Shown here: positions 1 to 64,000 of the stretch, one piece after another
How positions within the stretch are numbered: position 1 is the first letter of the stretch
Layout of the letters: the number at the start of each line of letters is the position of its first letter
Source: Eledone cirrhosa
Taxonomy: Eukaryota
Reading direction: 5' to 3'
NCBI GenBank assembly: GCA_964016885.1
Contig: OZ024747.1
Span: 8,866,001 to 8,930,000, forward strand
DNA length: 64,000 nt
Notes under the pieces: generated by a model
Told to the model about the DNA's origin: nothing
What the model saw: the letters and a program-made list of their open reading frames with translations, nothing else
The model's database searches: none
Translations under genes and position numbers: made by a program

Positions 1-290
1 TTGGGTATATATATACACAATGTACACTATAGTTGGGTATATATATACACACACAATTATACATTATAGTTGGGTATAAAATATATATATATATATATAT
101 ATGTATACACAATGTACACTATAGTTGGGTATATTGGTGTGCATATATATATATATATATACACATACCTACATATACACACATATATATACATACATAT
201 ACACACATACATATATAGGCAATGTACATTATACTTATAAGAGTATTTCAGTTTATATATATATATATACACACACAATGTACACTATTC
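1..290. repeat. Compound (TA)n/(CA)n minisatellite
   Basis: Recurring ACACAATGTACACTATAGTTGGGTAT units separated by (TA)n. Confidence 0.85.
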
Positions 291-3200
291 TTTCCCAGTA
301 TAGATTCCTTGTTTGGCTAAAATTCTTCCACTGGGAGCCAAGAACTCTCCCACTGAGAATTACTAGACTAAATATAGTATTTGTTCCCCTACATACTGAG
401 TTAAAACTTCACGAGTTTGATAAATACAATGAAAATTAATATCCTGCTGTTGTTTCAAGTGCAAAGACATACTTTATACTTGATCCAGAGAAATAATTAT
501 CGTTGTTTTTATTAATGTTGTTTAGCAAACATATGATCAAATCCATTCTAGCCGTGACCATCTCACCATTTTAATACTAGGGACTGCATTATCTTATGTG
601 CCATTTCCTTATTGCCAACAGTAGTGATATTTAAAGGATATTTAGCTGTTATTTCTAGCAAGTCGAGCAACCACATACATGATCCTACATTGTTTTGTTA
701 TTGTTGTTTCATATTTCTTTCTGCATTAAAATTCCGCTTGTATCAACTCTTGATTTTCACTACGATGTTGATAAATTAATTAGCAATAATATACACAGGT
801 TAACAAATCCCTACTGACCCTATCCCCCCCCCCCACACACACAAAGACTGACCTTATCCGTCTGTAAAAAATTACCATTTTTTTTTGTCTTAAGTGGGAC
901 AATGCGTGTGTCAAAAAAAAAATGTTTTAATTGCTATTGCCTTTAGGAGTTAAAAAATATTTAACACAAATATTGTATATAATATCAATACATCACATCT
1001 ATTTTCACACAGAACTTCCATCAAAAAGAAAACTTTCGGTGATCGTTGCACAATGAATAAAATCTTAGTTTATTTTATTAACCCACAGTATTTAGCAAAG
1101 AATTTTGTTTTTATGTCCCACACGAAGATAATTGTGTGTTTTTTCTGTCTATTTATAGACTTTCTGATTACTAGGTTAATATTGAATACAGGTAGATGTT
1201 GCTTATACACAACTAACTATATTGAACGGCAATTTTGACAGTCAACTTACGTTGCTTTCCAAGAATTTTGAACACAGTTAAAGGTTTCTTTCTCCAATCT
1301 TTTCCCCTCGGTTTGTTTCTTGTTTAGTTTTTCCTGCAATTAACCAGTATCCAGCCATCAGCGGGAAACTGTTGTTACGTTAACCATATATATTTTCTCC
1401 ACAAATGCACAATAAAGGCTTGACGGTGAATTACGGTGTTTGTTCTGTCTTGAAATCTCGTCTGGAACGTTTCACGCCATTCCATTTTTCTAACTCTCAG
1501 AACAGTTTCTAATTATAAGAATTATGATAAAACATAACTTTGATTAAATTAAGCCGATATATATATATTTTTATTGCTAATAATTCTTACATTTCATTGA
1601 GTACATCACTCGTATTAAAATTTGGAACTGGAACTTCTAAACTAATGCTTATATATACCAAAGGCTCAATGAAGAGTAATTCAAATCAAACTCTCTAAAA
1701 TTATAGAAAATGTTTAGTCTGATACACATCTACACGAAAACATTTTAGCATATTATGCTTTCAATTAATATGGAAACTATTTTGAAGAATACAAATTAAA
1801 ATGAACACCGCTACCGGTTCATGGAATAGTTACAGTTTATTACTGATTTTTCCATTTAAAAAAAACGATACACGACTTTGCTTTTTGTTGATGAAAGTAT
1901 TTCTTATATTCTTTTACTTTGTGCAATCCGTGCCGACGTTTGCATCAAAGGAGACCGACCATCATTGTAGATGTAATTCTTTTTAAGTTCAAAATAAACA
2001 AAAATTGACCCACATGAACTAGATAATTAACGGGACTTAAGGTGAGTACAGTGCAGAGTTTATTCGTAATCTTAGGTATCTATTAAATCTGTTTTCTGTC
2101 TTTTTAAAAGAGAACCCACTCTGTAGTGAATTGTAACATATTTGTCGCCATCTTCGTAATTACAGAGTCGTCAAAACTAGTTGCTGACTTGGCACCATTT
2201 TCTGCCAACAGATGTGCTGACATGTTCTCACCTTATTTACACTGTCCTTAAAAAATTGGTATGTCCTTTAAAATCGATTTCCGACTGTCTAGCACGACTG
2301 GTCTGTTTATACACTAGTTACGCAGTTACTTCCATTCCTGGCTTTCCAGAATCAATTCCCTCGGTCACCAATTCTTCGTAGTATTATTGTCAACTCCATA
2401 TATACTTAAAATCGTATCCATTCAGTCATTCACAGCTAAAAAGTTAGTGTATATGACTATATAACTGGACACGAATCTTAAATAATAACCAGTTGATTTT
2501 GGTGACTTTTTCTAACTATTTCTGAAATATTTTTTTTTTAATTTACGACCATAAATTTCAACAAGTAGTGAACCAACTGACGCCAATTAACCAGCTCGAA
2601 AACAGCCATCTCTTTGAAATCAGAGTGGGGAGGACACGTTGGACGCTGTAGTTGTTGATATACTACATCTGAAGAAAAGAAAGGGATGTTCACAACTGGA
2701 ATGACTTCGATCATAGATTTACTCGATCAGGTTTGATCTGAGGGTTAAACTTTGAAATACTTTTTCAGAATTTCGTCGTTAGTGAAATTTTAAGTTTCTT
2801 CTTTACTAGGTATATTGAACAACTCATCTGGTCCTTGTGTTATTACTGGTAGTGTTAAATCGGATCAAACAGATCTGTAATTAAAAGTATTCCAGCTGTA
2901 ATCACCCCATATGTTTATGGCTATCTAGGACTATACTATCAAATGCGCTCTTTCTTATTCAAGACAATACTGTGTATTTGATTCGAGTGACCATGTAGAT
3001 GCTACCTCACGTTCTTTACATCGTTGTAATGACAATTTTGACATGGTCGTTTACTGTAAGGTGTAGCACTGTTTATCACCCACTCTCTTTTGAATTGCCT
3101 CAGTGTCACGAAGAGTTAGCAAAGTGTGAGATAGGCAATGGTAGATTAAAGGGACAGGCTGGGTTTCAGTGATGAGCCCACAATATTTAAAGGGCTCGAA

Positions 3201-4018
3201 ATTTGTTGTTTTTGTTCCATAAATAATACAAGATGAATCTCATGATAAAGGCAAGGCAAATATACCCAAATGTGTTGTTTATAAGTGTTAATTAGTGATG
3301 GTTGATTGCACTTCATTATTTTGAGGTAAGTGCCTTAGTGAAATGTTTAGTCAGAGGTATTGTCGGTAAACTGCTTGACTGGGTCATAAAAACTATTATA
3401 ATAGAAGGGGAAGGAGAGAGTGGAAAGGAAAAGAGATAATAAAGTACCATTCTGAAAGAATTTAGCTTTGTCCATTTTGCAGATGGCTGTTAAATCAAGC
3501 TTTTCATTTCTTTCTTCAAAATTACTTAAGATGTATTGGGTTTATTCCAGCTAGGAACATGAGGATCCCTATATTTTAGGAGACTGGGAAACTGGAGGAA
3601 ATATTTGGACAAGTTTTTCCATAGAAATAAAACAACTTTAAACTGGGATTGAAACCACTTTGTATTTTCTGCTTGTGGAAATTTACATTTTGCTGCCTTT
3701 TGCTCACTAAGTATTAATATCATCATTATCATCATAGCATGGGTTAGACAGGAGTTTTGAGACAGAGTTATATGGCTAATGTCAAACCTTTTAGTTGCAT
3801 CTGACACACAAGGATACAGTGTATTTATTTTAATAACTGAGATACAAATAAGTTATAATACTAATATACCAATACCCCCTCCCCCTATTAAAAATTGACC
3901 ATATGCTTATTTTTAAAAATGCCTATTCTTTTTTTGTTTCATCTTTATTGTTTGTTTTTTTTTGTTTGTTTTTTCAGAATTAAATTGCTGATCTCTACTG
4001 TCAATGTTGAGTTGAATT

Positions 4019-5467
4019 ATGGTTGATTCTTTATTCAAAGATTCATATAAATATTCTGTTGAGCTCAATGACTGTGATACAAAGAAAACCAACAAAGACA
4101 GCACCAAATGTAAACTGTTTGACTGTGATATCTGTGGCAAATCTTTCTTTCGCAATAAGAACTTGAAACAACATCGCAAGACCCATACAAATGTGAAACG
4201 TTTTCACTGTGATATATGTAGTAAAAAGTTTTTCACTAATTCCCACTTGAAACGGCATTACAGGATACACACAGGTGAACGACCATACAAATGTGCCGTC
4301 TGTAAAAAAGCCTTTACACAGAATAATGATTTAAAAAGCCATTTTCGCATCCATACTGGAGAAAGGCCTTTCAAATGTGAAACCTGCAATGAGTCTTTCA
4401 GTGAAAGTGGATCACTGCGGAAGCACATAAAAATTCATACAGGAGAAAAATCCTTTGAATGTAACATTTGTGGACGATGTTTTATCCAAAGCAGTCAGCT
4501 AAGACAACATATTCTCACTCATACTGGTGAAAAACCCTTCCAGTGTCAGATCTGCAGCAGGAATTTTGCCCAAAATAGCGCTTTGAAAAGACACTATAGG
4601 GTGCATACTGGAGAAAAACCATTTCCATGTAGTTTTTGTCCTGCATCTTTTACACGGAGTTGCTTCTTGAAAAAACACTTAATGCGGCATAAAGAGACTA
4701 AATCGTTTGAGTGTGATATTTGCCAGGAAATGTTTTTAAGGGAAGATGACCTGCTGTCTCACTGGCAAATGCATTTTGAAGAAAATATTTTTGAAGAGGA
4801 AACTCCTGAAAATACTTGTACTGAAATGATTTATATAAATGAAGACAGTGAAATCTACCTTGATAAAAATCCTGTACCTGTTGCTTTACATATAAATACT
4901 TTTGCTTTTGATAATCTTATTGGGTATCACAATAAAATGAAAGAGGATAAGCCTTTTAGCTGTGATATATGTAGCAAGGGTTTTACAACAAAAGCGCACC
5001 TTAAACGACACAACATGATTCATACAGGAGTAAAACCACACAAGTGTTCTCTGTGTGAAAAGTCCTTTGCACAACGTAGTGAACTTAAAAGCCATTATAG
5101 GACACATACTGGAGAGAAACCTTACAAGTGTGAGATCTGTGAAGAGTGTTTCAGTGAGAAAGGTTCATTAGGGAAACACATGAGAATTCACACAGGGGAG
5201 AAGTCATTTAAATGTAACATCTGCAGCCGACGTTTCACCCAGAGTGGTCACCTACATCAGCACCTTTTGATTCACACTGGAGAGAAACCTTTCAAGTGTG
5301 AGACATGTGGTAAGCCATTTGCAAAAAATAGTGCATTAAAAAGACATTATACTGTCCATACTGGTGAGAAACCTTTCCCATGTACAGTATGTGGGGAAGC
5401 CTTCAGTCAGAGTTGCCACATGAAAAAACACCTATTAAAACATCACCTTAGTGAAACACTACAGTAA
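4019..5467 (+). CDS. C2H2 zinc-finger protein, 14 fingers in two arrays (8+6) separated by an acidic spacer
   Basis: Intact 482-aa ORF with CxxC-x12-HxxxH repeats and TGEKP/TGERP linkers. A splice-acceptor-like T-tract+CAG ends at 3977, and an in-frame TGA at 3989-3991 supports ATG 4019 as the start. AATAAA lies near 5594. Confidence 0.95.
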   Translation: MVDSLFKDSYKYSVELNDCDTKKTNKDSTKCKLFDCDICGKSFFRNKNLKQHRKTHTNVKRFHCDICSKKFFTNSHLKRHYRIHTGERPYKCAVCKKAFTQNNDLKSHFRIHTGERPFKCETCNESFSESGSLRKHIKIHTGEKSFECNICGRCFIQSSQLRQHILTHTGEKPFQCQICSRNFAQNSALKRHYRVHTGEKPFPCSFCPASFTRSCFLKKHLMRHKETKSFECDICQEMFLREDDLLSHWQMHFEENIFEEETPENTCTEMIYINEDSEIYLDKNPVPVALHINTFAFDNLIGYHNKMKEDKPFSCDICSKGFTTKAHLKRHNMIHTGVKPHKCSLCEKSFAQRSELKSHYRTHTGEKPYKCEICEECFSEKGSLGKHMRIHTGEKSFKCNICSRRFTQSGHLHQHLLIHTGEKPFKCETCGKPFAKNSALKRHYTVHTGEKPFPCTVCGEAFSQSCHMKKHLLKHHLSETLQ

Positions 5468-6310
5468 CACAGTCATAAAATATATAAATATCTGCTAAAT
5501 CTGTTTTGTTTTTTTCTCCCCTCCCCCCCCCCCCCCCCCCCCGTCCCTACCTACAAATAGTATTTTGATATTCCACTGATGTATTTTGCTAAAAATAAAA
5601 GTTATAGATTCAGTATTCAATTTGGTTTTATATCCAGCTATAGAAGAAATTTCAAGTGTGACAGCACCAGTACTGAAATACTGCTCCAGAATAAATAAAA
5701 TTTGTGCAAATAAGTGGACACTTGTATGTGGATGTTATTATTGACAGCTGTGTAGTTCTCAACATAAGTAGAGGTAGAGTTAACAACATGGGTAATTTAT
5801 TTTAAGATGGAAAAAAAATGACAAAGACAAACCAAGTATATTATTGTTGATGACAAAACTGGGTATTTTCATTGAAATAAGCTTTGGCAGTGAACACTTA
5901 ATGGTAACTATTTTCAACATAACATATAACTTATAGTTGAGTTTGTAGGAATTGAAATCTAGATTAAATGCTACTGATTGGATCAGTTATATTTTTTAGC
6001 ATCATTTTAATACTGAGCCACCATCTTGGAATGTTTCAATCTTATCACTTAATTGGCTTCCCTGCAAGAATTATCACATCTATTATGCTTGTCCCATGAT
6101 CAGTACTTGCAACATGTATACTAACTACTAAAGTTAGTATTTAGGTTTTTTTGTTTTATAAAAAAAAAGAAAGATAGAAACCACATTTAACTTTATCAAA
6201 AGCCATATAGTTTCATCAGCACATATTCCTTAATTACCAGAGAACAGTTCTACTATTTAGAATTAGTAAAATGTTGGATGTCAGGCTGGAATTGAACTTA
6301 ATAATTTTAA

Positions 6311-6530
6311 CCCTTTTGTTGCCATATTTCTATTATTTTCAAATCATTTGGAAATGATCAAGAATTTGGAGGGATTTAGTGATATAACTAACTTTTGCAT
6401 TATTAAGCTGGTATTTGGAACATAAAGGTCCTTACATAAAATTACTATGGAAAGGTTTTAGGTAAATATAAACACACTCAAATAAACAGCTTAGTATCAT
6501 TGATCCAGGGGCAGTTTGATATCAAAAGGG
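6311..6530. mobile_element. piggyBac-like MITE with TTAA target duplication
   Basis: TTAA|CCCTTTTG ... CAAAAGGG|TTAA, with related copies at 28844-29077 and about 36220-37920. Confidence 0.75.
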
Positions 6531-7304
6531 TTAATTTATTAAACCCAGCACTGGGCCACTATATAACTATAGAAGACAAAGGTCACTGCTTTTTCTTACC
6601 CACAGCTGAAGTGAAAATGCTACACACACTCTCTGACAAACAAATCAAAAACTGTTAGATTCTGCATCCTTTGCAGTAATTCAACTTACCAAACTCCCCT
6701 ACAAATAGCGACCTCAGTTTGCTTTGTTTGGAGAAAGGCAAGCTGTAGTGTCCCATAATTAGAGGACTGTATGTCAGTTTGAGAGATTATAATATAGAAA
6801 TTCTATAACATGGATTGATTTTCTGAAACTTACTGTAAAACACCATGTTCAAAACAGCAGATATTAAACATTTGTTTGGAACATTTAAACAGAAAATGCC
6901 CAATACAAGTATTTATGTAATTTAGCTATTGTTTACTATCTAGTGGAAAGCATGTAGCCTAGTGGCTAGGTTGTTGGACTCATGGCCATAAGGTCATATG
7001 ATAAACCCCTGATAAGTGCTGTATCCGTGAGCAAGGTGTTTTATTTCACATTGTTCCAGCTCACACAGCTGAAAAAACAACTATGCTCTGACTGGTGTCT
7101 TGTCCAAAGGGGTAATCTTGTACACTTAGTTTCTAAATCCTACAGGAAACCAGGATAAACTCTGGCCTGATGAGCTTCCAGGCTGGGGAAAGGCTAATTT
7201 TTTTAATGAACTTCAATACTATCTAGTACCCTTTACCATCAAATGTTCAAGCATTTGATTGATAGTTTAGTTTCTTATTGCAATGTGCATTTCTTAGTCT
7301 TAAA

Positions 7305-7600
7305 GTGAAGGTGCATAGTGGCTTGGGTGTTCAGCTCAGTCATAATGTCGAAAGTTCGAATTCCGTCGGCTTATTGTGTCCTTGTGTAAGACACTTTATT
7401 TTGTTGCTTCGGTCATCTCAGCTGGAAAAAAATGGATTGTACCCGTAATTCAAAGGGTCACAATTCTCACACCGTGTTACGCCGAATCTCCCTGAGAACT
7501 ACGTTAAGGGTACACATGTCTGTGGAATGCTCAGCCACTTACACGTTAATTTCATGTTCGAAGAATTGGAACTCCTATCGTCGTAACTGAACCAGATCCA
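7305..7600 (+). mobile_element. tRNA-derived SINE (family A)
   Basis: Box A/B-like head (..TAGTGG.., GTTCGAATTCC) followed by GTGTCCTTG..AAGACACTTTATTT and a CTCCCTGAGAACTACGTTAAGGGTACAC body shared with other copies. Confidence 0.75.
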
Positions 7601-8490
7601 ACAACTTACCTTTATATCATTGATGGCAAAGTATTCATACTTAAACTAACATTGATCGTTTAAACATAAAATGCATTAAAGTTGTCTGGTGCAAATGATG
7701 GCTGTATGTTAATAGCTGTTTCACTTTCCATCTAGAACTGCTGCATACACACGAGTGAAGGCGCGCATACACACGCACACATAGACACAAGATTCACACA
7801 CAAGCAAGAGAAGTTTATTAAAAGCAAAATAACGAAAACTATAGACTAAGCAATGGATTGAGAATAAACGCGGTATTCATAGATAAATGATAGGAGAATA
7901 TGCATACAAATGATTATGTTTGCAGAAAGTTTCGTTCAGAAAAAAAAAAAAGTAGAGAGTAATCTAATTAAAATTCTTAAAACTTTTTGAGAAAAGGATA
8001 GAGAGAAGAATCTAACATGGAAAACGTCCAGACGCGATCCACTTCCATTTTAGCAGACAAGAAAAAAAGAAAAGAAAAGAAAGTGAGAGGCGTTGTATGT
8101 AAGGGAGATAACTCTGATTGCTGAGAGGGTGCGCCGGGTGTCAGGATGACGAACTTATAATTTCACTGACTTTTAAACTTTAACCAACTTTCTTATTTAT
8201 TTTTCTATCGTTGTTAATTTATTTCTGTTTCTGACCAAACACATACAGAGACATTATATTTACGCATATATATATATATTCTATCGGAATCAAATACTTC
8301 AGGTAAAAAAAATAAGGAAACTTTTTTTCTTTTATTTAAAAATTTATAATAATCTTTCTCGAGTGTGTGAAGTGAAAAACGAACTAACAAAAAACAAACA
8401 AACTCAGAAGAATGAACAGGAAGGAAACTTGCGGAAAATGACCGACTTAAGGTAACAACCTACTTCCGTAGATTCCATAACTTTATTGTA

Positions 8491-8526
<36 letters not shown>

Positions 8527-9236
8527 AGCATAATCAAATCGTTTGTCATATAAAAAAAGCAGAAGAAAATATATACTTACCTTTAAAGATAACTTTTTGT
8601 AAAGAATAACTTTCAGCGTTATTAATTCTTCGTTAGTTATTATTATATAAAGAACAACTTCGTAAAAAAAAGTTTCATGTTTAGCAGTAACACAATATCA
8701 TTAAACATTAACGTTGAACATTTATTTATTTATTTCTTCTTTTTTTGTCTTGTTTTATTTTAGTTTCTCTTATTTTTATTAGATCTTTTTTTTAATATAA
8801 TTTATTTATTTATAATATGTATAAATTTGATTTGCTGTTTTGTTTTCAAATCGAATAGATGCGGATATTTTTTTTCTTCTTCTAAGGTTTCGCTTATGAC
8901 CACGTAGCTTTCCTCTCGTTTAATGTCTTCTGGATTATATTTAATGACGGAATCAGTATTCTAGAGAATGGTAAGTACGATGTTTTATATATTTATATAA
9001 AAAGAAATTGTTATCTTATCATGGTGACAGCCGATCGGAGTTTGTTTGTGTAATTTCTGGCGAATGTCCTTGTAAAATATAAGCCAAAAAACACCTCCAT
9101 AGTTTTCTGAAGTTTTCGCTGACAGCTAAAACTTGGTTCTATGTATGTAGTTGTTCTGATAGATATAGAAAGAAGTGTGTCCTGTTTGAAAACTTATTTA
9201 TATTGATGTGTGTCTTATATGTAGTTACTCTTGTCT

Positions 9237-9289
<53 letters not shown>

Positions 9290-9749
9290 AAATGCATGGT
9301 TTGTCCGTCTGCTAGTAACAGGAGACAGTTGATATGAGTATACCAGGTTCAAAACCGGGGTGTGGGAAGTGTTGATTTAAAGTACAATGACAGACATTTG
9401 ACCAATTGTACAGTTTGATCCATCCTTACACCTTTTTCGTTAATGAACTTCGTCTCATCCCACTTTTGTTCTCTCTTCCTCTTTATTATTTTAATCTTTT
9501 TTTTTTAAATTCTTTCATTTTATACGTCAGTTCAACAATAAGTTCATTAGGGTGTGTATCGACCAACTTATGTGGAAAGTAACTAATGCATTAAAAGAAC
9601 TTTTAACAATAACAACAAAAGTAATCTTCCCATATAACTTTTAATATTTCAAGAATATTCTTTACAAACAGAAACAAAACCCCCCAAAAAATAGTTGAAA
9701 AATTTCTAAACAATTTTTTCAAACAAAACTTACGATGATTCTTTTCAAT

Positions 9750-9925
9750 ATTGGCACAAGACCAGAAGCTTGGGTGGGGAAGAGTCGACTATATCAACGG
9801 CAGTACTTAACTGCTCCTTTATTTTATCGACCCCGGAAGAATTAAAGGTAAAGTTGGATTCAGCGGGATTTGAACTCAGAACGTAGAAAGTTGTTACTAA
9901 ATATCGTAAAGCATTTTGTCTGACT
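9750..9925 (-). mobile_element. SINE family B (Nin/Deu-like central domain)
   Basis: The minus strand reads GTTCTGAGTTCAAATCCCGC...CCTTTAATTCTTCCGGGGTCGATAAAATAAA...CTTGTGCCAA. Many related copies at about 15685-15860, 18880-19130, 23640-23800, 26845-27045, 29915-29990, 33520-33625 and 37010-37220. Confidence 0.65.
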
Positions 9926-11561
9926 ATAATAATCAATACACATTATATTTCAGAAATTTCCAGTCCAAATAAGTTTTATATCCTTGGACTATATTTGATT
10001 TGCCGTATTGTGTTTGTAAAACAAATATGAAAGATAATTACTTTCTTTTGACTAAATACCGGATTTTGTAGTGAATATTTTAACGGCAGTCAACCCCTGC
10101 TTGTGCGTTAAGTTTATATTTTGTGTCAAATGCTTCATGTGCTTACATGGTAAATGATAGTTAAAATACTTAAAAGATTCATAAAATGTTTAAAAATAGC
10201 CATTACAAATGCTCCTCAGACTCTCAGAGAATATCAAACACTGGGTCATGACATATGCCTCGAAGATTTGGTCAGTTCTAACATTTACTTCAAATAAACC
10301 CTGTGACTTTGACTGACTGACTTTCCTTTTTATGCTAGTTGTTATTGAGACCTCTGGCGTCCTCAGTTCATGGACAGTAAAACAGATGAGTGGAAAATGT
10401 CTAAATATCAGGCATCGACTGACCATTTACTTTTGTGCCAGTCACCATCAAGACTTCCGATCACTTCAGTTGTTGGACAGTTGTTTTCCTCCGAAATCAG
10501 GGGTTGGGAGCTCATCTCATATAAGGAAGGAGACCTGTGAGGTGGAATGGTTGATGCAGCAGATATCACCAGCTGTTCTCCACTGCAGTGCTGTCACTAT
10601 CTGAGATATACTGCTCAACCAAAGAGTTTGTCCTTCATCCATTTTTTATTTATTTACTCCCCACACATTTTTATCTTCCTGTTAAGAAATATATACAACC
10701 AAATATGAAATTTTGACTGACTAAAATATTCTTTACTTGTACTGCTAGACATTTTGTTTGTTAAACATTGTTTTGTTAGATTTTAATTTCTTTCATATTT
10801 GATCAGTTGGCTATTTCTGTATTTACCCCCCCCCCCCAAAAAAAAAACAACAACAACAACAACAACCAACAAACATTCATATTGCTACCAGTTCCAAGTC
10901 AGTAGCAAACAGCAGCTTAGAAATCGCTTTTCCTTATATTCAGACTCTAGGCATTTGCTATATATATTATATATATATACACACAAAGTGATTTGTAGAA
11001 ATGTTATCTCAATACCAGACATACAGTTATCCAGGGTTTAAAAAAAAAAATTTCAGATTAAAATGCCAGACGTACCATTTATCCAGGATTTAAAGAAACA
11101 TTATCTCAAAACTGATATGACCATTACCCACAGTATCTTTGAAAGTAGAGTGAAATGATTTAAAGGACTGTTATATCAATACTTACATGACATTAGCTAC
11201 TATTTACTTGAAAAAGGCAAGGGGGAAACGATTTAAAGAAACATTACTTTAATACTGAGGATTGCGTTTTCTCATGTTCCTTTGAAAATAGTGTAAAGTG
11301 ATTTGAAGAAATGTCATTTCACGACTAGGCATATCGTTATTCAGGAGTTAAAGAAACATTTCAAAACTGGATGTGTTGCGACTCACTATCTCTTAGAAAG
11401 TAAAGGGAAATGACAATCTGAATAGATTAGACTAACATTGAGTTTCATTGACATTAATTTATTTCTACTCATTATTACTTGTTTTTTGTTGATTTTTTTT
11501 TTTTTTTTTGTAAACTACATCTTTAATTCTTCTCTTTTTTTTTTTATTCAATAGAGTATCC

Positions 11562-12440
11562 ATGATGGAAGAACCACCAGAATTACAAATTATTTTCAAA
11601 GCTGATCCTTTACTGAAAACCCAACTCTTACAATCAACCAAAACAGCCTCTGTGAAAAGATCCCATGTCTGTGATATTTGTGGGAAGACATTTTCCCAGA
11701 AGAACACTCTAGTTTTACACATTAGGACACACACTGGTGATAGGCCTTATCACTGTCAAGTGTGTGGTAGAGGTTTCTCAGCTAGCTGCTCCTTGAAAAA
11801 GCATGTAAGGATTCATACAGGAGAAAAACCTTATGAGTGCAATGATTGTGGTAAATGCTTTTCCCAGAACAGCCATTTGATCCTTCATATGAGAACACAC
11901 ACAGGAGACAGGCCTTACAAGTGCAATCTCTGTGAAAAACGGTTTTCCTACAGCAGTTCTTTCAAGAAACATATGAGAATACACACAGGTGAGAAACCTT
12001 TCCGGTGTGAAGTCTGTCAAAAGAGTCTGTCTGACAACAGTGCCCTGAAACAGCATATCAAAACCCACACAGGTGAGAAACCATACCAGTGTGAAGACTG
12101 TGGCAAGAGCTTCTCATTGAGTATTGACTTGATCAGACACATTCGCACTCATACCAAAGAGACGCCGTATCACTGCGAGGTGTGTACAAGGAGTTTCTCT
12201 GTCAATAGCAACCTCAGACAACATATGCGAACACACACAGGAGAGACACCCTACCCCTGTGATATCTGTGGCAAGCGATTCTCTCGCAATAGTACACTAG
12301 TCCGCCATATCAAAACACACACAGGTGACAGACCATACACTTGTGAAATCTGCCAGAAGAATTTCTCTCAGAACAGCCATCTTATCCGGCACCTGAAGAT
12401 TCACGGGATCACTCCTGTGGCTATTGATAAAACAGTTTGA
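11562..12440 (+). CDS. C2H2 zinc-finger protein, 9 tandem fingers
   Basis: Intact 292-aa ORF with TGDRP/TGEKP/TGETP linkers. A polypyrimidine tract + AG at about 11554 lies just before the ATG. Confidence 0.95.
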
Positions 12441-14609
12441 TATATATATAGTATATGTATATGTACATATATGTATATAGTTGTATATGTACATATATGT
12501 ATATAGTTGTATATGTACATATATGTATATAGTTGTATATGTACATATATGTATATAGTTGTATATGTACATATATGTATATAGTATTTGTATATGTACA
12601 TATATGTATATAGTATTTGTATATGTACATATATGTATATAGTTGTATATGTACATATATGTATATAGTATTTGTATATGTATATAGTATATGTATATAA
12701 TATATGTATATAATATATGTATATGTATATATATGTATATAGTTGTATATGTATATATATGTATATAGTTGTATATGTACATATATGTATATAGTATTTG
12801 TATATGTATATATATGTATATAATATATGTATATAATATATGTATATGTACATATATGTATATAGTATTTGTATATGTATATATATGTATATAATATATG
12901 TATATGTACATATATGTATATGTACATATATGTATATAGTATATGTATATGTACATATATGTATATAATATATGTATATAATATATGTATATGTACATAT
13001 ATGTATATAGTATTTGTATATAATATATGTATATGTACATATATGTATATAATATATGTATATGTACATATATGTATATAATATATGTATATGTACATAT
13101 ATGTATATAATATATGTATATGTACATATATGTATATAATATATGTATATGTACATATATGTATATAATATATGTATATGTACATATATGTATATAATAT
13201 TTGTATATGTATATATATGTATATAGTATTTGTATATGTACATATATGTATATAATATTTGTATATGTATATATATGTATATAGTATTTGTATATGTACA
13301 TATATGTATATAATATTTGTATATGTATATATATGTATATAGTATTTGTATATATATATATGTATATAGTATTTGTATATGTACATATATGTATATAGTA
13401 TTTGTATATAATATATGTATATGTACATATATGTATATAATATATGTATATGTACATATATGTATATAATATATGTATATGTACATATATGTATATAATA
13501 TATGTATATGTACATATATGTATATAATATATGTATATGTACATATATGTATATAATATATGTATATGTACATATATGTATATAATATATGTATATGTAC
13601 ATATATGTATATAATATATGTATATGTACATATATGTATATAATATATGTATATGTACATATATGTATATAGTATTTGTATATGTACATATATGTATATA
13701 ATATTTGTATATGTATATAATATTTGTATATGTATATATATGTATATAGTATTTGTATATGTACATATATGTATATAATATTTGTATATGTATATATATG
13801 TATATAGTATTTGTATATGTACATATATGTATATAATATATGTATATGTACATATATGTATATAATATATGTATATGTACATATATGTATATAGTATTTG
13901 TATATGTACATATATGTATATAATATATGTATATGTACATATATGTATATAATATATGTATATGTATATAGTATATGTATATGTACATATATGTATAAAA
14001 TATATGTATATGTACATATATGTATATAATATATGTATATGTACATATATGTATATAGTATTTGTATATGTACATATATGTATATAATATTTGTATATGT
14101 ATATATATGTATATAATATTTGTATATGTATATAATATATGTATATGTACATATATGTATATAATATATGTATATGTACATATATGTATATAGTATTTGT
14201 ATATGTACATATATGTATATGTACATATATGTATATAATATATGTATATGTACATATATGTATATAATATATGTATATGTACATATATGTATATAGTATA
14301 TGTATATGTACATATATGTATATAGTATTTGTATATGTACATATATGTATATAGTATTTGTATATGTACATATATGTATATAGTATTTATATTTATACAT
14401 ATATGTATGTATATAGTATTTATATTTATACATATATGTATATAGTATTTATATTTATACATATATGTATATAGTATTTATATTTATACATATATGTATA
14501 TAGTATTTGTATTTATACATATATGTATATAGTATTTGTATATGTACATATATGTATATAGTATTTGTATATATATATATATAGTATTTGTGTATATATA
14601 TATATATAT

Positions 14610-14679
<70 letters not shown>

Positions 14680-14700
14680 ATTTATATATATATATTTATA
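12441..14700. repeat. AT-rich minisatellite (about 28-30-bp units such as ATATATGTATATAATATATGTATATGTAC) ending in pure (TA)n
   Basis: Directly visible, and it generates the spurious Y/I/H/T ORFs. Confidence 0.95.
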
Positions 14701-15075
14701 CTGTTAAAACTACACAAATTTTATTTATAACCTAAAGAAGGCAGTGTATATTTTTTCAAACTATATATCACACTATGGTGCCTTACACTCTTTTGCTTCT
14801 CTCTATCTCCAGCTCCTTCTTTTCTCTTATATATATATATCTACACAAAATTGTTAAGCTTGAAGACTATTCAACCGTCTTGATTGTTATTTGTTCCTCA
14901 TCTTACTGGGGTCAGCTTCGCTTTTTATCACTCTAGAGCTAATAGGAGTACCAGTAGCATCATAGGGTAAATTGAATTAAGCTTATTATATTACTGGTAG
15001 CTATCCTCTGGTCTGTGCCTAATCAAAAGGAAACCTGAAAACACATAAATATATAATCACCAAAGATATATATAC

Positions 15076-15109
<34 letters not shown>

Positions 15110-15499
15110 TTTAACTGCAAGCTATGAAACTAGATGTTTACAAGAACCAACCTCATTGTGGCTACAACTTTATGTATATGTAATACATATAGGTGTGTAC
15201 CTTTAACAGTGCATACTATGAAAATACTGGTTTCATGATTTCCAATTAAAACTGTTAAATATATTATCACCAAAGATGATATGTGAACTGTTCTAAAGCC
15301 TCTTAAGTCTTTCAGTGTTCTTCATCTTTCTATCTTTGAGAACAATAAAATGGAGTCTTCCACGTACCATAGACCTTGCAATTCAGCTCTGACTGAGGTG
15401 GGGAAGGATGTAAATAAGAAAGTAATCTCTCTCCAAAATATGTTGTGTAATGGCTTGACCTTTCTATTGGGTTAAGTTTAGGATTAGTCTTTGTAGTTG

Positions 15500-15652
15500 A
15501 GGTAGACTGCACGCTAAACTGTAAATGGCCAGGTAGATTGCATGCTAAGTGTGAATGTGCAGGTGGACTGCTTGCTGAACTGTAAATATGCAGGTAGACC
15601 ACACATAGAACTTTAATTGCCAGGTAGACTGCATGCTGAACTGTAAATGTGA
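15500..15652. repeat. Degenerate 30-31-bp tandem repeat, 5 copies
   Basis: GGTAGACTGCA.GCT.AACTGTAAAT..C units start at 15501, 15532, 15562, 15593 and 15623. Confidence 0.8.
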
Positions 15653-15904
15653 CCACAAATTACATATAATAATAATTTCTAATTTAGACACAAGGCCAGC
15701 AATATATGGGGAGAGAAAATCCAGTTATACCAACCCCAGTACTTGACTGGTACTGTATTTTATTGATTCTAGAATGGTGAAAGACAAAGTTGACCTCAAC
15801 ATTATTTAAACCTAGAACATGAAGAGCCAGGACAAACACTGCTAAACATTTGTCCAATGCTCCAACAACTCTTCCAATCCATTGCCCCCATTATATATAA
15901 TAAT

Positions 15905-16180
15905 AATATTGAAATTGCACAAATGTGGTTAATACCACCCAACAATATCAAGATAATTCCAGTTGTCATGGGAACTTCAGGCTTCATACCTCTAAAACTG
16001 AGAGCATATCTTAAGCAACTAGACATCGAAACACAAATTGCTCTCCTAGAAAAGACTGCCATGCTGAACCCTGTACAAATACCCAGAAAATGAATCTATC
16101 TAATGTCCCTATTGAGACTTAACAGACAGATGATCCAGTAATCATCATATTTACTGTGTAAACCATTAATAATAATAATT
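15905..16180 (+). mobile_element. 3' fragment of an R4/Dong-like non-LTR retrotransposon (RLE C-terminus)
   Basis: IEIAQMW...KIIPVVMGTSGFIP...LDIETQIALLEKTAMLNPVQIPRK resembles the R4/Dong C-terminal motif (IPVVIGALG...LQK.ALLGTA.ILRK). It is flanked by (TAA)n on both sides. Confidence 0.7.
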
Positions 16181-16384
16181 TAATTCTTGATTTATTTCAC
16201 TTCACTTGAAACAGCCAACATATTCAACCATAGACCAGAGGGGAATGCTTATCTAAAGATGTATTACAGTTGTGACATAATAACCAAATGCATATTTATT
16301 TGTCATATTTATTTGTCATGTGCGTTAGAATTGATTGATTATCTTAGGGGAAAAAAAATTATTTATACTTTCTGAAGAGAAAGG

Positions 16385-16465
16385 TGGCAGTGACTTTGAA
16401 GTTTCAATAATTACTTCATTTGACTGCCAGATGAAGCAATAGCTGAAACTTCGAAGTCACTGTTA
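16385..16465. ncRNA. Inverted pair of degenerate minimal hammerhead-ribozyme motifs
   Basis: Minus strand: TGGCAGT-CAAATGA-AGTAATTATT-GAAA-CTTCAAAG-TC-ACTGCCA. Plus strand: CAGATGA-AGCAATAGCT-GAAA-CTTCGAAG-TC-ACTG. Both cores deviate from CUGANGA. Confidence 0.55.
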
Positions 16466-17122
16466 TTTTTCTCTTCAATAAATCTCACATGTAGTGAGTG
16501 TTCATTCAGTTAATGTTTGAACATTTTAAGTACTTAAAACTTCCATTTTAGTCTCTCTCGATATACATACATGGGCTTCCACACAGTTTGTTTTACCAAA
16601 TTCCAGTAACAGGGAATTAGTCAATCTGTGACTATAATAGAAGTGTTTCAGTGAGTTGAAGTGAACTTCTTAACTCCACTGTCCTGCCAGTATCTCCATA
16701 TAATCTCCTCAGTGGTATATTCTGTACAAATATCTCTTTATAAGTCCACAGGTAAAACTACATTCTTCTACTCCTGTGATATTCAAAATAATGGAAAAAG
16801 ACATTATATTATTAAATCTATTATGTTTGTAGTTTTGTTGAGAAACGTCCATTTAAATATATTTGTTATTAATAGTGACTGCTTACTTTGAAGATACCAG
16901 CCTTTCAAAACATAATATATATATTTGTAATATTTATATATATCAATTCTGTATTCATAAGAACATTTTTATTTGTTGTTTAACAAACTGGTATGGTTAC
17001 CATTTACTGAGCAAGGAGTCAAATGTCTGGGTTTTGGTCCCTTAACTGAAGTATTTAAGGAGTGTGACTGTAATATGTTCTCATGTCTCAACTATTTCTG
17101 ACTCAACTCACTCATTTTTTAA

Positions 17123-17296
17123 TATGGGGGTCAGCTGCAAAGTTCATAGGCTGACTATGAAGGATTGATGCCAGAGCTGTGAAATCTTGCAAGCATTAAT
17201 TTCAACTCTTCTTATTAATAACTGCATTGTTTCTTTCCAGAGTCATTGCAAGAGAGTATCTTGGTGAGCCTATGAACTTCTCAACTAGCTCCCATA
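17123..17296. mobile_element. mariner-derived MITE
   Basis: Imperfect TIRs (..GCTGCAAAGTTCATAGGCTGAC / GTGAGCCTATGAACTTCTCAAC..) flanked by TA. Same family as 28565-28726, 40679-40830 and 56160-56402. Confidence 0.7.
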
Positions 17297-17544
17297 GGTA
17301 CCATAAGAAGGCAGCACTCACTGTGGTATGAAATGGTAGCATCAGTATTTCTTTAAACTGCTGTACTGAGCTCCAATCCTACCTGGAGAGACAGTTTCAT
17401 ATAAAACAGTAAAGCTGATAACATTTCATTAGCAAGAGTTACTAATCTATTTATGTTTATTATATTTGCATCATATAAGTACAAATTAATCCAATAATAC
17501 ACAGAAGTTGGTGCAAATGGAAATGTGTGTTGGATCTCTGTAAG

Positions 17545-17792
17545 GTTCTAATGCAAGTGGCTGAGTATTCCACAGACATGTGTGCCCTTAATATAGTTTC
17601 CAGGGATATTCAGCAAGACATAGTGTGTGACAAGGCTGGCCTTTTGAATTATGGGTATAGCAGCTCATTCTTTTCAACAGTGAATTGGAATAACATTAAA
17701 TAAAGTGTCTTGCTCAAGGACACAATGCATCACCATGAATTGAATTCATGACCTTACGAAGGTGAGCTGAACACTTTAACCACTAAATCACT
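17545..17792 (-). mobile_element. tRNA-derived SINE (family A)
   Basis: Reverse-complement match to 7305-7600. Confidence 0.75.
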
Positions 17793-20700
17793 TCACAGAG
17801 ATGCTAATATAAAGCACTGGTATCTAATATTGTTTTAAATTTAAAAACTTGTTTTTTCTGCATTCAAATTCAAACTGTTCTTTCTTCACAAAATCAATGT
17901 TATGTCTAGTCAAATGAAAACACTCTTGTTATTGTTGTTGTTGTTTACCCCAGTCAGCACTGAATGAACAGACCTGTGATGAAAAGTATTCTAGCCATGC
18001 CCATCCCAACTTTTATTCAAACACAATATATGTAAAACATTATTTGATATATACTTACATTCTTTTTGGGAAGATACTAGAGAGTGGTTTATGGGAAATG
18101 TGACTTATTTTCAGCCTGTTCACCAACCACTTAAGCTTCATACATCTACATTTTTAGTTCAAATCGTGCCATGGTTGTCGTTGACTTTTACCCTTCTGGC
18201 TTCAGTAAAATAAGTCCAGTCATATACTGGTGTTGAGTCAATCAACTATTCAGTCTAATATGTTGGGTCTGGTGCCAATTACTATTCATACTTGTCAATA
18301 GCATTAATGTGTTTAATTTTTGGAGTCCATGATTGAATTACTGGATATATGAACAATTATATAAGCTGGGAAATTTGTGTTTTGATAAATTAATGGTTTA
18401 CATAAGAGGAACCATATAGTTTATGTTGATTATTCACATGTGAAAGTGATTAAAGATAAGAATATTTTAATAATTTATTTCTGTGATATCATTACCTAAA
18501 TGTTCAGTATATACATGTACAAATGATATACAGGAGTAAATGTATGAGTTATTTGGAGAAATAAATATTTACAGGGACTAATGTAAGTTTAAAACCCAGC
18601 TCCTTCTGATTGGAAAAATGAATTTCTTGTAGTAACATGGCTGAGATAGGAAATGCATTGTGTGTGTAAATTTTAAAGTTACGCACACACACACATATAC
18701 ATGCCCACAAAAACACACATATAATTGTTAGTTTTGTATAGTTGTTTTATTTTGTATGTACTGCAACTGATGTATGTAACTCTAATTTGGTGACATCTCC
18801 TTATTAGGGCTTTGAATAAATGTTGATTTGGAACATAATTCACTTGTTTGTTGTATTTATCATTCTTTTATTCTTTCATAGGTGGTACATTGGCAGAGTC
18901 ATTAGAGAGTAGGACTAAATACCTTGCAGTATGTGTTCCAGCTCTGAGTTCAAACCAACTGAGGTTTTAATATTGCTTTTCATCCTTTTGCAAGTCGATT
19001 ATATAGACCACAGTATTTGACTGGAATTTATTTTATCAACCTTCGGAAGGATGAAAGACAAAATTGACCTCGGTAGGATTTGAGTTTAGGATGTAAAGAG
19101 CAGGGATCAATGCTACAAAGCACCATTCTAAAAATTCTGTCAATAATAATAATACTTTAATTATTGAATATATATTTTCGTTGATTCTTTCACCACTGCA
19201 TACTTTCGGTGTGCATAAACTGTCCCGCTCTCAATTTCAGTGGAATAATTATTCCCTGAATGCTATCAACTAATCTCTAACCTGACCCCTGAAGATGTCG
19301 CAAAGGCCTTTTTAAACCTGAAAACGGAGCAGGGGTTCTCGAACTTTCCCCCATCCCCGGATTTTTCTTTACAATTAAAAAAAAACATGTTCGTATGCTA
19401 TCTGAATTTTACTTAACTGTACCTCACGACAAATACCTGAACTTGTAGGAGTTGGAGGTTAGATTTGTCGATAACATGCGAAGAAAACCTATGGAAGAAA
19501 AATCCCACCAAACGTGAGAGCAGTGTAAATCTGCCAAACTCCGATGGTCTTCCCCTCTCCCTTTTCTACAAAACTAGACGTTTCCGAGCTCGTTTGGATG
19601 ACAGATCGATTGATAAAACACGAAAAATAAAAATATTAAAGAAAACTCCGGGGAAAAAACTTGACAGCAGCCTAAAAAAACTGTGGAAAAATAATTATTT
19701 CCCACTGAAATCAAGAGAAGTGTTCTATAATGTACCCCACCCCGCATAAACAAACCATTTTTAGTCTGCATAGCTTATACTGAGTTGTAGCATAGCTTAT
19801 ACTCAATTGTTGCACAGCATATACGTGTATTTATTACGTGTAGTAAGAAAACGATCTGGGAAATTCTTTCATTATGCCATCCAAATCCCTGTCGCTAACA
19901 AATAATATCAATCAGAATCGTGTCATAGTTAGTCTACAGGAACGTAATGTCATTTCTACAACTAGGAATTACGTGAAAAAAAATCAAACATAAAACAAAA
20001 ATATCTTATCGATATAATCGTAATGTACACCTTAGATGATGTATCGCTGGGATATCTCAGTATTAAGCAAGTTACGAGGAAATAAACTATAGAGTACGGG
20101 TCACTAAACTGGAGTTATGCACATTCTTCAACGTGATCACTTTTTACTACAGTGGGGCATGGTTTGAGGGAGATTTTGCTGCTATTTTTAATAGGTCGAA
20201 TGACTGGATAAAGGCTTCCTCTGCTGGCTCTTGTTACATGTCATCATTTTTTTAAATGTTTTTACGGGTTGGACGAAAATGGGAGCTTATTCCGATTTCA
20301 TTGGCGTTAAGTGACTGAGAGTACAAAACACCTCCCTGGACGGGTTGCCAATTTGTCGCAATGCTTACCCCTAGTTTTTACTACTGGTATACATTTTCAG
20401 CTGAATGGAATGAAGCAGCTAAAATGCTCAATGATACAACGCATCACCCGGTCTGGGAATCAACTCACAGCCTTAGGATTGTGACACTAACACTAGTCAT
20501 TAGGCCACGCTCCTTCACGTTAAATGATCTTGTAATCCTTTAAAATGGCCTTACCTAAAGAGTTTTGTAGCATATAACTTAGACAGTAGAATCCGAAGGA
20601 AACTTTTATTAGTCTACGCCGGTAAATATTAAATAAAAGTGATTAAAACGGAATACATTATTTTGTCTTAAGGGAAAGTGGAAATGTGGTGTTTCGGGTA

Positions 20701-21420
20701 TAAGGGAGGTTCATTAAACTTTCTTGGAAAATAACTTATTCAGACTGGCGAACTCTGTGGAACCCTAGAAAAAAAAAACAACATTCCACCTCTGCAACTT
20801 CACGTGTTTAAAGAGTGAAGTCAGGGGAAGTAAGTCTAAAGTTTTGTTTTTGTCTTTTAAGGAGAGTGATAAGTCTTTTCCATTCTTTTGTCTTTTCTCT
20901 CGCTATGTTATTTTTTAAACTTTTTCCTTAATGTCTTCCTCGTCTATACTGTCTGCTTTCCTGTCATATCTCTCTCTCAACCCACCGTTTATTTATTTAT
21001 TTATTTATGCAATCCCTCGTTGTTTCACACCTAAATTAAATTTTAATTTACGAAGTTGTAAATTCCCTAACGCTACAATTATGTCCACCTCGTTCTGACC
21101 ACCAAGCACCTGCTAACCACATCAACAATTCCTATTTGACGATAAATACCAATAGACACAGAACGTAGCCAAGGTATTTAGATAAACAAAATCATGGTTG
21201 ATTCTTGAAATTTTAAACTAAGTATTTAATTGGTTTCTGTATTAGCATTTTGTCTTATGTTTTGGTCAATTAAAAAAAAAAAAGGCGGGGCATAAAGAAA
21301 TATTTAAGATTAAAGTACCGTTTACATTACTCATGCGCTTTGTGCTTGCGGTGTGTGTGTATATATATATATATATATACACACATATATATGTATTGAG
21401 TACTGTTTATGTATATATAT

Positions 21421-21456
<36 letters not shown>

Positions 21457-22221
21457 CATAAACAGTACTCAATACATGTGGAGTAATATGTACTTGTATG
21501 AAGTTAGTGGTTCACTCTGTCGTTACTCAGAATTTCTTACTCGACACGATCTTTCAGGTGGCAACAAAAACTTTGAATAGCGACGGAGTGAATCAGCGGC
21601 CTCGTACAAATATATAATTTGTAAAAAGAGCGGAGTAATGTGTGTATGTGTTTTCGTACATAGATATGTAGCAGCTGTTGATAACCTCCCATCTATTCCA
21701 GTTTAACATCGCTGAGTGTATCCTTTCACTGATGTTGTTTTAATAGTCTTATGATGAAGATCTCATCGTTTATCATCATCATTACCTGTTTCTGATTACA
21801 ACCACTTGCCGCTATCTCATCGTTTAACACAAACGCCGGGCTTGTGACAGTTATTTATCTTATGCACCAGCATCGTATTTATAGTAGTGTTAACAATGCC
21901 AGCAATGATTTTCAAATGAGGTACTTACTTAGTAAATCATGATGGTTGTTCGTTTCTATTTTTTTATCGCTATTCATACGCCATTATCACCACCGCTATA
22001 GTAGTTATCACCACTGTGGTCACCATGACCAACACCATCTTCATTCTTCATAATCAGCTCAGCGTCCGTTTTTACCTACATTTCCTCTTGCGCTGGATAA
22101 AACATTACTTCTGCCACTATCTTCACCACCATCATCATCATCATCACCACCATAGGTACCTTCAAGAAGCATATAACTCGTATCTTCTTTCTTGTTTTAC
22201 AGGGACCTTACTGCTGAAGTC

Positions 22222-23271
22222 ATGAGTGATGACAATATATCTTTACCTTATGAGAGCAATGGAAAACATAAACAAATAACAGACTGTGTGAAGACAGGCC
22301 CTACAAACACCATACATTGTTGCAATGTATGTGGCAATTTTTTTGAACAGAGAAGCTATTTGCAAAAACACATTAAAATGCACACAGGTGAACTGATTAA
22401 TCAGTGCAGTGTGTGTGGAATGGTTCTGTCAGATAAAAGCAGTTTAAAGAGACATGTGAGGATACATACAGGAGAGAAACCTTATACATGTGACATTTGT
22501 GGAATGAGCTTCTCTCGAAATGGCACTCTGAAAAGTCATTTGCGGACACATACTAAAGAGACACCTTACTTCTGTAAAATCTGTGGGAAACGTTTTTCTG
22601 TCAATAGTTCACTCAACAGGCATATGAAGACTCATTCTGATAGTTTACTTTATTGTTGTGAAATGTGTGGAATATGTTTTGCTCAGAGCCGTTACCTGAA
22701 GAGACATACTAAAATACATACCGGTGAGACAGTTTATAACTGTGAGATCTGTGGCAAGTCTTTCAGTCAAAAATGTAATCTTGAAACACATATGAGAATA
22801 CACAATGATGAAACACCATTTCTATGTGTAATCTGTGGCAAAAGCTTTTCTCTGAACAGTACTTTAAAACGACATTTAATCACACATTCCAATGAAACTC
22901 CTTACCATTGTGAAATCTGTAATAAAAGTTTCTCTCAGAAACGCTACTTAAGACGTCATAGTCGCACACATACTGGAGAAACACCTTACCGCTGTGAACT
23001 CTGCAATAAAGGTTTCTCTCAAAAAAGTAACTTAGAAACACACATGAGGATCCATGATGATGAAACCCCTTATCAATGCTTCATTTGTGGCAGAAGCTTT
23101 TCTTTAAACAGTACCCTAAAACGACATTTGTTTACACATTCAGAAGAGACACCATACCATTGTGAATACTGTGATAAAAAATTCTCTCAAAATCGATATC
23201 TCAAAAAACATCTTAAAATACATTCAAATGATAAGGGCTGCTTAAACAAAAAAGAATGTGATGAAAGTTAG
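22222..23271 (+). CDS. C2H2 zinc-finger protein, 11 tandem fingers
   Basis: The ORF track starts at a TTG (22192) inside the polypyrimidine tract. The acceptor TTTTACAG ends at 22202 and the first ATG is at 22222 (MSDDNIS...). There are 11 canonical fingers. A few upstream coding residues from another exon cannot be excluded. Confidence 0.93.
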   Translation: MSDDNISLPYESNGKHKQITDCVKTGPTNTIHCCNVCGNFFEQRSYLQKHIKMHTGELINQCSVCGMVLSDKSSLKRHVRIHTGEKPYTCDICGMSFSRNGTLKSHLRTHTKETPYFCKICGKRFSVNSSLNRHMKTHSDSLLYCCEMCGICFAQSRYLKRHTKIHTGETVYNCEICGKSFSQKCNLETHMRIHNDETPFLCVICGKSFSLNSTLKRHLITHSNETPYHCEICNKSFSQKRYLRRHSRTHTGETPYRCELCNKGFSQKSNLETHMRIHDDETPYQCFICGRSFSLNSTLKRHLFTHSEETPYHCEYCDKKFSQNRYLKKHLKIHSNDKGCLNKKECDES

Positions 23272-24063
23272 TTATATGAGGTAACCCTAATACAAAAGAA
23301 ATAGGAAGTATGATGATCTGACCTAACAGTTGGGAATGCAATAGAAATGACTAAATGATGAATTATTTAACAAATCAATTGATCCTGGGCCAATATGGAA
23401 AATGTGATATGTAACAAGCTTTGAATACAATAATGTTGTGAAGTGTTTCAAATCACTGCTTTTTTTAGCTTTTTTATTTTCATTTCCAGCTCCAAGACAA
23501 ATGCATGGTTCTACCGCTGATAGTGGCGGGTCAATTAAGATATATCACAATATTCTGTGTGTTTGTGTAAGGGTGCTGAAGTGGGCATTGAAACCTGGTG
23601 GTCTAAACACAACCAATTTCTTCCAGAGAGTGAGAGAGAAGAAGGGAGAAAGAACCCTAGTACTGGACTGGTACTTTATTCATAAACCTCAAAAAGATGA
23701 AAGGTGAAGTTGGCAGGATTTGAATTCAGACCACAGAGATCCAGAATGAATACCATGGAGTATTATATCTGATGTTCTACTGACTCTGCTAAGTCAGTGC
23801 CTTCTCTGTGTGGGTACATTGTCATATTTAGACATAGAATGTGTGGTGTTGTTTTTTCAATGGCTGGCCATGATGACGATGATGATGGTATTTCTATATA
23901 ATAGAAATTATTGATTTGACTTTATATTTTATTTAAACAGTCCTTGGTGGTCCTATTTAAACCAATGACACTTAAGACTTTTTATAGACTTCAGGATAAG
24001 CTGCAAGACCACCCAAATCAGAATTTGTAGAGTGTAACTCAAAATATTGTAAATGTAGGAAAA

Positions 24064-24097
<34 letters not shown>

Positions 24098-24259
24098 CCA
24101 TGTGATGTTGATGAGCACAAGAATTAGTACTCAATACTGACACAGAGTTTAATAATATTCTTTATTATGGCTAAGTGATGAGTTTTGTTACTCTAGAGTT
24201 TCACTTGTGTCTTGTCTGATGATCCTGTGAGTACACTGGAACTCCAAAGATGGCTGTCC

Positions 24260-25090
24260 ATAAATCCTGCTGTGGTTAGAATCAAAAACATATTTGTCTA
24301 AAGTGTTGTATGGTATGTATTCTGATGAGAAGAATCTAGCATTTTTTCTTGTCATACACCCAATACTTGAAGAAGTACAGCTTCTAACAATGCTGATATA
24401 CTAAAATTATTAGGTGATCTAATATTGCTTATACAATCATATGAGAGTAAATTAATCCTTCCATAAAGTTGATGGACTGACTTGTAACTTGATCCTAGTT
24501 ACTAAGCCATATTTATGCAATAGATTTGAAAACAAAATTGACTAATTACAGAGCCAAAGTAGAATTACAGTCAATGAAGAAACAATGTCAACAGATTTTC
24601 TTTTGCTTATTTAAGCAACTGAAACAAAAGCTGCCTGAAAACTTATAAAGAGCATATCATTTCTTTGTGAAAAATATCCTTCTCTCTTAGTAAATTAATA
24701 AAAACCTTAGGAACCACAGCTGCTACCATAGCATCTGCACAATCTCAATTAAAAAAAATTTGATTTAATAGCATGGACAAATAACACCGAAACTGAGAAG
24801 TTTTGGAGTAAAGTATATCAATATAAAGAAGTTTCTGGACATAATTCGTTTGAAGAGCTTGCACAATATTCCATGACTACTTTGATACTTCCTCACCCCA
24901 AAACGTTAAAGGATTTTTCAGTAGAATCAATAATATAAAATCGAAATTTAGAAATAAAATGAAACTGAATCTTCTGCATGCAATGTTGTGCATAACATTT
25001 GGTTTAATAAGGCCTAACAAATGTTGCAGCAACTATACACTCCCCAATAAAGTGATTTATGTTATTGGGATATTAGCAGCTTTTTAGTAA
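24260..25090 (+). pseudogene. Decayed hAT-family transposase fragment (C-terminal dimerisation region)
   Basis: Manual translation at about 24785-25060: TEKFWSKVYQYKEVSGHNSFEELAQYSMTTLILPH /frameshift/ VKGFFSRINNIKSKFRNKMKLNLLHAMLCITFGL..NKCC. This resembles the hAT LPHSNA.VER.FS....K...RN motif. Confidence 0.7.
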
Positions 25091-28000
25091 ACACTGTTGA
25101 TGTGGATATAGATGGTTCAGATTGTAGACCAGTACAAGTCTGGGATGCCATTGACAGTAATATGCTCTAGTAGGGAAAATGGACGTTAAATGATGATGAA
25201 GTATTATTTGGTAATAAATCTTTTTTCAGGAACTTCAGTAACATTACTTTTGATTTTAACGTAAAGAGTATTTTTTTTTTACATTTATATTCCAGCTAAA
25301 ATAATATGAATTCTAGTTATAAATCATGCCATACCCATCTCAATGCCTGTAGAAGTTGAAGTTGACATTAAATGATTAGGGTGTGTATATATGAACTTGC
25401 GTAAATGAGCGAGAGCAACCTATGGACTTTAAATAGATAGCATTGAAAGCTGCCCTCTCAGAAAAAAAACAAAGATTTGAACCATTGTTCAATAAAGGTT
25501 TTACTGAATATGAAACAATGCCGCCAGAACTTACAAAAAAAAAGAAAAGAAAAGAAAACCAAAATAGGATTGAAATAATAGTATACTTTGTGTCATTTAA
25601 TTAGAAAAAAAGAAAAGAAAAACAATGTATGGAATAGTTTGTATACGGAACTTACGTTCCTCGGCACCGTTCTAGAATTATTCCGGCATCTTTCGGAAAC
25701 ATTAAAAATCCATTGGAGGTTTGTGTCACTTTGATACATAAGCGTGGGTGTATGTATGTTTATATATATAGAGAGAGATGTGTGCATGTGCTTGTATATG
25801 TATATATATATATATATATATAATTATTTGAACAGAATATCTCCCCACCATCGAAGCTTAATGTAATTTATTTATCTTAATAATTGATCCCTTCCTTTTA
25901 TAAAAGTGATCAAGTTGAGTATTTGTTCTTCTTGGCCATTTACCGATTGTAATATTGAGATAACATCATCGATCATCATCATCTTGGTACGGCCAGATCT
26001 TGTTGTTGTTGATAGTGTGGGCGTTGTTAATGTTGATGTTATGACCAGCCATGTTATTGTTGTTGATAGTCCTATGAGGTTCTCGTTCTTGTTGTTTTGG
26101 CTGTCCAACCACCATCGACCAGTTCTATGATCAAAAGCATTCCAGTCATCACTATCGCATTTTTATTTTAAGAAGTATCTAGGATTACAATATTTAATGC
26201 GTCTCCTTCCCTTAAGACGGTGGTAGGTGTAATTTGAGGGAGGTTTAGCTTGCTATTTCTAGCAGATCGGGCTACCATGTAGAGGTTCTCGTGTTGTATA
26301 TATTGTCCGAGTTATTTAGCTTTACTAAACAAACCCCTGTTTGTCTGGTACAACTAAAGAACAAACAAACATCTATGCCATACCTTTTTTTTTTTTAGAG
26401 GCAAATACATTTCTTAATTAAGTTTTAAATATATACATAAATAACATTACAAATTGCTCGCAATCGTTTTAGAATGAAAATATAAACACAATAAATAGGA
26501 TTAACTATTGCTAGGAACCTTATAAATAGAACATCAAAATATATGACTAAAGCGAGAGAAAGAAAAAAGGAAAGAGGAGGGGGACAAAAACCAAACAAAA
26601 ACAACGACAGTCGGCTGTACATTATAATAACAATGTTTTTATTTTAGTCGTGTTTGGGACCATTCTGAACTTGCTGCATTGTTTAGTTGAATGGGACAAA
26701 CGTAGATGATGTATGGTAGTTCGGATATATCCTACTGTAATTGCTGTACAGTTTCACTTAACGAACCAGTGAGAGGGATCGCTCGACCTGCTAGAAACAA
26801 CAGGCACATGTTCCTCAATACATTACTTTTAAGATAATAATTATAATGGCACAAGGCCAACAATTTTGGAGAAGAGGGGAAAGTAGATTAAATCAATCTC
26901 AGTGAATTACTGGTACTTAATTTTATTGACCTCGTAAGGACGATAGGCAAAGCTAACCATAGCTGGGTTAGAAGTCAGCATGTAAAGGGCCGTAACTATA
27001 TGCCGCAAAACATGCTGTCTGACGCTCTGTCGACACTGCCAAATCCACAACTCTTTTAAATAATAATAATAATAATAACAAAAGAACACGGTACATTATG
27101 TATTCCGAGATAATGTCTGAAAAAAAGATGGTCACAGCTGGATGTCTTTGATCATAGCAGGCCCGTTGCTGGGTTTTGGTGCTCCAGATGAGAGGGGTCT
27201 CGGAATAAAAATATCACCGTAATTATTTCTAAATCTGAAGGTGCACCATTTAAAAGTAGGGGACATATGCCAGTCAATGTTCCCTTTCTCCACACATACT
27301 TATAGACCCACTTCAGTGATGGACATAGTCCACAGGAAGATTCCATCGGAGCTTGACCTGCAACTAAATGTCATCTACTTGATATCGTCTATCTTATGAA
27401 GCTATGCTGTGATTGCAACTGGAAGACAAAATAGATTTAGCCACTTAGTAGTGGAATTGTTTGACAGACGACACCAAATAATATTATAGAAGGCTGTCCA
27501 AGAGAAAATAATTGCTATAGCTATTTTTATTGTTATTGTTGTCTGACCAGATAATTAAAGACGTTTCAGTTCTCCCTGCCCCTCTTCTTGAACTACGTTA
27601 TTGATTGTCTTTCCTATTTTTTTTAATAGTGTTATGATGAGGAAGATTTGGCTGCTATTTTTTGCACATCAAGCAACCAGGTACAGGATTTATTGTTGAC
27701 TCGTAGCTTTTGTGTATATGTGTGTGTATGTATGTATACCAGTATGTGTTGCTAACGTTTATAAGTTGAAAATGCCATATTTTTCTCAAACAGATCAAGC
27801 AACCATATAGATGCTCCTTGTAGTCTCAGATGTTACGTAGGTTTGAATTAACTGCAGTCATAATATATAACCACTAAACATGTTTAGTGAGGGCATTTTT
27901 AGTTCTTTATATAAATGAATGTTATTGTTTGTGAGAGTTGCTCTGGGTCAGCCGTAATCATACTGTCTATAATATTTATCAGACAGTGCATCTTGGAGTA

Positions 28001-28564
28001 CATTAATTTAATGATTCCTTTCTTTTTTTATGACGATAGGATGAGATTTTATGATAGATTGGCTGCTATTTCTAGCAGATCCAGTGACAACTACGGCCGG
28101 ACGCCCTTCCCAACATCAACCACTTTACATCACCACTGTTTAATGTCTATTTTCCATGCCAGAGTAGTCAGGTGACTAAGTCCTGCCAGTACGCTTTGTT
28201 TTGGCTTGGTTTCTACAGCTGGATACTATTCCTAACACAAACCACTTTACATCGTGTAAATGGTACCTACAGCTGATGCCCTTCCTAACCCCCACCACTT
28301 TATATCATGTACTGGGAGTATTTTACTGTGACTCTGGCACTACCACCTTGCATGGTGCTTTTCAATGTGACACCAGCACTACCACTTTATAGAATGTGTT
28401 GGGTATTTAGTTTATGGCTCCAGTACTATCTAATTACCACAATAGTATGCTCAGTGTACTTGGGAAGCATTGGTGGTGTTGGGACCGAGGTACAAACATT
28501 GTATTCCTGGAGGGAATACAGTAGTGGAGGCTTTGGAACATGTGGATGGTGTCTGACCTTTTGT

Positions 28565-28726
28565 GGGTTGATGCTAGTGCTGTGAAATCCTGCATGCATT
28601 AATTTCAACACTTTTTTAAATAACTGCATTGTTTCTTTCCAGGGACTATGTTGAAAAATAAACCTCATTTGGTCATTCCATGAGAGTATCTTGGTCAGCC
28701 AATGAACTCTTCAGCCGACCCTTGTA
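28565..28726 (+). mobile_element. mariner-derived deletion derivative
   Basis: Retains the transposase end GGGACTATGTTGAAAAATAA (GDYVEK*) and the right TIR ...GAACTCTTCAGCCGACCCTTGTA. Confidence 0.7.
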
Positions 28727-28843
28727 TGTGTGCATGCATAGAATATATTAGAAGCTCTAAGATATATCTAATGTTATATCTACATTAAATTTATCTTAGA
28801 TCTTTTTATATATGGTGTGATGCACACAGATTTTTATTGTTAA

Positions 28844-29077
28844 CCCTTTTGATACCAACCCAACCAAAACTGGCTCTGGTTCTATGAAACAAAACTACCC
28901 ATTTTAAAAGGTTCGTATTTATATTAAAATCTTCTAACATAATAATACATAAGAACCATATGTTAAGTTACAATCTTAATAATGAAATAATTAATGATTT
29001 TAGTAAATCTCACTCAAAATTCTTTGTTAGTTAATTGAAAAATAGTGTATTTCATTAGAGATACTCTCACAAAGAGG
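28844..29077. mobile_element. piggyBac-like MITE (same family as 6311-6530, opposite orientation)
   Basis: TTAA|CCCTTTTGATACC ... CAAAGAGG|TTAA. Confidence 0.7.
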
Positions 29078-29390
29078 TTAAATTAATTCTGTTGACAAAC
29101 AAATGTATGTTATGTGGATTAGACAGGCTGCAGAACCATAAAGATAATTGCCTTCCAAAGAATTGACAACATAAAGGCAATCTCTTATGTTTTTCTGTGT
29201 ATAGAGTGAACAACAAAAAGTGTGTTTACGTTTATTTATTTTCATAATGGAGCTTATAATTTAAATACTCTAGTCATAGCAACATTAAGTTTATGTTTCA
29301 TCTTCTAATACACATAGTGTTGTGTGTAAATATTTATTATTAAATAATATTATATATTCATATATTTTATGTTTATATTGTTTTGGACAG

Positions 29391-29482
29391 AAAACAGGCT
29401 TTGTGAGAAGTTGCTGACTATTTCTGTTGTTTCATTTGAATTTCAACGATTTGAAATGGAGTTATTCCAAAGGAGTTACAAG
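29391..29482 (+). other. Candidate non-coding 5' exon of the 30118 ZNF gene
   Basis: Bounded by TTGTTTTGGACAG (ends 29390) and a strong donor AAG|GTAAGG (intron starts 29483), about 550 bp upstream of the coding-exon acceptor. Confidence 0.4.
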
Positions 29483-30117
29483 GTAAGGTTTAAATAATAA
29501 ATAATACAATATTGTGAACACTTCATATTCTTAGTCTTGATATTATTTTTACAGCAGTTTCATGTCAGTCTCTACTGCATTACTAGTTGTACCTCCTAGG
29601 TGTGGGTAGGATTGTATTTTGGAGGTGTAGTATTGTGTTTGTATACTTCATCTGTTTTGACTTGTGAGAATTATTATAAGATGAATAGGATGGTGGATTG
29701 GCAGAATTGTTATCAGATGTAAGGCTTTGTGGTATTTCTTCTCTCTTTACATTCTGAGTTACAAACCTCTGTGCTAAAAGGGATAAGCTTTATTTTCATT
29801 TGTTGATTGTTAACATCTATGTTTCATGTACAAATAGATAAAATAAATAATAATAATTATAGTAATAATAATAATAATGCTGTTTGTTAATAATAATAAT
29901 AATTGTTTCTACTTTAGGCACAAGGCCAGCAATTACCCAGTTCATTACTGGTACTTTATTTTATCGACCCCGTAAGGATGAAAGGCAAAGTTAATAATAA
30001 TAATAATAATATGTTTTTTTCTTTTAACAGCTAACTGATAAACCAAAAGACAAAACCCTTTTCCACTGCAGTATTTGCAGCAAAATATTCTCACAAAATA
30101 TTTATTTAAAGCAACAC

Positions 30118-30972
30118 ATGAAGACCCATGATGAGGAGATGGGTCTAAAGAAAGATGTACCGAAGGAGAAACCTGTACATAAGTGTGAATTCTGTGAGAA
30201 GACATTTGATAGGAACAGCAGTTTGGTTTATCATAGGAGGTCACATACTGGAGAGAAACCTTTCGAATGTAACGTCTGTAACAAGATGTTCACTCAAAAG
30301 GGAAGCCTTAAAGTGCACATGAGAACTCACACTGGGGAAATGCCGTTCCACTGCCAAGTGTGTGAGAAAAACTTTTCCCAGGAATGCTCACTCCGAATAC
30401 ACATGCGTAGACACACTGGTGAGACACCTTACAGTTGTGAGTACTGTGATAAGGTATTTGCTCGAAAAGACTATTTAACTCTGCACACCAGAAGTCATAC
30501 TGGTGAAACACCATATCGTTGCGACACCTGTGAAAAGGTTTTCACTCGTAAAGAACATCTCAATACACACAAGCGAATCCATACGGGAGAGAGACCATTT
30601 AACTGTAAATTCTGTGGCTACTGTTTTGCTGATGTTCGAACATTGAAACATCATATACGGATACATACAGGAGAAAAACCATACCGATGTGAGATCTGTG
30701 GAAAAGCATGCTCTAGGAAATACAGCATGACCATACACATGCGAACTCATACAAGGGCCACAAAAATTGAATGTGAAATTTGCAAGAAGATTTTCTCTCG
30801 TAAGAACAGCTTAAATGTCCACATGAAATCCCACACTGATGTAATGACACACCAGTGTCAGATTTGCAGTGAGGAGTTCTGGAGTAAAGAAAATCTTGCT
30901 CTTCATGTGCAGAATCATTGTGAAAACAAATCGTATGAAAATGTGCAAGAAGGTTTCCTTTCTTGTAAGTGA
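30118..30972 (+). CDS. C2H2 zinc-finger protein, 9 tandem fingers
   Basis: Intact 284-aa ORF with TGEKP/TGETP/TGERP linkers. An acceptor-like TTTTCTTTTAACAG ends at 30030. Confidence 0.95.
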
Positions 30973-31079
30973 CCAGAATATTCTAATATTCTACAAGATA
31001 ACTGGATTATTGCTGAACAATGACAGCTGCCAAACTTGTCAAAACAACTACAACAAAAAACTAACTTTTTATAAATTCC

Positions 31080-31099
31080 ATATACATGTATATGTGCAT

Positions 31100-31162
<63 letters not shown>

Positions 31163-31986
31163 TATATATATATATATATATGTGCATATATATACATATA
31201 TCCATATATATATATATATCCATATATATATATATATATATATATATCCATATATATATATATATATATATATATCCATATATATATATATATATCCATA
31301 TATATATATATATATCCATATATATATATATATATCCATATATATATATATATCCATATATATATATATATATATCCATATATATATATATATATATATA
31401 TCCATATATATATATATATATATCCATATATATATATATATATATCCATATATATATATATATATCCATATATATATATATATCCATATATATATATATA
31501 TATATATATCCATATATATATATATATATCCATATATATATATATATATCCATATATATATATATATATCCATATATATATATATATATCCATATATATA
31601 TATATGTGCATATATATATATCCATATATGTGCATATATATATATCCATATATGTGCATATATATATATCCATATATGTGCATATATATATATCCATATA
31701 TGTGCATATATATATATATATATGTGCATATATATATATATATATGTGCATATATATATATATATGTGCATATATATATATATATATGTGCATATATATA
31801 TATATATATGTGCATATATATATATATATATGTGCATATATATATATATATGTGCATATATATATATATATGAGCATATATATATATATATGAGCATATA
31901 AATATATGTGCATATATATATATATGTGCATATATATATATATGTGCATATATATATATATGCATATATATATATATATATATATG

Positions 31987-32051
<65 letters not shown>

Positions 32052-32074
32052 GTGCATATATATATATATATATA

Positions 32075-32105
<31 letters not shown>

Positions 32106-32150
32106 GTGCATATATATATATATATATATATATGCATACGTATACATGCA
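31080..32150. repeat. Interrupted (TA)n array (TCCA-interrupted 5' half, GTGCA-interrupted 3' half)
   Basis: Directly visible. Confidence 0.95.
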
Positions 32151-32389
32151 TAGTAGTGATTGACCAGAACTGTAGCAACCTGAAGACTCCATATATATTG
32201 AGCTCTTCCTTGAGTTAGAGATAAGTATCACTATTATCATCGATCAGTTACATACTGGTCGCGTTTTATAGACTCCATCTATAATTATGAGAAGTTAGTA
32301 TCGCCCTGTTTTGATGTGAACTCTTTAACTTCTAGTCTCATCAAATATTATACTCCACAACAGAACTACCGTCCTTACGATGAAACCCA

Positions 32390-32755
32390 CATGCATATAT
32401 AACACATATGCATATACATAAATGCATTTTCATATACTCACACATAACATACACACTCAAGCATATTTATTATTATATAAACACACATGCACATATGCAT
32501 ATACATAAATACATTTTCACATCCACACTCAAGCATATTTATCATTATATACACACACATATACATAAACACATTTTCTCATACATACATACACACTCAA
32601 GCATATTTATTATTATATATACACACACATACACATATGCATAAATACATTTTCATATTCACTCAAGCATATTTATCATTATATACACATGCATATACAT
32701 AAATACATTTTCTCATACACAAGCATATTTATCATTATATACACACATACACATT
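32390..32755. repeat. Degenerate about 60-75-bp tandem repeat
   Basis: About 5 recurrences of CATAAATACATTTTC...CTCAAGCATATTTATCATTATATACAC. Confidence 0.8.
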
Positions 32756-32880
32756 GATACTTGTTTCCTGCCATTTCATTGTATTTAGGCAACAATTCAG
32801 AAGATCAAGTTGTAAGATGGGTGACTATTTATTTTCCTTTGTGAAATATTTGTTGTTTTATCTGGGAGTTATTTTAGACT

Positions 32881-33320
32881 AATCTAATGTTAAGTCTACA
32901 ATCTCACATCTAACAAACTATTCTTCGGTGTGAATCTAATGTTAAGTCTACAATCTCACATCTAACAAACTATTCTTCGGTGTGAATCTAATGTTAAGTC
33001 TACTATGTCACATCTAACAAACTATTCTTCGGTGTGAATCTAATGTTAAGTCTACTATGTCACATCTAACAAACTATTCTTCGGTGTGAATCTAATGTTA
33101 AGTCTACTATGTCACATCTAACAAACTATTCTTCGGTGTGAATCTAATGTTAAGTCTACTATGTCACATCTAACAAACTATTCTTCGGTGTGAATCTAAT
33201 GTTAAGTCTACTATGTCACATCTAACAAACTATTCTTCGGTGTGAATCTAATGTTAAGTCTACTATTCTTCGGTGTGAATCTAATGTTAAGTCTACTATG
33301 TTACATCTAACAAACTATTC
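32881..33320. repeat. 52-bp minisatellite, about 8.5 copies
   Basis: AATCTAATGTTAAGTCTACTATGTCACATCTAACAAACTATTCTTCGGTGTG with period 52. One unit carries a 19-bp deletion. Confidence 0.95.
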
Positions 33321-34477
33321 ATTCATAGCCTGAGTTAGTTCTTATTTAGACTTGCTTCTTTTCTAGAGGGTTTGTAACTCCAGTTATTTTTTAAAGACTC
33401 GACAATGGTCGGTAGTTAGGATTCTTCTTGGAGGGTAGTAAATCTAAATAGTAATAAGTCGGATTGTGTTGACCTATCAAACCTATCCTGGCATGAACAG
33501 AAAAACAAAACATTATTATTATCCCGCCGAGGTTGACTTTGCCTTTCATCCTTACGGGGTCGATAAAATAAAGTACCAGTAATACACTGGGTAATTGCTG
33601 GCCTTGTGCCTAAAGTAGAGACAATTATTATCATTATTGTTTAATATCCTCTTTCTCTGCTAGCAAGGGTTGGACGAAAACTAAAACCCTCAAAGCTACA
33701 ACAAATGCTGTATCTCATGTCTAATGATCTTTCATAGTAAGCTCATATAATCATTTTATGCCTGCTTTCCCTGCTGGCATGGATTGGTTGAATTGTTGCA
33801 CTCCAAGACAGAACAGGTAGGATAATCATGCCTTGCTCATACATTCCTTATTTTGGCAGGGTTTTTATGGCTTGATAGCCTTCCTAATGTCAAATACTTC
33901 ACAGTGTGTGCCAGGCCCGTTTACAGAATGTACTGGGTGCACTACACTAGAGAGGTTATCATGTAGTTAGCAAGACTGAAGAGTCCTCTCAACCTTATAT
34001 TGATCACTAACCACATAACAGAGTATTGGATGCATCATGGCACCAACATTAGAAAGGTTGTTGATTCTTTGACAAGAATAATGGATCCTCTGTATTATAT
34101 GTTGTCTCTGTTCATCAACTACTTTTCATCCAACCACCTCTCTCTCTCTCCGTAATCTACTTTTTCCTGATGAAGGACTAATGCCCGATACACTGAAACA
34201 TTCGTTTTCCTTTTTTATAGAGCGTGAAACTAAAATAATTTGTGTCATCATCATCATTGTTTAACGCCCATTTTTTTCATGCTTGCATGGCTAAGACATG
34301 TCATCCACGCCATACCTTGCTCTGACGGGACTGTAAATTTGGCCGGGGTTTTTACAGCTGGGTGCCCTTCCTAACACCAACTACATTTACAATGTGGGAC
34401 TGGATGGACTATGAGGCGAGACAGGCCAGTTGGCCATGCCGTACCCTTCTCACAACAGAACCACGACCATATATAAT

Positions 34478-34645
34478 TGTTTCTACGTTTGGCACAAGGC
34501 CAGCAATTACCCAGTGCATTACTGGTACTTTATTTTATCGACCCCCGTAAGGATGAAAGGCAAAGTTAACCTCGGCGGAATTTGAACTCAGAATGGCAAG
34601 GGTCGTAACTCTATACGTCAAATATGGCGTCCGACCCTCTACCAT
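34478..34645 (-). mobile_element. SINE family B, well-preserved copy
   Basis: GGCACAAGGCCAGCAATTACCCAGT..ACTGGTACTTTATTTTATCGACCCC..GGATGAAAGGCAAAGTTAACCTCGGCGGAATTTGAACTCAGAA, with a near-identical copy at 58530-58700. Confidence 0.75.
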
Positions 34646-34816
34646 ATATAATGTCACATGCATAGCTAATCAGATGCACATCTACCATGGTAGATGCACA
34701 GGAGTAGTCAACAGTAAAGATTCTCAAGAGATAAACTTTTAGAAGGTTTACTGGAAGAGGTAGAAAGCTTTTGCAAGCAAACAAATCTCATTAGTAGTGG
34801 AAGTGGATGTACTGAA

Positions 34817-35415
34817 TCATCATCATCATCACCGTTTTACGTCCGTTCTTCCACGCTAGCATGGGTTAGACGGGTTGTCCTGTTGTGGGCAGTGGCTGGT
34901 CGGCTGACCATGCCTTGCTCATACAGAAACTGATTTGGCTTGATTTCTACAGCTGGATGCCCTTCCTAACACCAACCTCATTTACAGTGAGTGCTGGGTG
35001 CTTTTTCGTGGCGCCTACACGTCCACTTTACAGTGTGGGCTGGGTGCTTTTTTGCCGTGGCACCTCCACGACCACCTTGCAGTGGGGGGAGTGGGGGCAT
35101 ATTGTTTATATGCTTCAGCTTGTACCCATGGGAGGTCGGGTACTCTGTATTACTGCGTGACGCCAGAGGTCACGGTCGTGTGTCATCGCCTTTGAGAGGT
35201 GTAATTGGGTAAGGTCGGCTTTTATCACCTCATCCCAGGTCATCTTGGGTCTCCCCACTCCGTGGTTTCCATCGACTTCTAGTGCTCTGCACATTTTTAT
35301 GCAGCTGTCATCCTTCATACACATCACATGTCCATACCAGCGCAACCGCCTCTCCTGCACACAGCATTTGATTCCTCTTATGCTCAGTCTCTCCCTCAAT
35401 TCCTTTATGCTTTGT
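34817..35415 (-). mobile_element. RTE-BovB-like LINE 3' fragment with 3'UTR and (GAT)n tail
   Basis: ORF 35115-35399 (VQERRLRWYGHV...GRPKMTWDEVIKADL...DRDLWR). The minus-strand 3' end reads GCTAGCGTGGAAGAACGGACGTAAAACGGTGATGATGATG. Confidence 0.85.
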
Positions 35416-35705
35416 CGTTCGCGTATATATAATATATACAGAAACAGTTGTGTGTGAGCAAGACATGATCACCTGACCTGACTTGTCTCACGTTAGCATG
35501 GAAAAATGGATGTTAAACGATGATATACGTGTATGTCCATTTCCATGTACTACTGAGAGAAGAACAAATACATGTAATAGAGCTTATTCATACACAAATT
35601 ATATTTCCATTACACCTTCTTCCTGAGAGGGTCATTGGGGGGCAGAATCCTCAAACACTCCTTCCAGCAGGTCCTGTCAGAAGCAACCATCTCCAACTGA
35701 TCTGG

Positions 35706-35950
35706 CTGGATCCCTAAATGAGATCATCCATCTATTATGCCTGGATCCCTAAATGAGATCATCCATCTATTATGCCTGGATCCCTAAATGAGATCATCCA
35801 TCTATTATGCCTGGATCCCTAAATGAGATCATCCATCTATTATGCCTGGATCCCTAAGTGAGATCATCCATCTATTATGCCTGGATCCCTAAGTGAGATC
35901 ATCCATCTATTATGCCTGGATCCCTAAGTGAGATCATCCATCTATTATGC
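35706..35950. repeat. 35-bp minisatellite, 7 copies
   Basis: CTGGATCCCTAA(A/G)TGAGATCATCCATCTATTATGC with period 35. Confidence 0.95.
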
Positions 35951-36219
35951 CCCACTGAAAAGATCTTTTGGCTGTTGCTTCTCAGGACTTGGATGATGAT
36001 AAAGATAAATAATAATTGTTTCTACTTTTGGCACAAGGCCAGCAATTACCCAGTAACAGCAACCCATCCAACCCATGCCAGCATGGAAAACATGTAAAAT
36101 GGTAATGAAGAAGAATAAGAAAAGTTTAGTGACACAGTTGATTAACAAATAAAGGATTTATTCAGAGATCCTCTTCCTACAACAGACATCACAACAACTG
36201 AAGGAACAGATTACAAATG

Positions 36220-37920
36220 TTAATCCTTTTGATATCAACCCACTTAAAACAACGTCTGGATTCTATGAAACAGAACCACACATTTTAAAGGTTTCCAATT
36301 TAAATTAACATCATTGAACATAATTCCATATAAGACACTTTTGTTAAGTTATTTTGCAAATACCATCTTAATAATGAAATAATTAATAATTTTAGTAAAT
36401 CCTTTCAAATTTTTCATTAATTAAATATTGTATATTTCATTAGAAATACATTGTATTTCTAATGAAATAAGTAAAAAAAAGTCAAGTACATATTTCAATA
36501 GGTTTCCATACAATTTCAATCCCGTCTTGGGTCAACTTGAGGCTATAGCATAGTAAGGGGGCAATTGTGTGGAAAAATTCATTTAATCCTTTGATAAGAA
36601 GCCACTTCTTGTTCTATGATGCTAAGCTGTATATTTTAAAGAGTTTATATTATCTAAAAACCTTCCCTCATAATTTTATGTAAGAACCTTGTTATGTTAT
36701 GTTCCAAACGCCGCTTTAATAATGAAGAAAATACTTATATTACAAAATCCCTCCAAATTCTTGATCATTAAAAAAATTAATTGAAGATCATAGGCAGTGT
36801 CTTTCATTAGCAATATGATAACAAAAGAGTTAAATAAAAGGTGTCTTTAGTATTGAAAAGGTTGGGAAACATTTCAGTTCAATTCCTGTTGAAGTCAATT
36901 TTGTATTTCATCTGTCCAGAGTCAAGTTTACAATCAGGTCACATAATTGGTTCAACCAATAAATAGTCCAACTTTTGCATCAATGTAAGAAATCATTGTT
37001 ATTGTGAATATTGTTAGTAGATTCTGGTGAATCAACAGAGTCATTAGTGTGTCAGATTAAATGACACAGTGTTTGTTCCAGCTCATTGTGTTCTGAGTTC
37101 AAATCCCAGTCAGGTTAACATTGACTTGCATCCTTTTAGGGGTCAATAAATTGATAAAATTGTTAGAGTTGGATGGGATGCTTTACAGTATCTGATCCAG
37201 CTCTGCATATTCTGAGATCAAAATCAACCTCGTTCAGCCAGCTATAGATACATTATATCCTGGGTCTGATCTGGTGGTTGTTTCTTTTCTTTTCTTTGTA
37301 ATTTTACAGTGAGAAAATAACATGAAAATAAAATGAAGATGCAAAGATTGATTCTGTCTTATTTATTAAATCTTGTAGAACATCAGCATCTCTAGATGAA
37401 CATTTTGTATAAGTTTCATGCAACAATAAATATTTGTATGTATAAGAGCCTTGAAATTACTACAAAATCTTTGTTAGTTAAGGATACATGTTTTTTTCAC
37501 TCTACAAGTATGTGTATTTGTATGTGTGTGTGTGTGTGTGTGTGAACATGCGCATTTGTGATCAACCTTTATGATTCCAAACAGTCAGAAACCACTCTTA
37601 ACAATAATTTCATGTAAGAACATTTCCTAAGTTATATTACTAAATCCCTCCAAATTCTTGATTATTTTGAAAATTATTTGAAAACAATAAGCTGTGTCTT
37701 TAGTTTAAAATATAGTAACAAAATAGTTAAAGCGTTTATATTTATTTAAACACTTTCCATGATTAATTTTATGTGTGATCCTTTATGTTCCAAACACCAA
37801 CTTAATAATGAGAAAGTTAGTTATATTATTAAATCTTTCAATATCCTTGATTATGATCAAAATTATTTGAAAACCATAGTTTAGTGTCTTTCATTAAGAA
37901 TATGGTGACGGAAGATGAAA
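36220..37920. mobile_element. Local cluster of about 4 degenerate copies of the TTAA-MITE, interleaved with SINE fragments
   Basis: Recurrent TTAATCCTTT(T)GAT starts (36220, about 36583) and a shared internal CTTAATAATGAAA...AAATCCCTCCAAATTCTTGAT motif, including at about 37580-37730 and 37750-37920. Confidence 0.6.
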
Positions 37921-38891
37921 TCAATTATTCAATTTGGTTTATTACGTGTTACTAGAAACAATTTGGCACAGATCAACATAGAGAATGTGTAAGGTATACA
38001 CCAGGAAAACTATGTTAGACTGACATAGTCTTATGTTCTGGATGAAATAGTTGATGTTGTCATGTGTTGCTGCCACTTTACAGAAGGTAGAGTCAATGGA
38101 GTTGATGTTGGCAGTAATGCCAGAATGTAAGCCGTAATAAAAAAAACAAAGATAAAACTAGAATACAGTTGTGTTTTTAATCCACCACCCAGACCACCAT
38201 TGTTCAACTACAGTAACAGACAGAGATAATCCCCTATTACTTATTGCAGCTTTCATAATTATTTGTGATCCCAAGCTCAGGTGATTATCCCTGGCCCTTG
38301 GTGGGATTTGAATCCGCAGGTGGAATTTTTTCACTCAGAATAAAGACCATAAGATGTTCTAATATTTTTACCAATCCACTGCCCTGGACTAGTTAAGTAT
38401 ATCTTAATAAAGGTTCCTAAATAAAATTATGATAAATATAAACACCTTTCGGGCGACAGATCTCTTAAAAAGGGTCTAATGATGGTGCCCCAGCATGGCT
38501 TCAGCCTGTCAACTGGAACATGTAATAGAGTAAAAGAAGAGGTTTGGGGTAGTTTGGTATCAAAAGGATTAAGAAAACCACCCCTGATGACTTGGCAGTA
38601 TATTTTTAATGGAATGTCGTCACATGATTTGTACTTCTTCTGACTCGGTGTTCTCTGCATGAAAAGAAACATTGTTTTTTTGAGACAAATCTCCATGCAT
38701 GCATATTTATGTGTGGAGAAACTGCAGCACATAGTTGCTCCATTTATACAATGCAACAGTCAAATCTCCTTCAAATATTTGCCAACTGTCTCTGAAATGA
38801 GGGACCACATGCTGAAAGACATCATCTTACAGCAGGGAACAGGCAGAAATACTCAACAATAACATACATGTGTGCAAGCATAGGAAACAAT

Positions 38892-39794
38892 TTAAACATA
38901 TTCATCATTTGCAATGCCAGGTTTCCACAAGCCAGATAAATCATCCCCTAGATGTATTCTCATATGTCTTTTTAAGTTACTGTTCTGTGAAAAGTTCTTC
39001 TTACATATTTCACACTGGAATGGTTTTAAACCAACATGTGATCGCAGATGTCTCTGAAAGTTGAAGTTTTGAGAGAAACATCTGCCACACAACTTACACT
39101 CAAATGGTTTTTCACCAGTGTGTACTTGAAAGTGTTTCTTTAGTGAGGAGCCTTCAATGAAATCTCGGCCACAGATTTCGCAGTGGTACGGTCTTACTCC
39201 AGTATGGATACGGCTGTGTTTCTGAAGATATTTACTGCATGTAAATGCTTTTCCACAGATTTCACAAAAGAATGATCTTTGGTCAATATGAATCTTCAGA
39301 TGTTGTTGCAAGTGTTCATGCCTCAAGTATTTATTACCACAAATATCACACCAAAACAACTTCTTGCCAATGTGTGATTTCATGTGTCTTTGAAAGTTAA
39401 AATTTTGAGTGAAATCCTTTCCACACATCTCACAGTGAAAAGGTTTTTCTCCTGTATGTGTCCGCAAGTGTTTTTTCAAATCGGAACTTTGTGTGAACTT
39501 CTTCCAACATACTTCACAGCTGAATGGTTTCTCACCAGTGTGTGACCTCAGATGCCTCTGTAAATTGCAGTTCTGCGAGAAGTCTTTCCCACATAACTGG
39601 CAGTTGAAAGGCTTCTCGCCGCTGTGCAACTTGAGGTGCCTTTGAAAGTTGAAGTTCTGAGCAAAAGACTTTCCACACAGTTTGCAATGATAAGATTTCT
39701 CACCAGTGTGTAATCTCAAATGTCTTTTTAAGTTGCAGTTTTGAGAGAAATCTTTCCCACACAACTGACACTGGAATATCTTCATTGACATCAT
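38892..39794 (-). CDS. C2H2 zinc-finger protein, 10 tandem fingers, almost no non-finger sequence
   Basis: Intact 300-aa ORF with repeated QNxNxxRH helices and TGEKP linkers. Confidence 0.94.
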   Translation of the reverse strand: MMSMKIFQCQLCGKDFSQNCNLKRHLRLHTGEKSYHCKLCGKSFAQNFNFQRHLKLHSGEKPFNCQLCGKDFSQNCNLQRHLRSHTGEKPFSCEVCWKKFTQSSDLKKHLRTHTGEKPFHCEMCGKDFTQNFNFQRHMKSHIGKKLFWCDICGNKYLRHEHLQQHLKIHIDQRSFFCEICGKAFTCSKYLQKHSRIHTGVRPYHCEICGRDFIEGSSLKKHFQVHTGEKPFECKLCGRCFSQNFNFQRHLRSHVGLKPFQCEICKKNFSQNSNLKRHMRIHLGDDLSGLWKPGIANDEYV

Positions 39795-40642
39795 GTTTTA
39801 CAGAAAAAAAAGGAACATTTGAAATTGTGTACACACGCACATACATATATGTGTATGTATGAGTATATTTGTATTCAGTATGTGCACATATATGTAATAT
39901 GTATATGTGCACACGTGTAAATATGTAAATATATATATTGTATATATGTCCTTATTTAGGTAAAAACCTATTTATATTCACGTGTGCATATATAACTTCT
40001 ATATATAATACATCTGAACAAACATGTTTGGTCTGCATGTATACACATTTATATATACATGTTAACTTTCAGTAGGTAGTATAAAAATAATGTCCGTTGC
40101 TGTTAAACCTGTTCCTATGCAAGTTGGTTGATTCATTAAGAACCTCTCTTTTATTTCAATTTGTTGATTGGCAGTCTCAATTAATACACAATTATGTGTG
40201 TGTGAGTATATATATATATCTATAGGTGTATGTGTCTGTGAATATATATATGTACGTCATATAAATTATTCATTCACTTTGATGACAATTCCAGTGACTT
40301 TTATTCTCAGTCTTCAAATTCTGGAAAAGAAAATTAAAACATGACTATAAAAAGAAACATGTTTGTACATATGTATGTATACGTGTGCGCATGCATATAA
40401 ATATATATATATATATGTTAGCAGTAGCACTAACATAGCATGATTCATATGAAGGCATATACAATATGTTTATGTATAATAAACATATATAAGTCTGGCT
40501 ATGAATATTTTAAGCTGTGATCATGTCTTCATTTTTGCCAGCTAAGAAGACTGGAACAATATGAAATAGTGTCTTGCTCAAGGATACAATGTGCCATCAA
40601 GAATTGAACTAATGATTGTGGGCTGCTGAACATCTTTCACGA

Positions 40643-40678
<36 letters not shown>

Positions 40679-40684
<6 letters not shown>

Positions 40685-40830
40685 AGGGTTGGCTGAAAAG
40701 TTCATAGATTGATTGTGAAGGAGTGATGCTAGGCTGTGAAATCTTGCATGCATTAATTTCAACTTTTTTAATAACTGCATTGTTTCTTTCCTCATTTGGT
40801 CATTCCATGAGAGGTTCTTGGTCAGCATAT
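40679..40830 (+). mobile_element. mariner-derived deletion derivative inserted at (TA)n
   Basis: Left TIR GCGAGGGTTGGCTGAAAAGTTCATAG and the shared internal GCATTAATTTCAAC...AACTGCATTGTTTCTTTCC. Confidence 0.7.
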
Positions 40831-40904
40831 GTCTGTTTATATATAAAGTGGCATCAATTCATTTAAAGAGAAGAGTATATTATTTCTGTTCATTTAATCA
40901 CCAT

Positions 40905-41272
40905 TCAAACTATTGGTGGATGGGTGCTACACAGGAATGCTGAGGATGGCTCTGAACATTAATCAGTATACACTGAGGATGAAGAACTCAGAGCTGTACG
41001 GGAGCCTCCCAAAAGTCAGCTCAAAAGTGACACAGAGGAGACTGAGGTTAGCTGGACATGCTCACCGACATCCAGAGTTGACACTGCACTCAGTGTTCCT
41101 GTGGGAGTCCCTGCATGGACACACTGGAAGAGGAAGACCGAGGTTAACATATGTTGATGCCCTAAGGACAGACACTGGTCTCTTGGAGATGCAGGACATC
41201 GCAGCGATAATGAGGGACAGAGATCGCTGGAGAGAACTCGTCCATGGATCTCGGGAATTTTACCCGCCCTAG
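40905..41272 (+). mobile_element. RTE-X-like LINE 3' fragment
   Basis: DGCYTGMLRMALN...LYGSLPKVS...RRLRLAGHAHRHPE...RGRPRLTYVD...MRDRDRWR, followed by (TA)n. Confidence 0.8.
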
Positions 41273-42262
41273 ATATATATATATATATATAGTAATAATA
41301 ATAAATGTGAAGACTAAAATCCAAAGAGGGCTCGATAAGGATAAATATATATCAAATATATAAGAACCCTAGAGCAAATATTTATTAAAATAACAGATTA
41401 AAGTTTAAGCAAAGAATCACTGCGTTCACCAGAAGATCCCGTTAAGGGCAAAAGCAACGATTCTTGGCTTAAACTTTAATCTGTTATTTTAATATATATA
41501 TATATATATAGAGAGAGAGGAGACCTTTTTACTCTTCCAAATGATGAGTTGGCTCTGTGCATTCTGAGTTCAAATTCTGCCTCCTTGCAACTGATAGATA
41601 ATATCAACAATGGAAAGATCAAAGGAAACATTGACTCCATTAGTTTCATCTGATGATTAGCTCCCTACCTTTTTCTTTTAATGAATACATATTTTTTTAA
41701 AGTTTTCTATTGAATTTAAATCTGAAAATTATGCTGGTCACTGCAGGAATCTGTCTATTCATCAAATCAGACAGATAGACACATGGATAGATATATTTTA
41801 GGGCAAGCATATCAGGTATCTCTTGTCACAAGGTCTGCAAAGCTAACCCCTGCTTTAGCACGAAATGTGGCCTTAAAATGCTTGTTGTGTTGTACTGAAG
41901 GAATCTATGCCCTTGTGACTAATCTACCCATTTATCTAACCAGACAAATAGATACATAGATATATAGATTCTATGACAAGCATGTCTGATATCCATTTCC
42001 AAATGTTGCTAAGATACAGACTATACAAAGTCGATAATCAGATTAGTTATTTAATATAATCTGTCTTCCAAAACATTCCTTTAAAAGAAAAAAGTTATTT
42101 TTGATTTCTATCATAAAACACAGACATAGTTATATGGTTAAGCAATTTGTTTTGCAACTACACGCGACCAGGCTCAATCCTTATGTGTAACACACTAGAC
42201 GAGTGTCCTCTAATAAAGTCTTCAGCGAAAACATTTAGTAGACAAAATATCTGTGCAGAACA

Positions 42263-42437
42263 CTGAGTGTGAATACACACAGTGCGAGTGTGAATACACA
42301 CAGTGTGAGTGTCAATACACACAGTGCGAGTGTGAATACACACAGTGTGAGTGTCAATACACACAGTGCGAGTGTGAATACACACAGTGTGAGTGTCAAT
42401 ACACACAGTGCGAGTGTGAATACACACAGTGTGAGTG
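42263..42437. repeat. 21-bp tandem repeat with 42-bp higher-order alternation, about 8 copies
   Basis: (G/C)AATACACACAGTG(C/T)GAGTGT units. Confidence 0.9.
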
Positions 42438-44019
42438 ATTATAAATGTTTTTTTTTTCAAAGAACAGAGAAAAAAACAGTTAAATAAGGTAGTAAATACA
42501 ACAATAGAGAAAATACAAATTTATTTCATATAGAAATGAATGAAACAGTTCTAGTCCTGTAGAAGTTATTTTTATATATATACATACTCTTTGAGAGAGC
42601 AAAGACATGGGACGAAGTTGTAAAGAATGATCTCAAGAAACTGAATCTCACAAAAGAGATGTCACAGGATTGAGTTCACTGGTGACACTGTTTTAGAAAA
42701 AACCTACCCACCAGTACAAGTACAGCAGCATTTATGCAAATTTTGTGAGGGATCAGGACCTGCATGATTTGCCGATAGTAATAGGACCAGCTGACAAACA
42801 AACCAAGTCAACATAGAATAAAGAAGACTCTTTGGTCTTGTCAAGGACTTGACAACCTCTTTAATGCTGATGCCATGATAAAATGTACTCAGTACACTCT
42901 GTAAAGTGATTAGCATTAGGAAATGAGAAAGATTAAATTCTGCATAAAATCCTGACTTGATATTGACAGAAAATAATTTTTTATCAATTTTGTCTGTCCA
43001 TTTACATCAAAATTGTGATGCATGTGTTTAATAAAATATTTGGCTGAGGTTTCTAGCATCTTTTCAGACAGTAGGGTTTGTGATTTAGTGACAACCCCTC
43101 ATCTATTTTTAATGAAATTTTGCAGAAGAACCTTTTTTAAGATGTACGCTATGTTGATAAAATTATTATTATTTAATTCAGAAAAAAAAAGAAGTTATAA
43201 ATATTTTGCATAATTAATTGCCAATATTTTCAGAGTAAAATTACTTACTAGATGATTAAATTGAGATGGATTTTGTGTGCTTTGTTGTCATTTTAAATCC
43301 GTCAAAGTCATCAGATTTCTGTTGAATGTAGCTAAATATCTATTGGATTTTCATATGTCTCAGTTTAGGGCTTAACAACTATGGTAAGCCTATATATATA
43401 TATGTCTTTGCACATATAAACTTGTTTATCTGACAGGATATCGAAAAAGAGTCGGCCTACGTCAGCTTGATTGTACCCTCAGCTGATCGATATTGAAACA
43501 ATTGTAATATACCAATAAAGTTTGTACATATGCTGTAACACTGACTTCGAATCTTCTTAATCTCTCTCTCTTGAGAGAGAAGTGTAACTTGATTCTCCTT
43601 TAAATTCTGATTTTAAATGCTCTGCTTATCTCCTTTATGCATCACTAACGCTTTATAAGCTTCAACTCTACCTTTCGCAATGCTTGTTAGGATTGCATGA
43701 ATAAACATTGGGTTACACTCTGCTTTTACGCCAGGCATTTAATCTTATATATCTATCTCTACTCTCAAAGTTATATCTGTATAAATACTGAGTGTGTAAC
43801 CGAGACTACACCAACATGTATAAATATATACACATCTAATTTGGAGGCATGTAAATATGCCAGATAATACAATTTCCCTGTAATTGATTTTCAGGTGTAA
43901 TCAACGCATCACCCTGTTTGAGAATCGAACTCACATTCTCCCGATTGCAAGCCCAACACTCTAACCACTAAGCTGTATGAAAATTGCTTAGAAAAATATT
44001 TTTTTTAAATCCTAGCAAT

Positions 44020-44400
44020 CTCCAAGTATCGGTTGCTCTCCGACAGGTTTGCAGTTGAGCCCCTAGCAGTGGAGACTTCTGGTGTCCTTGGCCCTAGGGC
44101 TACCTCCCTACTTAACACCATAGGCGCTGAGCTGGCGAGTCACAGGTATAAGCCTCGTGAGATGGAATGGCTCTTCCAGTGCATCTCTCTTACTATCCTC
44201 CGGGGAAACGTTTTGTCCATTCTGTCCGCCGGGGCCGTAGGGCGGCCAGCACGAGGGATCCCATTTGCTCATGATAGTGAGAGATGGGCAGGGCGAGAGA
44301 GACGGAAGCGATGACAGTGGGAGTTTGACTCCTCTGTGTCCGGACCTGGTGTGCGTGTATGCCTACTGTCTTATCAATATATTGTCTAAACACACTTATC
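44020..44400 (+). mobile_element. CRE-like non-LTR retrotransposon 3' fragment (RLE C-terminus)
   Basis: GC-rich island encoding PLAVETSGVLGPRATSLLNTIGAEL...REMEWLFQCISLTILRGN, resembling the CRE P.A.ET.G..G...RE..FLFQR.S.AIQRGN motif. Confidence 0.75.
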
Positions 44401-44441
44401 ACCACTTCTACCACAACCATCTTTACAGGTATAGAATTTTC

Positions 44442-44761
44442 GGCACTACAACGCTATTAGCTGTCAGTCGTGAAAGCAGGCGATGGTGACGTCATTCGTC
44501 ATCGTTTATTTCCGTATTACTACCACCACGCGTAAGTGGAGTTTTCCCGCGTTTTTTATTTTTTTTATTAAAGCATATCGATGTAAGTGGAGTTACTTAA
44601 ATGAAAATATAGGTGGCCCTTAAAAGGGCCAAATTAGAAAACAAATTTAAGTTAATTAGAAAAAAAAAAACCTCCACTTACGCGTGGTAGTAATACGGAA
44701 ACAAACGATGTTTTGCTTTCATCGGCTGCTTTCGACTGACAGCTAATAGCGTTGTAGTGCT
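44442..44761. mobile_element. MITE with GGCACTACAACGCTATTAGCTGTCAGTC TIRs and an internal histone stem-loop; possibly Merlin-like
   Basis: About 29-bp TIRs, long subterminal inverted repeats (CATCGTTT.TTTCCGTATTACTACCAC..GCGTAAGTGGAG), and flanking 8-bp direct repeat GAATTTTC (44434-44441, 44762-44769). Confidence 0.8.
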
Positions 44762-45127
44762 GAATTTTCGAAACATATTTTAACCTTTGTTTCAATTTTT
44801 TTTAGTTTCAGTTCTCATCTCATGCATTAATTCGTAGCTAACATATATATAATATTCCATAGTTCAGTAACTTTGTAAACATTTTGACAATACAGTAAGA
44901 ATAAGGTGGTTGACTGGGCCGACTTAGCTTTAATAGTTATTTATGTCAATATGTCATTATTTTATAACATTTAGACTCGGCAATGGTGGGAGGGAGAGCT
45001 AACAGCATCCATAAATCCATAATTAAAAATGAAATTTAATTAAAAAAAGACATACTGGTCGGCGCCATAACGCGCGCGCGCACACTCAGATATGCATCTT
45101 CTTCATTACACGTACTAAGATTAAACG

Positions 45128-45173
<46 letters not shown>

Positions 45174-45245
45174 AAAGACGTAAGATAAGAAAATATTTGT
45201 GCGCCTATGTTAGTTGATATATTAAATTATCTATATATATATATA

Positions 45246-45609
45246 TATAAATGAAAGGTATAGAAATTGTTGTAGCGAGAAGCTAACAGTATTCCATAAC
45301 ATATATGCGACTATAGCGTCAAAATGGGAAAAATAGTTAACGTAAGATGTGGGAAAAATAATTCAAACTCATCTCAAATAGAATCAGGATATAAATTCAT
45401 CCACAGAATTTAGTGAAATCCAGGGAAAAATCAATAGAGCCTTAACTCATGATAAAATAAAGTCTAAAATACTCATCCTTCAATTTGGAAAAACTTCAAA
45501 TGCTCTGTATAGTCTTAAAGACTATTTCATGAAAACTTTCAGTGGAGATGGTCACGGTTGGATTTCGATCGTCAGCAGAGCTCAACTCGATAACCAGGAC
45601 TCTCACAGA

Positions 45610-45610
<1 letters not shown>
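45246..45610. repeat. (TA)n-embedded dispersed repeat, probably Penelope-associated
   Basis: The first about 210 bp closely match 61433-61643. Both copies begin directly after (TA)n. Confidence 0.7.
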
Positions 45611-45640
<30 letters not shown>

Positions 45641-45699
45641 AGTATATATATATATATATAATATATGTGTGTTGACAGCATTAACATTGAACGTATTTA

Positions 45700-45830
45700 A
45701 TTATTTAGAGGTAATATCACGTGAACACAATCACGTGACAAATCACATTATTCTTTCAAAAGGAAAAGCTTGGCGCCATTTTTCTCCAGGGAATAGCGCA
45801 AGCGCCATCAAACGCAAGAGAAAAGAAGCA
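45700..45830. promoter_or_regulatory. Promoter-like CpG-containing patch (two E-boxes, YY1-like site)
   Basis: TCACGTGA occurs twice (about 45717-45740) and GGCGCCATTTT once (about 45772-45782) in otherwise CpG-poor DNA. It is a possible promoter of the minus-strand ZNF at 39794. Confidence 0.3.
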
Positions 45831-45909
45831 GCAAAACATAAGAAAATGGTAAATAATATCAGTTTCCATTTATTAATATATTGTATATATATGTATGTAT
45901 ATATATATA

Positions 45910-46850
45910 TATAATGAGAATCTAAATTATGTTAATTTAAAATCTAACCACCCCATTAACATTAAAAATGCTATAGTTAGTAATATTGGAAAAAGAATAT
46001 CAAACCTATCATCTAATAAAAATATTTTTGATGCTAACGCCAATTACTATAATAATGCGCTTTCTAAAGCCGGTTATCCTGATAAAATCAAATACAGTAA
46101 AGAAACCAATCCTAGAAGATCTTACAGTAAAATAATTAATTATGATCATTCCAATAACTTTAATAAAAGACCTAGATACAAAAATATAATCTGGTATAAT
46201 GCTCCTTTCTCTATTTCTATTAATAATAATATTCCTAAATTATTCTTTAGTGCCTTAAATAAATGCTTCCCACCCTCACATATCTATAGTAAAATATTTA
46301 ACAAACATACAATAACATTTTCCTATTCCAACATCTCCAACATTATCTCTAAACACAATAAAATATTAAATACTAAATCTCTTCCTTCCTTCCAACACTG
46401 AATGTCATAATAATAGCAGTAGTACTCCCGACGTCATTGTTAACTCTAGGCTAGTTTCTGCAAACTCAAATACGACGTCAAACGTAACTTCGTCAAATGT
46501 TCTTAATACCAATCTAAATCAGGAAACTATTATTCCTATCGTAAATAACTTCTCCAATCCAATTCCTCCTATAGATAACACTAGGTCAGTTATTAATAAC
46601 GTTGTTAATTTCTCTAATTGCAATTGTAATTGCCCTGTTAAAAATAAATGTCCTCTCAACAACCATTGTCTTGAAAAAAAACTTAGTCTATGAATGTAAA
46701 GTTATAACTGATACCAATTCCTTTACCTATTTTGGCTCCACTTCCACCTCCTTCAAAGCTCGTTTTTATAATCACAATTCTTTTTTTAAATACCAACTTA
46801 AAAGAACCAACACGGCACTCTCAGAACTCATATGGTCCTTCAAAGGGTTA
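45910..46850 (+). mobile_element. Penelope-like retroelement fragment (post-RT region + C-terminal GIY-YIG endonuclease), disrupted
   Basis: SNHP.NIKN...RISNLSSN...YNNALSKAGY and IIWYNAPFS...KIFNK, then CNCPVKNKCPLNNHCL /frameshift in A-run at about 46680/ LVYECKV...YFGSTSTSFKARFYNH. The fragment starts in (TA)n. Confidence 0.8.
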
Positions 46851-47839
46851 TATATATATTTCTTTAAAAATATACCCATTTATTTCATTATTATTTATTA
46901 TACATTATATATCATTCCTATTTATCACTTTCCTTTCTTCCTCTTTTCTTTTAATTTCTAACCTCTAATCTGTACTTTTTCTTCCTAACTATCATTGGCC
47001 ATAAAAATTATTATTACCTTTTAAATACTTTATAGCATTACCTTTAAAAATCCTTCGTAAACATAAACATTTTTTTGACGTTAGATTATCCCTCCTCAGT
47101 TCATTATATTTTTCTCCCTTTCATGCTCGTCTGACTTTTACATATCACAATACATAAAAACAAACTTAAACCCTAACTAATCTCCTTTATTACATTATAT
47201 TATTACCATTAGAAAATACTTCATAAACATATATATTTTGATGTTAGAGTCTTCTCTTCCTTAAACACTATTTTCTTCTTTGCTTTCTGCGCTCATTTGT
47301 AAACAAACTATTTACATATATTACGCATACATATTACATTACATAAAAAAAAAATTAAACACTAACTAATTCCTCTAAATTCATAATTCCTCCACTCTTC
47401 TACTTCTTTTCACCTTATATCCTTAATAACATTAATATTTTTATTTTAATAATACATATTAACAATTTCTTTTCATCGCACATATTATTAAACCCTTCAA
47501 TATACAAACCTTAATTTAACATTATTCTTAATTTTTTTTTCTCTTCACCAACTTTTTATTTTCAAATTCTTTTAAATTATATATTTATCTTCCAACGGCT
47601 TTTTAACCTCTCTCTGTGAAACAATATATATTTTTTCTCAGTTATAAAGGCTATCTCTCTCTTTCTATCACCCATCTCTCCTCCTATCTCATTCTTCCTT
47701 ATTATACTCCTCCCCCACCATTCTTTACTCTTATCTCCTCCTCTTTTTCACCCTTTCCAACCCCCCTTCACCTTTTTCCCAATATCACACATCAATCTTA
47801 AATTACTTTTCATATGTTGATTTAAAACTTCACTATTCA

Positions 47840-48302
47840 CAAGTATATATATATGTGTGTGTGTGTATGAATCTATATATATATATGTATATGTATATAT
47901 ATGTATGTATATGTATATATATGTATGTATATGTATATATATGTATGTATATCTATATATATGTGTGTGTATGTATATATATGTGTGTATGTATATATGT
48001 GTGTATGTATATATATGTGTATGCATATGTGTGTGTGTATGTATATATAAATGTGTGTGTGTATGCATATATGTGTGTATGTATATATATGTATATATAT
48101 GTATATATATATATATGAAGATAAATTAACGGAGCCATAGTCGCGTTATTCCCTGTAAATTATGTGCTCAAAGGGAAAGGAATCCTATACAAATTGTATA
48201 TATATATATATATTGTTGTATATATATGTATATGTGTATATATATGCATGTATATGTGTATTTGTATATATGTATATGTGTGTATGTATGTATATATGAA
48301 TG

Positions 48303-48337
<35 letters not shown>

Positions 48338-48350
48338 GTATATATATAGA
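47840..48350. repeat. Compound (TA)/(TG)/(TATG) microsatellite with a short unique insert
   Basis: Directly visible. Confidence 0.9.
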
Positions 48351-48396
48351 TGTAATCTGAATAGTATGGTAGAATATTAAGTGTTAAATGTTAATT

Positions 48397-48433
48397 GAAC
48401 AAGTACTTTCATGCTTTCGCAATCTTCAGGTTC
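48397..48433 (-). ncRNA. Minimal type-I hammerhead ribozyme motif
   Basis: Minus strand GAAC-CTGAAGA-TTGCGAAAGCAT-GAAA-GTAC-TT-GTTC. It has stem I GAAC/GTTC, an intact CUGANGA and GAAA core, stem II TGC/GCA with a GAAA loop, palindromic stem III AGTACT, and NUH = CUU. Confidence 0.7.
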
Positions 48434-48739
48434 TTATTCTGTGGTGACAGTCAAGTTTGCACTTTTCAACTGTAATGAGATGGGTACATTTTGTGCCTTA
48501 TATACCGTGAAAAGCGGCTTCAGAATTCTAAATTTTGAAAACTGTATTTCGACCAATCGGTGTGTAGTTTCACTGGATTACTGAAGCTGATTGGTTTAGG
48601 CATCACAGTTGGTTGAGCATGTCTAACGACTTCTATTTGGCTCTATTTGGCTTCTATTTGGCATCAATTGTTTTGCTATTTTTAGAAATGATGTAAATAG
48701 CATTTTCTAGGGTTTTTATACCCCTAAGAATTATTCTTG

Positions 48740-49640
48740 TTCATTTACAGTGAGTACTGGGTGTTTTTTGTTGTAATTCCTCCACGACTACTTTACAGTA
48801 TGGACTGGGCGTTTTTTACCGTGTCACCATCACGACCACTTTACAGTGTTTCGGCCTGTTCTCATGAAAGATATATTGGTGGGTGGGATGGAGTGGTACA
48901 TACTGTATGTATGTTTCAGCCTTGGCCTGGGCCCGTGGGAAGTTGGGGTTGGGATTTCTGTATTACCTCATAACGCCAGAGATCTTGGTCCTGTGTCATT
49001 GCCTTTCAGAGGTGCAATTGGGCAAGGTCGGCTTTTATCACTTCATCTCAAGTCTTTCTGGGACTTTATGTAGCTGTCATCCTTCATACGAATCACATGT
49101 CCATACCAACATAATCTCCTCTCCTGCACACAACATTTGATTCCTCTTATGCCTAGTTTCTCTTTCAGTTTGTTTATGGTTTGCTGTTCACGTATATTAC
49201 TATTACACATCCATCGGAGCATACAAGCTTCATTCCTTTCTAATCTACGCAAGTCTTCTACACACAGCGCCCAGCTTTCATCACTACCATGCAACATTGC
49301 AGTTCATATGCACACATCATACAGTCTACCTTTTATTCTGAGGGAAAAGCCTTTTGTATCCAGCTGTGGCAGTAGCTCCCTCAACTTCTTCCATCCCGTT
49401 CTTTCAGAACCCCCCCCCCCTGCTAATTCGGTATTGTTTTTACCAAGTCCTCCCAGACTTTGATGTCACTTGTTTTCAGTGATTGTTTGCTGCTTACTGT
49501 CCTGGTGCAACTGCTACATGTAAAACCTACATTCTTAACTAAACTTCCTGAGATCCCACTACATCTCTTGTGTACCCATAGTTTGCATATGGGGCAGAGG
49601 ATGGAGTTTCTACCTACACCTCTCCTACATAATGAGCACA
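48740..49640 (-). mobile_element. RTE-BovB-like LINE fragment
   Basis: CSLCRRGVGRNSILCPICKLWVHKRCSGI (Cys-rich insert) and MLHGSDESWAL...RRLERNEACMLRWMC...VQERRLCWYGHV, plus 3'UTR-like sequence shared with 34817-35415. Confidence 0.85.
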
Positions 49641-50104
49641 CACACACACATATATATACACACACACCCAGCATGGAGTTTCTACCTACACCTCTCCTAC
49701 ATAATGAGCACACACACACACATATATATACACACACACCATGGAGGCACATGGCTTAGTGGTTAGAGCATTGGCCTTGCAATCAAAAGGTTGTGAGTTC
49801 AATTCTCAGACCGGGTGATGTGTTGTTTCCTTGAGCAAGACACTTTATTTCACATTGCTCCAGTTTACTCAGCTGTAGAAATGAGATGATAGGGACTGGG
49901 GACCCTATCATTCCACTGCAAAGTGGTCGTGGAGGTGCCACGGCAAAAAAACACCCAGCACTCACTGTAAATGAGGTTGGTGTTAGGAAGGGCATCCAGC
50001 TGTAGAAATCAAGCCAGCATCAGTTCCCGTCCCACCCTTGCAAGCAGGGAAAAGTGGACGTAAAATGAAATGATGATGATGATGATGACCCACATATATA
50101 TATA

Positions 50105-64000: not shown

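Follow-up and report, generated by a model that had tools for sequence, protein, structure and literature searches.

A Merlin transposon family in Eledone cirrhosa carries a captured histone H4 3' end and is enriched at replication-dependent histone genes

We analyzed a 64,000-nucleotide stretch of Eledone cirrhosa DNA (contig OZ024747.1, positions 8,866,001 to 8,930,000; hereafter the window) and find in it a 320-bp non-autonomous MITE (copy 1; 44442..44761, unstranded) of a Merlin family that also has autonomous partners. Its inverted arms start with GG, are alignable across ~130 columns, gaps included, and differ at the right end of the element by a single substitution (CC>CT) relative to the GG-starting arm. 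As the original prediction recognized, the element is bounded by an 8-mer, GAATTTTC, which occupies 44434-44441 (+) on the left and recurs at 44762-44769 (+) on the right. Between the arms lies a 62-nt cassette with similarity to a host H4 gene (44569..44630, minus strand), made up of a histone stem-loop, the sequence ACCUA and a downstream motif. The stem-loop itself (16 nt; 44615..44630, minus strand) is preceded by AAUUU, where the donor gene has ACACC. The 19-mer that includes it (minus strand, 44630-44612) reads as first described, with a 6-bp stem and a UUUA loop. The motif TAAGT at 44595..44599 (minus strand) has the native spacing, resembles the motif of host histone genes, and is a candidate HDE-like element. 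The Rfam Histone3 model (RF00032) matches at 44591-44635 (-) and again at 56570-56614 (+), with 34.0 bits, which equals the gathering score. The window had been thought to contain no histone ORF, and none was found on checking.

The second Rfam hit falls in copy 2, a Merlin end module (56438..56821, unstranded) that lacks a TSD of its own and forms the right end of a giant composite element. Its left flank is a junction common to 22 other locus rows, some of which overlap. The module holds a second H4-derived cassette (56575..56637, plus strand) with an intact stem-loop (56575-56590), and a half hairpin lies 3' of this cassette at ~56672-56683. To its left, LINE-like fragments and other repeats (51261..56437, unstranded) match the cargo of a giant element on C1. 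Taken together, 51261-56836 aligns over 5.8 kb, at 93.9% identity, with the end of a TSD-flanked copy of 28 kb there. Additional pieces resembling giant-element cargo occur at 46043-50888, so a rearranged giant may account for more of the stretch that separates copies 1 and 2. The window also features a cluster of tandem C2H2 zinc-finger ORFs with 84-nt repeats (4229-5373, 11691-12376, 22342-23195, 30205-30722, 38892-39797 and 60214-61005). Copy 1 lies ~4.6-4.8 kb upstream of the minus-strand ORF at 38892-39797, in the same sense. No empty-site joint for copy 1 occurs among the joints listed.

Assignment of the non-autonomous element to Merlin, as originally proposed, is upheld by its GG termini, its 8-bp TSD and the PF12762 domain encoded by longer relatives; 5'-GG termini, an 8- or 9-bp TSD and a single ORF with DDE_Tnp_IS1595 are the Merlin criteria set out in PMC8101967. 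The proposed dispersal is equally clear. The 19-mer occurs exactly 608 times in the genome (G000, 3.0 Gb) and its reversed control 0 times, so the hairpin is not a chance occurrence; the count and the 96.8% similarity to an H4 3' end described below together rule chance out. There are 495 exact matches to the TIR pattern genome-wide, and the cassette, counted as a 22-mer from the stem end with at most one mismatch, has ~888 copies, a few of which are H4 genes. Copies of the MITE are non-coding, ~280-330 bp long, found on many contigs, and share their TIR with the autonomous partner. The longer relatives encode a DDE_Tnp_IS1595 protein (PF12762, E=8.7e-19), in two cases as open, intronless ORFs of 300 and 302 aa. 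The 302-aa ORF has IDES, ISDLW and NHIE blocks and is enclosed by the same TIR arms. The nearest transposase proteins are annotated in Octopus bimaculoides and O. sinensis (63-85% identity). Flanks were collected for 38 unique end pairs, with 15 giant-element ends set aside: 14 have an exact 8-bp TSD, 21 match with no more than one mismatch, and none has an exact 9-bp repeat. It had been suspected that the 8-mer might belong to the TIR. The 8-mer differs from copy to copy, which excludes this and identifies it as a true TSD.

Pairs of family TIRs also occur 23.6-38.7 kb apart, and five of six such pairs have an exact 8-bp TSD, one of these being weak because it lies inside an AT run. The giant composite Merlins with matching 8-bp TSDs span 23.6-30.8 kb (G000:C1:155773155-155798795, C1:392475292-392498874, C2:36344524-36369827, C1:304002453-304030870 and C2:76985481-77016260; L207-L222). 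Giants share a cargo of LINE-like fragments and satellites, and some have a transposase at one end. We rejected the idea that they carry histone genes, as histone ORFs are absent from all six giants and from the other element loci. In the youngest clade of autonomous copies, the 5' side ends in a near-perfect internal palindrome of two head-to-head TIR-like halves in place of a normal end, in many copies (for example L110:820-950), and a matching outer TIR lies ~25 kb away in the three such cases fetched. The 5' arm of autonomous copies also contains an inverted copy of the ORF end. In distant Merlins of the same genome (L140, L141, L145, L147 and L149) the last ~100 nt of the ORF are likewise inverted in the 5' arm, which suggests that copying from the 3' to the 5' arm is routine. 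At another distant Merlin (L150), an antisense fragment of the downstream part of the cassette, lacking the hairpin, lies ~290 nt past the ORF stop.

The original prediction held that the interior derives from a host histone 3' end, and alignment to the histone genes bears this out and names the donor. From the stem's first G onward, 62-63 nt match the 3' end of H4 gene L068, near G000:C7:67.4585 Mb, at 96.8% identity (63 columns); the same stretch in three H4 paralogs shows 83-87% identity. No TIR was found at the donor locus, so the direction of transfer was from H4 to the element. The element as source of the H4 flank is ruled out, since the stretch is common to the paralogs and the donor is without a TIR. 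A related MITE subfamily retains more of the gene. It has the native CAACACC flank, with the piece from -7 to +36 present in 30 of 30 loci (many have common flanks and are probably local duplicates), and H4-gene pieces at +299..+344, that is, out to ~+340. Many longer-capture MITEs at G000:C18:4.9-12.6 Mb (many of L254-L276) have flanks in common, as though a larger repeat containing them had been amplified. A comparison by eye shows that the main subfamily lacks 25 bp present in the longer one; this deletion took away the native 5' flank and brought a subterminal repeat up to the stem's first G, at a 1-nt G microhomology. The main subfamily is also trimmed on the 3' side, to +46 or +29. The captured forms can be ordered from long to short, and we infer that this was the order in which they arose.

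On the transposase tree, the capture falls on a single branch. Among 48 ORF copies, left after the removal of rows <600 nt and of four that were duplicate or partial, a 40-row clade with support of 100/100 includes every hairpin-bearing copy, and the eight rows outside it are hairpin-less. No hairpin was found, by pattern and Rfam, in 20 loci (17 + 3) of distant Merlins of this genome (31-43% protein identity). The transposase is under purifying selection across the capture branch, with dN/dS of 0.25-0.27 against four hairpin-less copies and 0.35-0.41 against four basal hairpin-bearing copies.

Both arms of autonomous copies contain outward-facing cassettes; the one in the 3' arm is in sense with the ORF, and the arms include antisense and multiple copies. 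A sense hairpin lies within 700 nt of the ORF end in 33 of the 40 clade rows and exactly 137 nt after the stop in 14. The distance is typically 137 nt and overall 75-660 nt; the MITE itself has no ORF. In host histone genes the hairpin is 19-38 nt from the stop. Regulation is described as depending critically on a spacing of 25-60 nt, and the metazoan median is given as 30 (10.64898/2026.10.14.759114). As in replication-dependent histone 3' ends, the element hairpin consists of the 16-nt consensus followed by ACC(U)A. We defined a downstream motif, WWWGT, from the host histone genes: it is present in 47 of 50, in 38 of them at an offset of 14-15 nt after the stem. The original prediction saw no such downstream element in copy 1; TAAGT is present at an offset of 15 in the element, as in the H4 donor, and is a candidate for pairing with U7. 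By eye, host histone loci (L061-L090 and L187-L206) have the short WWWGT, no long purine-rich HDE, and a second, TYGAT-like motif further down. None of the 65 U7 candidates scored, out of 585,730, exceeds the Rfam cut-off; the best (E=0.23) was not accepted, being below the cut-off and having a 5' end that, by eye, does not pair with the host WWWGT. An SLBP gene is present in the host. The 5' flank, already noted as not A/C-rich, is indeed atypical: A occupies position -3 in 49 of 50 host hairpins and the main subfamily has UUU there, and SLBP is reported, in the account of PMC10388802, to require two 5' adenines. Folding of the main subfamily predicts a stem of 7 bp and base pairing of the downstream motif with sequence upstream, and an AATAAA lies between the transposase stop and the hairpin. 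The subfamily with the CAACACC flank scores 40.5 bits with Rfam, compared with 42.1 bits for the donor.

The family is enriched ~100-fold at replication-dependent histone genes. Of 27 stretches of 10 kb, each with a hairpin-bearing histone gene at its centre, six contain element cassettes; the expectation, for an estimated 562 separate sites, is 0.05 (binomial P=1e-11; host H4 genes excluded). The six stretches hold 14 cassettes in only five separate clusters, and the 27 are not wholly independent of the hypothesis because the idea came from the first core-histone loci. Stretches flanking the histone loci have a cassette in 1 of 13. Cassettes are absent from 92 control loci (602 kb; 0.18 expected) made up of tubulin and U2 genes, distant Merlins, arbitrary positions and histone-like hits that lack a hairpin. 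The 16 10-kb stretches around H1 or histone-like hits without a hairpin have none, nor do the three around U2 genes, a comparison of little power. Controls close to genes cover little sequence (tubulin 104 kb, U2 30 kb), so the family may have a milder general preference for active genes. In the H1 set, viewed afterwards, a MITE with a TSD lies ~4 kb upstream at one of the two hairpin-bearing loci and is the second-best match to copy 1. One autonomous-type copy begins 77 nt beyond the point where an H3 hairpin starts. One hairpin-less family copy sits inside a histone cluster (L194/L195), and from this single copy we infer that the bias preceded the capture. The bias is partial, as 205 element loci (833 kb) have no histone ORF. 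In a single case noted post hoc, a family MITE (L006, G000:C3:307256610) lies ~93 kb from a tandem U2 snRNA array. The enrichment, like the autonomous partner with a hairpin behind its transposase ORF, lay outside the view of the original prediction.

So, what does a Merlin transposon do with a histone 3' end? The original prediction suggested that dispersed copies could supply poly(A)-independent ends to host transcripts or act as SLBP decoys. There are ~888 cassettes to draw on, copy 1 is in sense to the zinc-finger ORF ~4.6-4.8 kb away, and among 172 unique copies, anchored outside the hairpin so that copies with indels adjoining it drop out, 128 hairpins are perfect and 135 fit the consensus and pair. 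However, G/C positions of the stem have changed in 42 of 1720 cases (2.4%, mostly G>A and C>T), compared with 9 of 688 (1.3%) downstream (Fisher P=0.09; the downstream stretch is the anchor and is biased low). As stem changes are no rarer than those downstream, there is no sign of selection on inserted hairpins, which says nothing of active masters. Host-level selection was thus looked for and not seen among the 172 copies, and the main subfamily has lost the A-rich 5' flank and has a suboptimal one in its place. Exaptation by the host is highly improbable. We consider it somewhat probable that a Merlin biased to histone loci captured H4 DNA and carries the cassette as a passenger within its subterminal arms. 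Uptake of the H4 3' end, probably a single event, would follow from a likely preference of the family for insertion next to replication-dependent histone genes. Capture could have occurred by templated gap repair or aberrant transposition beside an H4 gene. The cassette would then have been copied between arms, later trimmed, including by the 25-bp deletion at the G microhomology, and passively carried since, and the MITE would be mobilized in trans by the 302-aa transposase. The UUU flank, the 137-nt spacing, the AATAAA, the predicted pairing of the downstream motif, the antisense and multiple copies and the unprotected stem are most likely signs of a passenger. Against this, the hairpin and at least ~20 nt downstream persist in both subfamilies examined, with flanks eroded on both sides. 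The 5' deletion ends exactly at the first G of the stem, a pattern expected from selection on the hairpin. A sense hairpin is retained in most rows of the clade, and an unrelated transposon family of nematodes took up the same signal, according to its description in PMC3169594.

These observations suit another possibility, rather unlikely in our estimation, in which the captured cassette forms the 3' end of the transposase mRNA, with U7 snRNP cutting after ACCUA and SLBP bound to the hairpin. A histone-type end would have the transposase made in S phase or stored in oocytes, when cut-and-paste transposition gains copies, and MITEs would inherit the cassette passively. The order of parts is as expected, an intronless ORF being followed by a sense hairpin (in 33 of 40 rows, 14 of them at the one distance of 137 nt), ACCUA and the host downstream motif at its native spacing. 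The host has SLBP, the CAACACC subfamily with its native flank scores nearly as the donor does, the transposase has been under purifying selection across the capture branch, and the hairpin survives a trimming that ends at its first base. A gain in copy number from transposition behind the replication fork is described in PMC5371812. Yet the native 5' flank is missing from the 3' hairpin of every autonomous copy examined, 137 nt exceeds the spacing described as critical, the upstream AATAAA could terminate the mRNA earlier, the downstream motif is predicted to be paired, and the antisense cassette of the 5' arm is kept equally well. In its full form, which is tentative and read from sequence, a poly(A)-free, H4-derived end would tie transposase supply to S phase or to oocyte SLBP, and the element would be drawn to the histone locus body and reinsert there. 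The symmetry of the arms, with repeated cassettes facing outward in both, and enrichment at hairpin-bearing histone genes, with none at the 16 hairpin-less hits, could instead point to a homing or end-function device, acting as DNA or nascent RNA. The cassette might then be a tether to the histone locus body or a palindrome bound by transposase, causing the bias and kept in both arms for that reason. We find this improbable: hairpin-less relatives have transposed with TSDs (L125), one of them into a histone cluster, most copies are far from histone genes, and one end of giant A has a matching TSD but no consensus hairpin in its last 10 kb. Passive carriage of H4 DNA by a histone-locus-biased Merlin is thus the reading that we retain.

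That a TIR transposon can capture a histone hairpin was already known from the Tm1-HH elements of root-knot nematodes. Tm1-HH elements are Mutator/Foldback TIR derivatives for which PMC3169594 left the function open and proposed a Pack-MULE-like capture. As there, we find TIR derivatives, composite arms and a histone hairpin with its 3' sequence (300-400 nt in Tm1-HH). Unlike Tm1-HH, with its Mutator/Phantom transposase and 9-bp TSD, the present family has a Merlin transposase and an 8-bp TSD and comes from another phylum, so it resembles that group and is not a member of it. The parts of PMC3169594 on which we draw describe the Tm1-HH hairpin in non-autonomous elements only (eight in M. incognita) and give neither a named donor nor a histone-locus bias. 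The Merlin family has the hairpin in both arms and behind a transposase ORF, ~888 copies, a named donor and a single origin on the tree. Like Pack-MULEs, as characterized in PMC3169594, it is a TIR element with host DNA between its ends; in contrast to them, its cargo is a non-coding processing signal within the subterminal repeats of the autonomous element itself. GG termini, an 8-bp TSD and a single DDE_Tnp_IS1595 ORF are shared with Merlin/IS1016-IS1595 transposons as described in PMC8101967, whereas the histone 3' cassette, the TSD-flanked composites of 23.6-30.8 kb and the enrichment at histone genes set the family apart from described Merlins; the main text of that paper uses the word 'histone' 0 times. 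Our literature search, with most subscription journals, Repbase and supplements outside its scope, found no Merlin or cephalopod element with a histone hairpin, nor such an insertion bias. The cassette is like a replication-dependent histone 3' end (RF00032) in its hairpin, ACC(U)A, host downstream motif at native spacing and true H4 origin. It differs from one in having no histone ORF, no A/C-rich 5' flank in the main subfamily and a distance of 137 nt from the stop, against the reported median of 30.

Regardless of function, the family adds a second, independent case of a DNA transposon that has taken up a histone hairpin. Even as a passenger, it is a traced capture with a named donor and both longer and shorter captured pieces, and it is accompanied by a ~100-fold preference of this Merlin family for replication-dependent histone genes and by Merlin composites 24-31 kb in length. 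As most Rfam Histone3 hits in this genome are transposon copies, such hits call for caution. Histone mRNAs are described in PMC12305476 as the sole non-polyadenylated mRNAs. A transposase gene followed by a complete histone 3' cassette offers a ready test of whether a selfish element can use the histone pathway to time its activity to replication. If so, the histone pathway would be handling an mRNA that encodes no histone, and nematode Tm1-HH would be a convergent case.
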